A DNA stretch of 63,872 nt, counting the filler, from Deltaproteobacteria bacterium (GTDB taxonomy: Bacteria > JAUYMQ01), in assembly GCA_030698575.1 (NCBI GenBank). It is 9 parts of 9 records of this genome, joined end to end, with 100 filler letters (N's around TTAATTAATTAA, not from the genome) between each part and the next. Parts side by side here need not be neighbours in the genome. Positions count along the whole stretch, not along the records: positions 61,177 to 63,872 come from JAUYMQ010000093.1; 8 more parts are not named here. The stretch is one strand, 5' to 3'. Below are positions 1 through 63,872 of the stretch, piece after piece (the stretch's first letter is position 1; every line of letters starts with the position of its first letter). The notes beneath the pieces are model-generated. The model was given only the letters and a program-made list of their open reading frames with translations. It ran no database searches and was not told the DNA's origin. Position numbers and translations under genes: made by a program.

Positions 1-746
1 GGTAGATAGAAGATCGAAGCCGATCCGATGAGAAGGGTGGTGCGCGACAAGATCGATGTTCCATCATCCTGCCTTTGGACTTCTCGCCAGCCGGCCGCCG
101 CGACGAAGAGGGCGGCCGCCGTCAGCAGGACTCCGGGCAGAATGCCCGACGTTCCGAAGAGATGCCCGGCGGCGAGTGAAGCCCCGCCTGCAACGGCGAA
201 GGGCGCACCCTTCGGTACGCGGAGCGATTGCAGGAGCAGACAGAGCACCAGGCTGTAGAAGAAAATCTCGGCGCAGTGGTGATCCACGTAGCCCAGGTCG
301 GAGTAGCGCCGAAAGAGCTCCACAAGACTCACGAAGAGCGCGGCCACTAGTCCTGCGCGCTTGCCGAATGCCTCGCGTGCCGCGAAGAAGACGGTCAGGA
401 CCGTGAGGAGCGCAAAGACGATGGGAACCCAGACGGCTACCTGGGCGGTCTGATCCAGCGTGGGGGCGCCCTGGCTGTAAAGGCGAGCCAGCGTGGCGAT
501 CAGGAAGTCGAACCCGGGAGGCCAGAGGATCGGGGCCCCTTCAGGGAAGTTCACGTAGTAGTCGAAGGATGGAACGTGAGGATAGTGGGTTGCGGTCAGC
601 CAGGCGCGGCGAAGGTGATAATAGGGGTCGGTATCGAGCAGGAAAGTTTCTGATCCGACAAAGACCCCGCGAAAGTTGCTCACTCGAACCGCAAGGCCCA
701 GGGCAAGTATCGCAAACAGAGCGCCGATGGAGTGCAGCTTTCCCAT
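1..746 (-). CDS. STT3/AglB-type oligosaccharyltransferase, N-terminal part (runs off window start)
   Basis: Manual translation from ATG 746: MGKLHSIGALFAILALGLAVRVSN...DTDPYYHLRRA...FDYYVNFPEGAPILWPPGFD...RYSDLGYVDHHCAEIF, with several TM helices. DPYYH, WPP.FD and G..DHH motifs are typical of STT3/AglB. Absent from the ORF track because there is no stop in the window. Confidence 0.8.
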   Translation of the reverse strand, partial: MGKLHSIGALFAILALGLAVRVSNFRGVFVGSETFLLDTDPYYHLRRAWLTATHYPHVPSFDYYVNFPEGAPILWPPGFDFLIATLARLYSQGAPTLDQTAQVAVWVPIVFALLTVLTVFFAAREAFGKRAGLVAALFVSLVELFRRYSDLGYVDHHCAEIFFYSLVLCLLLQSLRVPKGAPFAVAGGASLAAGHLFGTSGILPGVLLTAAALFVAAAGWREVQRQDDGTSILSRTTLLIGSASIFYL

Positions 747-821
747 CTTGAGATGAGACTTTTCGGCCAAGCCCAGCGGCACCGTTTCCTCATCTCGCAT
801 GACTTCCATTATACTGGTCCC

Positions 822-1664
822 ATGACAATAATTCCTGTGCCCCTTCACCCGCGCCTGTACCTCGGCACGCAGTCCTGGTCGCACAAGAGCTGGGAGGAAG
901 TTTTCTATCCCGAAGGCGCGGCCCCTGGCGACTACCTCGCCTACTACGCCACGCGGTTCCGCGCCGTCGAAGTTGATGCCACCTTCTATCGCATCCCGTC
1001 CGAGTCAATGACGAAGCGGTGGGCGCGCGCCCTGCCCGACGGCTTTCGCTTTTCCGCGAAAGTGCCGCAGGTCATCACCCACGAGAAAACGCTGGAGAAT
1101 TGCGGAGAGGAACTACGGTTGTTTCTCGGCGCGATGGACCATCTCGGCGACAAGCTCGGCCCCATTCTTTTCCAGTTCCCCTACTTCAACAAGAAGTCGG
1201 GCATGACCGGCGAGATCTTCAACGATCGGTTGCGCAAGTTTTTGCCACAGCTCCCCGAGGGTTACCGCTTCGCGCTGGAGATTCGCAACAAGGCCTGGCT
1301 CAACCCGGCGTTCCTCGGTCTCCTGCGCGACCACGGCGTGGCTTACACGCTCGTCGATCACCCCTGGATGCCGCGCATCGGCGAGGTGATGGACAATCTC
1401 GATCCAGCCACCGCGGACTTCGCATACGTGCGCTGGCTCGGCGATCGGCGCGGCATCGAGAAGAAGACGACGAGCTGGGAGAAGCTCATCGTGGATCGCT
1501 CGCGCGAAATGGAAGCCTGGGTGCCGGCGCTCCGCGACTTGCTCGGTCGCAACATGACGATCTATGGTTTCTTCAACAACCACTACGCGGGCCACGCGCC
1601 GGGCTCGATAGCGCTGCTCGAGCAAGCGCTGGGCGAGGGGGGAGGAGGCGCCGGAGGTTCCTGA
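822..1664 (+). CDS. DUF72 family protein
   Basis: YLGTQSWS, VEVDATFYRIP, FSAKVPQVITH, GPILFQFP, YVRWLG, FFNNHYAGHA motifs; ATG 822 chosen within ORF 732..1664. Confidence 0.9.
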   Translation: MTIIPVPLHPRLYLGTQSWSHKSWEEVFYPEGAAPGDYLAYYATRFRAVEVDATFYRIPSESMTKRWARALPDGFRFSAKVPQVITHEKTLENCGEELRLFLGAMDHLGDKLGPILFQFPYFNKKSGMTGEIFNDRLRKFLPQLPEGYRFALEIRNKAWLNPAFLGLLRDHGVAYTLVDHPWMPRIGEVMDNLDPATADFAYVRWLGDRRGIEKKTTSWEKLIVDRSREMEAWVPALRDLLGRNMTIYGFFNNHYAGHAPGSIALLEQALGEGGGGAGGS

Positions 1665-3331
1665 TGCACAAGTTCCCGCTGACCCCACTCGCAGCCCTCG
1701 TGCTCGCCTTGCTTCTCCTGTTCGCCGCCGGGCCCGCTGTCGCGCAGGGCCTCGGCGATCCGATCCCCGGCCCCATCCCCCAGGGCGACGTTGTCGTCGG
1801 CTTCGAAACCGTGGCCTCGGGCATGGTAGCCCCGCTTTACGGCATCCACGCGGGTGACGGCTCGGGGCGGCTCTTCGTGGCGGATCAGGTCGGTCCCGTC
1901 TGGGCGATCGATCTGGCCACCAAGACGCGCACGCTTTTTCTGGATCTCACCCCCTTCATCATCGCCCCCAACCCCATCGACGAACGGGGGCTCATGGGTC
2001 AGGCCTTCCATCCCGACTACGCGCAGAACGGCCTGCTCTACACCTTCACTTCCGAGTTTCCGGGTCCGCCGGCGGACTTCACGGTGCAGCTCCCCTTCGG
2101 CTTCGTCTTCAATCACCAGAGCGTCGTCACCGAGTGGCGCGTGCCCGCGCCCGGCGATCGCGCTTCGGTGCCCGACCTGGCGAGCCGCCGCGTGATCCTG
2201 CGCATCGACCAGCCGCAGATCAATCACAACGGCGGCACCCTCGCCTTCGGGACCGATCGCCTGCTGTACATTTCGATTGGCGACGGCGGGAACCGTGACG
2301 ACGAGGGCGCGGGCCACGGATTTTTCGGGAACGGCCAGGACATGGAGACCGCGCTCGGCACGATGCTTCGAATCGACGTCGACGCCCGCACGTCGGCCAA
2401 CGGCCAGTACGGCGTGCCGGCCGGCAACCCCTTCGTGGGCGGGCCGGGCATCGACGAGATCTTCGCCTACGGCTTCCGCAACCCTTATCGCTTCTCGATT
2501 GATCACGCGACCGGCGACATCCACCTGGGCGACGTGGGGCAGGGCGCCATCGAGGAGATCGATCTGGTCATGGCGGGGGGCAATTACGGCTGGAATCTCA
2601 AGGAAGGCAGCTTCTTCTTCTTTCCCAACGGCTTCCTTCCCGGCTTCGTGACCGACGTCGATCCGGGCGTGCCGCCGGGTCTCATCGATCCCGTCGCCGA
2701 GTATGATCACGACGAGGGGATCGCCGTCATCGGGGGGTTCGTGTACCGGGGCGACCGGATCGCGAAGCTCCAGGGGCGCTACGTGTTCGCGGAGTTCCTG
2801 AAGCGCCTGCTGTACATCGACGGAGACGGCGTGATGAAGGAGATGCAGCTCGAGGCGGGCGCGCAGTTCATCAACGTGGTGATGGGCATGGGCCAGGACG
2901 AGGCGGGCGAGCTCTACGTGATCGGCAACGCCAACGGCTTTGCCGGGGGAGCCTCGGGGGTTGCGCGCAAGCTGCTTCCGCCCGACACGGACGGCGACGG
3001 CCACCGCGACCCCGACGACAACTGCCCTTACACGCCGAACGCCGACCAGGCCGATGCGGGCGGCGTGGGCGAGGGGTCGGCGCCCGACGGCATCGGCAAC
3101 GTCTGCCAATGCGCCGACGTGAACATGGACGGCTTCGTCACCAAGGCAGACTTCAAGGCCATCATCGCGTCGCTCCGCCCGGGAAACAACGTGCCGCTCC
3201 AGGCGCCCGATCTTTGCGACGCGGGCGGCGAGCCGGGATGCGCGCAGGAAGACGCCGTCATCGTGCGCATCGCGCTCACGAACAAGGCACCACGCCGGAT
3301 CGCCCAACAGTGTCCGCCGGCCCTGCCCTGA
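1664..3331 (+). CDS. Secreted glucose/sorbosone dehydrogenase (PQQ-dependent sugar dehydrogenase family) with C-terminal TSP3/dockerin-like Ca-binding repeats
   Basis: TGATG overlap with DUF72 stop; signal peptide; ERGLMG, NHNGG, GDGG, YGFRNP motifs; tail DTDGDG..DNCP...NADQAD...DGIGNVC..DVNMDG. Confidence 0.85.
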   Translation: MHKFPLTPLAALVLALLLLFAAGPAVAQGLGDPIPGPIPQGDVVVGFETVASGMVAPLYGIHAGDGSGRLFVADQVGPVWAIDLATKTRTLFLDLTPFIIAPNPIDERGLMGQAFHPDYAQNGLLYTFTSEFPGPPADFTVQLPFGFVFNHQSVVTEWRVPAPGDRASVPDLASRRVILRIDQPQINHNGGTLAFGTDRLLYISIGDGGNRDDEGAGHGFFGNGQDMETALGTMLRIDVDARTSANGQYGVPAGNPFVGGPGIDEIFAYGFRNPYRFSIDHATGDIHLGDVGQGAIEEIDLVMAGGNYGWNLKEGSFFFFPNGFLPGFVTDVDPGVPPGLIDPVAEYDHDEGIAVIGGFVYRGDRIAKLQGRYVFAEFLKRLLYIDGDGVMKEMQLEAGAQFINVVMGMGQDEAGELYVIGNANGFAGGASGVARKLLPPDTDGDGHRDPDDNCPYTPNADQADAGGVGEGSAPDGIGNVCQCADVNMDGFVTKADFKAIIASLRPGNNVPLQAPDLCDAGGEPGCAQEDAVIVRIALTNKAPRRIAQQCPPALP

Positions 3332-3344
3332 GCCCGGGTGTTCG

Positions 3345-4171
3345 TCAGGGTTTGTTCCCCTGCTTGTTCCCCTGAATGTCGTCGAGAAGCGCCCGGGCTT
3401 CTTCATTGCGCGGGTTCAGAGCCAGCGACCGGCGCAGCGCCTCGGCCGCGTCGCCCATTCGCCCCTGCATCATCAGCACCCGCCCCAACTGGAGCCACGG
3501 CGTCGGCCGGTCGGGCCGGAAATAGAGCAGGTTCCGGATCGCCTGCTCGGCTTTCTCGGGCTCGTTCTGCGCCTGGTATGCGATCGAAAGATCGTAGTGC
3601 GCCCTCGCCAGCTCCGGCTGGATTCTCACGGCGGCTTCCATCTCCGCGATGGCCTCCTCCGTGTGACCCAGCTTCATCAGCTCCTTGCCGTAGGATAGCC
3701 GCATCACGGAAGAGTTCGGGCTCGCCTCGGCCGCGGCGGTAAAAAGCGAGAGCTGATCGTGCCAGACGGGGTTGCGCGCAACCGTGCGCGCCCCCCACAG
3801 CACGACGATGACCACGGCCAGCGCGACGGCCAGCCGCCGGGTGCCCACGCGCCGCCGGACGATCCCCCCCGCCAGCCAGTCGCCCGCCAGCACCGCCAGC
3901 GCGATCGAGGGGATGTAGAGCGTGCGCTCGGCGAGCAGCAGCGGCACGGGCACCAGGAGGTTCGAGATCGGGAAGTAGGTGAGCGCCGCCCAGGCGGCCA
4001 TGGCGAAGCGCCGCGGCACGGCCCAGGCGCGCAGTGCGATGAACAGACTGATCCCCAGCACGGCCGCGCCCGCGGCTACCGCCGGCTCGAACCCCCGGGG
4101 TATCGGGATCTGGTTGAAGTTGTAGTCGGGTGAGAGCGTGATGGGGAAGAGAAGGAGCCGCGCTATCTCCT
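3345..4171 (-). CDS. TMTC-like membrane protein with C-terminal TPRs (GT-C glycosyltransferase-like), 5'-truncated
   Basis: Frame is open to the gap: LLFPITLSPDY...AERTLYIPS...RTVARNPVWHDQLSLF, then about 4 TPRs. Confidence 0.75.
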
Positions 4172-4271
4172 NNNNNNNNNNNNNNNNNNNNNNNNNNNNN
4201 NNNNNNNNNNNNNNNTTAATTAATTAANNNNNNNNNNNNNNNNNNNNNNNNNNNNNNNNNNNNNNNNNNNN
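4172..4271. other. Artificial contig spacer
   Basis: N44-TTAATTAATTAA-N44. Confidence 0.99.
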
Positions 4272-4326
4272 CGAAATCCGGCGCCTTCGTCCCGAGGGGC
4301 AGCATTGTGGAAGGCGTCATGACCAT
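4272..4326 (-). CDS. Thioredoxin/redoxin (AhpC-TSA-like) family protein, N-terminal fragment
   Basis: MVMTPSTMLPLGTKAPDF after a GAGGAG RBS; a typical redoxin N-terminus, cut by the gap. Confidence 0.6.
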
Positions 4327-4380
4327 GGCTTTCTCCTCTCTCACCAAATACGAAGATCGTCCGGTTCCATTGCCCAATCT

Positions 4381-5394
4381 TCATGTCGCAAATACCTCCA
4401 GCAGCCGCGTTCTGTAGTGATCCTGCTGCTCGCGGGTCGTGCCGGTGGAGGGGACGACGAGCATGACGGTATCGAGCAGCCCTTCGCGCTCAGCCACGCC
4501 CGCACGCACGCGATCAACGGGCCCGACCGCGCAGAAGGCGTCGACCATTTCGGGCGGGATCGCCTCGAGCGGGTCGCGCCCCCCCTTCTCCTGGATGTCC
4601 CGCACCTCGGCCACCACGCCGCCGAAGCCGTGGGCCTCGAAGATCGGATCGTAGATTCGCGCCCAGATGCTGAACAGCAGCGCCCCCGCGCCGATGCGGC
4701 GCGCGGCGGCGAGATCGTCGTCGATCACCGTGAAGCACTGGCCGAGGAGCTCCACGTCGCCGCGTTTCCGGTTGGCGCGGGCGAGCCCTTCGTCGAGCCC
4801 CGGCAGGACGACTTCCCGGAGATGACGCGGCGAGAAGAGCGGGTTGCCGATGAGTCCGTCCGCCGCCTCGCCGGCCAGCGCCGACATTCGCCGCGGCACC
4901 GCGGCGATGTAGACCGGCGGACTCTCCCGGGGTTGCTTCGTCATGCGGGGGAAGAAACGGCGGGCGCGCACGTGGTAGTGCTTCCCGTCGAACTGGATCT
5001 CGCCGCCGTTCGGCGCCTTCTCCATGATGAGGCGCACGACCTTCACGTACTCGCGAAGCTGGCTGAGGGGCTTTCCGTCGTCGCGTCCGGCGTACCAGTT
5101 GTTGTTGCGATTGGGATGGGCGACCCCGAGCCCCAGCGTGAAGCGCCCCTCGCTCAGAAGATCGAGATCGAGGGCCGCGAGGGCGAGCATGACGGGGCTG
5201 TGCGTGAAAGCCAGATTGATGGCGGTGCCGAGCTTGATGCGCTTCACCGCGGGCGCCAGGGCGGCCAGCGGAATCATCGCGGCATTGACCAGCTCGCCGT
5301 TCCACAGCGAGTCGAACCCCGCATCTTCAATGCGCTTCGCCCACCCGAGCATGGTCTCAAAGTCGCCCGACGGCAGGAACGCCGCGTGCTTCAT
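4381..5394 (-). CDS. LLM class flavin-dependent oxidoreductase
   Basis: DAGFDSLW, IKLGTAI, DLLSEGRFTLGLG, PPVYIAA, AGEAADG. Confidence 0.9.
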   Translation of the reverse strand: MKHAAFLPSGDFETMLGWAKRIEDAGFDSLWNGELVNAAMIPLAALAPAVKRIKLGTAINLAFTHSPVMLALAALDLDLLSEGRFTLGLGVAHPNRNNNWYAGRDDGKPLSQLREYVKVVRLIMEKAPNGGEIQFDGKHYHVRARRFFPRMTKQPRESPPVYIAAVPRRMSALAGEAADGLIGNPLFSPRHLREVVLPGLDEGLARANRKRGDVELLGQCFTVIDDDLAAARRIGAGALLFSIWARIYDPIFEAHGFGGVVAEVRDIQEKGGRDPLEAIPPEMVDAFCAVGPVDRVRAGVAEREGLLDTVMLVVPSTGTTREQQDHYRTRLLEVFAT

Positions 5395-5437
5395 AGCTCG
5401 ACCTTTCTGAGGCGCCCGGCCGGGCGCCTCGCCGGGG

Positions 5438-5469
5438 GATTGCTTCGTCGCTCCGCTCCTCGCAATGAC
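5438..5469. repeat. REP-like palindromic element (GTCATTGCGAG...CGAAGCAATC type)
   Basis: Intergenic GATTGCTTCGTCGCTCCGCTCCTCGCAATGAC; matches a widespread extragenic repeat family; one copy in the window. Confidence 0.65.
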
Positions 5470-5499
5470 ATGCGGGATGAGCGCTGCGCGTGGGGTGGC

Positions 5500-6366
5500 T
5501 CAGTCCATCCCGAGGAAGCGCGCCATGAAGCCGTCGAAGAGTCTGTCGCCGAGGAGGCTGGAGAGCGTCTTCTGGATCTTGGCCTCCTTCCCGACGAGGT
5601 AGCGCGTCTTCGGCTTCGGCGACGTGAGCGCGTGCGCGACAACCTCGGCGACCCGCTCGGGAGGCAGCGCGATCTTCGACATTTTCTCCGCCGCCTCGGC
5701 CAACTTGGTCAGCCCCTTCCCGTACACCCGCAGCGCCTCTTCGGAGAGCGCGGCGAGACTCTCGTTTCCTGCTTTCTGGCCCTTTTCCCAGATGGGCGTC
5801 GCGATAGCGCCGGGTTCGATCAGCGAGACCTGCACGCCGGTGCCGCGCAACTCGCGCCGGAGAGCGTCCGAGGCTCCTTCCATGGCGTATTTCGAAGCGG
5901 CGTAGGGGCCGATGAAGGGGCTCGCCACCCGCCCGCCGATGCTGCTGATGTTGACGATGCGCCCCCTGGCTTTCCGAAGGAGCGGCAGGAAGGTCTGGGT
6001 CACGGCCACGAAGCCGAAGAAGTTCACCTCGAACTGCCGCCGCCATTCGTCCATCGACGTGAACTCGAGAGGGCCCGAGACGACGATGCCCGCGTTGTTG
6101 ACGAGGCCCGCGAGCCCGTTCTCGCCCAGCGCGGCGGTGACTTCCTTCGCCGCGGCCGCGATGGAGCCCTCATTGGTCACGTCGATCAGGATGGGCGAGA
6201 GGCGGTCCGAAGCACCTTCCCGCAGGGCCTCGCCGTCCTGCGCGCGCCGCACCCCCGCGAAGACGCGGAAGCCCAGCTTGTCGAGATGGTGGGCGGTCGT
6301 CCGGCCGATGCCGGTGCTCGCACCCGTGATGACGACGGCGCCTCTGCCGCCTGCTTGATCGCTCAT
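5500..6366 (-). CDS. SDR family oxidoreductase (retinol/17-beta-HSD-like)
   Basis: TGASTGIG, LVNNAG, YAASK; ATG 6366 with GAGGAG RBS. Confidence 0.9.
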   Translation of the reverse strand: MSDQAGGRGAVVITGASTGIGRTTAHHLDKLGFRVFAGVRRAQDGEALREGASDRLSPILIDVTNEGSIAAAAKEVTAALGENGLAGLVNNAGIVVSGPLEFTSMDEWRRQFEVNFFGFVAVTQTFLPLLRKARGRIVNISSIGGRVASPFIGPYAASKYAMEGASDALRRELRGTGVQVSLIEPGAIATPIWEKGQKAGNESLAALSEEALRVYGKGLTKLAEAAEKMSKIALPPERVAEVVAHALTSPKPKTRYLVGKEAKIQKTLSSLLGDRLFDGFMARFLGMD

Positions 6367-6394
6367 GGTGATGACTCCTCTCGTGTTCGGAATT

Positions 6395-7276
6395 TCAGGT
6401 GAGCGATGCGCGCCACTCGGCCACCGCGCGCCCGATCTCGTCCGGAGCGTCTTCCTGGATGAAGTGCAAGCCCTTGACCGTGATTTCTTTCTGGTGCGGC
6501 CAGGTGCGGCAGTACTTCCGCTGCTTCCCGATGAGAATGGTTCCCGGCTCGGCATTGATGAAGAGCTTGGGCAGGTCGGCCGTCTCGAGCCACTTCCCGT
6601 AGTCGAGCACGATCTTCGCAACGTCCTCGGGCTCGCCGTCGATGGGAATCTGACGAGGCCATGTGAGCGTGGGCCGCCGGCTCTCGCCCGGCTCGAGGTA
6701 CGGGCGCTTGTACACCGCCATCTCGGCGTCGGTAAGTCCGCGCAGCACCGAGGACGGGAGCACGCGCTCGACGAAGACGTTCTTCTGGAGCACGATCTCC
6801 TCGCCGGCCTCCGACCGGAAACCCTGGAAGATCTGCCGGGCCATCTCCGGCCAGTCGGCCCAGTTCATGGGCATAACGATCGCCTCCATGTAGGCGATCC
6901 CCTTGACCGCGACGGGGTGGCGCCGCGCCCAGTCGAAGCCGAGGGCGGAGCCCCAGTCATGGATGACGAAGGTCACGTTCTCGCGCACACCGAGCTTCTC
7001 GAGGAGCGCGTCGAGGTATTCGCGATGCTCGACGAAGCGGTACTTGTCCGGCCCGCTGTCGGGCAGCTTCTCGCTGTCGCCCATGCCGATCAGATCCGGG
7101 GCAATGCAGCGCCCGGCCTTCTCGAGGTGCGGAATGACGTTGCGCCACAGATAGGATGAGGTCGGGTTGCCGTGGAGGAAAACGATGGGATCCCCCTCGC
7201 CCGTCTCGACGTAGGCCATCTGCCGGCCGTTCACCTCGATCTTCTTCTTCGGGTAGCGTTCCAGAGCGCTGATCAT
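6395..7276 (-). CDS. dhaA: Haloalkane dehalogenase (LinB/DhaA-like, HLD-II)
   Basis: FLHGNPTSSYLWRN, HDWGSALG (nucleophile Asp and halide-binding Trp), AYMEA, RRPTLTWPRQIP, GLHFIQED. Confidence 0.9.
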   Translation of the reverse strand: MISALERYPKKKIEVNGRQMAYVETGEGDPIVFLHGNPTSSYLWRNVIPHLEKAGRCIAPDLIGMGDSEKLPDSGPDKYRFVEHREYLDALLEKLGVRENVTFVIHDWGSALGFDWARRHPVAVKGIAYMEAIVMPMNWADWPEMARQIFQGFRSEAGEEIVLQKNVFVERVLPSSVLRGLTDAEMAVYKRPYLEPGESRRPTLTWPRQIPIDGEPEDVAKIVLDYGKWLETADLPKLFINAEPGTILIGKQRKYCRTWPHQKEITVKGLHFIQEDAPDEIGRAVAEWRASLT

Positions 7277-7325
7277 TGCAGTCGTTCCTTGCCGGCCTTG
7301 CCGCCCTTCCCGACGTTGATGAATA

Positions 7326-8756
7326 TCACTGTGATCCGCCGCGCATGCGCGCGAGCAAGTTCTCGGTGATGCGCTGCAACCGGGGGTCGGGCCCCTTCGG
7401 CGAAACGATGTGCTGCGGACGAACGTAGCCTGGAGGTTCGGCGAGGCCGTCCCCCCACCAGCAGGTGGCCGCGTTGAAAACGATGTTGCCCTTCGCCCCG
7501 GGGTAGACGGTGGCCGTGTAGACGCCGTCACCATGCTTGCTCTGCGTCTCGCCGCTGGCCACGACCTCCAGGCCGCGAATGTCAGCGGGCTCGCCGTGAT
7601 ACTCCCAGCCGACGAGACCCGCGATCCCGTCCCCGTTCCTCATGCCCGTCCCCTCGAAGAGCCAGTGGTCGGGGGCCGTGCAGATCCAGTCCGCTGATCC
7701 CGTCGGCGGCGCCGGCGTGCGGGCGCCCACGAGCCACTTCTCGTCGGGGGCGCTGGCGGGCAGCTGCGCCATCTCGGGAAAGACAGCCGTTTCCTCCCGC
7801 GACGCGCCGCCGAACCGGTCGGTCCGTGAGAAGACACGGTCCGGCGCGCCGCCGCCGCCCGGCCGAAGACCGATCTCGCCGCAGCAGACGTTCCCCGAAA
7901 GGAACGCCACGTTGAGGCCCGCGGCGATGGCGCCGAGGAGATGATCGTACATGGCGCGCGTGTAGTACTCATCATGCCCCACCGAGAGAAAGCCCCGCGC
8001 GCGCAAAAGCCCCCCGGGATCCTGGTGTGCGTCGATTCCCGAGATGTAGGTCACGTCGTGACCACGCGACTCCAGCCAGTATGCCACGGGAAACTCCCAC
8101 AGCAGCCACTCACCTGAGCCGGTCGACAGCGGCGCGTCGACGAGCTGGCAGTACTTGCCGTAGGGACGGTCGAAGCTCACCGCCGTGTCGGGGCCCCAGT
8201 ACCAGAACTTCTTCCCGTCGTCATACAGCGCGTAGCTGTCGGGCCAGCGGTTGTAGGCCTGCCAGGTGAGATCGGAGCACTGAAAGATGAAATCCGCCGG
8301 CCGGTCGTCGCGAACGACGAAGATGACATAGCTCTGATCGCCGCTCGGCCCGGCCGTGAGCTTTCCGAGGTAGACGCCGCTCGGCCAGTCGGCGGGGATC
8401 TCGATGCCGGCGCAGGCATTCCACCTGCACTCGCGCAGCCGCATGGGTCCGACGGGCGGGTCGGGCTGGACCTCGCCCGTGAAGGGACCGAGCCGCAGCA
8501 TGTGCCGTCCTCCGGCGCCGCCGTAGTAACCCATGCGGTAGAGGTCGAGCGTGAAAGGCGAGGGCGGGTTGGTGCTGACGTGGAACGAGATCGACTCACC
8601 GGGACGGACGCTCTGGCGGGAGCAGAATCCTTCGATCGATGACGACCGGAAGCGTGCGCCTGGATCGATGCGCGTCTTCCGAAGGATCCACTCCTCTGTT
8701 CCTGGCCGCGCGTTCTCCTCGCGGATCAGATCGGGTCGGGGGGGAATTGAACTCAT
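7326..8756 (-). CDS. N,N-dimethylformamidase beta-subunit-like domain protein
   Basis: YRMGYYGG, WPSGVYLGKL, TWQAYN.W, VSFDRPY, SVGHDEYY, GWEY motifs. Confidence 0.75.
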   Translation of the reverse strand: MSSIPPRPDLIREENARPGTEEWILRKTRIDPGARFRSSSIEGFCSRQSVRPGESISFHVSTNPPSPFTLDLYRMGYYGGAGGRHMLRLGPFTGEVQPDPPVGPMRLRECRWNACAGIEIPADWPSGVYLGKLTAGPSGDQSYVIFVVRDDRPADFIFQCSDLTWQAYNRWPDSYALYDDGKKFWYWGPDTAVSFDRPYGKYCQLVDAPLSTGSGEWLLWEFPVAYWLESRGHDVTYISGIDAHQDPGGLLRARGFLSVGHDEYYTRAMYDHLLGAIAAGLNVAFLSGNVCCGEIGLRPGGGGAPDRVFSRTDRFGGASREETAVFPEMAQLPASAPDEKWLVGARTPAPPTGSADWICTAPDHWLFEGTGMRNGDGIAGLVGWEYHGEPADIRGLEVVASGETQSKHGDGVYTATVYPGAKGNIVFNAATCWWGDGLAEPPGYVRPQHIVSPKGPDPRLQRITENLLARMRGGSQ

Positions 8757-8773
8757 CTTGTCAGGGCGCTTCC

Positions 8774-9652
8774 TCAGAGAGAGCGCGCGGGCTCCACGAT
8801 CGTCTCAGCAAGTTTGTCCAGCGTCGGCTCGATCAGCTCGGTTGTGGGCAGCATGACGAGCAGGATGACCTGATCCACCCCGGCCGCCGCGTAGCGCTTC
8901 ACCTTGTCGAGATCGACGGTTTTCATGTAGGGGCAGATGCTGATCTCGACGTCGCTCAGGGCGCGGCCCCGCTCGACCAGGAGCCGCTCGAGCTTCTCGA
9001 GGCGCTCCTCCGTTTCATCCGGCTCGAGGCCGAAGCCGTACCAGCCATGGCCGAGGTCAGCCACGCGCCGGAGCGCTGCGTCGCTCTCGCCGCCGAAGTG
9101 AATCGGCGGGTATGGATCCTGAACGGGCTTGGGATACATGCGGCAGGCCGGAAGCTCGTAGAACTCGTCCTTGTATTCCGAGACCGCGTCGCACCAGAGA
9201 GTCTTCATGACCTCGATGTAGGATCGGCAGCGCTCGGCGCGCCGCTCGAAGGGCATCTGGAGCGCCCGGAACTCCTCGGCGAGCCAGCCGACGCCGATGC
9301 CCATGTCGAAGCGGCCGTTCGAAAGGTAGTCGAGCGTGGCGGCGTCTTTCGCGGTGTAGACCGGGCTGCGCTGCGGGAGCAGGCAGATCCCCGTGCCGAG
9401 CCGGATGCTGCGCGTCACGGCGGCCACGTAGGAAAGCGTCACGAAGGGGTCCATGAGGCCCGACTCACCCGAGGCCGGAAACTTCCCGTCGGGTGAGTAG
9501 GGGTACTTCGACTGGTAGTGATCGAAAAGAACGACGTGCTCGGCTGCCCAGAGGGAATGGAAGCCGCGCTGCTCGGCCGCCGGGCCGAGGGTCTGGATGT
9601 ACTCACCCGTTGCCCAGGGGCTGCTGAATGGGGGAAAGATGCCGATCTTCAT
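8774..9652 (-). CDS. LLM class (putative F420-dependent, Rv2161c-like) oxidoreductase
   Basis: GFHSLWAAEHV, DPFVTLS, IRLGTG, LDYLSNGRF..GIGVGW..EEF, PKPVQ.P.PPI; ATG 9652. Confidence 0.88.
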   Translation of the reverse strand: MKIGIFPPFSSPWATGEYIQTLGPAAEQRGFHSLWAAEHVVLFDHYQSKYPYSPDGKFPASGESGLMDPFVTLSYVAAVTRSIRLGTGICLLPQRSPVYTAKDAATLDYLSNGRFDMGIGVGWLAEEFRALQMPFERRAERCRSYIEVMKTLWCDAVSEYKDEFYELPACRMYPKPVQDPYPPIHFGGESDAALRRVADLGHGWYGFGLEPDETEERLEKLERLLVERGRALSDVEISICPYMKTVDLDKVKRYAAAGVDQVILLVMLPTTELIEPTLDKLAETIVEPARSL

Positions 9653-9671
9653 GCCGCCGCTCCTTCCGGTA

Positions 9672-10553
9672 TCAGTCCGCCAGGAACTCGCTGACGTACT
9701 CGAGGAACAAATCGAGCTGATCGTGGTGCACCCAGTGTCCCGCGTCGTCGACGTTGACCACGCGCGCGTTCCGGAACGCCTGGACCCTGCCGTCGGCTTC
9801 GGGATCGCTCGCCCAGCTCTCCTTGCCGCGGAACAAAAGGGTGGGACATGCGATGCGTCCCCAGAGTTCGTTCGCCTCCTCGACATTGAAGTGATCCGAC
9901 GAGAAGACCCGCACGTAGTTGTCGAACTTCCAGGAATAGGTGCCGTCCTCGTTCTGCGTGGTTCCGTGTCGGGTGAGATGGCGCGCCTGCTCGGGCGTCA
10001 GGTGCGGGTTGGCGTCCTGCATCCGCGCGCAGGCCTCGTCGAGATTCTTGTAGCGGCGCGGCAGCCTTCCCGCGAGGTCGCGCACGGTGTCAATCCAGCC
10101 GCCGATTCGCTCCTGCGGCGATCTCTTCACCCGCTCGGCGACCATCTTGGGCGACGGCCCGAGCCCCTCGATAGCCACCAGCCGGTGCACGTTCTCGGGG
10201 TAGAGGCCGGAGTAACGGAGCGCGATGGCGCCCCCGAGCGAGTGGCTCACGATGCGCACCGGAAAGAGCTGCTTCTGGTGCAGGAGCTGGGCGATGTCGT
10301 AGACGTAGTCGTCCATGCGATAGGTGCTGCCGATGACCCACTGCGAGTCACCGTGGCCGCGGAGATCGGGGGCGATGATGTGATACTCGTCGCGGAGCGC
10401 CTGGGCGACCCAGTCCCAGTTGCGACAGTGATCCTGCCCCCCGTGAACGAGCAGGAGCGGGGGCGCGCCCTCGTTCCCCCAGTCGACGTAGTGGAGCCGG
10501 AGGCGCTGCGAGTAATAGACGTGAGAAGTGGGTCCCGCGATGGGCGTCGGCAT
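9672..10553 (-). CDS. Alpha/beta fold hydrolase
   Basis: LLVHGG, APDLRGHGDS, SHSLGG nucleophile elbow, AGHWVHHD. Confidence 0.9.
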   Translation of the reverse strand: MPTPIAGPTSHVYYSQRLRLHYVDWGNEGAPPLLLVHGGQDHCRNWDWVAQALRDEYHIIAPDLRGHGDSQWVIGSTYRMDDYVYDIAQLLHQKQLFPVRIVSHSLGGAIALRYSGLYPENVHRLVAIEGLGPSPKMVAERVKRSPQERIGGWIDTVRDLAGRLPRRYKNLDEACARMQDANPHLTPEQARHLTRHGTTQNEDGTYSWKFDNYVRVFSSDHFNVEEANELWGRIACPTLLFRGKESWASDPEADGRVQAFRNARVVNVDDAGHWVHHDQLDLFLEYVSEFLAD

Positions 10554-10830
10554 GCGCCTATCCTAGCGAACTCCGTGCCGAATTGGGAATCCGCCCGGCG
10601 GCCGCCTGCGGGCCCCGCCAGAGGGCCGCATCCCGCCGGCGCCTGGAGGCATCTATAGAGCGGTATCCATATATACATATACGGGCCATGCAGGTGCGCG
10701 GACCGCGGGCGGCGGTTCGGCCCCGCTCGCAGCGGGCGGGGGCTGAACCGCCTTCAGATTCTGGGGTGGGGATTAAGGGGAGGGGTTTAGATGATGATAG
10801 GAATGGGTTTTCAATGATGGGAGGGGATTG

Positions 10831-11718
10831 ATGATGCTGATGATGAAGGGCGCGATCGGAAGCCTCGTAAGCGTGCCGGGCGTGTTGCTACTCGTTCTGA
10901 TGTCGATTGGCTGCGGGTTCTCGGACATCCGAACGGAGCGCGTGAAGGCGGGCCTCACGCAGGAAGACGCCTCCCGCGGGCGGGCCATCCTGGAGGCCGC
11001 AATGGAGAAGAGCGGTGGCATCGCCGCCTGGAAGGCGCACCGAACCGCCGAGGCGACGATGAGGGACGACTGGCCGAGCATGTTCATGCGGCCGTTCTTC
11101 ATGCCCTGGCCCGAGAACAAGGCGCCGATCCGGTTCCAGTTCCTCCTCGGGACGAACGCCTCACGTCTCGAATTCCTGGAGGGTTCCCGCCAGGGCGAGA
11201 TCTGGGGAATCCAGAACTGGTCCACCTACGAACAACGGGCTGGAGAGCCGAGCCGGTTCGAGAAAAACGCCGACGCGCAATTCTTCCTTCCCACCTTCCA
11301 GTGGTTCTTTGAAGCGCCCTTCCGGCTCCCCTATGCCGACATCGTCACCTATGCCGGCGAGGGGAGCGCCGCCGGGCGCGTCTATGATCTCGTCTTCGCG
11401 ACCTGGAACAAGCCCGAACCGCAGGAGAAGATCGACCAGTACCTCGTGTGGGTGAACCAGGAAACGGGCCTCATCGACTTCCTTCAATACACCGTGCGCG
11501 ACATGATGAGATTCGCCCGCGGCACCATGCAGTTCACGGATTACCGGGACGTGCAGGGGATCAAAGTCGCCTTCAATCAGACGGTCGTGCTGGAGGATGA
11601 GCCGGACGGTACGCGCATTCTGCACCAGGTCATTCTGAGCGACGTGAACTTCGGCGTGGACATTCCCCGGGGGGCCTTCTATCCCGACCCCGCGGTTCGC
11701 GCGGCCAAGCACAACTAA
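10831..11718 (+). CDS. Hypothetical exported lipoprotein
   Basis: About 295-aa ORF with GC3-rich codon usage; hydrophobic N-terminus ending MSIGC (lipobox-like); start uncertain among several ATGs. Confidence 0.65.
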   Translation: MMLMMKGAIGSLVSVPGVLLLVLMSIGCGFSDIRTERVKAGLTQEDASRGRAILEAAMEKSGGIAAWKAHRTAEATMRDDWPSMFMRPFFMPWPENKAPIRFQFLLGTNASRLEFLEGSRQGEIWGIQNWSTYEQRAGEPSRFEKNADAQFFLPTFQWFFEAPFRLPYADIVTYAGEGSAAGRVYDLVFATWNKPEPQEKIDQYLVWVNQETGLIDFLQYTVRDMMRFARGTMQFTDYRDVQGIKVAFNQTVVLEDEPDGTRILHQVILSDVNFGVDIPRGAFYPDPAVRAAKHN

Positions 11719-11766
11719 ACGCTGTTTTCCCGTTCGAGACGTAGCAACGCTTCTTTAGTTGCGAGG

Positions 11767-11866
11767 NNNNNNNNNNNNNNNNNNNNNNNNNNNNNNNNNN
11801 NNNNNNNNNNTTAATTAATTAANNNNNNNNNNNNNNNNNNNNNNNNNNNNNNNNNNNNNNNNNNNN
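11767..11866. other. Artificial contig spacer
   Basis: N-run with TTAATTAATTAA. Confidence 0.99.
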
Positions 11867-12500
11867 CCTCGATCTCCGGCCGAAATTCACGCTCGTTGAT
11901 GTTACGAAGAACATCCAGCGGCTCGACACGAGGTTCCTCGAGGATAGCCTGGCCCGCCATTCCAGCGGTGTGGCCGTGCTGGCCCACCCCGAGGATGTGA
12001 TGGACACCCAGGCGATCAAGCCCGAGCAGATCCGACGGGTCCTGCGCCTGCTCCGCAGCATGTTCGATTTCGTCATCATCGACACATGCAACACCTTTGA
12101 CGAATCGACGATCGAAGCCTTCGAGTCCAGCGATCTCATCGTGCTCGTATCCACGGTCGATCTTCCGGCCATCCGGAACGCGCGCCGGTGCCTGAACATG
12201 TTCCGGCGATTCGGCTACGGGAACGACAAGGTGAAACTGGTGTTCAACCGGGAGGCGAAGAGCAACGAGATCACGCTGAAGCAGGCGGAGAAGGTTTTGA
12301 ACTACCCGATCTTCTGGAAACTTCCGAACGACTACCCGACGACCATCGCCTCGGTAAACGAGGGCGAGCTGATCAACAAGGTGGCGCCGCGGTCGGATTT
12401 GCATCGGAGCATGCTCGGTCTCACCGCTGAACTGACCGGGCTGGACGTGGCAAGGAAAGCACCGAGGGGCGTCTTCGGCAAGTTGCTGGGGCGGGGTTAG
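11867..12500 (+). CDS. cpaE: CpaE/TadZ-like pilus assembly ATPase (MinD-like), 5'-truncated
   Basis: FDFVIIDT, DLPAIRNA, LVFNR, LPNDY..SVNEG; lies upstream of cpaF. Confidence 0.8.
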
Positions 12501-12568
12501 ATCTTCCGGATCTGATCCCCCGCGCATGACCGTGGGGTCGAAGGCTCGCAGGGGGCAGGAGAGTCGCA

Positions 12569-13915
12569 ATGGCATTCTTTGGAACGAAGAAAAAGGAATC
12601 CGAGGGCAAGGCGCCCCCGACGAGGAGCCACCTTGAGAGCAAGATGGCCGCGGTCCCGGGGCACGGCGACTTTTACCAGTCGCTGAAAACCCGGATTCAC
12701 ACGAAACTCATCGAGAAGCTCGATCTCTCCAAGATCGAGACGATGGATCGCGATCGCGTCAAGGAAGAGATTGGCGTCATCGTCGAGGATCTTCTTGATG
12801 CCGAGGGAGTGCCGCTCAACCGGGTCGAGCGCGAGCAGATCGTGGTCGAGGTCCAGAACGAGACCTTCGGGCTGGGGCCGCTCGAGCCGCTGCTTCAGGA
12901 TCCGGAGATCTCCGACATTCTTGTCAATACCCACAAGGAGGTTTACGTCGAGCGCTTTGGCAAGCTCGAGATGACCCCCGTCGTCTTTCGTGACGATGCC
13001 CACCTGCTTAAAATCATTGATCGGATCGTATCGAGCGTCGGCCGGCGCGTGGACGAATTCTCGCCGATGGTGGACGCCCGTCTCGCCGACGGAAGCCGGG
13101 TGAACGCCATCATCCCGCCGCTTGCGATCGATGGGCCCATACTCTCGATCCGGCGGTTCGGCGTGAATCCGCTGAAGACCAACGATCTTCTTGCGCGGCA
13201 TTCGCTCACGCCACCGATGATGGACTTCCTGAGGGCGGCCGTGAAGGCGAAGATCAACATGGTCATCTCGGGCGGCACCGGATCGGGCAAGACGACGCTC
13301 CTCAACGTCCTCTCCGCGTTCATTCCCGCCGGAGAGCGCATCGTTACGATCGAGGACTCGGCAGAGCTCCAGCTCCAGCAGCCGCACGTGGTTCGCCTCG
13401 AGACCAGGCCCGCGAACATCGAACAGAAGGGGCTGATCGCCCAGCGTGACCTGGTCAGGAACAGCCTGCGGATGCGCCCCGACAGGATCATCGTTGGCGA
13501 GGTGCGCGGTGCCGAGGTCCTGGACATGCTCCAGGCCATGAACACGGGCCACGAGGGGTCTCTCACGACGATCCACGCCAACGACACGCGTGAATGCCTG
13601 ACGCGGCTCGAGTCGATGATGCTGATGTCGGGTGTGAACATTCCCGAGAAGGCCATGCGGGACATGATCGTGCAGGCCATCGATCTCATCGTCCAGGTGG
13701 CGCGGCTCTCCGACGGTACCCGTAAGGTCATCCGGATCACCGAGGTCGTGAGTATCGAGGGCGGCACGATCACCATGCAGGACATCTATACCTTCGAACG
13801 GAAGGGCATGGACGAGCAGGGAGCCATCACCGGTGAATTCAAGCCCACCGGAATCCGGCCGATGTGTGCGGAGAGGATCCTGGCTTCCGGCATCGAGCTG
13901 CCCGATCGTTTCTGA
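12569..13915 (+). CDS. cpaF: CpaF/TadA Flp pilus assembly ATPase
   Basis: [54 protein letters not shown]. Confidence 0.95.
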
Positions 13916-13952
13916 TGCACCCGGAAACGCCTGGCGGTAAAGAAAGGACGAC

Positions 13953-14924
13953 GTGAGCGCTCCCGTCATCGTAGCGGTGCTCGTCGGCATCGCCTGCTTC
14001 ACGCTCATCCAGGGGCTTTTCTTCCTAGCCCGCGGGTCGAGCAGCGAGCGGCGTCGTCTCGTGCGGCGCCGGCTGGACGACGTGAAGGGCCGCACCAAGG
14101 AGGCCGGGGCCGGCGACTTGCTGCTGGACCGGCGGCTCGGCTCGAGCGATCGCGCCGACCGACTGCTACGTGCGATCCCCCAGGTCCTGGAGTTTCAGCA
14201 CCTGATCAATTCCGCCGGATTCCGGTACCGGGCGGGAAACATCCTCGGGCTGATCATCGTCACGAGCCTCGTGCTCGCCATGGTGGGTGTGCTCTTCGAG
14301 TGGGCCCCCATGACGATTGTCATTATCATGGTCCTTCCTCTCGTTGGCGCGGTCATGTTCTTCCGCGCCCGAGCGAGCGCGCGGCAGGAAAAGATTCTCG
14401 AGCAGCTTCCCGACGCGCTGGATCTGATCGCGCGGTCGGTGCGCGCGGGCTACGCCTTCGCCGGCGGCTTCCAGATGGTGGCAGACGAGATGCCGGATCC
14501 GCTCGCCAGCGAATTCAAGCGTGCGCTCGAGGAGCGAAATTTCGGCGCGGGGCTCCGGGAGGTCATGGAGAACCTCTCCGAGCGCATCGACCTGATGGAA
14601 TCTCGCCTTTTCTCCACGGCCGTCCTGGTTCAAGCCGAGTCGGGCGGAAACCTGGCGGAGGTTCTCGACAACCTCGCGATGATGATTCGCGAGCGGTTCC
14701 GCCTGAGGGGGAAGGTCAGGACGCTCTCGGCGGAAGGCCGTTTGTCGGCGGTTTTCCTGATCGCACTGCCGTGCCTGCTGCTCATCTGGCTCTGGTGGGC
14801 GAACCCTGATTACCTCAGGCCGATCTTCGAATGGCAGTACGGCGCGGCCTTCATCGGCGGGGTCGTGTTCTGGGTGCTCGTGGGCATCCTCTGGATCTGG
14901 CGGATCATTCAGATAAAATTCTGA
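13953..14924 (+). CDS. tadB: TadB type II secretion F-family membrane protein
   Basis: QLPDALDL..RS.RAG, ESGGNLAEVL..L...IRER..LR.KVRTLSAEGRLS. Confidence 0.9.
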   Translation: MSAPVIVAVLVGIACFTLIQGLFFLARGSSSERRRLVRRRLDDVKGRTKEAGAGDLLLDRRLGSSDRADRLLRAIPQVLEFQHLINSAGFRYRAGNILGLIIVTSLVLAMVGVLFEWAPMTIVIIMVLPLVGAVMFFRARASARQEKILEQLPDALDLIARSVRAGYAFAGGFQMVADEMPDPLASEFKRALEERNFGAGLREVMENLSERIDLMESRLFSTAVLVQAESGGNLAEVLDNLAMMIRERFRLRGKVRTLSAEGRLSAVFLIALPCLLLIWLWWANPDYLRPIFEWQYGAAFIGGVVFWVLVGILWIWRIIQIKF

Positions 14925-15003
14925 TCCGGCAGCTAATACTTTGATCCATCAGGTGACGTTCTGATCGGGTGACTCGCAAGGAAGGCTCACGAGGAAAGCA
15001 ACG

Positions 15004-15963
15004 ATGACCGACTCGCCGCAGATACTGTTCTACCTTTCCCTGGGATTCTCCTTTCTGGCGGTGGTGGTTCTGGCAGCCGGGCTGGGCGCCTACTTCGCGG
15101 GCCGCTTTAGCCGGGTCTCCCGCCGTCTCGTTGAGGCCGGAGGCGGGCGAGCGGGAGGGCCCGACGAGTCATCCTGGTGGAGGTCCGGCGGGGAGACCTT
15201 CATTCACCGCCTTTCCAACTGGAACGATCCGAAGGACGAGTTGGAGAAGTCCCGCATGCGCCGCCGCCTTTCGAGGGCGGGGCACCGCGGCTCCTCGGCC
15301 CTCCGGACTTTCCTGGGGCTCAAGGCGGCGCTGTTCCTGGGGGGCGCCGGCGCCGGTTTTGTCCTGAGCAGCTCTTTGTCCGAGATCTCCACCGCCACCA
15401 TGGCTTTGCTCATCGTCGGATTTGCAACGGCAGGTTTTTACCTTCCGGATATCGTGGTTACCCTGCAGGGGACCCAGAGGCGGGAGCACATCTACCGTGT
15501 GCTCCCCGATATGGTCGATCTCCTCGTCATCTGCATGGAATCCGGTATGGCGCTCTCCGCCGCCCTCAAGAAGGTGAGCGAAGAGATGTCCATGGCAAGC
15601 CGCCCGATGTTCGAGGAGCTGAAGATCGTGCTCTTCGAGCTCGAAACGGGCCTTGCCCGCGCCGATGCGCTCAAGAACCTCGCCAGCAGGACGGGGCTCG
15701 AGGAGATCCAGTCGCTGGCGGGGATGCTCATCCAGGCGGACAAGTTCGGCACCTCCATCGCCCGTTCGCTTCGTGTCTTCGCGCAGTCCATGCGGGCCAA
15801 CCGCACCCAGCGCGCGGAGGAGCAGGCGGCGAAGGTGGGTGTGAAGCTCACGCTGCCGCTTATCCTGTGCATCTTCCCCACGCTGCTATTCGTCATCCTG
15901 TCGCCTGCCTGCCTCCGACTCTACCAGGCCCTGGTGGGGCCGAGCGGCGTTCTCGGCGGTTGA
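15004..15963 (+). CDS. tadC: TadC type II secretion F-family membrane protein
   Basis: LPDMVDLL.IC.ESG, IQADKFGTSI..SLR, AEE.AAK..VKL..PL. Confidence 0.9.
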   Translation: MTDSPQILFYLSLGFSFLAVVVLAAGLGAYFAGRFSRVSRRLVEAGGGRAGGPDESSWWRSGGETFIHRLSNWNDPKDELEKSRMRRRLSRAGHRGSSALRTFLGLKAALFLGGAGAGFVLSSSLSEISTATMALLIVGFATAGFYLPDIVVTLQGTQRREHIYRVLPDMVDLLVICMESGMALSAALKKVSEEMSMASRPMFEELKIVLFELETGLARADALKNLASRTGLEEIQSLAGMLIQADKFGTSIARSLRVFAQSMRANRTQRAEEQAAKVGVKLTLPLILCIFPTLLFVILSPACLRLYQALVGPSGVLGG

Positions 15964-16097
15964 AAAGCGCGGGTCTCTCTTCTATTCTCCTTCCGTCCCT
16001 CCTGCAGGTCTCCTCCCCAACAGGGGTCCTTACAATGCGCGTACGTCGTTCAGGCGCCCTGACGCTCCTCGCGGGCCGTCGCCGGCACTCTCCTTTC

Positions 16098-17726
16098 ATG
16101 CACATCGGAACCGCGCCGCGCCCGCGGCAGGAACCGGGCGGGCCTTCCTGGAGGTGTCTGTGCGCGCTCCTGCTCCTGTCGCTGGCGCTGACAGCCGGAT
16201 GCAAGAGCATGCCTTCCTGGCTCGGGGGGGGGAGCGACGACATGCGGGACTACCGCCTTCAAGTCGGGGGGCGGGAGCCGGACGACAACAAGATCAGGGA
16301 CTTCGAGAAGAGGCTCGAGGGGAAGGAATGGAAGGGGACGAAGGCCAAGCGAACAGGCTGGCGCCAGCACCAGTCGGGCAACCTCGACGAGGCGATCAAC
16401 CTTTATCGCGAGGCGCTCGCGGCGAACGAGAAAGACGTCGAGGCCATGACCTACCTCGGACGCGCGTACCGCGACCAGGGGAGCCTCTACAAGTCGACCA
16501 CCATCCTGGTCCGCGCGATCAAGACCGATCCGGACTACGCGGAGGCGCACTCCCAGCTCGGAATCACCTTCGACATGCAGGGCAACTACGCACAGGCCGA
16601 GCAGGAGCATCGCCGGTCTGTGGAGCTCGACGGGGAGAAGAGCGAATACCTGAACAACCTCGGGTTCTGCTACTTCCTCCAGGGGCGTACCAACGATGCG
16701 GTGGCCGAGCTGAGAAAGGCCATCAACGTCAACCCCGACGACAAGAAGGCGCATAACAACCTCGCCTACATCTACGCCGCCCAGGGGAGATTCGATCAGG
16801 CTTTTGCGGAGCTGCGCCGGGCGGGCACCGAGGCCGAGGCCTACAACAATCTCGGCTATCTCTATTTCCTGAAGGGCGACCGCGAGCAGGCTATCGAGAA
16901 CTACAATCGCGCCCTTCAGCTCAACTACTCCCTGAAGGCCGCGCAGGACAACATGAAGGCCGCGACCTCCTACGGCGAGACGCCGCCCCCCGCGCCGGGG
17001 TTCGACACATCGGGGCCTTCACCCGTGCGCGTGGAGCCCCCGCTGGAAGGCGGGGGAGACCTCTACGGCCTGACTGACGCGCATGGGGGGGCGGTCCGTC
17101 TGTTCGAGGAACCCGGTCGGGGAGCCCTGATTGCGATCGAGCCGGATTCCGGGCCCCCGGTCCGGGAACCCGGCGCCCTCGACGCGGCCGGCGCGGCGCT
17201 GACCAATCCTGCGCAGGGCCCGCCGCCGGCGGCGCGCTCCCTTGTTGAAGAGCTGCCGGCCCCCGTCGCGAGCCCTGTGCCTGCAATTGCCGCCCCTGAC
17301 AGTTCGCCACCCGCCCCGGCGGCCGCGAGCGCAACCGCGGCGTCATTGGCCGGGGAAGATGCGTCTCCTCCGGAGCCGACCGTTGCGGAGGATGCAGCGG
17401 CAACCCCGGAGCCGGCCGCTGAGGCGGCGCCACGGGCGCTGTCCTACACCGAAGGTATCGCGGGGTCGGCGGCGGGGTCCACCGGAGCAGAAGAGAAGCC
17501 CGTGGCGCCCGCTGACAACAAGGGCGTGGAATCCGCGATCCCTGCGGCCGAAGCTCCGGCGGAGGTGCCGATGGCTCAGGTCGACGCGCCAGATGTAACT
17601 ACAGCTGCGCCTGGCCTGGAGGGCGCCGGCGACCACGCCGAAGGCGAAGCGAAGGACGACAGGGCGGACGAAACGGCCGCTGAACAAGACGGATTGCCGG
17701 CAGGACGGCCTTCCGCGGGGCCGTGA
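16098..17726 (+). CDS. TadD-like TPR lipoprotein with long Pro/Ala/Glu-rich C-terminal tail
   Basis: LTAGC lipobox; multiple TPRs (YLNNLG, AHNNLA, AYNNLG); follows tadC; start could be 16035. Confidence 0.75.
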   Translation: MHIGTAPRPRQEPGGPSWRCLCALLLLSLALTAGCKSMPSWLGGGSDDMRDYRLQVGGREPDDNKIRDFEKRLEGKEWKGTKAKRTGWRQHQSGNLDEAINLYREALAANEKDVEAMTYLGRAYRDQGSLYKSTTILVRAIKTDPDYAEAHSQLGITFDMQGNYAQAEQEHRRSVELDGEKSEYLNNLGFCYFLQGRTNDAVAELRKAINVNPDDKKAHNNLAYIYAAQGRFDQAFAELRRAGTEAEAYNNLGYLYFLKGDREQAIENYNRALQLNYSLKAAQDNMKAATSYGETPPPAPGFDTSGPSPVRVEPPLEGGGDLYGLTDAHGGAVRLFEEPGRGALIAIEPDSGPPVREPGALDAAGAALTNPAQGPPPAARSLVEELPAPVASPVPAIAAPDSSPPAPAAASATAASLAGEDASPPEPTVAEDAAATPEPAAEAAPRALSYTEGIAGSAAGSTGAEEKPVAPADNKGVESAIPAAEAPAEVPMAQVDAPDVTTAAPGLEGAGDHAEGEAKDDRADETAAEQDGLPAGRPSAGP

Positions 17727-17733
17727 CCGCCCC

Positions 17734-17768
17734 GTGACAACCCCGTTACGGTGTGACGCTCTGATCAC
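17734..17768. promoter_or_regulatory. Candidate tandem enhancer (bEBP) sites
   Basis: GTGACAACCCCGTTAC (17734-17749) and GTGACGCTCTGATCAC (17753-17768): imperfect GTGA-N8-TCAC palindromes about 135-170 bp upstream of the sigma-54 site. Confidence 0.45.
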
Positions 17769-17837
17769 GGATCCTGGGGGCCTTCAGCGCGGGCGAGGGC
17801 AGGGCGAGCCTCTTCGGGATAAAGTCTTCAAAATCAT

Positions 17838-17850
17838 TAAACTATTGATA
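17838..17850 (-). promoter_or_regulatory. IHF binding site
   Basis: Minus strand TATCAATAGTTTA matches WATCAANNNNTTR exactly, inside an AT-rich patch. Confidence 0.65.
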
Positions 17851-17902
17851 TTGCACATCTTTTTCTTCAACCTTCCCCACATTCTGACGCGCAGCAGCAG
17901 AC

Positions 17903-17919
17903 TTGGCATGCCTCTTGCT
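17903..17919 (+). promoter_or_regulatory. Sigma-54 (-24/-12) promoter of lpxC
   Basis: TTGGCATGCCTCTTGCT matches TGGCAYG-N4-TTGCW, 38 nt before the lpxC ATG. Confidence 0.8.
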
Positions 17920-17957
17920 CATCTGCGTGGCACTAAGGCAACTTTCTGGGGGGGAGG

Positions 17958-18869
17958 ATGTCCTTTCAGCATACTCTAGCGACACCTGTCAGCTGCGCCG
18001 GGATCGGGCTTCACAGCGGGAAGTGCGTCACGCTCACGCTGCGCCCGGCACCGGCCGACGCTGGAATCGTCTTTGTCCGCTCGGATCTTGGCGGGGCGCG
18101 TGTCTCCGCGACCGCGAGGAACGTGGTGGATACCTCACTTGCAACCAAGCTCAGCCATCGTGGCGTCCGCGTTTCCACGGTCGAGCATATCCTCGCGGCC
18201 CTTCACGGCCTCGGCGTCGATAACGCCGTGGTTGAGCTGGACGCCGAGGAAGTCCCCATCATGGACGGCAGCGCGGCGCCTTTCGTGGTGCTCATCCGCG
18301 CGGCCGGCATCCGCGAGCAGCGCAAGGCGCGGCGCATCCTGGTCATCGCGCGGACGGTGCAGGTGAAGGATGGTGACAAGCTGGCCGAGTTGCGGCCCAG
18401 CGACCGGTTCCGCGTAAGCTACACAATCGACTTCGAACACCCTTCTATCTCCACCCAGTTCTTCGATTACCGCCATTCCGAATCAGCCTTCGAGCGAGAT
18501 CTCTCCCGGGCGCGGACCTTCGGGTTCCTGCACGAGGTGGAGGCACTCCAGGCCATGGGACTGGCGCAGGGTGGTTCTCTCGACAACGCCGTCGTTGTCG
18601 GCGCCGACGCCATTCTGAACGTCGAGGGGCTCCGGTTCAGCGACGAGTTCGTCCGCCACAAGGTGCTCGACGCGATCGGCGATCTGAGCCTTGCCGGGTT
18701 CCGTATCGCCGGGCATCTGCTGGCGAAAAAGGCGGGGCATTCGATGAACCAGGCGCTCCTCGCCGAGCTGTTCTCGAACAGGGACAATTACCGCATCGTG
18801 GAAGGGGCGTTCGAGGCCGAGCTTCCCGCGCCGCAGCCCCTCAGTGTTCTGGAGAACGCAGTGGCCTGA
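17958..18869 (+). CDS. lpxC: UDP-3-O-acyl-N-acetylglucosamine deacetylase
   Basis: GIGLHSG, TVEHILAAL, EVPIMDGSA, ARTFGF, HKVLDAIGDL, GHSMN. Confidence 0.97.
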   Translation: MSFQHTLATPVSCAGIGLHSGKCVTLTLRPAPADAGIVFVRSDLGGARVSATARNVVDTSLATKLSHRGVRVSTVEHILAALHGLGVDNAVVELDAEEVPIMDGSAAPFVVLIRAAGIREQRKARRILVIARTVQVKDGDKLAELRPSDRFRVSYTIDFEHPSISTQFFDYRHSESAFERDLSRARTFGFLHEVEALQAMGLAQGGSLDNAVVVGADAILNVEGLRFSDEFVRHKVLDAIGDLSLAGFRIAGHLLAKKAGHSMNQALLAELFSNRDNYRIVEGAFEAELPAPQPLSVLENAVA

Positions 18870-18906
18870 GCTTAGGCTTCAGTCCTTGTGAAAACCCGGG
18901 TGCCAG

Positions 18907-18936
18907 AAGGGCGCGATCTCGAGAGATCGCGCCCTT
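18907..18936 (+). terminator. Stem-loop after lpxC (probable terminator)
   Basis: AAGGGCGCGATCTC-GA-GAGATCGCGCCCTT perfect inverted repeat; weak U-tail. Confidence 0.6.
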
Positions 18937-19028
18937 GCTGTTTCAGCTCTCCTCGTCAATCCTGGCAATTCACCTCCCATGGCGCTAGAATCCGCCGCGG
19001 CGAAGGCCTGGAGGGCCGGCACTTGGAC

Positions 19029-21283
19029 ATGGACGACATCGGCAATTCGGAGGCAAGACGCAGGCGGCGGGAGAAGACTCTCATTGCGGTCCTCACGCTG
19101 GTTGTGGTCGCGCTGACTTATGTGACGGTGTCTCCCCAGACTTTCGTCCAGGACGCGGGCCAGCTCCCGATCGCCTCGAACCTGCTCTTCTTCGGCCTCA
19201 TCAACCTGAACCTCCTGCTCATCATCCTGCTCGCTTTCCTGGTGCTGCGAAACGTCGTCAAGCTCGTCTTCGAGCGGCGAAGCCGCGTGCTCGGCGGGAA
19301 GCTCAAGACCAAGCTCGTGGTGGCCTTCTTCAGCTTCGCCGTGCTTCCGGCCGCCCTGCTCGTCGTGGGGGCCTGGGCCTTCATGTCGAAGTCCATCGAG
19401 TCGTGGTTCAGCCTCCCTCTCGATCAGTCCCTGAAGGCGTCGCTATCCGTGGCGCAGGTGTACTACCAGTCGACGGAGAGCACGGCCAAGCGCAACTCGA
19501 AGGAGATCGCCTCCGCCATCTCGCAGCACCGGCTTCTGCCGGAGATTGAAGGCAAGGGGGATGAGCTCAAGTGGTATCTGCGGCAGAAGCGGCGGGAGTA
19601 CGATCTGGCGCTCATCGAGGTCTTCGGGGCAAATGGCAAACTGGTCGCGCGGGCCAGCGATTCGGATTTCCCCGTCGAGAAGCTCCCCGCCTACAAGGAC
19701 AAGAACCTGCGGCGGGCCTTTTCAAACTCGAGATCCGCCCAGTTGCAGGACATGAGCCGCGGGATGGCGATCACGGGTTTCAGCCCGATTCGCCCCCAGG
19801 AGTCCGAGACGCCTGTTATGGGCGTGGTCGTGACTCGCGGGTTCGTGGGCGAGAGCCTGCTGGGGAAGATGGCCCTCATCAGCGGGACGACGGAGGAGTT
19901 CCGCCAGGTGAAGGTGCTGGAAGGACCGATCCGGACGGTCTACCTCACGATCCTGACGGCGGTGGCCCTGGTCGTGAGCCTCCTGGCGACGTGGTTCGGG
20001 TTCTTCCTTGCCAAGGGAATCACCGTGCCGCTCCAGGCGTTGTCGGAGGGCACGGAAGAAATCGCGCGGGGAAACCTGGACTACCACATCGAGCAGGTTT
20101 CGAACGACGAGTTCGGGGTGCTGGTCACCTCCTTCAACAAGATGACGCGCGATCTGAAGGCGTCCAACGCGGCCCTGAAGCTCTCCAATGAAGAACTCGA
20201 GCGCCGGCGAAAGTACATGGAGGTGGTGCTCTCCAACGTTGCCGCCGGTGTGATATCCATCGATCGCGACGGAGGGGTCAGCACCATCAACAAGAGCGCC
20301 GAGAAGCTGCTGAACATCGATGCCCGCGCGCTTATCGGGAGGCGGTATACGGAGCTTCTGGAGGGTCAGCACCTCGAGATGGTCCGCGAAATGATCCGTG
20401 AGATGAACCGCCAGAACATGGACACGCTCGCACGCCAGATCGTGCTTACTATAAAGAACCAGTCGATCACGCTTCTGGTGAGCTTCACCGTGTTGAAGGA
20501 TGAAGAAGGGGACTACAAGGGGCTCGTCGCGGTTTTTGAGGACATCACCCACCTTTTGAAGGCGCAGCGCGCGCTGGCCTGGCGCGAGGTGGCACGGCGG
20601 GTCGCCCACGAGATCAAGAATCCTCTGACGCCCATTCAGCTCTCCGCGCAGCGGTTGCGAAAGCGATTCCTTGGCACTCTGCAAGGCGAAGATGTCGGCA
20701 TCTTCGACGAGTGCACCGCGACCATCGTGAAGCAGGTCGGCGAGCTGAAGTACCTGGTGAACGAGTTCTCGAACTTCGCGCGAATGCCGGCGGCCAATCC
20801 CGCGCCGAACAACCTGAATGAGATCATCGAGGAGGGCCTCGTCCTGTTTGACGAAGCTCACAAGAACGTCAAGTTCCAGTTCAGTCCACAGGCCGATCTT
20901 CCCCGTTGCTATCTCGACCGTGACCAGATTAAGCGCGTTGTTCTGAACCTTCTCGACAATGCGGTGACCGCCATCGACGGTGATGCGGGTGAGATCGAGA
21001 TCATGAGCCGCTACGACTCCTCGCTTCAGATGGTGCGCCTCGAGGTGGCCGACACAGGCCGCGGCATCCGCCCGGAGGATCGTGGGAGGATCTTCGAGCC
21101 GTATTTCTCGACCCGTTCCAGCGGCACCGGGCTCGGTCTGGCCATCGTCTCGAAGATTGTGGCCGACCACAACGGCTACATACGCGTCCGTGAAAACGAG
21201 CCGAAGGGGACGCGCTTCGTGATTGAGCTCCCCGTTGAGCCTCCCAGCGTCCAGGTAGTCGACGGGCCCCTCGAAGGAGTGGC

Positions 21284-21287
<4 letters not shown>
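19029..21287 (+). CDS. ntrY: NtrY-like sensor histidine kinase (TM-HAMP-PAS-HisKA-HATPase)
   Basis: AWREVARRVAHEIKNPLTPIQLSA H-box, NLLDNA, DTGRG, GTGLGL. Confidence 0.88.
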
Positions 21288-22648
<1,361 letters not shown>

Positions 22649-22694
22649 GGCCCCGGCCCCCCCCCCGGATTCCCGCAAGCCAGAGGTGATCTCA

Positions 22695-23174
22695 GTGGCG
22701 GTCGCCGCAACAGGCGGAACCTCGCGCAGGATTGGCCGGTACACGCCCGCCGATCTCGACCAGATGCTTTTCATCGAGCGCGCATCCTATCCGAACCCCT
22801 GGACAGGGCAGATGTTCGCCGAGGAACTGGACAACCGTCTTTGCCACATCTTCGTCTCCCGCGATGGAGATGGCGGCGCAGCGGAGGTTCTGGGCTACGT
22901 CTGCTTCTGGCTCTTTCTCGGCGAGATGCATCTCCTGAACGTCGCGGTCGATCCCGCGCGCCGCCGGCAGGGCGTCGGGCGCCGTCTCCTGTCCCACGCT
23001 CTGGACTTCGCAGCGGCCCGGGGGGCGAAGGTCGGTTTCCTCGAGGTCCGCAGGAGCAACCGCGGGGCGAGGCGCCTTTACGAGGAGTACGGCTTCTCGG
23101 AGATCGGCATCCGCCCCCGCTACTACGAGGACGGTGAGGACGCCGTCGTCATGCTCCTGGAGATTTCGAATTGA
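22695..23174 (+). CDS. rimI: Ribosomal protein S18 alanine N-acetyltransferase
   Basis: HLLNVAV.P..RRQGVG, FLEVRRSN..A..LY...GF...G.RPRYYEDGEDA; GTG start approximate. Confidence 0.88.
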   Translation: MAVAATGGTSRRIGRYTPADLDQMLFIERASYPNPWTGQMFAEELDNRLCHIFVSRDGDGGAAEVLGYVCFWLFLGEMHLLNVAVDPARRRQGVGRRLLSHALDFAAARGAKVGFLEVRRSNRGARRLYEEYGFSEIGIRPRYYEDGEDAVVMLLEISN

Positions 23175-24043
23175 CCCCATCCGCCTCCCGCCCGACTCAC
23201 CAGCTCGCCACGGTCTCGCGCCAGGAGTCGCTCGGCGAGGGGGCCTACCGGCTGCGCCTCTCGCTACCGGCCTTCCCGGCGGCGTCTGCCGGCCAGTTCG
23301 TCATGTTGAGCGACGGCGAGAACGGAGAACCCTTTCTCCCGAGGGCGATGGCGCTCTACCAGGCGGGGCGCGCCGGAAGGCGGGCTGCCGTAGAGGTCGT
23401 CTATCGCGTCGTGGGGCAGGGCACAGCGCGCCTGGCCGGCGCGGTCCCCGGACAGCGGCTCTGGATCCTCGGGCCACTGGGCCGCGCGTTCGCGCCGCCA
23501 CAGCCGGGAGTTCGGCCGGTGCTTGTTGGCGGCGGAACGGGGATCGCCTCGCTCCATCTTCTGGGCAAGGCGCTGGCGCGCGGCAGGACGGCCAGGGCGC
23601 GCCGGGACGTCACCGTCCTCATCGGCGCCCGCACGCGACGACAGCTTCTCTGCAAGAGCGATTTCCGCGCCCTGGGCGCCCGGGTGCAGCTCGCCACCGA
23701 CGACGGAACGGTCGGGCGCCGTGGCACGGTGGCGGAGCTTCTGGAAAACGTCCTTACCGAAGAGGCGCGGCGCGGCCGCACCATCGGCATGGCTTACGTG
23801 TGCGGCCCGACACCCATGATGGAGGCCGCCTGGCGCGTCTGCGAGCGCGCGGGCGTCAAATGCCAGGTGAGCCTCGAGGGGCCGATGGCCTGCGGCTTCG
23901 GGGTCTGTCTCGGATGCGCGGTTCCCTGTCTTGTGGCGGATCCGGAAGCGCCGGTTCGCTCTCCGCGGGATCGGATGAAGCTCATGTGCACGGACGGCCC
24001 GGTGTTCGACGCGGCGACGCTGGCCTGGGGGTGGGAGTCGTGA
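23171..24043 (+). CDS. pyrK: Dihydroorotate dehydrogenase electron transfer subunit
   Basis: GQFVML, GPLG, VGGGTGIA, CGP.PMM, MACGFGVCLGC...CTDGPVF [2Fe-2S] motif. Confidence 0.9.
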   Translation: MTPSASRPTHQLATVSRQESLGEGAYRLRLSLPAFPAASAGQFVMLSDGENGEPFLPRAMALYQAGRAGRRAAVEVVYRVVGQGTARLAGAVPGQRLWILGPLGRAFAPPQPGVRPVLVGGGTGIASLHLLGKALARGRTARARRDVTVLIGARTRRQLLCKSDFRALGARVQLATDDGTVGRRGTVAELLENVLTEEARRGRTIGMAYVCGPTPMMEAAWRVCERAGVKCQVSLEGPMACGFGVCLGCAVPCLVADPEAPVRSPRDRMKLMCTDGPVFDAATLAWGWES

Positions 24044-25008
24044 GCGGCAAGAAGGGGCGCGGGGGCGGGCCGGATCTCCGCGTCGACATCGGCGGGGGGC
24101 TCTCGATCCGGAACCCCATCATGACGGCCTCGGGCACCTTCGGCTATGGCGACGAGTTCGCCGATTTCATCGATCTGGGCCAGCTCGGCGCAGTGGTCGT
24201 GAAATCGATTTCCCTCGCGCCGCGGCCCGGGAACCAGCCTCCCCGCCTTCAGGAGACGCCGGCGGGAATGATCAATTCCATCGGAATCATGAGCGTCGGC
24301 GTCGATGCTTTCATCCGCGACAAGCTCCCGCCGCTCAGAAAGCGTGGGGTGCCGGTCGTGGCCTCGGTCTTCGGCACGTCGGTGAAGGAATTCGTCGAGG
24401 TGACACGGCGGCTCGACGATGCGGAGGGGATCGCCGCCCTCGAGGTGAACGTGGGCTGCCCGAATATCGAGAAGGGAACCATTTTCGGCACAGACCGGGG
24501 TCTGACCACGAAAACGATGCGGGGCGTCCGTCGCGCCACGCGTCTGCCGGTCATCCTGAAGCTGACGCCCAGCGTGGCGGACGTCCGCCCGTTCGCGAAG
24601 CTCGGTGAGGACGAGGGCGCCGACGCCATCAGCCTGATCAACTCCATTCCCGCGCTCTCGATCGACATCCGAACCCGGAGGAGCCGCATCCATACCGGGG
24701 TGGGGGGGCTCTCAGGCCCTGCCATCCGGCCCATCGCGGTTCGCATGGTATGGGAAGCGGCCCGAACCGTGAGTATCCCCGTCATCGGGATCGGGGGTAT
24801 CGCAACGGCGGAGGACGTCATGGAGTTCCTGATCGCCGGGGCCACGGCGGTCCAGGTGGGGACCATCAACTTCGTGAGGCCCCGCGCGGCAATCGAGATC
24901 CTCGAGGGCCTCCGGGTCCTGCTCCTGGAACAGGGGGTCAGGAAGATGAGCGAGATCGTGGGCACCCTCCGGGGGATGCCCGCGGAGAGGGGGGGCGTTA
25001 AGGGCTAA
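24040..25008 (+). CDS. pyrD: Dihydroorotate dehydrogenase, family 1B catalytic subunit
   Basis: NPIMTASGTFG, EVNVGCPN, KLTP, GGLSGPAIRP, IGIGGI; GTGA overlap with pyrK. Confidence 0.93.
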   Translation: MSGKKGRGGGPDLRVDIGGGLSIRNPIMTASGTFGYGDEFADFIDLGQLGAVVVKSISLAPRPGNQPPRLQETPAGMINSIGIMSVGVDAFIRDKLPPLRKRGVPVVASVFGTSVKEFVEVTRRLDDAEGIAALEVNVGCPNIEKGTIFGTDRGLTTKTMRGVRRATRLPVILKLTPSVADVRPFAKLGEDEGADAISLINSIPALSIDIRTRRSRIHTGVGGLSGPAIRPIAVRMVWEAARTVSIPVIGIGGIATAEDVMEFLIAGATAVQVGTINFVRPRAAIEILEGLRVLLLEQGVRKMSEIVGTLRGMPAERGGVKG

Positions 25009-25125
25009 GCGCCCAAGAGATAAAGATTTTCCTGTTGCATCGCGCTAATTCCTGTGTTAAAAGCCCTGACATAGAGAGTTCCGCCTGGTCCTTGCAGTGG
25101 CTCCATCGAGGGGCTGGGTTCCGCG

Positions 25126-25153
25126 AAGTGGGCTCATCGGGTCCGCTTTTTTT
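25126..25153 (+). promoter_or_regulatory. rimP leader terminator-like hairpin
   Basis: AAGTGGGC-TCATCGG-GTCCGCTT then a T run, just before the rimP ATG; resembles the conserved GTGGG...CCCAC-U element ahead of rimP-nusA operons. Confidence 0.6.
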
Positions 25154-25158
25154 ATTAC

Positions 25159-25506
25159 ATGGCCCACGCGGAGGCCCTGCGGGAAGCCGCCAGGCGGCGA
25201 TCCGGAGACGGCCTCGCCGGGCCGTCTATCAGGGGCGGGGGCATGCGCGGAAGCCGGCGGGCGCGCCGGAGGCGCGAGAGCGAGGAACCGGGCCCGGTCG
25301 GCGCTGGCGAGCCCACGCCAGAAGAGATCCGGCGGGTGGTGGAGCCTGTGGTCGAGGAGCTGGGACTCGAATTGCTCGACCTCAAGTACGGCAGGGGGCG
25401 GACCAGCGCCCTCCTGCGGCTCGTTCTGGATCACCCCGAAGCAGCCGTGACCGTGGAAGCTTGCTCGCGGGTGAGCGGGGCGGTTGGGCGACTCCTCGAC
25501 GGTCTT
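25159..25506 (+). CDS. rimP: Ribosome maturation factor RimP, 3'-truncated
   Basis: VEPVVEELGLELLDL...LLRLVLD....VTVEACSRVS..V..LLD; start uncertain. Confidence 0.8.
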
Positions 25507-25606
25507 NNNNNNNNNNNNNNNNNNNNNNNNNNNNNNNNNNNNNNNNNNNNTTAATTAATTAANNNNNNNNNNNNNNNNNNNNNNNNNNNNNNNNNNNNNN
25601 NNNNNN
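25507..25606. other. Artificial contig spacer
   Basis: N-run with TTAATTAATTAA. Confidence 0.99.
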
Positions 25607-25898
25607 TGTAGACGCTATGAGGGAGCTGGATACGATGGCTTCGAAGGCCGCCGAAATTGTCGAGCCGATGAGGGAGGCGATCCTGAAACGTGAGGAGGAC
25701 CCGATGCCCAAGGCGCGGGAGAGGGAGCGGGAGCTGAATGACCTGCGCACCGAGTTCCGGCAGTCTCACATCGAGAGGCTGTCCGGCGGAAAGTGCACCG
25801 CGACCGCAGGAATTCTCTTTCTTGACATGCTAACGAGCTTCGAGAAGCTCGGCGATCACGCCTATAACGTCCTGGAGGCAACTGTCGGAATCAAGTAG
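25607..25898 (+). CDS. Na/Pi cotransporter family, C-terminal PhoU domain (5'-truncated)
   Basis: HIERL..GKC...AGILFLDML..FEKLGDHAYNV. Confidence 0.8.
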
Positions 25899-25907
25899 CG
25901 GCAAGGC

Positions 25908-27605
25908 TCACGGATTCATCTCGTAGGCGCCGTTCAGGCTGTGGACGTGCTCCTCCCAAACCTTCCGGTATCGCTCCTCATCCACAATCGGCTTCCTGAT
26001 CATTGCGAGGCAATGCTCCATCTGCTTCGGCGTGCTGGTGGGCTTGCTGTACAGATGGAGCGCGTACTTCGAGAAGTCCCTCACCAGCACGTCGAATATT
26101 TGATCGATCACACCCGGTTCGACCTGGTAGATCTTCGCGTTCTCGAGCAGTAACTGCGCGTAGACCACGAGCACGAAGATCTCTCCCAGCGCCAGCATGA
26201 AATCGACGTCGTTCGCCTGTCCGGCGCCGGGGGTGGCCTTCTCGAGGAGTTCCCGGAAGGCTCCCATCTGCTCGCGGAACAGGTTCACGTTCGGAAGATC
26301 ATGGGCCTCGAAAACCGGCGCGTAATCGGGGAACCGCACGTGCCCCAGCCCCTTCGTCGGGCCCTGCCGGAACAGGTAGCTGTCGTCCGCGCCGTCGTCC
26401 CGCCGGGGAACTTCCTCATAGGCCTGGTGGTTGAGGAAATAACCGGGCATGAACTTATTGATGAGCGCCACGTTCACGTGAACCGTTCCCTCGAGTTTCG
26501 GCATCGCGCGGATGTCCCGTGCGGCCATCTCGAAATACATGTCCTTCTCGAACCCCTTCGCCGCGATCACGTCCCAGAGATGGTTGACGACGTCCTCCCC
26601 CTGAGTAGTGACCTTCATCTTCACGACCGCATTGTAGAGCAGGTAGCGCCTGTCGTCGGGAGAGGCCGAGCGCATGTAATCCGCCGCCCGCAGGGTCACC
26701 AGCTTCATGGCCAGCAGACGGGCGTAGGCGTCTGTGAACAGCTGCTTCACATGGTCGAAGTCCGTCACCTGCATCCCGTACAGCTTGCGGTTCGAGGCAT
26801 GGGTGATAGCCTCGTAGAGCGCGTGCGTGCAGATGCCGATGGACGCCCAGCCCAGATTGAACTTGCCGACGTTGACGGTGTTGAGCGCCGCGTTCCACGC
26901 CTCCTGCCCCCGGGACAGGATGTCGCTTTCCTTGACGGGGTAATCGTGGAGCACGTAATCCGAAACGAAGGACTGGCTGTTGATGACGTTCTTCACGCAC
27001 TCGAACTTCTCGTGCTGCGAATCGACGGCAAAGAAGACGTAATCGCCTGAGTCGGTGAGCTTCCCGAAGGTCGAGACCATGGCCGCCTTGTTGCCGTTGC
27101 CGATGTAGTACTTCTCCCCCCGGGCCAGATATTCGCCGTTGCCCTGCGGCGTCAGGTGCATGTCGGTGGAGTACACGTCCGCCCCGTGGGCTTTCTCCGA
27201 AAGCCCGAACGCGAAGATCCCCCCCTCCTCGAGAAGGCGCGCCGCCCGCTGTTTCTGCTCCGCGTTGCCGCTCATCCAGATGGGGCCCAGGCCGAGGACC
27301 GAAACCTGCCAGGTGTACCAGTACTGCAGCCCGTAGAAACCGAGGATCTCCGCGAACTCGCAGATCCGCCAGGTGTCCCAGCGCGAGTCAGCCGCCCCGT
27401 ACCCTGAAGGCGTCAGGATCGTCGCGAAGATCCGCTCCTTCTTTACGAACTCCAGGAAGTCGGCGTACCAGACCCTTTCGCGATCATCCTCCTTGAGCTT
27501 CCGCTTGCCCTTGCTCTCGAAGAACTCGATGGTCTTGAGCATGACCTCCCGCGACCGCTCATCCGGGTAGTTTCGATCGTGCTTCCTGGGGTTGAGGAGG
27601 ATCAT
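25908..27605 (-). CDS. Acyl-CoA dehydrogenase family protein
   Basis: AFGLSEKAHGAD, GEKYYIGN, AYARL.AMKL, VIAAKGFE. Confidence 0.88.
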   Translation of the reverse strand: MILLNPRKHDRNYPDERSREVMLKTIEFFESKGKRKLKEDDRERVWYADFLEFVKKERIFATILTPSGYGAADSRWDTWRICEFAEILGFYGLQYWYTWQVSVLGLGPIWMSGNAEQKQRAARLLEEGGIFAFGLSEKAHGADVYSTDMHLTPQGNGEYLARGEKYYIGNGNKAAMVSTFGKLTDSGDYVFFAVDSQHEKFECVKNVINSQSFVSDYVLHDYPVKESDILSRGQEAWNAALNTVNVGKFNLGWASIGICTHALYEAITHASNRKLYGMQVTDFDHVKQLFTDAYARLLAMKLVTLRAADYMRSASPDDRRYLLYNAVVKMKVTTQGEDVVNHLWDVIAAKGFEKDMYFEMAARDIRAMPKLEGTVHVNVALINKFMPGYFLNHQAYEEVPRRDDGADDSYLFRQGPTKGLGHVRFPDYAPVFEAHDLPNVNLFREQMGAFRELLEKATPGAGQANDVDFMLALGEIFVLVVYAQLLLENAKIYQVEPGVIDQIFDVLVRDFSKYALHLYSKPTSTPKQMEHCLAMIRKPIVDEERYRKVWEEHVHSLNGAYEMNP

Positions 27606-27707
27606 CAAAGGTTCCTTTCAGGAGAAGAACGAACAGAAAAAACTCTGGCCCGCTGGAACCGCGGGCCGGAGTGAGCTTCAAGACTGACTCGGGAAGGAGA
27701 GAGCATG

Positions 27708-28136
27708 CTATCCGCGAATGTAGCTCTGCAACTGCTCGATCGTGAACTGCTGTTCCGCGATGATGGCCTTGACCAGGTCTCCGATCGAGAGCATTCCGAT
27801 CAATCGTTCGCCTTCGATCACCGGCAGGTGGCGAATGCGATGCTGCGTCATCAGGCTCATGCATTCCTTGATCGTTTGCTTCGGATGCACGGTGATCACG
27901 TCGCTGGTCATGATCTCTTCGACCCGCGTCTGCTGGGATGTGCGGCCCTTGAGAATGACCTTCCGCGTGTAGTCACGTTCGGAGATGATGCCGGCCAGCT
28001 TTTCGCCGTCAGTCACGACGAGTGCGCCTATCTCCTTCTCCGCCATGAGCTTGATGGCATCGAACACGCATTCGTTCATGTCGATGGAATAGACATCGGC
28101 CCCCTTGGTGTTCAGGACCTGCTTGATTCTCTTCAT
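27708..28136 (-). CDS. CBS domain pair protein
   Basis: IGALVV, GIISERD, IRHLPV, GMLSIGDLVK; ATG 28136. Confidence 0.9.
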   Translation of the reverse strand: MKRIKQVLNTKGADVYSIDMNECVFDAIKLMAEKEIGALVVTDGEKLAGIISERDYTRKVILKGRTSQQTRVEEIMTSDVITVHPKQTIKECMSLMTQHRIRHLPVIEGERLIGMLSIGDLVKAIIAEQQFTIEQLQSYIRG

Positions 28137-28445
28137 CACGTCACTCCCGGGGCCTCCTGCGAGGCCCGCGCCGCCGATCCGGGCCCAAGGCCCGACAGGC
28201 TGGCTCCTGCCCCTTCCCCGAACCTTCCGCCAGTAGTGGCCGCAAATAGTGGTCGCAACTAGCGGCCGCGCAGGGCGGATGGTGGCGCCGGGGGGTAGGG
28301 GCGCGTGCAATAGACTTGCGAATCATCCTACACGCTCGGCGGCGCTTTTTCGAGCAATAGCGGCTCCCCGCCCTCCGCGGGACTGCCCGTGCGAATGTCG
28401 CAAAGCGCACCTAAGCGCCTGGATTACAACAGGAATCTTTGGATT

Positions 28446-28877
28446 TTAGCCGTTGCTGCGGGCGCGCCGCTTCGGGCTGCGGCCAGTGGCCGGGAGGCCA
28501 AGGGAAGCAATCTTTCTATTTACGAGCGACTCCAGCGTTTCCAGATCCTGGACCCCGGCAAGCTCACGGGCCGGGATCAGCTCACGCAAGGTGCCTGCCG
28601 GGCGCTCCAGGAAGACGGCTGGGAGGGGCAGGTTCCGGACCGACGGGAATCGGCGTCTGAAAACGCTCCGCAGGTGAAACTCGGAGGGGATCGGCAAGGT
28701 TCGCAAGAAGGCGCGCCACTCGGCCTTCTTGATGAACCGGCCGTAGGTCACGTCGCAGAGCTTGCAGGGGTAGGTTTTCGGCGCGACCAGCCGGTGAACG
28801 AAGTCCTTCACGAGGGCTAGAGGCGTGGCATCGACGTTATAGACGAAATGGAGCTTGCTCCCGGAACCTTCCGGCAT
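28446..28877 (-). CDS. Conserved hypothetical protein with CxxC (FVYN.D...Y.CxLC..TYG family)
   Basis: LHFVYNVD...P.TYPCKLCDVTYG; GGAGGAG RBS before ATG 28877. Confidence 0.7.
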   Translation of the reverse strand: MPEGSGSKLHFVYNVDATPLALVKDFVHRLVAPKTYPCKLCDVTYGRFIKKAEWRAFLRTLPIPSEFHLRSVFRRRFPSVRNLPLPAVFLERPAGTLRELIPARELAGVQDLETLESLVNRKIASLGLPATGRSPKRRARSNG

Positions 28878-28896
28878 CGGTCTCCTCCCCTCTGGC

Positions 28897-29316
28897 TCAG
28901 GGGCGCCAGGCGGCCTGATCGCCCGGCGCTGCTTCGTGGTTCTCATTGAAGGTCTCCAAATCCTCGATGACCCGGTACCACTCCCAGCGCATGCCGTCGG
29001 GCTCTACCGCCCAGACCTTGTTTTGCTTAGCGTAGTAGCAAGTGGTCTGATCTTCCACGAGGTGCTCCATTCCCGACGTCTTGAGTCGCTCGGTGGCTGC
29101 CGTGACCTCCTCGTCCTCGAATACCTCGACGCCCAGGTGGTTGAGCCGTTCGGGCGCATCGGGCATTTCGAAGAGAACGAGCTTCAGCGGCGGATCCGTG
29201 ATGGCAAAGTTCGCGTAGCCGGGCTTTCGTTTGTTGACAGGGGTGTTAAACATCTTCGAGTAGAAATCGACCGCGGCGTCGATGTCCTTGACGTTGATGG
29301 CGAGCTGGAGACGCAT
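28897..29316 (-). CDS. ArsI/CadI family VOC metalloenzyme
   Basis: RLQLAINV, PGYANF...PPLKLVL.E, LNHLG.EV, TTCYYAKQNKVW...PDG..WEWY. Confidence 0.85.
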   Translation of the reverse strand: MRLQLAINVKDIDAAVDFYSKMFNTPVNKRKPGYANFAITDPPLKLVLFEMPDAPERLNHLGVEVFEDEEVTAATERLKTSGMEHLVEDQTTCYYAKQNKVWAVEPDGMRWEWYRVIEDLETFNENHEAAPGDQAAWRP

Positions 29317-29429
29317 GGGGGCTCCTTCAGATCCGGGGCTGCGGCCACGGAACCGGCAGCCAGAGCCAGGCTGGCAATGCGCACCCATGTGAATGAAGGA
29401 ATTTTCGCCAAATTCGCGCCCGGCCGGGC

Positions 29430-30521
29430 TCAGTAGTTCCGACGCTGCCGTTTGCGACGACGGCCGGAATATCCGATCCAGCCCCTGCGGCGAAATAAAA
29501 AAATCATACCCAGGCCGAGAGCAACCATCACGATCAAGACGAGAAAGTAGCCGTTTCGCTGCGCCAGCTCCGGCATGTACTCGAAGTTCATCCCGTAGAT
29601 GCCTGCGATGAAGGTGAGCGGGATAAAGATGCTCGCCATGAGGGTGAGCACCTTCATGACCTCGTTCGTCTTCTGGCTCACGTTCGAGAGGTAAATCTCG
29701 GACAGCCCCACCGCCATCTCGCGCGTTGAGTCCACGAGCTCGGTGATCTGGGAAATATGGTCATAGGTGTCGCGCAGGAAGGCGCGTACGCTCTCGGAGA
29801 TGTAAGGGGTCTGATCGCGGATCATGGCGTTCACCGCCTCCCGCTGCGGCCGACCCACGCGCCGCAAAACGACGAGCAACCGGCGGATCCGGTGGATCTC
29901 GCTCAGCGTGTCAGGCCGTGGGTCGTCGATTATATCGTCCTCCAGCTCCTCGAGCTGATGGGAGAGGTCCTCGGCGATCGGATAGTAACGGTCGACAAGC
30001 GTATCGATGAGCGCGTAGGCCAGATAGTCGGGCCCCATCCGCCGTATCGGACCCAGGGCCGTCCGCAGCCGCTCCCTCACCGGATCGAAGAAGCCGAAAA
30101 AGCGCTCCTGGAAGGTGAGCAGGTAGTTCTTCCCGATGATGAAGCAGATCTGGGGCACCTCGAGATCGCCCTCTTCATCCAGTAGAGGTATGCGCGAAAT
30201 GACGAGCTGGTGGTTCTCGTACAGCTCCGATTTCGCCCGCTGGGGGGTGTTCACGGCGTCCTCGAGGGCCAGCGGGTTCATGCCGAAAATCTGGGCGATC
30301 TGGCGCAGAGTCGCCTCGGTGCCGAGCCCCTGGATATCCACCCAGATCTTCTCTTCGCCCGAAAGCGGAGAGCCAAGCTCTGCGGGGTTTTCAACCTCGC
30401 GCTCCTCGATTCCCTCGGGCCAGTAACGCACCAGGCGAATCCGGGTGGGTGGCGCCCCGGGAGGGATCATCAGCGTCCCGGGACGGGATCCGGCGCTGGG
30501 ATTCAGTTTCTGAAAGGTCAT
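29430..30521 (-). CDS. corA: Magnesium/cobalt transporter CorA
   Basis: NEVMKVLT...IFIPLTFIAGIYGMNF..MPEL signature. Confidence 0.95.
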   Translation of the reverse strand: MTFQKLNPSAGSRPGTLMIPPGAPPTRIRLVRYWPEGIEEREVENPAELGSPLSGEEKIWVDIQGLGTEATLRQIAQIFGMNPLALEDAVNTPQRAKSELYENHQLVISRIPLLDEEGDLEVPQICFIIGKNYLLTFQERFFGFFDPVRERLRTALGPIRRMGPDYLAYALIDTLVDRYYPIAEDLSHQLEELEDDIIDDPRPDTLSEIHRIRRLLVVLRRVGRPQREAVNAMIRDQTPYISESVRAFLRDTYDHISQITELVDSTREMAVGLSEIYLSNVSQKTNEVMKVLTLMASIFIPLTFIAGIYGMNFEYMPELAQRNGYFLVLIVMVALGLGMIFLFRRRGWIGYSGRRRKRQRRNY

Positions 30522-30548
30522 GAAAGATTCCCAATGCCTGCGTGGCGG

Positions 30549-31511
30549 CTACCGCTCGACGAGTTCCACACGCCGGTTCTTGGCGCGCCCCTCCTCGGTC
30601 CGGTTGCTCGCCACCGGCGATGTGAGCCCGGCGCCCGAGTTTGAAAGGCGGGTTGGCGCAACGCCGTAAACGGACGAGAGCGCGTTTACGACGGCCTGGG
30701 CACGCTTCTGCGAAAGGCCCAGGTTGTACTCCGGCGTGCCCACATTATCTGTATGGCCTACCACCATCACCTCGAGGGTCGGCTCCGAGGTCAGCAACTT
30801 CGCAATCTCGTCCAGCGTCGGCTTCGACTCCGGCTTGATGTCGGCCTTGTCAGTATCGAAGTAGATGCCGTAGACAGCAATGTGCCCCTCGGCCGCGATG
30901 CCCTTGGCCATGGCGTCCGCATCAATCGTCACCATCCCGCTTTCCATCGGCTTCGTGGTGATCACGTCGAGCTGCGTTGCAGCGGCCGACCCGGCGCCCT
31001 CGTCGCGCGCAACGTAGAGCGAGATAAAAATGTCGCCCTCCTCCCGTGGAAGGACCGCCGCCAGGTAGCGCTGATCCTCATAGTTGTCGCCGAAGATCAG
31101 ATCGTAGGGAACGACCGCGTGGTTGAAATTCCGCCCACCGCAGACTTGGTCGTCACAACCGAAAAGGACCTCGAAGCCTGCCTCTTTCAGGGCGCTCTCG
31201 TAGTTCCGGAAGACCTCCAGCGTGCTGCGCCCGGCGGGCGCCCGGTAGGTGATCTTCGTCACACGACCTTCGAGCATCCGGCAAGATTCGAGATTTTTCT
31301 CCTTTCCGCCGTAGTGCTTCGCCTCGCTCGTGAGAAGAGCGTACTCGTCGAACTCCCTGTCGTCGTAGCGGATAATTTCCGACCCCGCGTAGCGCGAGAT
31401 CATCGGATGATCCAGGCTCCCCTCGACGTCCTTGGCCTCCGCGGATCCGACCGTCAAGCCGAGCGAAAGAAAAACGATCGAGGCGAACAAAAATCGCGAA
31501 CGTGCGTTCAT
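30549..31511 (-). CDS. OmpA family protein with N-terminal DUF4892-like domain
   Basis: Signal peptide; DHPMISRYAGS; IYFDTDKA, VVGHTD, N..LSQKRA, NRRVELV. Confidence 0.88.
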   Translation of the reverse strand: MNARSRFLFASIVFLSLGLTVGSAEAKDVEGSLDHPMISRYAGSEIIRYDDREFDEYALLTSEAKHYGGKEKNLESCRMLEGRVTKITYRAPAGRSTLEVFRNYESALKEAGFEVLFGCDDQVCGGRNFNHAVVPYDLIFGDNYEDQRYLAAVLPREEGDIFISLYVARDEGAGSAAATQLDVITTKPMESGMVTIDADAMAKGIAAEGHIAVYGIYFDTDKADIKPESKPTLDEIAKLLTSEPTLEVMVVGHTDNVGTPEYNLGLSQKRAQAVVNALSSVYGVAPTRLSNSGAGLTSPVASNRTEEGRAKNRRVELVER

Positions 31512-31546
31512 GATTCTCTCTCCATGAACAGGTGACGGCAGACGCT

Positions 31547-32287
31547 CTATTCCGTTCCGCCCGCACGCGGCGCCGGTGGTTCCATCGGTGGGGCGCCGCC
31601 CGGGAAGCCTCCGGGCATGGCGGGCATTCGCTGTGGCGCACCCTTGATGCGTGAGGTCTCGTTCGAGAGCACCTTCACGAGCGTCATGCTCCCCTCGGGC
31701 GATACCATCTTGACCATCCCGTTCGGGCGCACGTCGCGCGAGACCCAGACCTCCCCCGTCCAGTCACCGGTGGTCTGCCGATAGTGATCGCAGCGGAACG
31801 TGCCGGCCGGCACCGTGATGGACTCGGTGCCAACCTTCTCGCCGAGCCCCGCCTTGTCCATCTCGGTGCGAGCCCGGCGGCCGATCGAGGCCACCATCTC
31901 GGGTGGAAATTCCATCGGCGGCGATTCGCCGGCCTGCATGATCATCCGCTTGGGCTCGGGGACCCCCTCCGGGGGAATGAATGCAAGTTGCTTCATGATC
32001 ATCTCGCCCTCCTCCCCCAGGTCGAACCGCAGCTCGATCCACCACGCCTCCTTCCCCTCGAAGGCTTCCTTCCCGACAATTGCGTAAGTCATCGCGCTCT
32101 TGGGCGCCTGCGCGCTCGACATCTCGTACACGGTCCCGGCGCCGACCTCGGGCTGAAACACCCCGGGCATCCTGGGGGAGCTTCCGCCGGACTGGGCGAG
32201 CGCCAGGGGCGCCGCGGCCGAGACGATCAGGAGGGTGAGCGCCAGGGCGATCACCGGTATGCGCAAATGACCCGCAATGCTATGCAT
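31547..32287 (-). CDS. Exported hypothetical protein
   Basis: Signal peptide ending ALAQ; GTESITVPAGTFRC motif; Pro-rich tail. Confidence 0.65.
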   Translation of the reverse strand: MHSIAGHLRIPVIALALTLLIVSAAAPLALAQSGGSSPRMPGVFQPEVGAGTVYEMSSAQAPKSAMTYAIVGKEAFEGKEAWWIELRFDLGEEGEMIMKQLAFIPPEGVPEPKRMIMQAGESPPMEFPPEMVASIGRRARTEMDKAGLGEKVGTESITVPAGTFRCDHYRQTTGDWTGEVWVSRDVRPNGMVKMVSPEGSMTLVKVLSNETSRIKGAPQRMPAMPGGFPGGAPPMEPPAPRAGGTE

Positions 32288-32557
32288 AGTGAGCTTCTCC
32301 TGTGCGGCGGTGCCTAGCGCCATCGGCAACGGGCGCCTGGCGGTGCGCGAACTCCACTTTCGCCGAGGGCTACGGATTGCGCGAAAGTTTCCTCGGGCCA
32401 GGGCGGCATGTCAAGCGGCCGGCGGAGCCCGGGCGGGCTTCTGCGCGGGCCCGCGCAAACGTATCGCACCCGATGACCTGCTCCGGCGTTCCGGAAAAAT
32501 GTTTCGATGGGCGTACCCTGAAGGACCCTTCAAACGTTCTTGTGATCAAGAGGGAGA

Positions 32558-33484
32558 ATGGCCTTGACCAGCTTACCTTCAAGGTCGCTTCTGGCGGCCA
32601 TCGAGCGCAATCGAAAGAGGGTCTGGGGCCTCTGTTACCGACTGACGGGCAGCCGACAGGACGCGGATGATCTGGCGCAGGAAGCCATCGCGCGCGCGAT
32701 CGAGCGCGAGGAGGGGCTCGCTCACAAAGACGCCCTGGATGGCTGGCTGTTCCGGATCGCGACGACGGTATGCCTGGACCAACTTCGCAGGGATCGCGTC
32801 GAGAGGCAGCGCTCATCGCTGATCGATCCCCTGGATGAGCCAGATCTTCCCGCCTTCACCTCGACGAAACCCGACCCGGAGGCTTCTGTCATCCTGCGCG
32901 ACGATGTCCGCTTCGCCGTCATGGCGGCGCTCCAGTGGCTCCCCGCAAGGCAGCGCGCCGCGCTTGTTCTCCATGAAGTGTACGGATGGCCGCTTGAAGA
33001 GGTGGGCAAGGCACTCAACGTGAACGCGAACGCCGCGAAAGCGCTGACGAACCGGGCGCGGTCACGCCTGGCGGCAGCCAGGCGGAGGCTCGATGTGGAT
33101 CCGGTCGCCGATCCCAGGGTGGTGGACGGGCTGGTCCGGGCCATCGAAACGCGCTCTGCGGAAGCGTTCACATCGCTCCTTGACGAGGACGTCTGGGGCG
33201 TGATCGACCGGGGAATGCGGCGCACGCCTGTCAAACCGGTGTTCGGCCCTCGGGCGCTTACCCGGATGTGGATCAACGTGGGACGCCGCAGGCCCGAGCC
33301 CATGCGGCCCCGGGTCGCTCGGATCAACGGCGAGCCGGCCGTGGTAATCGCGCTACCCGAGTCAGGCGGCGCCGTCTGGGGAACACTGCACATCGAGACC
33401 CGGAACGGGCGCATAGCCGCAATGCGAGTGCTGCGCGACCCGCGCAGGCTTGCGTTGCTTGGCGGAGCGGAAACGGAGGCGTGA
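32558..33484 (+). CDS. ECF sigma-70 factor with C-terminal SnoaL-like extension (ECF41/SigJ-like)
   Basis: YRLTGS..DADDLAQE, WL.RIAT..CLD..R, L.ARQRAALVL.EV, RINGEPA. Confidence 0.85.
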   Translation: MALTSLPSRSLLAAIERNRKRVWGLCYRLTGSRQDADDLAQEAIARAIEREEGLAHKDALDGWLFRIATTVCLDQLRRDRVERQRSSLIDPLDEPDLPAFTSTKPDPEASVILRDDVRFAVMAALQWLPARQRAALVLHEVYGWPLEEVGKALNVNANAAKALTNRARSRLAAARRRLDVDPVADPRVVDGLVRAIETRSAEAFTSLLDEDVWGVIDRGMRRTPVKPVFGPRALTRMWINVGRRRPEPMRPRVARINGEPAVVIALPESGGAVWGTLHIETRNGRIAAMRVLRDPRRLALLGGAETEA

Positions 33485-33918
33485 TGAGGATCGAGAAAAT
33501 CGGCATGTGGATGTTCGGCGTGAACGCGGTGATCAACTGGACTCTCTCCCTGAGAGGAATCATCGATCCCGTGGGATATGCTGTCGCCTTCGGCGGACCC
33601 GAACCGAACTACCCGTTCGTGCTGCGTCTTTGGATGGGCCTCGTTTTCATGTTTGGGATCATGTTCTGGGAGACGAGCCGCGACGTGCGGCGAAAGGCCG
33701 CGCTCGTGAAGTACAACTGGATTGAGAAGACGATCACAGCGGGCGCGGTGACCTTGGGATTCTTCGCGGGAGAGGTACCGGAGCGGCTCATGCTCCTCAT
33801 CGTGTTCACGAACTGGCTCTGGATCCCGCCCCTCGTCTGGTTCGACCGGACCCTCAGGCGCTCGCAACAATCAGCTCCGTTCCGCGGCGAGGACGGGATG
33901 GGCGTATCCTGGGGTTGA
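33484..33918 (+). CDS. Small 4-TM membrane protein
   Basis: TGATG overlap with the sigma stop; four hydrophobic segments. Confidence 0.7.
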   Translation: MRIEKIGMWMFGVNAVINWTLSLRGIIDPVGYAVAFGGPEPNYPFVLRLWMGLVFMFGIMFWETSRDVRRKAALVKYNWIEKTITAGAVTLGFFAGEVPERLMLLIVFTNWLWIPPLVWFDRTLRRSQQSAPFRGEDGMGVSWG

Positions 33919-34008
33919 TCGGTGAGAGGGTGGCCTGAGCCCCGGACCGCATCGTGCAATGCCCGGGCGGGCAAGCCGATGGAGGCCCCTCCTGATCATC
34001 CCTGACCA

Positions 34009-35298
34009 TCAGGCATGCAGATTGGCGGCCCGTTCCGCGCTCCAGAGCGCGGGCTCGAGATATCCGCCCGAGAGATAGTCTCCGCAGAACGAAACGCCGC
34101 GCCTGTCTGCATTCCGGATGAACTCGATCGCCCGCGTCTGGTGCCCCACCGGATGAAACGGCACGGCGTAGGCATGGCGCGTGACATGCGCCTCTTCGAT
34201 CCAGGATCCGAAACCGGGAAAGTGGCCCTCGAGCTCTCGACGGCATGCATCGATGATCGCAGAGTCCGGGGCATCTACGAAGTCCTTCGACTCGGGGTAA
34301 CAGGGCCAGGCCTGGATCACCGCCTTTCCTGAAGGAACCATGGACGGATTCTTCTGCGCGGCGTCGATGATGATGCCTACCTTCTCACCGCTTCCTCTCC
34401 GCGTCACGTAGGACCAGACGTTCTTTTCTAGTGGACGATCGAGGAAGAAGGTCGGAAAGGCGAAGGGCGGAATGGTCACGCTTGCCAGAAACTCTCGCTC
34501 TGCGTCCCATTCCGCTGGAACGAAGCGCAGCGCGGCCGGCGCCGTCGTGGCGATGACGACATGATCGGCCGTCAGGATCTCACCCGCTCCCCCGACCTCG
34601 ACGCCTGTGATCCTGCCGCGCTCCTCGACGAGGCGCGCGACGGGCGAATCGAGGCGGATGTCCAGACGCTCGCCGAGCCGCTCGTGCAGGGACGCAATTC
34701 CGCCCGAAAGCGAGATGTAGTCGGTCAGCAGGATGATACGGATGAGCCGAAGCACGTGGAGGAGGCTCACGTTCATCGCCTCGGGTTCGGCGATCGCCCC
34801 CGCGAGCGTCAGCGGTCGCACCAGGAATTCCCGAAGAACCGGGTTCTCGCTCAAAGCGAGGCCCGAGAGCTGATCGGTTTTCGCCTGCGGCTCGAGGGCG
34901 AACGTGCTCATCGGGTGCCTGAGGAGCCGCGACAACAGAAACCAGCCGAGACGCAGGTTGCCGCCAATCCCGGCCGGCCGGAACCACGGGAGCCTGTGAT
35001 CGAGCAGGTAGGAGCCACCCGCGACGCGGTCGTCAAAGAAACGGCTGTCCCCCTTGATCTTGGATAGCGTGCTCTCGAGACCCACATCGCGGATGAGGCT
35101 CAGGGCCCGGGTGTAACTCGAATGGTAGTACTGGGTCCCAACGTCGACCCGATCCTCGCTCCCCTTGCGACGCAGGGTGATCGCGCGTCCCCCGATGCGA
35201 TCACTCGCCTCGAGAACGCGAACCTTATGTCCCTTCCGGGAAAAATAGGTGGCGGCCCCGAGCCCCGCTATTCCGGCGCCGATGACGATGACCTTCAT
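34009..35298 (-). CDS. FAD-dependent oxidoreductase (amine oxidase/protoporphyrinogen oxidase family)
   Basis: VIVIGAGIAGL, LEASDRIGGR, FCGDY....LE.A..SAERAA. Confidence 0.85.
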   Translation of the reverse strand: MKVIVIGAGIAGLGAATYFSRKGHKVRVLEASDRIGGRAITLRRKGSEDRVDVGTQYYHSSYTRALSLIRDVGLESTLSKIKGDSRFFDDRVAGGSYLLDHRLPWFRPAGIGGNLRLGWFLLSRLLRHPMSTFALEPQAKTDQLSGLALSENPVLREFLVRPLTLAGAIAEPEAMNVSLLHVLRLIRIILLTDYISLSGGIASLHERLGERLDIRLDSPVARLVEERGRITGVEVGGAGEILTADHVVIATTAPAALRFVPAEWDAEREFLASVTIPPFAFPTFFLDRPLEKNVWSYVTRRGSGEKVGIIIDAAQKNPSMVPSGKAVIQAWPCYPESKDFVDAPDSAIIDACRRELEGHFPGFGSWIEEAHVTRHAYAVPFHPVGHQTRAIEFIRNADRRGVSFCGDYLSGGYLEPALWSAERAANLHA

Positions 35299-35455
35299 GA
35301 CAATCCCCCACTCTCTTCGCGATATGCAGCCCAGATGATGTTGCCCTTTACTTGCCGCGGAATCAACCAGAGCCAAGTATAGCCGAATATTCCGCAGGCC
35401 CGCCCCGCCCGGGCAAAGGTCCTACCCAGCCCGAGTCTCCTGATTCAGCATCAGG

Positions 35456-35526
35456 TCAGTAGTAGCGTAACCAGATGTAGATCGTGGAGATGGCCACTGA
35501 TTGGATCATCAAGGGCAGCCCGTACA
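35456..35526 (-). CDS. C-terminal fragment of an ArsB/NhaD-family transporter
   Basis: Manual translation YGLPLMIQSVAISTIYIWLRYY*; cut by the gap. Confidence 0.5.
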
Positions 35527-35626
35527 NNNNNNNNNNNNNNNNNNNNNNNNNNNNNNNNNNNNNNNNNNNNTTAATTAATTAANNNNNNNNNNNNNNNNNN
35601 NNNNNNNNNNNNNNNNNNNNNNNNNN
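35527..35626. other. Artificial contig spacer
   Basis: N-run with TTAATTAATTAA. Confidence 0.99.
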
Positions 35627-36002
35627 GCTCGAGCTGAGGGCCGGCGACGGCGTGGTGGTCATCCGGCGCGTGCTCTGTTTTGCCGATGAGCCCACGGTGT
35701 TCGAGCAGATCTTCCTGCCCGGCGCCCTGTTCAGGAATCTCAGCGCCGCGATTTTCAACGAATACAAGGGCTCGATGTACAAGCTGTTCGAGACCGAGTT
35801 CGGCACGCGCATGATCCGCGCAGAGGAGAAAATCCGCGCGGTTGCAGCGGACGCGACGGCAGCGGAGCTGTTGCGCGTGGCGGCGGACGCGCCGCTGCTG
35901 TGCGTCGAACGGGTCGCCTTCAGTTACGGTGAAAAGCCGGTGGAATTCCGCCGCGGCTACTACCGGACCGACAAGTATTATTATCGCAATGAACTCGGCT
36001 AG
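35627..36002 (+). CDS. GntR family regulator, UTRA domain (5'-truncated)
   Basis: Y.LFE.EFG.RMIRAEEKIRAV, PLL.VER....YG.KPVE.RRG.Y.T...YY.NEL; resembles the betaproteobacterial TCA-cluster GntR. Confidence 0.85.
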
Positions 36003-36202
36003 TCGGGGCTGATCGCGAAATCCGCGGGCAGGCGCGATCGGCGCCTGCGGCGGCGCCACGATTTTCCTGCCCGTATTGACGGAAATCAATACCAGCAGCC
36101 CATGTTGAGCCAAAATCACTCATCGCGAACGGCGCAAGGTGCGAGCGGCTCCTCGCTATCCTTCGCTCGCCTGAACTGATTTCGCTGGTTCAAACCGTGG
36201 AG

Positions 36203-36520
36203 ATGAATACGCTATTGGACACGGAAGAACGGAACCGACTGCGCTGGCAATGCCGCCGCGGATTGCTGGAACTGGACCTGGTGCTGGAGCGCTTTCTGGA
36301 GAAGCACTGCAACCGACTGCACGGTGAACACCTGAGTTCGTTCCAGACACTTCTAACTTATACAGACAACGAGATATGGGATCTAATCCGCGCGCGCACC
36401 GAGTGCCGCGACGTGCGGTTCGCCGAGGTGGTGCAATGGATGCGCGAGTGCCTGGCGCCACATTTCGATGTCGAAGACACAGCGGTCGGCCAAACGCGAA
36501 AAATCCCGGATTTGCCATGA
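36203..36520 (+). CDS. sdhE: Succinate dehydrogenase assembly factor SdhE/Sdh5
   Basis: RLRWQCRRGLLELDLVL..F motif. Confidence 0.85.
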   Translation: MNTLLDTEERNRLRWQCRRGLLELDLVLERFLEKHCNRLHGEHLSSFQTLLTYTDNEIWDLIRARTECRDVRFAEVVQWMRECLAPHFDVEDTAVGQTRKIPDLP

Positions 36521-36550
36521 GGTCGCTTAATTTAAACGTAGCAAGCAATA

Positions 36551-36674
36551 GGAGATCAGACACATGACACAGGTGCTAGACAAATTATCGGAAAAGGCTC
36601 AATCCCAAAGTCCCAAGCAGTCGGAGATCAGTCCTATGACGCAGTTAAAGGAGAAATTGTCGGAAAAGGTGCAG
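36551..36674 (+). repeat. Degenerate direct repeat (72-bp period) of RBS, start codon and first codons of citrate synthase
   Basis: GGAGATCAGacacATGACaCAG...AAATTaTCGGAAAAGG at 36551 versus GGAGATCAGtcctATGACgCAG...AAATTgTCGGAAAAGG at 36623. Confidence 0.75.
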
Positions 36675-37961
36675 GCGCACCGTGCGCGCACCGCCAAACT
36701 CACCAAGGAATACGCAGACGTTGTCATCGACAAGGTCGATATCGGGCAGTGTATTGGCGGAGCCCGCGACATCAGGTGCCTGGTCACCGACGTCTCCTAC
36801 CTCGATCCGCAGGAAGGGATACGCTTCCGGGGCAAGACGATCCCGGAAACCTTTGCGGCCCTCCCCAAGGCTCCCGGCTCCACTTATCCGACCGTCGAGT
36901 CCTTCTGGTACTTCCTCCTGACCGGCGACGTTCCCACCCAGGCACAGGTGGACGAAGTCGCTGCACAGTGGAAGACGCGTCAGGATGTTCCCCAGTACGT
37001 GTTTGACGTGCTCCGCGCGCTGCCGCGGGACAGTCACCCGATGGTAATGCTCTCCAGCGCCATCCTGGTTATGCAGAAGGATTCCAAGTTTGCCGCGTAC
37101 TACAATTCGGGCAAGTTCAACAAGACGAACGCCTGGGAACAGGTGTACGAGGATGCCAGCGACCTCGTGGCCCGCATCCCCGTCATCGCGGCCTTCATTT
37201 ACAACCTGAAGTACAGGGACGACAAGCAGACCGCCATAGATCCCAATCTGGACATGGGGGCCAATTTCGCCCACATGATCGGCCAGAGCGAGGAGTACAA
37301 GGACGTGGCCCGCATGTATTTCATTCTCCACTCGGATCACGAATCCGGCAACGTCTCGGCCCACACCACCCACCTTGTGGCCTCGGCCATGTCCGACCCC
37401 TACTATGCGTACTCTGCAGGCCTCAACGGCCTGGCAGGCCCGCTCCACGGCCTCGCGAACCAGGAAGTGCTCAGCTGGACCATGAAGTTCCAGGAAAAGT
37501 ACTGCAAAGGCGTCGAGCCCACCAAGGAGCTGGTCACCAAGGCCCTTTGGGATACGCTCAACTCCGGCCAGGTCGTCCCGGGCTACGGTCACGCCGTCCT
37601 CCGGAAGACCGATCCGCGCTACATGTCGCAGCGTGAATTCTGCCTCAGGACGCCGGGTCTCAAGGATGATCCGCTGTTCAAGCTGGTCTCCATGATCTTC
37701 GAAGTTGCACCGGGCGTCCTTAGCGAGCACGGCAAAACCAAGAACCCGTGGCCAAACGTCGACGCGCAGTCTGGTGTCATCCAGTGGTACTACGGCCTCA
37801 AGAACTGGGACTTCTATACTGTGCTCTTCGGCGTGGGCCGCGCCCTTGGCTGCATGGCCAATATCACCTGGGACCGCGCCTTGGGCTATGCCCTCGAGCG
37901 ACCCAAGTCGGTCACCACCGACATGCTCGAGAAATGGGCTGCCGAAGGCGGCAGGAAGTAG
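36564..37961 (+). CDS. gltA: Citrate (Si)-synthase, eukaryote-like type (alternative start 36636)
   Basis: HSDHESGNVSAHT, NGLAGPLHGLANQEV, VPGYGHAVLRKTDPR, KNPWPNVDAQSG, YTVLFGV.RA.G. Confidence 0.93.
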   Translation: MTQVLDKLSEKAQSQSPKQSEISPMTQLKEKLSEKVQAHRARTAKLTKEYADVVIDKVDIGQCIGGARDIRCLVTDVSYLDPQEGIRFRGKTIPETFAALPKAPGSTYPTVESFWYFLLTGDVPTQAQVDEVAAQWKTRQDVPQYVFDVLRALPRDSHPMVMLSSAILVMQKDSKFAAYYNSGKFNKTNAWEQVYEDASDLVARIPVIAAFIYNLKYRDDKQTAIDPNLDMGANFAHMIGQSEEYKDVARMYFILHSDHESGNVSAHTTHLVASAMSDPYYAYSAGLNGLAGPLHGLANQEVLSWTMKFQEKYCKGVEPTKELVTKALWDTLNSGQVVPGYGHAVLRKTDPRYMSQREFCLRTPGLKDDPLFKLVSMIFEVAPGVLSEHGKTKNPWPNVDAQSGVIQWYYGLKNWDFYTVLFGVGRALGCMANITWDRALGYALERPKSVTTDMLEKWAAEGGRK

Positions 37962-38395
37962 AACTGGCTGTCAGGACAGGCGTGGTGGTTTCTTAAGAGG
38001 AGAATTGCTTATCCGGTGCCGCCGCACGTCCGTTTGAGGCAGACAGCGGACGGCGCGGCGGACAAGCAGCTTCGCATCACGCTGTCTGGTCAAGGGTTGT
38101 GCTGTTGAAGCAGGCAATGTGAAGCACGCAGGTTTTCGAGGTATGCTGGCCCAGGAAAGAAGGGGGCATCGCGTGTTTCGGAAGAGGAAGTAGCGCGCCG
38201 GCTGTTGCATTGCGCCGCGAACGCTGGCCTCGGCCTGCGGATATACTAGTTGTGCTGCACGCCGCGCCGCAGCCGCTCGATGAACACATTGCCGATCGAG
38301 CGGCCGTTGCCGTCCATGCCGATGCAAATTGCATTGCTTATCGTGTTAGGGTCAAAACGGTGGCGACAGATCCACGGAGCGCTTCATCCCCAGCC

Positions 38396-39604
38396 ATGCC
38401 GGACTACGCGCAAGGGATCAAGAAGGAAGTCGCTGAGATCAAGTTCCTCATCCACGATCTTCGTGTCGAGCGCTTCGTCAACGAGATCCTTCACTACCAC
38501 GTAACCCTGAATACCGACCTCGAGATCTACAACATCGGGCAGGCGCAGGTTCTGCACCTCGCGGACGTCCAGGAGCTGAAGGCGAAGCTCGGCGCCCTGC
38601 GCCGGACCTACCAGGACTACTCCAACGCGGTGAAGAGCTTCTCGCCGGACCGCACGGTCCTCCTCTTCGGCCGCCGGCACGTCGATTCCATCCGCGAGGC
38701 GTGCGAGCTCATCCTCAACCCCCTGTGGGGCCGGTCGGACAAGGTGCTGTCCTTCCTGCCCGACGATGCCCGCTCCGTGCGCTCGCGGCGCCACTACCGC
38801 AACTGCGTCGGCTGGCTCTACGGCGTGTACCGGCGCATCGAGGCTTTCCTCGACGAGCTGGATCACCCGGGCGTGCGCGAGGAATTCGACATCGCCGAGG
38901 ACATCCGCAATTTCACGCGCGACGTCGTGCTGGGGTACGTTGCCGAGAAGTCCGAGGCCCGTGTGGAGTTGCGGCTCGACCGGCTGGACCCGGCGGTCAT
39001 CGCCGGGGACCGCCAGCGTTTTCGCCGCATGTACTTCAACCTGGTCATGAACTCCGTCGACGCCTTGAGCGGGCGCAAGGTGGGCGTGCTGAATGTGAGT
39101 GCTGCCATTGAGGGCGACCGTGTGGCGCTGCGCGTGCGCGACGACGGCGTGGGCATGTCCCCCGAGAAGATTCAACGGCTCCTCGCCGACCGCCAGACGC
39201 TGGATGGTGAGCTCCACTCGCTCGGGTTCGTGTTCGTCCGCCAGACGGTCGCACAGTTCGGCGGCGAGCTGTCAATCGAGAGCACCTTGGACAAGGGCAC
39301 AACCATGACCGTCCTCCTGCCCTACCTGCCGGGCAGGATCGCCGAGCCACCGGAGAGGTCGCGCCGGGACAAGTACCGCCTGCCGCAGAAGTACCGGTCC
39401 TTCCCGTCGGAGCTCGACCCGGTGGAAGCACCTTCGGCGAGCGCAATGATCGCCGATGCCGCAGCGAAGACGCCGCCCCCGACGGAAGAGGCGCGCTCGG
39501 ACGGGGCGCCGGCCACGGCAGGCCTCGACCAGAAGCGCCAGTGCGGCAAGCTCCTGTTCGAGGCCTACCGGAATTCCAGGGCTCAGTTCCCCGGCTGCCT
39601 CTTC
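38396..39604 (+). CDS. HATPase_c (GHKL) domain protein, atypical kinase-like, 3'-truncated
   Basis: NLVMNSVDA N-box, DDGVGM G1, KGTT G3; G2 degenerate (HSLGF); no clear H-box. Confidence 0.7.
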
Positions 39605-39704
39605 NNNNNNNNNNNNNNNNNNNNNNNNNNNNNNNNNNNNNNNNNNNNTTAATTAATTAANNNNNNNNNNNNNNNNNNNNNNNNNNNNNNNNNNNNNNNN
39701 NNNN
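39605..39704. other. Artificial contig spacer
   Basis: N-run with TTAATTAATTAA. Confidence 0.99.
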
Positions 39705-39773
39705 GGGCGCCTCGGTGGTGTGCAAAGATGGGCGAGGATGAGATCATTCCCGGACCAGCAACGGAGGTCCCCC

Positions 39774-40472
39774 ATGCGAGACGTGCCGCGATTCTCGGGC
39801 TTCCCGAAGGAAGCCCTCCAGTTCTTCAAGGCAATCAAGAAGAACAATAACCGGAAGTGGTTCGAGGCGCACAAAAAAGAGTACCAGGCGAACGTCCTGG
39901 CGCCGGCCGAAGCATTTGTTTCACTCCTCGGCCCCCGGCTGAAAAACCTTTCGCGGGACATCCGCTTCGATCCCCGGACCAGCGGGACCGGCTCGGTCAA
40001 GCGAATCTACCGCGACACGCGCTTCAGCAAAGACAAGACGCCTTACAAAACCTACCTCGGTATCCTCTTCTGGGAGGGCACTCGGAAGGCGAAGAAGGAG
40101 AACCCCGGATTCCTCTTCCACCTCGATGCCGACGGCGGCCGAATGTTTGCGGGCTTGTATGGTTTCCCGCCAGATTTCCTGAAGGCCTACCGCGAATCCG
40201 TCGACGACAGCCGGCGCGGCAAGGAACTGGCGCGCGCCCTGGAGGCGATCGCAAAGAAACCCGGCTACACAACCGGCGGGCCGAGCTACAAGCGCATCCC
40301 GCAGGGGTTCGCTCCGGATCATCCGCGGGCCGAGCTGCTTCGGCACAGCAATCTCTACGCCCTGTCGCCCCGCATTCCGGCGTCGACCATCAGCTCGCCC
40401 AAGCTTCTCGACGCCTGCTTCAAGCAGTGCAAGGCGATGGCGCCGCTGGTCGGATGGCTGGCGAAGATCTAG
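39774..40472 (+). CDS. DUF2461 family protein
   Basis: F.GF...ALQFF..I..NNNRKWF, RIYRDTRFSKDKTPYKT, KR.P.GF..DHP.AELLR. Confidence 0.9.
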   Translation: MRDVPRFSGFPKEALQFFKAIKKNNNRKWFEAHKKEYQANVLAPAEAFVSLLGPRLKNLSRDIRFDPRTSGTGSVKRIYRDTRFSKDKTPYKTYLGILFWEGTRKAKKENPGFLFHLDADGGRMFAGLYGFPPDFLKAYRESVDDSRRGKELARALEAIAKKPGYTTGGPSYKRIPQGFAPDHPRAELLRHSNLYALSPRIPASTISSPKLLDACFKQCKAMAPLVGWLAKI

Positions 40473-41926
40473 CGCTGTGACATCATCGCCGCGGTTTTCG
40501 GCAAGGACATCGCCTGTGCCTTCACCTCCAGCGGATGATCGACGATGTCATTGAACTTCTTCTCGTCGCCGGGCTTATAAGGAGCGGCGAAGTACTGGTA
40601 GAACCAGAACTTGTGCTCGCCTTTCGGGATTCGCTGAATATCCATGTAGTAGCCGAGCAGCGTTTCTCCCTTTTCCCGCTCTGGTGCGTCATCCCTCGTC
40701 GCGTCGTCGCGATAGAAAAAAACGTAAGGGAGCTTCGCATCGACAAGAGTTGGGCCGTACACTATCCGGAGAAGCGTCCCTGCGTTCTCTCCGTAGAGGG
40801 CGAACCACCGAACGCCTTCCCTCGTCTCGCCGACTCCCTTCATTTTGCTGCCGTTCAAGACAACCGGCTCGGGATGGCCCTCGGTATAGAAGCTCCAGCC
40901 ATAGACATTGGAGTCGAAATCAAGCCCGCTCCATGATTCACTCCCCCCGCGCAGCACGAGCTTCGGGTTGAAAGGAATCTTCATCTCGCTCGGGCCGACG
41001 ATGGCGTTTGAGTAAAACAGGTAGTCCACATAGGCGGAGGGTGTGACCTTCAGGAAAAGGATCTTCAGGTAGTATTCTGTGGCTCGAACTACCCGTATAG
41101 GGCCGATCTTGTATGCGGCGACCTTGGTGGTGATGTCTTCTTCATTGAAGTGGAAGGTCAGGTAGAGCCTTGATTTCAGGACCGTTCGCGCTTTGATCCG
41201 ATCGATAAGATTTGGTCCCTCGTCCCCGGAGCTGCTTTTCAGGCGCATATCGTCGATGAGGATTGCGTGCTCCGGATTGAAGTCAACCCGATACAGCGAC
41301 GAGTCCACCAGATCCTCAGCAGGATCGTAGTGCACGTAGCTGACGGTGGAGGCTTCGGGCGGATCGTCGAAATCGAAAAGGTAAAACCAGCCCTTCTCGC
41401 CCGTGAGCGGGTCGATTGCCTCGATTTCCGCGGCGGCCCTGGCAGTTCGGGGGAAGAGGGCCCGCGATGCCTTTGCACCGAGATCGGAAGCCATCACGAC
41501 AAGCTCGTCGTTCGAATCGAGCTTCCCGTCATCCTCGTCCTTGCTTGGGTTGTTCCCGTTCGTGGAGATGATCCTCCCCTTATCGTCGAACTCGTCCGCC
41601 TGGGAAGGAATGATCGCAAGCGCCCCTTCTCTGAGCGCGTAGGCACGGATCCCGAACGCGGGGCGCCCGAGCATTCCCGGAAGGTCGTTGCCCCGGACGA
41701 CAACCGGGTCATCGGTTCGCGCGAGTGTCTTCAAGGTCACAACGCCGGCGGGAAGCTCTGATTTTACGACCAGGGGATCGAGATCTCTTGCCGAACCAAT
41801 CGTTGGCGTGAAAAGAAGAAGCAGGGCGCCGAGCGTGACATATACGACGGCCGGGAGAATCTGACGAAATCGCGACGCATTCAATGTAAGGCTCCTTCGT
41901 CTGGACCGGCGCGGGGTAGTGGACAA
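40469..41926 (-). CDS. Exported hypothetical protein
   Basis: 485-aa ORF with N-terminal signal/TM segment; IP.Q.DE..., DG.LD.NDELV motif. Confidence 0.7.
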   Translation of the reverse strand: MSTTPRRSRRRSLTLNASRFRQILPAVVYVTLGALLLLFTPTIGSARDLDPLVVKSELPAGVVTLKTLARTDDPVVVRGNDLPGMLGRPAFGIRAYALREGALAIIPSQADEFDDKGRIISTNGNNPSKDEDDGKLDSNDELVVMASDLGAKASRALFPRTARAAAEIEAIDPLTGEKGWFYLFDFDDPPEASTVSYVHYDPAEDLVDSSLYRVDFNPEHAILIDDMRLKSSSGDEGPNLIDRIKARTVLKSRLYLTFHFNEEDITTKVAAYKIGPIRVVRATEYYLKILFLKVTPSAYVDYLFYSNAIVGPSEMKIPFNPKLVLRGGSESWSGLDFDSNVYGWSFYTEGHPEPVVLNGSKMKGVGETREGVRWFALYGENAGTLLRIVYGPTLVDAKLPYVFFYRDDATRDDAPEREKGETLLGYYMDIQRIPKGEHKFWFYQYFAAPYKPGDEKKFNDIVDHPLEVKAQAMSLPKTAAMMSQR

Positions 41927-42103
41927 TTGCTCGGCAAGTGGAGCGCCCCGGATATTGTTCCTCTCTGGCGCGACCCTGACTACGACTGCGACCCTTCGGG
42001 AATGTTCAATTTCCGCTGGCTGACCTGGTACTTCGGATGCGAGACTTCCGGGTCGTTTCCTGCCCGCGCTGCGGACGCATGGGATAAAGCGGGAGCAACC
42101 GGT

Positions 42104-43075
42104 TCATTGCTCCTGCAAGACCGCATCCGCGACATCACGGGCGATTTCTCGGTAGGTAGGTCCGGTGGGATGGTTGCCCGGGAGAAATAGTCGATCATTG
42201 ACGGGCACGCGTATCACCGCCGGTGTCGACTCGATCACGGTCAGACCATGCTGCTTCGCGACATCGCGAATAGCTTCGTTCGCGGACATGAAGGGCGCTT
42301 CCGTTTCAAAGGGATAGGTCACAAAGATGAGCCGGGCGCGCGCCGACTCCGCAAAGCCGTAAATGGCCTCGAAATCCCGTTGCGCCCGCTCCTTCATCCC
42401 TTTCCAGACATTCACGTCGCTCGACAGTCCGTACTTGATCCTCTCGAGCCGCCCGGCGATGTGAAGCAACATCTCTCCGGCAAGGCCGTGCTTCCCGACG
42501 TCGAGCCAGGGCGTGTCGTTCCCCGCTTTCGTGACATTGCTGGCCTCGAGCTCCCGGTCGTGGATGGCAACGCGCACGAACCGGTAGAGCCGGGAGTGCG
42601 CCGCAAAGCCTTCGAGCCTTTCGCGCCAGCCGAGCTGGCCCGAGTCCACCTCGGCGAGATTCCACGCGTTGTTCACGCCGCACCAGACGATGATTACCTT
42701 CGGGTCGTAACGGCTGGCCCACAACGGAAGTCGATGGCGAACCTGCGCAGTGTTCAGGCCGGGAATGCCCAGGTTGACCACCCGGTAGCGATTCGGGGCC
42801 TTCGCATCGAGGAAGCGCTGGAGGTGTGAAGGGTAGGACTCGCCGGTCTCGACTCCGGCGCCGTAGGTGTGGGAATCGCCGACGCTGAGGATGGTGATCT
42901 TCGCCGACCGGGGGCCTCCGTCCGACCTGTCGCTGACGAAAAAGGAGCCCGCCTGAAGGAAGATCTCGCCGAGCACAAGAGCGCCAAGAATCGACCAGCC
43001 CGCCAGCCGGAGGATCGTCCCGGCGCGCCGTTTCCAGCCATCATGATTCCGAGCTGATCCCGTGGGCGCGTTCAG
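42104..43075 (-). CDS. SGNH/GDSL hydrolase family protein (possible CTG start; GTG 42976 alternative)
   Basis: GDSHTYG, NLGIPG, GVNN, NHP blocks; frame open to CTG 43075, which overlaps the upstream TGA. Confidence 0.8.
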   Translation of the reverse strand: MNAPTGSARNHDGWKRRAGTILRLAGWSILGALVLGEIFLQAGSFFVSDRSDGGPRSAKITILSVGDSHTYGAGVETGESYPSHLQRFLDAKAPNRYRVVNLGIPGLNTAQVRHRLPLWASRYDPKVIIVWCGVNNAWNLAEVDSGQLGWRERLEGFAAHSRLYRFVRVAIHDRELEASNVTKAGNDTPWLDVGKHGLAGEMLLHIAGRLERIKYGLSSDVNVWKGMKERAQRDFEAIYGFAESARARLIFVTYPFETEAPFMSANEAIRDVAKQHGLTVIESTPAVIRVPVNDRLFLPGNHPTGPTYREIARDVADAVLQEQ

Positions 43076-43485
43076 TCCGACTCCTGCTTGATTTCGAGGA
43101 TGTAGCCGTCCGGATCCAGAATGTAGATCGACAAGCCTTGCCCGCGCGCGCCGTTTCGCAGCGTGGGCTCCCCGATTACCTGCACGCCCCTGGTCTTCAG
43201 ATAGTCAGCGATCGCATGGATGTTCTTTCCCGCGACCCCGATGCAAACATGATCGACGTGGCGCTTGCCGAGATCGGGTAGTGGTGAGTCGCCCATCATG
43301 GGCATGAGATCGATCATTCCACTGCCGCACTGGAGCTGCCAGAGCTCGACAGCCTCGTTGTAGTTGGCGAGCTTCATCCCGAGGACGTTCTGATAGAAGG
43401 CAAGCGACGTCTTCGGATCACGCACGCGGAAGACCACGTGATCGAGTTCGCGGAGGATGATGGGATTCTCGCGGGATTCAGCCAT
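43072..43485 (-). CDS. VOC/glyoxalase family protein
   Basis: LDHVVFRV, FY..VLG, DHVC, GARG.G.SIY..DPDG..LEIK; GGAGG RBS. Confidence 0.88.
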   Translation of the reverse strand: MAESRENPIILRELDHVVFRVRDPKTSLAFYQNVLGMKLANYNEAVELWQLQCGSGMIDLMPMMGDSPLPDLGKRHVDHVCIGVAGKNIHAIADYLKTRGVQVIGEPTLRNGARGQGLSIYILDPDGYILEIKQESD

Positions 43486-43721
43486 GAGGAACCTCCGGCG
43501 CCTAGGACGTTCGCGCGCCCGACCATGCCTCCATCTTGCCCGCCGGGCCACGGCCCGCGCAAGCCGGGGCCCATCGGCGTATCGGGCGAGCCGCGGCGTA
43601 ACGATTCTCCCCGCCCGGGGAAATGTCTTGACTCGGCGCGGGCTTGTGGGGATCCTGCGGCCCCTGGCCGTTCGCGACTCCCCCGCCCCCCTGCGGCGGG
43701 CCATGGGTTCAGGAGTCTGCG

Positions 43722-44489
43722 ATGGAAGCCAGGGACTGGGACCGTATCGCGCCCCAGTATCACAGCGAAGTCATCAGCCCTTTCCAGGAGGGGGTCGAGA
43801 ACCCGCTGCCGGGCGCGCTGCGCCGCCTGCGCGGCGCCGGCCGACTCGACGCCGCCGAGTTCGGCTGCGGCACGGGCGCCCTTCTTCCGCTCCTCTCCTC
43901 CCGCTTCCGCCACGTCACGGCCATCGATTTCTCGGAGCGAATGCTGTCGCTTGCGCGGCGCCAGCCGATCGGGCGCAACGTGCGCTTTCTGCGGCGCGAC
44001 CTGCGCGATCTGCACGGGTGCCGCGAGCGCTTCGACGCCGCCATCACCGTGAACGCGGTGCTCTCGCCCGACGCCCGCGAGGTCAACGACATTCTCCGGG
44101 GAATTCACGACAGCCTGCGCCCCGGCGGGCGGCTCATCGCCATCTTTCCGGCCATGGAGCCCGTGCTCTACCAGGCGATGCTCATCCACGAGCAGGAGAT
44201 GCACGCGACGAGCGGGCGGAAACGCGCGCTCGCGCGCACACGGCGGCGGCTCGAGCGCGGCAAGTTCAACTTCGAGCTGGGGCTGTACGACGACGGCAAG
44301 CTCTCGCAGAAGTTCTACTACGACTTCGAGATCCGCTACCGGCTGCGCCGCGCCGGCTTCCGCTGGGTGCGGCTGGGGAAGGTTTTCTACCCCTGGGACG
44401 AAGAACGGATCGGCTACGAGATGTTCCCCGGCGAGCCGCGCATGTGGGACTGGTTCGTGACGGCCCGGCGGCCGCGCGCCCGGGCCTGA
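43722..44489 (+). CDS. Class I SAM-dependent methyltransferase
   Basis: AEFGCGTG, AIDFSERML, LRPGG; AGGAG RBS. Confidence 0.85.
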   Translation: MEARDWDRIAPQYHSEVISPFQEGVENPLPGALRRLRGAGRLDAAEFGCGTGALLPLLSSRFRHVTAIDFSERMLSLARRQPIGRNVRFLRRDLRDLHGCRERFDAAITVNAVLSPDAREVNDILRGIHDSLRPGGRLIAIFPAMEPVLYQAMLIHEQEMHATSGRKRALARTRRRLERGKFNFELGLYDDGKLSQKFYYDFEIRYRLRRAGFRWVRLGKVFYPWDEERIGYEMFPGEPRMWDWFVTARRPRARA

Positions 44490-44671
44490 CCAGATCCTCC
44501 CGATTGTCCTTTGATTTCGAGCACATTCAGCTTTCCTGAGGCCCGCCTCGTGGCCTCTTTCACAACCTTCGATATAAATCGCAAGATCCGGATAGAGGCT
44601 CCATCCCCGGCTGCGCTATGCCTGTTCCCAGCAATGCCGCGAGGGCGCGCGCGTGCGAGGGAGGAAGAGCC

Positions 44672-44975
44672 ATGAACCGGTATGATGGGCAGGCGAGCAG
44701 TGCAGTTCTGAAGGAGATCGATCCGATGGCGGAGAGCGGGCGGCGCAAGCAGGAAGCAAAGGCCGGAGTAGCGCGCGACCGGCGCGTGCTCGCAGCCTGC
44801 CGCTTCATTGAGGAGAGCGCCGATCGCGTGCCCTCCCTCGGAGAGATCGCGCGCCGGGTCGGCCTGAGCCCCTATTACCTGCAGCGCATCTTCAAGCAGG
44901 CGCTCGGCGTGACGCCCCGTCAGTACGCCGACGCGCAGCGCGTGCAGCGCTTGAAGGCGAAGCTGCAGCGGGGCG
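44672..44975 (+). CDS. AraC-HTH protein resembling the Ada central domain, 3'-truncated
   Basis: ACRFIE...PSL.EIA..VGLSPYYLQR.FK...GVTPRQYA. Confidence 0.75.
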
Positions 44976-45075
44976 NNNNNNNNNNNNNNNNNNNNNNNNN
45001 NNNNNNNNNNNNNNNNNNNTTAATTAATTAANNNNNNNNNNNNNNNNNNNNNNNNNNNNNNNNNNNNNNNNNNNN
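44976..45075. other. Artificial contig spacer
   Basis: N-run with TTAATTAATTAA. Confidence 0.99.
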
Positions 45076-45396
45076 CCCGATCACCGTCTGGACCAGGTTC
45101 CGCGGCGCCTTCTCCGCAAACTCCGCGGGCGGGATGCGAGTCGGGATCGCGGAGATGTCGAAGCCGCTGCAGAAACTCCGGTCCCCCGCGCCGCGGACGA
45201 TGAGGCAGCAGACGTCCTCCTTGTCGAGGGCTTCAAGGGTCGAGTAGAGATCCGCGAGCAGTTCCAGATTGAGGGCGTTTCGCTTGGCGGGGTTGTTCAG
45301 GACGAGGGTAGCGATCGCGCCGCGCCGTTCGACGATTATCCAGTCAGACGCGGGCTGGCCAGAGACGGGCTGGCGGGACTCCGGTTGGTCAGGCAT
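45076..45396 (-). CDS. Enoyl-CoA hydratase/isomerase family, 3'-truncated
   Basis: LVLNNPAKRNAL, RGAG.RSFCSGFDI. Confidence 0.85.
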
Positions 45397-45429
45397 GAAT
45401 CGGTGCGCCTCGATGGGCCGGGAGGGCCG

Positions 45430-45645
45430 TCAGCCGATGACCGCGAGCACATCCCCTTCGCTCACCGCCGAGCCCTCGTTCACCCGGATCTCCGTGATGC
45501 TGCCGCTGGCCGGGGCCTCGACGGGCATCTCCATCTTCATCGATTCCAGGATGATGATCGTATCGCCTTCCAGAACGGAATCGCCAACCTTCGCTTCGAT
45601 CTTCCAGACGGTCCCGGTGATGTGTGCGGCAACGTCCGTCGGCAT
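45430..45645 (-). CDS. Biotin carboxyl carrier protein (stand-alone)
   Basis: LESMKME biotinylation motif; 71 aa. Confidence 0.92.
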   Translation of the reverse strand: MPTDVAAHITGTVWKIEAKVGDSVLEGDTIIILESMKMEMPVEAPASGSITEIRVNEGSAVSEGDVLAVIG

Positions 45646-45672
45646 TGCAGAAGCTCCTTGCCCGCTCGGGAC

Positions 45673-47025
45673 CTATGACCCCTGGGGCTTCAGTCGATTA
45701 TAGAGGAATCCGGTGTCGAACTCTCCCGCCCGGAATTCCGGGTGGCGGAGCACCTCTTTGTGCAAATCGATGTTCGTGTGAATCCCTTCGACAACATAGC
45801 CTTCGAGCGCAACGAGTGCGCGCAGAACGGCTTCCTCACGGGAGGCTCCCGAGACGATGAGCTTCGCGAGCAGCGGGTCGTAGTGGACGCTCACCACGGA
45901 GCCTTCGCCCACCCCACTGTCCACCCGCACCCCCTCCCCTTCCGGCGTCTTCCATTTGCTGATGGTGCCAGGGCTGGGCATGAAGTTCTTCGCCGGGTTC
46001 TCCGCGTAGATGCGGAACTCGATGGCGTGCCCGGATGGCTTGATGGCGTCCTGGCTGAACGGGAGCAGTTCCCCGGCCGCCACCCGGAGCTGCAGGTGGA
46101 CCAGATCGACCCCGCAGGTGACCTCGGTGACCGGATGCTCGACCTGGAGACGGGTGTTCATCTCGATGAAGTAGAAATTCCGGTCGGCATCGACAAGAAA
46201 CTCGATCGTTCCGGCGTTGACGTAGTCCACGGCCGCGGCGGCGCGCACCGCCGCTTCGCCCATCTGCTTGCGAAGTTCGGGTGTCAGAGCAGTGCTCGGC
46301 GTCTCCTCGATGACCTTCTGGTGCCGCCGCTGGATGGAACACTCACGCTCGAACAGATGGACGATGTTCCCGCGAGCGTCGCCGAATACCTGGAACTCCA
46401 CGTGCCGCGGGCCCGGGAGGCACTTCTCGATGTAGACCGAAGCATCGCCGAAGAGCGACTCTGCCCGCGACCGGGCGCCCTCGAAGACCTTATCGAGTCC
46501 CGCATCGTCCCGGACGAGCTGCATGCCGATCCCGCCGCCGCCGCCGGAGGCCTTCACAAAGACCGGGTAGCCCACATCCGCTGCAATCTTTTTCGCTTCG
46601 TCGAGTGAGCCCGTGGGGCCGGGGCTCCCGGGAACGACCGGCACGCCGGCCTTGCGCATCAGGTCCCGGGCCGCGGCCTTCGATCCCATCGACTCGATGG
46701 CCTCGGCCTGCGGTCCGATGAAGACGATGCCGGCTTCCCGGCAGCGGCGCGCGAAGCCGGCGTTCTCCGAGAGGAAACCGTAGCCCGGATGAATGGCCTC
46801 GGCCCCCGTGGCGCGGGCCGCTTCGAGGATGCGATCCGCGTCGAGGTAGCTCTGCCGCGCCGGCGGAGGGCCGATGAGAACGGCTTCGTCGGCCGCGCGG
46901 GCATGAGGCGCTCCGGCATCCGCCTCGGAATAAACGGCGACCGTCCGGATTCCCAGCTCGCGGCACGCCTGTTGAACGCGCAGCGCAATCTCTCCCCGGT
47001 TTGCAATGAGGACCTTCCTGAACAC
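45673..47025 (-). CDS. accC: Acyl-CoA carboxylase biotin carboxylase subunit
   Basis: KVLIANRGEIA, HPGYGFLSEN, RECSIQRRHQK, EMNTRLQVEHPVTE. Confidence 0.92.
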   Translation of the reverse strand: MFRKVLIANRGEIALRVQQACRELGIRTVAVYSEADAGAPHARAADEAVLIGPPPARQSYLDADRILEAARATGAEAIHPGYGFLSENAGFARRCREAGIVFIGPQAEAIESMGSKAAARDLMRKAGVPVVPGSPGPTGSLDEAKKIAADVGYPVFVKASGGGGGIGMQLVRDDAGLDKVFEGARSRAESLFGDASVYIEKCLPGPRHVEFQVFGDARGNIVHLFERECSIQRRHQKVIEETPSTALTPELRKQMGEAAVRAAAAVDYVNAGTIEFLVDADRNFYFIEMNTRLQVEHPVTEVTCGVDLVHLQLRVAAGELLPFSQDAIKPSGHAIEFRIYAENPAKNFMPSPGTISKWKTPEGEGVRVDSGVGEGSVVSVHYDPLLAKLIVSGASREEAVLRALVALEGYVVEGIHTNIDLHKEVLRHPEFRAGEFDTGFLYNRLKPQGS

Positions 47026-47070
47026 CGTTTAACTCTCCCGATTCGAAAGGAAGGAGGTCTTTAACACGCG

Positions 47071-47120
47071 TTGATTGGCCAGTCAACCGAGTTGACATTG
47101 ACGGTGGGGAGCGTTAAAAC
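47071..47120 (+). promoter_or_regulatory. Operator-like palindromes overlapping a sigma-70 promoter
   Basis: TTGATTGGCCAGTCAA (47071-86) and GTCAAC-CGA-GTTGAC (47082-96); TTGACA(47092)-N17-TAAAAC(47115). Confidence 0.6.
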
Positions 47121-47154
47121 CAGTCGGAATTCTCAACAAACTTCGAGGGTTTCC

Positions 47155-48582
47155 ATGCCCAAGCGCCCGGTCGGGATCGTCTCCTTCGGCGCCTACATTC
47201 CGCGCTACCGCCTCCCACGCGAGATCATCTCACGCCACTGGCGCCAGTCCGGCGGCAAGGGTGAGAAAGCCGTGGCGGGTTTCGACGAGGACAGCTTCAC
47301 GATGGCCTTCGAGGCGGCGCTGAACTGCCTCGACGGCTTCGATACCGATGCGCTTCGCGCCGAGATGCGCTTCGCATGCCTGGCGACCACGACGCCCCCG
47401 TACCACGAGAAGGCAGCCGCCGGCCTCCTGGCCACGGCACTCGATCTGAGCCGCGAGTGCCGCACCCTCGACAGCGCGAACACGCTCCGGGCCGCCACTG
47501 CGGGCATTCTCGCCGGGATCGACGCTATCAACGCCGGCGCGACCAGCAGGGCGCTGGTCACGGCGGCGGATCAGCGGCCCGCCGAACCGCAGACGGCCTT
47601 CGAGATGAGCTTCGGCGACGGCGCGGCGGCGGTTCTCCTCGGAAGCGAGGAGTGCATCGCCGTGCTCGAGGGACACGTGTCGATCAACGACGAGTTCCTC
47701 GGGACCTGGCGCCGCGACGTCGATCCCTATGTCCAGCAGTTCCCGGGCGGCTTCGAGACGAAGTTCGGCTACCAGCGGGTGCTCATGGAAAGCATCTCGC
47801 TCCTTCTCGACCGGCAGGGGCTGAAGCCGATGGACGTCAGCCGGCTGGTGCTTTACAGCCCCAACGCGCGGGCGCCGCAGAACGTGGCCAAGCGGCTCGA
47901 GATGGATCCCAAGAAACAGATTGCCGACGCGATGCTCGGAAACGTCGGCGACACGGGCTGCGCCCAGGTGCTTCTCAGCCTTGCGCGGGTTCTCGAGGAA
48001 GCGTCTCCGGGCGATCTCATCGTGGTCGCAAGTTACGGAGACGGGAGCGACGCGCTGCTGTTCCGCGTGACCGAGGCCATCGAGCAGCACCGCGGCCGGC
48101 GCGGCCCCTCTCACTACCTCGCGCGGCGCAGGCCCATGGAGAGCTACGGACGCTACAGCCTGTTCCGTGATCTCGTGAAGAGCATTCCGTCACCCGGCTC
48201 AAGCTCGCCGGTCGTGCTCTGGCGGGAAACGAAGCAGTATCTCCAGTTCTACGGCGAGAAGTGCGGGAAGTGCGAGACCATCCAGTTTCCACGGCAGCGG
48301 GTGTGCGTCGACTGCGGGACGAAGGACAACTTCGTCGATCACAAGCTGTCGCGCCACGGCATCGTGCACACCTTCACGAACGATTACCTGCACCCTTCGC
48401 TGGATCCGCCCACGACGGAGGCGATCGTCAACGTCGAGGGGGGCGGCCGGGTGCTCCTGCAGATGACCGACGCCGAACCGGATCAGATTCGCGTGGGGCT
48501 CGAGGTGGAGATGGTCCTCCGGAAGCTTCACGAGGGCGCGGGGATCAAGAACTACTTCTGGAAGGCACGGCCGCGCGACTGA
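47155..48582 (+). CDS. HMG-CoA synthase-like domain fused to DUF35 (Zn-ribbon + OB-fold)
   Basis: GAYIPRYRL, DEDSFTM, GDGAAA, VGDTG, SYGDG; C-terminal CGKC...CVDC and OB fold ending YFWKARP. Confidence 0.85.
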   Translation: MPKRPVGIVSFGAYIPRYRLPREIISRHWRQSGGKGEKAVAGFDEDSFTMAFEAALNCLDGFDTDALRAEMRFACLATTTPPYHEKAAAGLLATALDLSRECRTLDSANTLRAATAGILAGIDAINAGATSRALVTAADQRPAEPQTAFEMSFGDGAAAVLLGSEECIAVLEGHVSINDEFLGTWRRDVDPYVQQFPGGFETKFGYQRVLMESISLLLDRQGLKPMDVSRLVLYSPNARAPQNVAKRLEMDPKKQIADAMLGNVGDTGCAQVLLSLARVLEEASPGDLIVVASYGDGSDALLFRVTEAIEQHRGRRGPSHYLARRRPMESYGRYSLFRDLVKSIPSPGSSSPVVLWRETKQYLQFYGEKCGKCETIQFPRQRVCVDCGTKDNFVDHKLSRHGIVHTFTNDYLHPSLDPPTTEAIVNVEGGGRVLLQMTDAEPDQIRVGLEVEMVLRKLHEGAGIKNYFWKARPRD

Positions 48583-48627
48583 CGCGCCCGCCGGCCGCCC
48601 TCGGGCGCCGCCGCCAAAGGAGCAATC

Positions 48628-49779
48628 ATGGGAGACATTCGCGATCGCGTAGCCGTGGTGGGCACGGGGTGCGCCAAGTTCGGTGAAAACTACGACATGA
48701 GCATCGAGGACATGATCGTGGCCGCCGGCTTCGAGGCGCTGGAAGATGCAGGCGTGGCGCCCGGGGACATCCAGGCGGCCTGGGTCGGCACGCTCAACTC
48801 CGCTTTCTCGGGAACGAGCCTCGGAGACGCGCTCAAGATCCAGAACATTCCCATCACGCGCGTCGAGAACTACTGCGCCAGCGGCATGGACGCCTTCCGG
48901 AACGCCTGCTTCGCCGTGGCCAGCGGCGCCTACGACGTGGCGCTGGTGGTCGGCTTCGAAAAACTGCGCGACTCGGGCGCGCGCGGCATTCCGAACACGC
49001 GCAACCACCCGATGCTCGCATGGGGGGTCACGGCGCCCAATCTCTTCGCCCTCGCGGCGAACCGGCATTTCCACAAGTACGGCACCACCAAATCGCAACT
49101 CGCGAAGGTTGCCGTCAAGAACCACCACAACGGCGCCATGAACAAGAAGGCCCACTTCCAGATGGAAATCGATGAAGAGACAGTGCTCAACGCCCCGCTC
49201 ATCTCCAGCCCTCTCGGATTGTTTGACTGCTGTCCGACCACCGATGGCGCGGCGGCCGCTGTCATCTGCCGGACCGACATCGCAAAAAGCTTCCGGGATG
49301 ACTACGTCCTCGTGAAAGGGCTTGGCCTTGCGGTGACCTCGGGCGCGCCCTACTTCAAACCGGGCTTCGAGTACGACGGCTTCCCGGCCACCACACTGGC
49401 GGCCCGCCAGGCCTACGAGCAGGCCGGGATCAAGAATCCCCTCGAGGAGATCGACCTGGCCGAGACGCACGACTGCTTCACAATCACCGAGATCCTGAAC
49501 TACGAGGATCTGCTCTTCTGCGAAAAGGGGAAGGGAGGCCGCTTCATCGAGGAGGGACACTCGGCGATCGGCGGAAAGCTCCCGGTGAACCCGAGCGGCG
49601 GGCTGAAATCGTCAGGGCACCCGATAGGCGGCACGGGCGTCAGGATGATCTACGAGGTCACGCGGCAGCTCCAGCACCGCGTGGGCGACCGCCAGGTGAA
49701 GGACGCGCAGGTCGGTCTTGCCCACAACCTCGGCGGTCCCGGCGCCGTCGGCTGCGTGACCATCCTCGGCAATCCCTGA
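48628..49779 (+). CDS. Thiolase / acetyl-CoA acetyltransferase (SCP-x, archaeal type)
   Basis: VENYCASG, KNH.N, DCCP.TDGAAA, ETHDCFT, NPSGGL...GHP.GGTG, HNLGG. Confidence 0.9.
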   Translation: MGDIRDRVAVVGTGCAKFGENYDMSIEDMIVAAGFEALEDAGVAPGDIQAAWVGTLNSAFSGTSLGDALKIQNIPITRVENYCASGMDAFRNACFAVASGAYDVALVVGFEKLRDSGARGIPNTRNHPMLAWGVTAPNLFALAANRHFHKYGTTKSQLAKVAVKNHHNGAMNKKAHFQMEIDEETVLNAPLISSPLGLFDCCPTTDGAAAAVICRTDIAKSFRDDYVLVKGLGLAVTSGAPYFKPGFEYDGFPATTLAARQAYEQAGIKNPLEEIDLAETHDCFTITEILNYEDLLFCEKGKGGRFIEEGHSAIGGKLPVNPSGGLKSSGHPIGGTGVRMIYEVTRQLQHRVGDRQVKDAQVGLAHNLGGPGAVGCVTILGNP

Positions 49780-49789
49780 ACATCGCGGC

Positions 49790-51916
49790 ATGGTAGCCCA
49801 GGGCGCTTCTCCGGCGTCCACCGGCCCGTGGCCGGCGCGAATTCGCCGCGGGCTGGAGATAGCCGGCGCCGGCGCGCTGGCGCTCCTTCTTCTCGTCTTC
49901 CTCTACGCACCCATCCAGGATCCGGACGTCTGGTGGCACCTGAAGGCGGGCTGGCTCATCCTCGCCGAGGCAGCCGTCCCCCGCGCGAACACCTTTGCCT
50001 TGTACGCCGCTTACCCCTGGATCGATCACCAGTGGCTCTACCAGGTGCTGCTGCAGGGCCTGTGGCGGCTGGCGGGTCCCGAAGGCCTCATCGTTCTCAA
50101 GCTTCTCGCAGGCGGCGGCTGCTGGGCGCTGCTGGCGCGCACCGCGGCGCCCCCCGGCGGCTTTCTCGCCCTCCTCCCTTTCCTTGCCATCGGCGCGGTC
50201 GCATCGAACGAGCGGATGATCGATCGTCCCGAGCTGCTCTCCTGCCTCTTCCTCGTGACGAGCCTGGCGCTTCTCATGCGCTGGCGCCGTCGGCCCCGCG
50301 CCCGCTTGCTCCTGGCGCTGGTCGCCCTCCAGGTCCTTTGGGCCAATGTGCACGGCCTCGCCGTGCTCGGCTGCGTGGCCGCGGGGGCCTTCCTGGCCGG
50401 GGAGTCGCTACCGGGCCGGCGGCCAGGCCCCGGGTCGGGGATCGCGCTGAGGGATCTCCTCGGACTCGCGCTCGCTCTCTTCGCGGGCACGGCTGCCCTG
50501 GCGGCGACGCCTTACGGTCTCACAGGGGCGCTGCATGCTCTGGATCTTCTCGGGCAACTCGACAATCCGGCCATCGGCATCGCCGAGTTCCAGGGGGCCT
50601 TCTCGGACTTCCGTGTGACCACGGCCATCCTCGCCTTCCGTCTTCTCCTTGCGCTGACGGCCGTCGTGATCGTCATCTCGCTTCCCCGCGTGGACCGCTC
50701 GCTCCTCCTGCTCGCCGTCCTCATGCTGATCCTTGCGGCGTCGGCGCGACGGAACATCCCCTTCTTCGTCATCGCGGCGATCCTGTTCGCCGGCGCCCAG
50801 CTCCCGGTCCTCGGGGATCGTCTCGGCCGCATGATTCCGTTTTCGCCGGCGCGCCGCGCGCTCGGGCGCGCGATTTCTCTCGCCTTGATTGCCGCCATGC
50901 TGCTCTTCGCGCGGGATGCGGCCGGAGGGAAGTTCTACGGGCGGGACGGCCGGATCAAGCGGTTCGGCGGCGGCGTGGACGGCGCCGCCATCCTCCGTGA
51001 AACCATGGACTACGTCACCCAACGTGATCTTCCGGGGCCCGTGTTCAACGACATCGACAGCGGCGGCTATTTCATCTGGCGCGCCTACCCCGGAAGGGCC
51101 GCCTTTATCGACGCACGGCTCGAGGCCCTGCCTCCGGCGCAGGTCGAGGCCTACGACCGCGCCATCCGCAGCGCCGGGGGGTGGAAGGCGCTCGATGGGC
51201 AAGCGAAGTTCGAAACCGTGGTGATCGATCACGAAAACCCGCTTCACGGCCCGCTCATCGATCGGCTTGCGGCCGATCCCGCGTGGGCGCTCGTGCATCT
51301 GGACGCGAAAGGCGCCGTCTTCACCCGGCGGCGTGAGACGTCTCCCGAGATCATTGCGAAGGAAGAGATAGCCCCCGGTCTGCGCGCTCCGCTTCCCCTG
51401 CGTCCCGACGAGCGGCATCCTGACCGTCTCGCGGACGGCATCCGCGCTCTCCTTGCTGTGGGGGAAGAGCCCGATCTGCGTGCTCCGCTGGCCTACGCCG
51501 CCGTCCTCCTTCGCCTCGGATTTCCGGACGAGGCGGGCGACGCCGCCGGCATGGCGCTTCTCCGCGCGCCGCGATCGCCGGCCGCGCTCGTGATGGCGGG
51601 CGCAGCGGCGGAGGGAAGCGGCGAATGGGATGCCGCGAAACGGCGCTATGCAAAGGCCCTCGAGATAGATCCCGCAAACATTGAAGCCCACCTGAATCTC
51701 GGCCGCCTTGCCCTCCGGGAAGGAGCCCTGGCATCAGCGCTCCAACGCTTCGATCGGGCGATCGCGATCGACCCTCGCAACGCGCAGGCGCGATTACTGC
51801 GGGGCGCCGCGCAGGCGCGCGCCGGCCGGGAAGCGAAACAGCAAAAAGACAAGCCCCCGCGGGATCGCGAGGGCTTCCTTCTGAAAAGCGTGCCGCCGGC
51901 CGGGCTTAACCGATGA
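49790..51916 (+). CDS. Polytopic membrane protein (DxWWHL family, GT-C-like) with C-terminal TPRs
   Basis: DPDVWWHLKAG, W.DHQWL, RPELLS, LWANVHG, FN....GGY.IW, FIDAR; TPRs at the C-terminus. Confidence 0.7.
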   Translation: MVAQGASPASTGPWPARIRRGLEIAGAGALALLLLVFLYAPIQDPDVWWHLKAGWLILAEAAVPRANTFALYAAYPWIDHQWLYQVLLQGLWRLAGPEGLIVLKLLAGGGCWALLARTAAPPGGFLALLPFLAIGAVASNERMIDRPELLSCLFLVTSLALLMRWRRRPRARLLLALVALQVLWANVHGLAVLGCVAAGAFLAGESLPGRRPGPGSGIALRDLLGLALALFAGTAALAATPYGLTGALHALDLLGQLDNPAIGIAEFQGAFSDFRVTTAILAFRLLLALTAVVIVISLPRVDRSLLLLAVLMLILAASARRNIPFFVIAAILFAGAQLPVLGDRLGRMIPFSPARRALGRAISLALIAAMLLFARDAAGGKFYGRDGRIKRFGGGVDGAAILRETMDYVTQRDLPGPVFNDIDSGGYFIWRAYPGRAAFIDARLEALPPAQVEAYDRAIRSAGGWKALDGQAKFETVVIDHENPLHGPLIDRLAADPAWALVHLDAKGAVFTRRRETSPEIIAKEEIAPGLRAPLPLRPDERHPDRLADGIRALLAVGEEPDLRAPLAYAAVLLRLGFPDEAGDAAGMALLRAPRSPAALVMAGAAAEGSGEWDAAKRRYAKALEIDPANIEAHLNLGRLALREGALASALQRFDRAIAIDPRNAQARLLRGAAQARAGREAKQQKDKPPRDREGFLLKSVPPAGLNR

Positions 51917-52736
51917 AGAGACCGCCGTTCGGAGAGATCCACTGGCCCGTGATGAAGGAGCTGTCGTCCGAGGCGAGGAAGAGCGCGACGCTCGCCACCT
52001 CGGGGGGCTCGCCCCAGCGGCCCAGGGGCGTCTGACCGCTGGTCATCATCTTCAGCATGGGCGAGATTCCTTCGGTCATGGGCGTCGTGATGAAGCTCGG
52101 ACAGAGGGCGTTCACGCGAATGTTCAGAGAGCCGAGTTCCCGGGCGACCGCCCGGGTGAAGCCGATGATTCCGGCCTTGGCCGCGCTGTAGTGGGGGGCC
52201 GCTTCCAGACCCATGAGGCCCGCCACACTCGACATGTTGACGATCGCCCCCCCTCGCTCCCCGCCCATGAGCTTCACCGCCTCCCGCGTGCAGAAGAAGG
52301 TGCCGTTCAGGTGAATGCCGATCATCTTGAGCCACGCCTCGTCGGTCATGTTGCTCACGACCTCCCACTGGGTCTGGACCCCCTGGCCGCCCAGCGCCTC
52401 GCCCACCCGTGCCTCGAACTTCTGGTTCAGCCTGTCCATCTCCTCACCCGTTGCCTCAGCGATACCCGCGTTGTTCACCAGAATGTCCAGCCGGCCGATT
52501 TTTTTCTCGATCTCGTCGAACATCGCCCTGACCTGGGCGCTGTCGGACACATCGGCCTTGACGGCGAGCCCGCGGGGCTTGGCCTCGCCCATGGCCTCGA
52601 CCGTCTGCTGGGCCGACTCGATATTGATGTCGTTGACGATCACCCGGGCGCCCTCCCGGGCAAAAAGAAGGGAAATCGCGCGGCCGAGCCCCGATCCCCC
52701 ACCCGTCACCAGCGCCGCCTTGTCCTTCAGCTTCAT
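51906..52736 (-). CDS. SDR family oxidoreductase (FabG-like)
   Basis: TGGGSGLG, LVNNAG, YSAAK, VNALCP, ITGQ.I..NGG. Confidence 0.9.
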   Translation of the reverse strand: MKLKDKAALVTGGGSGLGRAISLLFAREGARVIVNDINIESAQQTVEAMGEAKPRGLAVKADVSDSAQVRAMFDEIEKKIGRLDILVNNAGIAEATGEEMDRLNQKFEARVGEALGGQGVQTQWEVVSNMTDEAWLKMIGIHLNGTFFCTREAVKLMGGERGGAIVNMSSVAGLMGLEAAPHYSAAKAGIIGFTRAVARELGSLNIRVNALCPSFITTPMTEGISPMLKMMTSGQTPLGRWGEPPEVASVALFLASDDSSFITGQWISPNGGLFIG

Positions 52737-53053
52737 GATGCGAACTCCTTGCGCCGCCCGTGCGGCCATTGAAAGTTGCCGTTGGAGGATCTGTCTTCGC
52801 CGGAAGTCTGGCACGTTAGGGAACGCGCGCGGCGTCTGTCAACTCTCGGTCCCCCCGGACAAACGACGGAAGGCCTCGAACCGGTCGAATACCCTGGGAT
52901 CGGCCCCGTCAGCCCCTTGTTCGAATCACTTGCAGGACTGTCGCGGCCGGACCGGTACGAGGGTTCCTCCGCCGGACCGGCCAAGAGGGGAAAACATTTA
53001 TAATCCGGAGCCCTGTCCCGCACCCGGCGGGCTCCCATCCCCGGAGGAGACAC

Positions 53054-53233
53054 ATGAGAACGTTCCTGTTCGCGCTGGCCGCCTTGGGAGCGCTGGCTAT
53101 CGCCACACCGGCCCTCGCAGGCCACTACCAACCCGGGGCCACGCCCACGGTGTACCATTCGAGTTACAACGGAGCGGGCTACTACGCCCCCCCCGCAACC
53201 TACGCCTCGGGATACAACAACCCGTATTACGGG
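53054..53233 (+). CDS. Small secreted Tyr/Gly/Pro-rich protein, 3'-truncated
   Basis: GGAGGAG RBS; signal peptide ending ALA. Confidence 0.55.
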
Positions 53234-53333
53234 NNNNNNNNNNNNNNNNNNNNNNNNNNNNNNNNNNNNNNNNNNNNTTAATTAATTAANNNNNNNNNNN
53301 NNNNNNNNNNNNNNNNNNNNNNNNNNNNNNNNN
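53234..53333. other. Artificial contig spacer
   Basis: N-run with TTAATTAATTAA. Confidence 0.99.
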
Positions 53334-53505
53334 CCTCGACTCCCTTCGGCAACGCCTTAACTATCTCGATGGCCTGCTCGTGCGAGATGCAGCGCGGCGA
53401 GGCCGGCGCGAAATTGACGCCGATCAGGTCCGCGCCCAGTTCGGCGGCCGCGATGGCGTCCTCCGCCCGGGTCACTCCGCAGATCTTCACGTGAAGCGGC
53501 TTCAT
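53334..53505 (-). CDS. trpF: Phosphoribosylanthranilate isomerase, 3'-truncated
   Basis: VKICGVT..EDA..A..LGAD.IG.NF...SPRCI; ATGA overlap with trpC. Confidence 0.9.
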
Positions 53506-54290
53506 GCGTCTCCCTTCCTGGCGCCGAGAAGCTCCGCCAGCCGGCTCCCCGGATCGGGTGCTGCCATTAGTTGCTCGCCTATGAGGAAGCAACGCACGCC
53601 CACCCCCGCCAGATCGAGGAGATCGGCGCGGCTCCGGATGCCGCTCTCGCAGACCCCGATCGCGGCCCGTGGCAGCTTGGGCGCCAGCCGGCGGGTCGTG
53701 TCGAGGCTGACCTCGAAGGTTTTGAGGTTCCTGTTGTTGATCCCGATGATCTCCGCTCCGATCGCGGCCGCGGCGTCCAGCTCCTCCTCCGAATGAACCT
53801 CGACGAGGCAGTGCAGCCCTGCCTCCCGCGCCCGGCCGTGCAGATCGGCAAGCTCCGCCCGAGCCAGCGCGGCGACGATGAGCAGAATGGCGTCGGCCCC
53901 GCGCGCGCGCGACTCGCGCAGCTGGTAGACGTCGACGATGAAGTCCTTCCGGAGCAGCGGGAGCTGAACCCGCGCGCGGATCGCATCGAGGTAGTCGAGC
54001 CGCCCCTGGAAGTACTTCTCGTCGGTCAGCACCGAGAGGGCCGCCGCGCCGTTTCGCGCGTAGCCCTCGGCGAGCGCCACTGGATCGAACTCTTCACGGA
54101 TCACGCCGCGGCTGGGTGACGCCTTCTTGAGCTCCGCGATGATCCGGATGTCGCCTTCCTCGGCCGCGAGAGCGCCCCGGAAATCCCGCGCCGGGGGGAG
54201 ATCGCCGGGCCTGGGAAGCGAGTCGAGGGGCGCCAGGCGCTTGACGGCTGCGATCTCCTCGCGCTTGTGGCGGACTATCTCGTCGAGCAT
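53502..54290 (-). CDS. trpC: Indole-3-glycerol phosphate synthase
   Basis: IIAELKKASPSRG, LSVLTD..YFQG, LRKDF, GINNRNL, ESGI. Confidence 0.95.
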   Translation of the reverse strand: MLDEIVRHKREEIAAVKRLAPLDSLPRPGDLPPARDFRGALAAEEGDIRIIAELKKASPSRGVIREEFDPVALAEGYARNGAAALSVLTDEKYFQGRLDYLDAIRARVQLPLLRKDFIVDVYQLRESRARGADAILLIVAALARAELADLHGRAREAGLHCLVEVHSEEELDAAAAIGAEIIGINNRNLKTFEVSLDTTRRLAPKLPRAAIGVCESGIRSRADLLDLAGVGVRCFLIGEQLMAAPDPGSRLAELLGARKGDA

Positions 54291-54307
54291 GGGGCGCCTT
54301 CCGGGTC

Positions 54308-55318
54308 TCAGTCGGCAAAATGAACGAGCGATTCGAGCTTCTTCTGCGCCTCGCCCCGATCGATGGCGGCACGCGCCAGCTCGACGCCGTGTTTCAGGTC
54401 CTTCGCCTTTCCGGCGACCAGGAGCGCGGCCGCCGCATTTACGAGAACGACGTCCCTGCGAGGCCCCTCCTCGCCGCCGAGCACGCCGCGCAGAATGCGG
54501 GCGTTCGCCTCGGCGTCACCCCCGCGCAGATCCTCCATGCGCGCGGCGGGAACGCCGAAGGACTCAGGCCAGAGATCGAATAGCCGGATCTCTCCCGCCC
54601 GGAGCTCCGCGACGCGCGTGCGCCCCGCAATGCTGATCTCGTCGAGCCCCCCCTCCCCCCAGACCACCCAGGCCGCCTCGGCGCCGAGCCGCCGCAGCAC
54701 GCCGGCGATGGTCTCGGTGAGCGGCTCCGAGTAAACGCCCAGGAGCTGCCGCGCGGCCCCGGCTGGGTTGGCAAGCGGGCCCAGGAGATTGAAGAAGGTG
54801 CGCACGCCGATCTCCCGGCGCGGCGCGGCGGCGTGCTTGAGCGAGGCGTGATAGGACGGCGCGAAGAGGAAGCAGATGCCGAGTTCCTCCAGGCAGTCTC
54901 TCGCGCGATCCGGCCCCATGTCGATGGCGACTCCGAGAGCCTCCAGCACGTCGGCACTGCCTGCCCGCGACGAGACGGCGCGGTTGCCGTGCTTTGCCAC
55001 CGGGACGCCGGCCCCCGCCACGACGAAGGCCACCGCCGTCGAAATGTTGAAGGTGCCGGAGGCGTCGCCCCCTGTGCCGGCCGTATCGAGCAGCAGCCCG
55101 TGACGCGTGCCGCCGAGCTTCGCCGCCCGCGCCCTGACCCGCTCGGCCCCCGCCGCCAGCTCGTCCACGGTTTCGCCCTTCATGCGAAGCGCCGTGGCAA
55201 AGGCGGCGATCTGCGCGGGTGTGGCCTCGCCTCCCATGATCTCGTCCATCACCTCGGCCATCACCGGGCCCGGCAGATTCTCGCGCTCGACGAGCCGTGC
55301 GATCGCTTCGCGGATCAT
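54308..55318 (-). CDS. trpD: Anthranilate phosphoribosyltransferase
   Basis: DTAGTGGD..GTFNIST, KHGNRAVSS..GSAD, RT.FNLLGPLANP, GLDE. Confidence 0.95.
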   Translation of the reverse strand: MIREAIARLVERENLPGPVMAEVMDEIMGGEATPAQIAAFATALRMKGETVDELAAGAERVRARAAKLGGTRHGLLLDTAGTGGDASGTFNISTAVAFVVAGAGVPVAKHGNRAVSSRAGSADVLEALGVAIDMGPDRARDCLEELGICFLFAPSYHASLKHAAAPRREIGVRTFFNLLGPLANPAGAARQLLGVYSEPLTETIAGVLRRLGAEAAWVVWGEGGLDEISIAGRTRVAELRAGEIRLFDLWPESFGVPAARMEDLRGGDAEANARILRGVLGGEEGPRRDVVLVNAAAALLVAGKAKDLKHGVELARAAIDRGEAQKKLESLVHFAD

Positions 55319-55902
55319 GCCCGCTCCCGTTCCCCGGCACAGATGGCCAGAAAGTTTCTGAGGAGGTCCTTGCCGCTCGGCGTGAGGATCGATTCCGGAT
55401 GGAACTGGATCCCCTCGACCGGGAGCGTCCGGTGCCTGAGTCCCATGATCTCGCCGTCCTCCGAATGCGCCGAAACTTCCAGGCAGTCCGGCAGCGACGG
55501 CTCGCGGAGCACCAGCGAATGGTAACGCGTGGCTTCGAAGGGGTTCGGCAGGCCCCGGAACACGCCCTGGCCGTCGTGGGAGATGGCCGACGTCTTCCCG
55601 TGCATGATCCGCCGGGCCGACGCCATCTGCCCGCCGAAGGCCACGCCCACTGCCTGATGGCCGAGGCAAACGCCGAGGATCGGGACCTCTCCCGCGAACC
55701 GCTTCACGAGTGGAACGCTGATCCCCGCTTCGGCGGGCGTCTTCGGCCCCGGCGAGATGACGATGCCCGAGGGGCGCAGGCGCGCGACGTCGTCGAGAGA
55801 GATCGCGTCGTTCCGCTCGACCTTCACCTCCTCTCCCAGCTCCATGAGGTACTGGACGAGGTGGGAGGTGAAGGAATCGTAGTTGTCGATCATGAGGAGC
55901 AT
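55315..55902 (-). CDS. trpG: Anthranilate synthase component II (glutamine amidotransferase)
   Basis: MIDNYDSFT, ISPGP, ILGVCLGHQ, RYHSL, QFHPES. Confidence 0.95.
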   Translation of the reverse strand: MLLMIDNYDSFTSHLVQYLMELGEEVKVERNDAISLDDVARLRPSGIVISPGPKTPAEAGISVPLVKRFAGEVPILGVCLGHQAVGVAFGGQMASARRIMHGKTSAISHDGQGVFRGLPNPFEATRYHSLVLREPSLPDCLEVSAHSEDGEIMGLRHRTLPVEGIQFHPESILTPSGKDLLRNFLAICAGERERA

Positions 55903-57941
55903 CAGTGTTCTCCCGCCGTCGCGGCCGTCCGCCCGTCCCGGTCGCCCCAAAGGGGCGTCACATGGGCGCGCCGGGTGCAGCTTCGGAGCGCCTCGTAACG
56001 ATCGAGGGCCGCCAGCAGCGAATCGCGGCTATCCGCGCGCGCCAGGTTTCGCCGCTCGCGCGGGTCGGCCTTGCGATCATACAACTCGTCGTAGCGGCTC
56101 GTCAGGTTGCGCATGGCCTTTCGTGGCCCGTCGATGAGCGCGACCCGAATGCCCGCATTGCTCAGGAGCTCCGCAATACGCACCCCGCCCAGAGCCCCGT
56201 AGAGAAGCCCTGCCGAGGAGGCCACTCGGTCGACGACCTCACCGTCCGGCCTTCCATCCCGCTGCCAGAGCAGCCAGGCTCCCAGGTCGCTCAATACGAC
56301 GTCCTCACGCACGCGGCGGGGCTTGAGCCGCGCGTCGTGCACGACGAGCGGGACGCGAAGCATCTCGTCGTAAACGGTCCGGTTGTGGTGCCGCCCGCCG
56401 TGATCACCGAACTCCTCGCCGTGATCGGCAAGAACCACGACCACGCTCTCCCGCCACACCCCGCGCGACCGGAGCCCTGCTTCGAGCGCGCCCACGGCGG
56501 CGTCGATGCTCGCGACCGCAGCGTCGTAGCGCGATTCCTCGCTCCCGTCGCGCGGCTCGAACCCCGGCGGCGCGACGTAGGGCTCGTGCGCCTGCCCCAG
56601 CTGGAGCCAGAAGAAAACGGGGCGATCATCACCCTCCCTCTCGCGGTCGAGGGCCATGAGCGCCGTCTCAACGACGTCGAAATCGTTCTCGCCCCTGGTC
56701 ACCTCGTCGAAGCCGCGATGAAAACCCGAGGCCTTCGGAAAAGTCCCGGCCACGTAGAAATGAAGGTGCGCGCTCGTGGCGTAGCCTCGCTCCGAGAGCC
56801 GCTCGGCCATCGTCTTGCAGCCTTCGCCCAGCTTCCCGCGCCAGAATACCTCCTCCGTGGTCATCTCGACCCAGGACGGAGGCGCGAGGCAGAACATGGC
56901 GCCCATCGTGCCGATGGTTCCCGCGGAAGACGCGTAGGCGTTCTCGAATACGACCGATCCCCCCGCGAGCGCGTCGAGATTGGGCGTGAGGCCCCCGCGG
57001 CCACCGTAAGCCCCCACGCGGTCGCGCCGGACCGCGTCCATGACCACGAGAATCAAATTCCGCCCCGCGAGATCGCGGGGGAGCGGGTCGAGGTGGGCAT
57101 GCCGGAGGAAGGCCTCCGCGCGCGCGGCGGCCGGCAGCAGGGGAACGTCCTCGGCCGCCTCGCAAAGCGGATTGAGAGTGCCCATGTTCAGGAGCTGATC
57201 CTGCGGCAGCGTCATCCAGCCAAGTTTGTGCACCGTCGCGCGATCCGCGGTCGACGCGCCCAGGCTCCAGTGCAGGGGCAGCGCCACGAGCACCCCGGCC
57301 GCCACCAGTCCGAGCCCTCCGCCGCCGAGCCCGCGCAGGGGCGCCCGGAACGCCGCGATCGCGCCGAGTGCCGCCGCCAGAACCGCGAGGGCGAGCCACT
57401 GAACGGCGACGTGGAACGTCGGGTACTGCCCGAAGGAGATCCTCGACTCGAAGATCACGGCGGCGCATGCCACCGCGAAGGCCAGCGCAACGGCGCTCCG
57501 CCGCAAGCCGGCGCGTTTCGAGCCAAAGGCCCGCGCGAGAAGCGCCATCCCGACGGCAGCGCCTCCGAGGAGCGGCGCCATGCGGGCGGGATCGAACCGG
57601 ACGTACCAGGTGAGCACCCAGAACGCCACCCCGCCAGCACCCGCGCCCCACGTGAGCGCGGCGGCCCACTGCCCGGCCCGCGGGCCGGAAGCGCGTGACA
57701 CTCCCCGCCCCACCGCCGCCGCAAGCAACTCGAGCAGGAAGAGCGCGGGCAGGAGGCGCATCGCGCCGGTCGCGCCCGCGCCGAAGGCCGCCAGCAAGAG
57801 GCCGGCCCAGCTGTCCACCTCGGCAATGCGCGAGGCCCGCCAGGCGACGGCAAGAGCCTCACCCAGCCCCGCGAGAAGCGAAAGAACCAGACCCCGCAGG
57901 ACCATCTCGCGAAACTTTGCCGCGCCCGCCAGAAAGGTCAA
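55902..57941 (-). CDS. Membrane-anchored sulfatase-fold (alkaline phosphatase superfamily) protein
   Basis: About 7 N-terminal TM helices; NLILVVMDAVRRD, TPNLD, HEPY, ADHGEEF..HG...H, VPL; TTG 57941 overlaps trpE stop (ATG 57905 alternative). Confidence 0.8.
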   Translation of the reverse strand: MTFLAGAAKFREMVLRGLVLSLLAGLGEALAVAWRASRIAEVDSWAGLLLAAFGAGATGAMRLLPALFLLELLAAAVGRGVSRASGPRAGQWAAALTWGAGAGGVAFWVLTWYVRFDPARMAPLLGGAAVGMALLARAFGSKRAGLRRSAVALAFAVACAAVIFESRISFGQYPTFHVAVQWLALAVLAAALGAIAAFRAPLRGLGGGGLGLVAAGVLVALPLHWSLGASTADRATVHKLGWMTLPQDQLLNMGTLNPLCEAAEDVPLLPAAARAEAFLRHAHLDPLPRDLAGRNLILVVMDAVRRDRVGAYGGRGGLTPNLDALAGGSVVFENAYASSAGTIGTMGAMFCLAPPSWVEMTTEEVFWRGKLGEGCKTMAERLSERGYATSAHLHFYVAGTFPKASGFHRGFDEVTRGENDFDVVETALMALDREREGDDRPVFFWLQLGQAHEPYVAPPGFEPRDGSEESRYDAAVASIDAAVGALEAGLRSRGVWRESVVVVLADHGEEFGDHGGRHHNRTVYDEMLRVPLVVHDARLKPRRVREDVVLSDLGAWLLWQRDGRPDGEVVDRVASSAGLLYGALGGVRIAELLSNAGIRVALIDGPRKAMRNLTSRYDELYDRKADPRERRNLARADSRDSLLAALDRYEALRSCTRRAHVTPLWGDRDGRTAATAGEH

Positions 57942-59416
57942 TCGAGCCCCTCCCGCGCCAGGTCGATCGCCTTCACGAGCGCGCGTCCCTTGTCGACGCA
58001 CTCCTGATACTCCCGCCCGGGATCGCTGTCGTAGACAATGCCTGCCCCGGCCTGGAGGTGGATCTTGCCGTCCTTGATGACGATCGTCCGGATGGTGATC
58101 GCCGTGTCCATGTTCCCGCCGTAGCCGAAGTAGCCGACGGCGCCGCCGTAGGGGCCGCGTCGAAGGTTTTCAAGTTCGTCGATGATCTCCATCGCGCGGA
58201 TCTTGGGCGCTCCCGAGAGCGTTCCCGCCGGGAAGGTCGCCCGGATGACATCGAAGGCGTCCTTCCCTTCCTGTATCTCGGCACGCACGTTCGACACCAG
58301 GTGCATTACGTGGGAGTAGCGCTCCACCACCATCACCTCGTTCACCTGCACCGTCCCGCGGCGGGCCACGCGCCCCACGTCGTTCCGTCCGAGGTCGACC
58401 AGCATCACGTGCTCGGCCACTTCCTTGGGGTCGCTTCTGAGCTCGGCCTCCAGCCTCGCATCCTCCACCTCGTCCTCCCCCCGGCGGCGTGTGCCGGCGA
58501 TGGGGCGCACCTCGACTTGCCCCTCCTCCACCCGGGCCAGCACCTCGGGCGAGGCGCCCACGAGCGTGTGCCCCTCGTGCCGTAGAAAGAACATGTAGGG
58601 AGAAGGGTTGAGCGTGCGGAGCGTCCGGTAGATCGAGAACGGATCCACCTGCAAGTTCATGATATGTCGCAAGGAGAGCACGACCTGGATGACGTCACCC
58701 GCCACCACGTATTCTTTCGCCCGTTCGACCGCCCGGCAGAACTCCTCCCTGGAGAAGTTCGACCCGACCTCCGGGCTTCCCGCCACCTTCTGAAGCTTCT
58801 CGGGATCCTGGGGGGCCTTCAGGCGGTCGACCTGTTCATCGATGCGCAGGGTCGCGCGTAGGTAGGCCCCCTCGAGGTCCTCGCCCTCGGTAACGTGCGT
58901 GTTGTGCACGACCTTTATCTTCTGACGAACGTTGTCGAAGATGACGAGCGTATCGGTGAAGACGAAGTACGCGTCGTAGAGATCCAGCGGATCCGGATTC
59001 GCGTCGGGCAGGCGCTCGAAAAAACGCACCAGGTCGTAGGCGAGATAGCCCACCGCGCCGCCGAAGAAACGCGGGAGGCCCGGCACCTTCACCGGCCGGT
59101 AGGCCTGCAGAAGACGTTTCAGGTTTTCGAGCGGATCCTTCTCGACCGCCTCTCGCCGCAGCTTCCCGTCCTCGAGGATCTCCGCCTCGCGCCCCTTGCT
59201 CCGGAAGACGAGCCGTGGCTCGGCGCCGAGAAAGCTGTAGCGCCCCCACTTCTCGCCTCCCTCCACCGATTCGAGCAGGAAGGCGTGGCCGCCCCGATCG
59301 ATCTTGCGGAAGGCGGAGACGGGCGTGTCCGTATCGCCCATGATCTCGCGTGAGACGGGGATCAGATTGCCCTTGCGGGCAAGCACCTTGAATTCGTCGA
59401 GTGATGGAACGTGCAT
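57938..59416 (-). CDS. trpE: Anthranilate synthase component I
   Basis: LLESVEGGEKWGRYSF, NPSPYM, ASPE, PIAGTR.RG, EHVMLVDLGRND, FPAGTLSGAPK, QAGAGIV.DS. Confidence 0.95.
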   Translation of the reverse strand: MHVPSLDEFKVLARKGNLIPVSREIMGDTDTPVSAFRKIDRGGHAFLLESVEGGEKWGRYSFLGAEPRLVFRSKGREAEILEDGKLRREAVEKDPLENLKRLLQAYRPVKVPGLPRFFGGAVGYLAYDLVRFFERLPDANPDPLDLYDAYFVFTDTLVIFDNVRQKIKVVHNTHVTEGEDLEGAYLRATLRIDEQVDRLKAPQDPEKLQKVAGSPEVGSNFSREEFCRAVERAKEYVVAGDVIQVVLSLRHIMNLQVDPFSIYRTLRTLNPSPYMFFLRHEGHTLVGASPEVLARVEEGQVEVRPIAGTRRRGEDEVEDARLEAELRSDPKEVAEHVMLVDLGRNDVGRVARRGTVQVNEVMVVERYSHVMHLVSNVRAEIQEGKDAFDVIRATFPAGTLSGAPKIRAMEIIDELENLRRGPYGGAVGYFGYGGNMDTAITIRTIVIKDGKIHLQAGAGIVYDSDPGREYQECVDKGRALVKAIDLAREGLD

Positions 59417-59458
59417 GGTTTGGACCGCCCAAGCCGCCGGAAACACGCTGAAAATAAC

Positions 59459-59493
59459 AAAAAAACCGGGCCCGGGGAACCTCCCCGGGCCCG
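59459..59493 (-). terminator. Rho-independent terminator after the lptD-like gene
   Basis: Minus strand CGGGCCCGGGGA-GGT-TCCCCGGGCCCG, then G and a T7 run. Confidence 0.8.
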
Positions 59494-59527
59494 CGCCTGC
59501 CGTAGGACCTGGGCGCCGCCGGCGCCG

Positions 59528-61076
59528 CTAGGGGGTTGCTCGCTGAATTCCTCCAGGCGCCCCGGCGCCGTTTCCGATCGAGCCCAGCCCCTCGAGGTTC
59601 ACGAGAATGCGGAACTGGGTGTCGTTCACGCGACGCCGGTCTACCAGCGAAAGGCTGGTGGACCAGCAGTTGCACTTCGAGCGGTACACGATCGAGTAAA
59701 CCTGCCTGAAGAACTCGTTGACGTTGAAGGAATAGTTCGATCCGTATAGGAAGTCGAGGTTCCGCGTGATCGGGATCCGCAAATTTGTGTTCAGCTCGCT
59801 GATCTCGTCGAATCCTTCCTTGAACCCCTCGAAGTTATCATCGTCGGGGAAATTCTCGAAGGTCTCGGCGAAGCTCTTGGAGTTCCGGTAGTTGAGCGCC
59901 AGCCGGTCGCCCCGGTTCGTCGAAGCGATCCCGCCGATGTTGAACTTGTCGAGCCGGCTGATCTCGTTGTTGTAGGTCAGGTTCGAGAAGAGCTGCAGCT
60001 GATCCGAGGGCTCGAAGCTCGCCTCCATGATCGAATCGGCCTGCTCGCTGTTCTCGAAATCGTAGCCCGTGCCGGAACGGATACGGAAGAGGCGGTAACT
60101 CGTGCCGTCTCCCCCGCTCGATCGCGCGAAAAACTGGTGCTCCGTCGTCCAGTAGGCAACCGTCTGATCCGGGATCACGTCGGACTGATCCTGCAGGATG
60201 TTGTCGATCGCGAAGAAGCGCTGGCGCGACTGGTTCGTGCTGCCCGGCGGAACGAACACGGGATGATCCACCTTGAAGAACTGCGACGGCCCCTTGTACC
60301 GCGTCTCCTTAAAGAAGTTTCCGAAATTCGGCTCGTCGACGATCTCGTCGTCGCTCCCCTGGATCGTGTAGATCGTCAGCTGCGGCTCGAAGGTCTGCAT
60401 GAGCGATTCCCAGCGCCCGAGGGGCGAGGACCAGTCACGCTCGAGCAACGTCGAGACGTCGAGCCGCGCCGTGAAGAGATCGCGGTGCGTCGTCGAATCT
60501 TCGAAGTCGTTCGACCGCCACATGGTTTCGCGGAAACCGATCTCGGGCCGGACATCGAGGTACTTGTCGACCTGGAAGGGCATCGAAACGCGCGGATAGA
60601 GATCGACGCGCTGGCCGGCGTTCGCGAGGGCCTCCCCTTCCTGGAAGGTAAAATCCCCCTCGGTGCCGTTGGGGTTGTTGGGCGCAATCGTCATGCCGCC
60701 CAGCCCCGGAATGACCGAATCGATGGGCGGGCTTCCGGTGGTGTCAGGCTCCACCACCTTGAAGAAATCGTCGCGATGGGGGTCCTTGTTGTTCCCGGCG
60801 TAGCCCGGTTCCGCCGGACTGAACCGGCCGTCCACGCCCTGGTCCAGGAACGTCCCCCCCTTCAGGCTTTCCTTGAATGCGGCGAACTCCTCAGGGCTCA
60901 GCACCTTCGCCGCGTCGTTCAGCGCCTTTGCCCTGGCGTCCTTGTTCTGGCGGAAGTTAACGAAGGAGCTGTCCCACTGAAAGCGCAACGGCGAGTCGAA
61001 GGCCGGCTGATCGATGAGATCGGCCTGCACGTAGGGCAGGCGTTGCAGGATGACATCGTCCCGGTCCTGGTCGTCG
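59528..61076 (-). CDS. lptD: LptD-like LPS-assembly outer-membrane protein, C-terminal part (5'-truncated)
   Basis: ILQRLP, GQRVDLYPR, GFRET, EPQL, Y.SKCNCWS...L.GLG C-terminus as in deltaproteobacterial LptD; contains long insertions. Confidence 0.6.
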
Positions 61077-61176
61077 NNNNNNNNNNNNNNNNNNNNNNNN
61101 NNNNNNNNNNNNNNNNNNNNTTAATTAATTAANNNNNNNNNNNNNNNNNNNNNNNNNNNNNNNNNNNNNNNNNNNN
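61077..61176. other. Artificial contig spacer
   Basis: N-run with TTAATTAATTAA. Confidence 0.99.
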
Positions 61177-62116
61177 GGACGTTGTGGGCGAGCGTCGGCC
61201 CTCGACGATCTGCGTCCCCCTCGTCCACTGCGCCGTTGAGCGCATTCCTCGATCCCTTGATTACGCGGCGATACTGGTGGACGCGGTTGTCGAACCAGAC
61301 CGGCAGCACCGGATCGAAGAGAACCCGGTTCAGTAAGCCGTAAACGCTGTCGGGGCCGAGAGCCGAATTGTATGAGCTCAGGTCGTACCCGAAAATCTTC
61401 ACCAGCGTTCCGACGGGGAAGGCCGGCTCGTCGATCGGAAACTCCAGGGCTTGGCCGCTGCGGGTCAGGTACACGTAGTGCCCGCTCTTGAACTGCTCTG
61501 GCGGCAGGTCGAGGAACTTCACGACCGTGAATCCGACCGCCGGGTGCCCGGCCTTGCGGGTCGCGATCAGGGTGTACTTGCTGACCGTGAGGGTGCTCGA
61601 ACCTCCCTGGCCGTACACGCCGGCGAGATAGTGCTTCTGCATCTTGTTGCTCTCGTTCAAGCTCAGGATCGTGCCGGCCATCTCGTGGGGCGCCAGCCCG
61701 ATACCGTAGTCCCGCACCTCAACGGTCCGGCCTTCCCGACCGTCGCCAGGAAGCAGTCGGATCACCGTCCGATCGGCAATCGTCTGACGCTGGCGCGTCG
61801 TCATCTCGCTGAGCCCGGCCTCCGGCACGTTCAGCCACGCGGTCGCGGCCTCCTTCGGGCTGCGGCAGACGGGGACGCCGCGATGGCCCGCGTGCTCGGC
61901 CTCCAGGATTGCGTCGATCCCGTTCGTGATGCGTTCGACGAGTGCCCGGCCGGGGTCGGTGGAGACCTCGATCACGCCCCGGTTGGCGTCACGGGCTCCG
62001 AAAGCCGTCCATCTCAGCTCGGGTCCGTGTGCGGCGTCGAACGCTTCGAGCGCCGCCTCGACTTCCGCCGTGGTCGTTGCTAACTGGAGTGCCTGGAGGA
62101 ATTCACCGTTTTCCAT
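61177..62116 (-). CDS. Uncharacterised GHKL-type (MORC/TopoVI-B/MutL-like) ATPase, 3'-truncated
   Basis: ERITNGID (N-box ExxxNxxD), VRDYGIG (G1), SNK, GVYGQGG (G2); start overlaps the MTase end by 14 nt. Confidence 0.8.
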
Positions 62117-63068
62117 TCGTGCCCCTCGTCGTCCGGCGAAGGAACCGCCCTCGTGACCCCTCGATGTAGTCGTCTTGAGGCTCGATCGCGACCCAGCGCC
62201 GCTTCAGCCGCTCCGCCGCCGCGCCCGTGGTGTTGCTGCCAGCGAACGGGTCGAGCACCATCTCCCGAGGCGTCGTCAGGAACTTGATGAAGAATTCGGC
62301 GAGGCCGATGGGCATCCGGGCGGGATGCAACCCGTAGCCGGTCTCATGGCAGTAGCTAAAGTAACGATCGCTGTTGTCGGTGTTCGTCAGCGTTATCACG
62401 TTCGACGGGATCGCGCCGCTGTTGTCCCGCAGGAAGGACGTGGCGCCGATGTCGTGCTGAGAGGGGCGCTTGCCGGAGTTGTACTTCTTCGATGAGAGGA
62501 GCCGGAGCATCGCCGGACTGTACGACTTGAGGACCCGGCGGTTGTCCGCCTTCGGGCGCTGCGTCGGCGACATCCACCAGACGTGCGTGTACGAGTCCTT
62601 GACCCTGATCCGCTCGACGTTGACCCATTGCACCGGGCTCGGGAGGCGGGCCGGGTTGTAGCACACGAACTGCTGGCACAGGTGGAAGCCGCCTTTGTTG
62701 AGGAAGCGCAGGAGCGCGCGGAGCGCGAGCGTTGACATGACCGGCTGCCCCGGCTCCCAGGCGTTGCCGAGTTCGATGACGATGGAGCCGTCGCTCTTGA
62801 GCAGGTTACGGAATACGGGCGCGAAGCTGGCGAACCACTTAATGTACGCCTCCCCCTGGCGGTTGCCGTACTTCTTCTTCCGGTTCAGGGGAAAGGGGGG
62901 TGACGTGAAGATGAGCTGCACCTTGCGCCGGTATTTCATGGCGAGCCGGGGGCTCTTGAGGGCCTCGGCCCACCCACGGTACATCACCCCGCCGCGGGTC
63001 TTGTACGCGATGCGGACGCGAGGGTGCCCTACACCGCCGGCCGTCGTTGGCGGGCCATTTTGCTTCAC
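62103..63068 (-). CDS. Site-specific DNA methyltransferase, beta class, M.PvuII-like (N4-cytosine)
   Basis: TSPPF.L.RKK.YGN, NPARLPSP..WVN..RIRVKD, RPS.HDIG, HPAR.P, DPFAGSNTTG; closely parallels M.PvuII; GTG 63068 start approximate. Confidence 0.9.
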   Translation of the reverse strand: MKQNGPPTTAGGVGHPRVRIAYKTRGGVMYRGWAEALKSPRLAMKYRRKVQLIFTSPPFPLNRKKKYGNRQGEAYIKWFASFAPVFRNLLKSDGSIVIELGNAWEPGQPVMSTLALRALLRFLNKGGFHLCQQFVCYNPARLPSPVQWVNVERIRVKDSYTHVWWMSPTQRPKADNRRVLKSYSPAMLRLLSSKKYNSGKRPSQHDIGATSFLRDNSGAIPSNVITLTNTDNSDRYFSYCHETGYGLHPARMPIGLAEFFIKFLTTPREMVLDPFAGSNTTGAAAERLKRRWVAIEPQDDYIEGSRGRFLRRTTRGTNGKR

Positions 63069-63349
63069 GTCCCGTGCTCGACCAGGTTGTCGCCGCAGTA
63101 CAGGTGATTCACACTGCGGCCATTCTAGCCGATCATGGGAATGCGTGTCTCGGTGTCGGCCAATCGTCGCCTCCGGCGGTGTCCACACGGTCATGCTGGC
63201 CCTGGGGGCGCTGCCGTGTCGTGCGCCGAGCGCATAGGAACGATTAACGCCATGTCCGCTGGGACGGCGGGCGTCCCACCCGGTCCGGCTGCCTCGCGAA
63301 CCCGGCACCGGACCCGGGAGGGCCCGATCTGGGAGGGTGGTCGTGACTG

Positions 63350-63381
63350 AAACACGGGTTCGAACCCAGTCGGGCCGACCA
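63350..63381 (+). mobile_element. tRNA 3'-end fragment, putative attR of a tRNA-integrated element
   Basis: AAACACGGG-TTCGAAC-CCAGT-CGGGCCG-A-CCA: T-arm, acceptor 3' strand and CCA, with no D-arm or matching 5' acceptor strand upstream. Confidence 0.55.
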
Positions 63382-63613
63382 GAAGGTCACGGAGTTTCGG
63401 AGGTGTTGCTGACTCTGAGTGTCCGCGTTCTGTCCGTGTTCCCTTGTCCAAGGGTTCACACAGGGCGTGGCGAGCGCTCAGCAGACCCTGCAAAATCACG
63501 CCGATGGGGACACTTGAGACATCCTGGAAGCGGCGAGTCGAGTGCATCACCTGCGGCACGACGACCGGGTGTTCTTAGGCGGCTGCTCGTAGCGGCCTGA
63601 CCATCACCAGGAT

Positions 63614-63705
63614 CCCCTCACCCTGACCCTCTCCCCCGCGGCGGGGGGAGAGGGTTTCTGTTTGTGGCCCCCTCTCCCCTCTGGGGAGAGGGTTGGGGTG
63701 AGGGG
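63614..63705. repeat. Inverted pair of REP-like CCCTCACCC...CTCTCCC...GGGAGAGGG elements
   Basis: CCCCTCACCCTGACCCTCTCCCCC...GGGGGGAGAGGG, then CCCTCTCCCC...GGGGAGAGGGTTGGGGTGAGGGG. Confidence 0.75.
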
Positions 63706-63723
63706 CGCGGTAGAATCTCCCGC

Positions 63724-63872
63724 ATGACCCACAGACGCTGGCTCGAGGCGCGCGCCCCCCGCGGCATGGTCGCATCGCCCCACGCGCTGGCCTCCGCCTC
63801 GGGCGTGACGGCCCTTCGCGCGGGCGGCAATGCGCTGGGGACGCCGCCATCGTCGCCGCGGCGACGATCGAC
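63724..63872 (+). pseudogene. ggt: Gamma-glutamyltransferase N-terminus with an apparent frameshift (or read error); runs off window end
   Basis: MTHRRWLEARAPRGMVASPHALASASGVTALRAGGNAL, then DAAIVAAATI in another frame after CTGGGGAC (2 extra G). Confidence 0.6.

Follow-up and report, generated by a model that had tools for sequence, protein, structure and literature searches.

We describe a two-gene cassette in which the gene for an M.PvuII-like DNA methyltransferase (MTase) overlaps the start of a gene for a GHL ATPase, that is, a GHKL domain followed by a transducer domain, and in which the link between the two genes is conserved well beyond the sequence analysed here. Among 84 related loci, 75 carry a PvuII-like MTase, which lies directly upstream of the ATPase gene on the same strand in 68 cases, convergently downstream in five and elsewhere in two, bearing out the expectation that homologues of the ATPase would keep company with MTases. 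With moderate confidence, we read the cassette as a self-contained, mobile two-gene module resembling a restriction-modification (R-M) system, in which the ATPase would act on unmodified DNA.

The window, meaning the whole stretch of 63,872 nucleotides that was analysed, consists of nine contigs joined end to end (splitting at the runs of N returns nine pieces), and the contig bearing both genes comprises 2696 bases. Both ORFs are real and lie on the minus strand. The MTase gene occupies 62103-63068, with a likely GTG start at 63068 giving 321 aa, an alternative internal ATG at 62984 giving 293 aa, and a stop codon at 62103-62105. Its product is a beta-class N4/N6 DNA methyltransferase that matches PF01555 with 105.9 bits (cut-off 26.7; 105.5 bits for the 321-aa form), PADLOC model MTase_II PDLC03323 at 3.8e-87 and M.PvuII itself (PDB 1boo) at E 1.2e-77, residues 20-284 aligning with residues 32-297 of 1boo. 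Catalytic motif IV (SPPF, 62892-62903, minus strand) and the SAM-binding motif I (DPFAGS, 62235-62252, minus strand) were read directly and by alignment to M.PvuII; since SPPF stands N-terminal to DPFAGS, the motif order is that of the beta class, and the protein is colinear with M.PvuII between the motifs apart from two small gaps, in agreement with the first-pass annotation. Short ORFs aside, no gene for an endonuclease or a C-protein could be recognised upstream of the MTase in the window. Avoidance of CAGCTG was considered as a clue to the recognition site and discarded as not distinctive, since the observed/expected ratio (0.48 for the window, 0.73 when the loci are pooled) is matched by equally low values for other palindromes. 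Neither ARAGORN, across the window, nor Rfam, at E <= 1 across 61177-63872, found a tRNA, and the only Rfam matches in the latter segment were spurious miRNA hairpins on a repeat. A tRNA-like fragment lies at 63357-63381.

The ATPase ORF begins with an ATG at 62116 and overlaps the MTase stop codon by 14 nt (62103-62116, minus strand), exactly as had been noted at first, which suggests translational coupling; among 48 clean pairs from the relatives, stop and start codons most often meet in a 4-nt overlap (14 pairs). The segment at 61177-62116 (minus strand) encodes the N-terminal 313 aa of a protein of about 765 aa. The ORF ends at 61177 because positions 61077-61176 (no strand) hold a run of N with the TTAATTAATTAA stop linker, an artificial contig joint, and not because the window ends there. 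Four DNA sequencing runs contain parts of the stretch as short contigs at low depth (about 3-7x), and none of them extends past 61177; no RNA run was found to contain it. Judging by full-length loci, the part missing beyond the contig end is the remainder of the ATPase, namely its transducer, Ig-like domain and helical tail.

All GHKL motifs proposed from the initial inspection are present and complete. The N-box of the Bergerat ATP-binding fold (ERITNGID, with E61, N65 and D68) lies at 61913-61936, the G1 box (DYGIG, D136-x-G138-x-G140) at 61697-61711 and the G2 box or ATP lid (GVYGQGGS, G166 and G169-Q-G-G-S173) at 61598-61621, all on the minus strand. Across 43 diverse relatives, N45, E61, N65, D68, D136, G138, G140, K158, G166, G169, G171 and R406 are invariant. 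The insertion of about 65 aa that had been suggested between N-box and G1 holds roughly as a spacing, with 71 residues between N65 and D136. Against Pfam, the ATPase gives only a sub-threshold match to HATPase_c_3 (E 0.0014, 19.1 bits versus 25), confined to the G1-box stretch, and HATPase_c_3 is also the sole Pfam family found among the 43 members, in 12 of them.

Four full-length relatives, 60-67% identical to the window ATPase and about 765 aa long, reveal what the contig cuts off. An AlphaFold model of the 67%-identical relative (whole-protein pLDDT 80.9) falls into four parts, in which the GHKL and transducer domains are followed by an Ig-like sandwich and, at the end, a helical tail. Its structural matches are led by Hsp90 (Z 18.8 over 310 residues), followed by MORC3 (Z 16.1) and MutL (Z 15.4), and the structural alignment spans residues 41 to about 445, covering Hsp90 N+M, MORC3, MutL LN40, GyrB 43K and Topo VI-B. 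The predicted fold of this relative confirms, at the level of a model, that the window ATPase belongs to the GHKL-plus-transducer class. The family is large, with 1721 representatives at E <= 0.001 in a profile search and 656 proteins at the same threshold among 7999 candidates scored, and all 120 names listed among its matches read 'hypothetical' or 'uncharacterized'. Beyond the weak HATPase_c_3 signal, no significant match of the family was obtained in Pfam, NCBIfam or PADLOC; the ATPase goes unnamed in the latter two, a point in favour of the first-pass annotation, and PADLOC returned 0/43 matches among the diverse members.

Neither Pfam nor PADLOC revealed a nuclease or helicase domain in the 43 members, and none was found in the neighbouring genes. 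In particular, the PD-(D/E)xK nuclease DUF4263 is absent from the ATPase C-terminus (Pfam and PADLOC on the 43 members; Ig-like domain and helices in the model), and so is DUF3684 (Pfam on the 43 members, with PADLOC, Tiamat models included, at 0/43). Compared with known folds by Foldseek and VIA-align, the C-terminal model retrieved Ig-like sandwiches only, the best at Z 8.9 and rmsd 2.4 over 89 aligned residues, in a search that barely covered the residues after about 615, i.e., the last 150 or so; in an atlas look-up, residues 612-766 scored no higher than 0.88.

This part of the protein bears directly on the idea that the ATPase is a conventional ATP-dependent restriction endonuclease, its catalytic site going unrecognised in the C-terminal beta/helical domain or, as in MutL-type endonucleases, in the transducer, which we consider unlikely. 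The ATPase gene does occupy the position of an R gene, the limited fold coverage of the last 150 or so residues leaves such a site somewhere to lie, and two restriction models, NF050001 (restrict_BbrUII) and PDLC03419, match only GHKL-containing ORFs among those inspected. However, the C-terminal half has few conserved charged residues (D535 near 90%, E740 77%) and, across the 43 relatives, lacks a conserved constellation of acidic, histidine and lysine residues; the family profile matched nothing among PDB sequences better than E 0.03; and NF050001 (the R.BbrUII/HgiDII family) misses the cassette ATPases in all four cassette-carrying genomes searched (0/4 at E <= 0.1), matching other loci there instead (best 8.6e-88 in G004:C57). 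The outcome for PDLC03419 was the same, with no match to cassette genes in 4/4 genomes.

Apart from the two genes, nothing travels with the cassette. No third conserved gene stands beside it in the 84 loci, the flanks differ in every locus, and the flanking ORFs of L001-L004 belong to unrelated Pfam families. The first-pass annotation had envisaged an MTase-plus-ATPase operon with a nuclease past the contig end; the operon is conserved, whereas the nuclease is unsupported because no third gene is shared. PF09225, the R.PvuII-type endonuclease, was found in 0/4 genomes, a result to be read beside control genomes that were equally silent. MTase and ATPase co-diverge (r 0.73, a value reached in 0/2000 permutations), and in one of the 84 loci they form a natural in-frame fusion. 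Prediction of a complex between ATPase residues 1-670 and MTase residues 30-328, both with alignments, scored 0.00 in both runs, an outcome that speaks neither for nor against an interaction. Nine of the 84 loci have no PvuII-like MTase; five of these lack upstream DNA and two have a different DNA MTase adjoining, and L095 has space on both flanks and no recognisable MTase. L001 has an intact ATPase and an MTase broken into two ORFs; this break, if real and not a sequencing error, argues against a lethal restriction partner.

The cassette relatives with 60-67% identity occur in metagenome-assembled genomes labelled as four different phyla, a distribution that fits horizontal mobility. The family is rare, with 5 carriers in a sample of 401 genomes from a single phylum, and no match was obtained in 50,697 phage records. 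When 64 loci were scanned with PADLOC, few of their 135 neighbouring ORFs gave a match (e.g., AbiEi 3, mad2 3), most neighbours being housekeeping genes, and on these raw counts a clear defence-island setting was not found. A module serving purely for addiction by post-segregational killing, or for DNA repair, and having no anti-phage or anti-plasmid role is very improbable, for although solitary cassettes among housekeeping genes, the rarity of the family and the MutL-like fold would suit it, mismatch-repair partners are not linked, and addiction and defence are compatible, not exclusive, in R-M-like modules.

More distant relatives of the ATPase pair with other modification enzymes. In all four diverged loci (4/4) a permuted PF01555 MTase is convergent with the ATPase gene; in one locus DndB lies upstream of a distant relative; and on two plasmids both SspB and SspD adjoin relatives with 26-28% identity, with SspD alone on a third. 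On plasmid L019 the distant relative adjoins a gene encoding HATPase_c_3, HEF_HK and HATPase_c, and the corresponding neighbour on plasmid L020 is annotated as a sensor histidine kinase, SspB or SspD being nearby in both. The identity of these Ssp-linked relatives with SspFGH was rejected, as PADLOC found no SspF, SspG or SspH match and the SspF and SspH architectures differ, SspF having a Walker A motif and SspH being FtsK-like according to the available text of PMC8092258.

These pairings also weigh on another alternative, in which the ATPase serves the methylase as an accessory ATP-driven clamp or chaperone, loading, moving or regulating it for epigenetic regulation or efficient maintenance methylation, with no restriction involved. 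Much of the above would be in keeping with such a role, including the Hsp90-type chaperones as closest structural matches, the natural fusion, the failure to find a nuclease, the mostly housekeeping neighbours and the intact ATPase of L001 beside a split MTase. However, M.PvuII-type enzymes are not known to need an ATPase, and the cassette behaves as if it were a mobile selfish unit across phyla. Furthermore, distant relatives are paired with chemically unrelated systems, methylation and phosphorothioation; a reader of the 'unmodified' state can be common to unrelated modification systems, which is not true of a helper dedicated to a single enzyme. We judge the accessory role improbable.

In the R-M-like module that we favour, the MTase would methylate host DNA, as its homology suggests, probably producing N4-methylcytosine at a fixed short site that is possibly CAGCTG-like. 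The translationally coupled downstream gene would provide a GHL ATPase, predicted from motifs and fold to be catalytically competent and to combine a Bergerat fold with a transducer that holds an invariant arginine, followed by an Ig-like domain and the helical tail. By analogy with Hsp90, MutL and MORC, this protein may work as a dimeric, ATP-gated clamp. From gene context we infer a division of labour between self-marking by methylation and restriction by the ATPase: the clamp would engage DNA devoid of its partner's mark and block or damage it, with DNA trapping, an unrecognised catalytic site or recruitment of a host nuclease as candidate routes, and the methylase would shield the host's own DNA. 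Weighed against the module are the missing nuclease or helicase, the scarcity of conserved charged residues in the C-terminal half, the missing clear defence-island setting, the missing phage match and the loci L001 and L095. We also entertain, tentatively and with some doubt, a nuclease-free 'restriction' in which the ATP-gated GHL clamp reads the missing mark and silences or stalls the DNA as a minimal two-gene, BREX-like immunity, the superfamily having been re-used to read chemically different marks, m4C/m6A set by several methylase classes as well as Ssp/Dnd phosphorothioation.

Compared with the PvuII R-M system, the cassette shares a close colinear homologue of M.PvuII, with SPPF before DPFxGS, and differs in having no linked R.PvuII-type endonuclease in any conserved position across the 84 loci; the partner is instead the 765-aa GHL ATPase, co-directional with the MTase and overlapping it. 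This coupling recalls Mod-Res enzymes, in which modification and restriction functions are fused or tightly coupled. In mechanism only, it can be set beside BREX and type III R-M, where a site-specific methylase likewise marks self DNA and DNA lacking the mark is stopped by a partner that contains an ATPase; yet the six genes of BREX include no GHKL ATPase, the Res protein of type III systems is an SF2 helicase-nuclease, and the methylase superfamily aside neither has a homologous protein in common with the cassette. BREX inhibits phage DNA replication, according to the available part of PMC13081857.

The initial claim of a new system needs qualifying. Outside subscription journals, REBASE and supplements, no paper describing the MTase-ATPase pair was found in the literature searched. 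Iyer, Abhiman & Aravind 2008 (PMC2292703, available text) predicted the general kind, R-M operons that include GHKL (MORC/paraMORC) ATPases. As far as that text goes, the MORC/paraMORC proteins share with the cassette ATPase the GHKL and S5-type transducer domains, the N-box, G1 and G2, DNA methylase neighbours, a sporadic spread over phyla and the role proposed for them, that of an ATP engine driving a restriction-like system. The paraMORC operons described there, however, usually add SF2 helicases together with RE-fold, HNH, Vsr or TIR domains, none of which the cassette has, and the C-terminus of the cassette ATPase is an Ig-like sandwich with a helical tail. In the accessible portions of their reports, GHKL-Shedu (paraMORC3, VcSduA; PMC12137116) and Tiamat (10.64898/2026.09.30.754977) likewise have an N-terminal GHKL/GHL ATPase as part of an anti-phage protein, with DNA methyltransferases in some Tiamat neighbourhoods, but both carry a PD-(D/E)xK nuclease (the Shedu domain being DUF4263), and none was found in the cassette ATPase family. 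The 'two-component-like' HEF_HK/Response_reg_2 GHKL proteins beside R-M genes, as the available text of Bellieny-Rabelo et al. 2021 (PMC8011034) presents them, recall the domains of the neighbour on L019 and the sensor histidine kinase annotation of the neighbour on L020; the cassette ATPase, by contrast, has one GHKL domain and neither HEF_HK nor a second HATPase_c, and the close cassette family pairs with the methylase only.

The value of the window alone is limited because assembly truncated the ATPase gene to 313 of about 765 residues; the cassette is compact enough to be cloned from a relative, and since the ATPase family is large, naming and testing it would annotate many genes. If the pair does restrict foreign DNA, it would be among the smallest modification-based immune modules, with a 'restriction' half devoid of any known nuclease or helicase, and it would bear on the reading of epigenetic marks by GHKL/MORC-type clamps, a matter of interest for the eukaryotic MORCs too.

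The gene for the M.PvuII-like DNA methyltransferase (MTase) travels with that for the GHKL ATPase well beyond the window. The comparison covered 84 loci: four from genomes and 80 from metagenomes, the latter being the best of 194 matches. Of these loci, 75 have a PvuII-like MTase sharing 47-83% identity with that of the window; in 68 it immediately precedes the ATPase gene in the same orientation, in five it is convergent and downstream, and in two it lies elsewhere, so the linkage that the first-pass annotation had proposed to test holds among the ATPase homologues. Among the nine loci without one, upstream DNA amounted to 54 bases or fewer in five, a different PF01555 MTase (4e-39) lies convergently downstream at L097, L086 shows a weak match to a D12-class MTase (24.5 bits vs 22), and no MTase was recognised at L095 and L080. 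MTase and ATPase genes most often overlap by 4 nt (14 of 48 clean pairs), and a single locus, L003, holds both genes in one 1154-codon frame. Pairwise identities of MTase and ATPase correlate over 37 pairs (r 0.73, with none of 2000 permutations as high), a pattern that shows co-inheritance of the two genes rather than interaction. The L003 frame (8834-12298, from a Gemmatimonadales MAG) lacks the stop between MTase and ATPase, being a natural fusion or the result of a lost stop codon. At L001 (8974-9997) the MTase is broken into two overlapping ORFs adjoining an intact ATPase, and at L079 (1364-3666) the ATPase is broken up beside an intact MTase; either real decay or assembly indel errors would account for these splits.

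Clustering of ORFs of at least 90 aa revealed no third gene, shadow ORFs excepted, common to more than six of the 84 loci, and the flanks of the four genome loci (L001-L004) are unrelated housekeeping genes. The cassette therefore consists of two genes, and the nuclease proposed to lie past the contig end is unsupported.

In the window itself, both genes lie on the minus strand of the ninth and final contig (61177-63872, 2696 bases), bordered by the artificial joint at 61077-61176, an N run with the TTAATTAATTAA linker. The MTase gene extends from a GTG at 63068 (alternative start: the internal ATG at 62984) to a stop at 62103-62105; since the ATPase ORF begins with an ATG at 62116, the genes overlap by 14 nt, exactly as first described. 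The ATPase frame remains open to 61177, reaching the contig end after 313 codons, and only 41% of the gene is present; the sequencing-run contigs covering the stretch are short and of low depth, and none extends the cassette contig. A 15-codon mini-ORF in another frame of the minus strand (63065-63112) overlaps the GTG start and seems to resemble the 'hLYxGDxL' motif that many DNA methylases carry at the N-terminus; it could be a remnant or simply chance.

The MTase assignment is firm, with a PF01555 match of 105.9 bits (Pfam cut-off 26.7), a PADLOC type II MTase match of 3.8e-87 and an alignment to the solved M.PvuII (1boo) at E 1.2e-77 that spans residues 20-284 vs 32-297 with two small gaps only, so that the near-colinearity noticed at first sight holds. 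Because SPPF (62892-62903, minus) comes before DPFAGS (62235-62252, minus), the motif order is that of the beta class. By homology to M.PvuII, the product would be m4C and the site CAGCTG-like; CAGCTG is mildly rarer than expected, with O/E 0.48 in the window and 0.73 across related loci pooled to 765 kb, but several other palindromes are equally low.

The ATPase is less readily named. Its 313-aa fragment matched HATPase_c_3 below threshold (E 0.0014; 19.1 bits vs 25 in Pfam), PADLOC, to which the first-pass annotation had pointed, and NCBIfam returned no match, and PDB sequences none of meaning. Each of the four genome loci encodes a full-length relative (764-766 aa, 60-67% identity with the fragment). 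Family members at E <= 0.001 number 656 out of 7999 candidates scored, and a profile search recovered 1721 representatives at that same threshold, falling to 1173 at 1e-10 and 454 at 1e-30. All of 120 listed family proteins are named 'hypothetical' or 'uncharacterized', four having a precomputed PF13589. Invariant in 43 diverse members are N45, E61, N65, D68, D136, G138, G140, K158, G166, G169 and G171, as well as G236, G288, R406 and P507, residues that amount to a complete Bergerat ATP site and a transducer arginine; charged residues are hardly conserved at all in the C-terminal half.

An AlphaFold model of the L001 ATPase (pLDDT 80.9) matched Hsp90, GRP94 and GyrB-43K in Foldseek at E ~1e-11 over 400-446 columns, and VIA-align gave Z 18.8 with Hsp90 (rmsd 4.3, 310 aligned), 16.1 with MORC3, 15.6-16.0 with Topo VI-B, 15.5 with SMCHD1 and 15.4 with MutL and GyrB. 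Since Z runs from 15.4 to 18.8 across several GHL classes, the model describes the ATPase as a GHL module with no one class clearly nearer. Residues 495-766, modelled separately (pLDDT 95.1), form an Ig-like sandwich (best Z 8.9, rmsd 2.4, 89 aligned) followed by a small beta unit and three long helices. The fold comparison proposed earlier upheld the GHL part in the model, and no nuclease fold or motif was seen in the ATPase, the last ~150 residues being barely covered by the fold search.

Beside the cassette, a fragment resembling a tRNA 3' end (63357-63381, plus) comprises the T-arm-like GGTTCGAACCC, then a 7-nt stem, A and CCA; it was not called as a tRNA and occurs just once in the window. 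Two soil runs contain contigs from a more abundant organism that agree with 63350-63531 apart from 16 differences and part from it at 63350. The fragment could be an att-type remnant, in which case it would mark an island that had inserted at a tRNA gene. Further along, a G+C-rich palindromic repeat (63607-63706, arms CCCTCTCCCC/GGGGAGAGGG) reaches a very high summed depth of up to 359 and in all four runs shows numerous loose ends (at 63614, 63668-63670 and 63704-63706); it drew only spurious miRNA-hairpin matches from Rfam and has the look of a REP-type dispersed element. The ORF at 63664-63870 (plus), which leaves the window end, weakly resembles the gamma-glutamyltranspeptidase N-terminus over residues 29-59; the ten PDB matches, at E 0.14-0.48, are all gamma-glutamyltranspeptidases or cephalosporin acylase, Pfam is blank, and by sequence it is probably a housekeeping neighbour.

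What emerges is a conserved, co-inherited, translationally coupled and mobile pair of an apparently competent M.PvuII-type methylase and an apparently competent GHL ATPase. Its kind was foreseen by Iyer et al. (2008, PMC2292703), who predicted that GHKL+S5 ATPases (MORC, paraMORC1-5) belong to R-M operons, as a rule alongside helicases and nucleases, and the pair appears to be a variant of that kind. Since then paraMORC3 has become GHKL-Shedu (PMC12137116), and Tiamat is a larger GHL-nuclease protein (preprint 10.64898/2026.09.30.754977). The ATPase family matches none of the models for these proteins; nor, in four cassette-carrying genomes, does it match NF050001, the model of BbrUII-family restriction enzymes, or PDLC03419 of PADLOC. 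We found no paper on the pair in literature outside REBASE, subscription journals and supplements.

By analogy with other GHL enzymes, the ATPase would dimerise into an ATP-gated clamp, which would act on DNA without the MTase's mark while methylation would protect self DNA; harm might come from trapping, a cryptic catalytic site or a recruited host nuclease. Against a defence role stand the few PADLOC matches among 135 neighbours from 64 loci (a raw count with no baseline), which give no clear defence-island context, the absence of a phage-borne ATPase copy from 50,697 phage records, the split MTase of L001 and the lack of an MTase at L095.

The wider superfamily extends this picture. In the phylum to which one relative (G002) belongs, five of 401 sampled genomes have an ATPase match at 1e-10, and all four diverged loci with context carry a convergent, differently permuted PF01555 MTase. 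Within this diverged subfamily (L014-L017, ATPases of 694-862 aa), DndB lies upstream at L014 (PF14072, 1.5e-27), and L015 and L016 have an extra upstream gene for a ~380-aa protein, whose two versions share 46% identity and match nothing in Pfam. Five plasmid records encode relatives 25-29% identical to the query, and on three the phosphorothioation genes SspB (1.5e-112) and/or SspD (1.9e-116, 5.3e-91) adjoin the relative. These three (26-28% identical) are from Devosia (L019), Ensifer (L020) and Hymenobacter (L022). Adjacent to the relative, L019 and L020 have a ~780-aa double-GHKL HEF_HK-type protein (in L019 composed of HATPase_c_3, HEF_HK and HATPase_c) and a ~650-aa protein with no match, and L022 has SIR2 and DUF262 genes. 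SspE/F/G/H models matched none of the neighbourhood proteins on these plasmids, and the Ssp-adjoining relatives may represent a restriction partner for Ssp modification that has yet to be described. The recurring theme of the superfamily is an ATPase beside a DNA-modification module whose chemistry varies.
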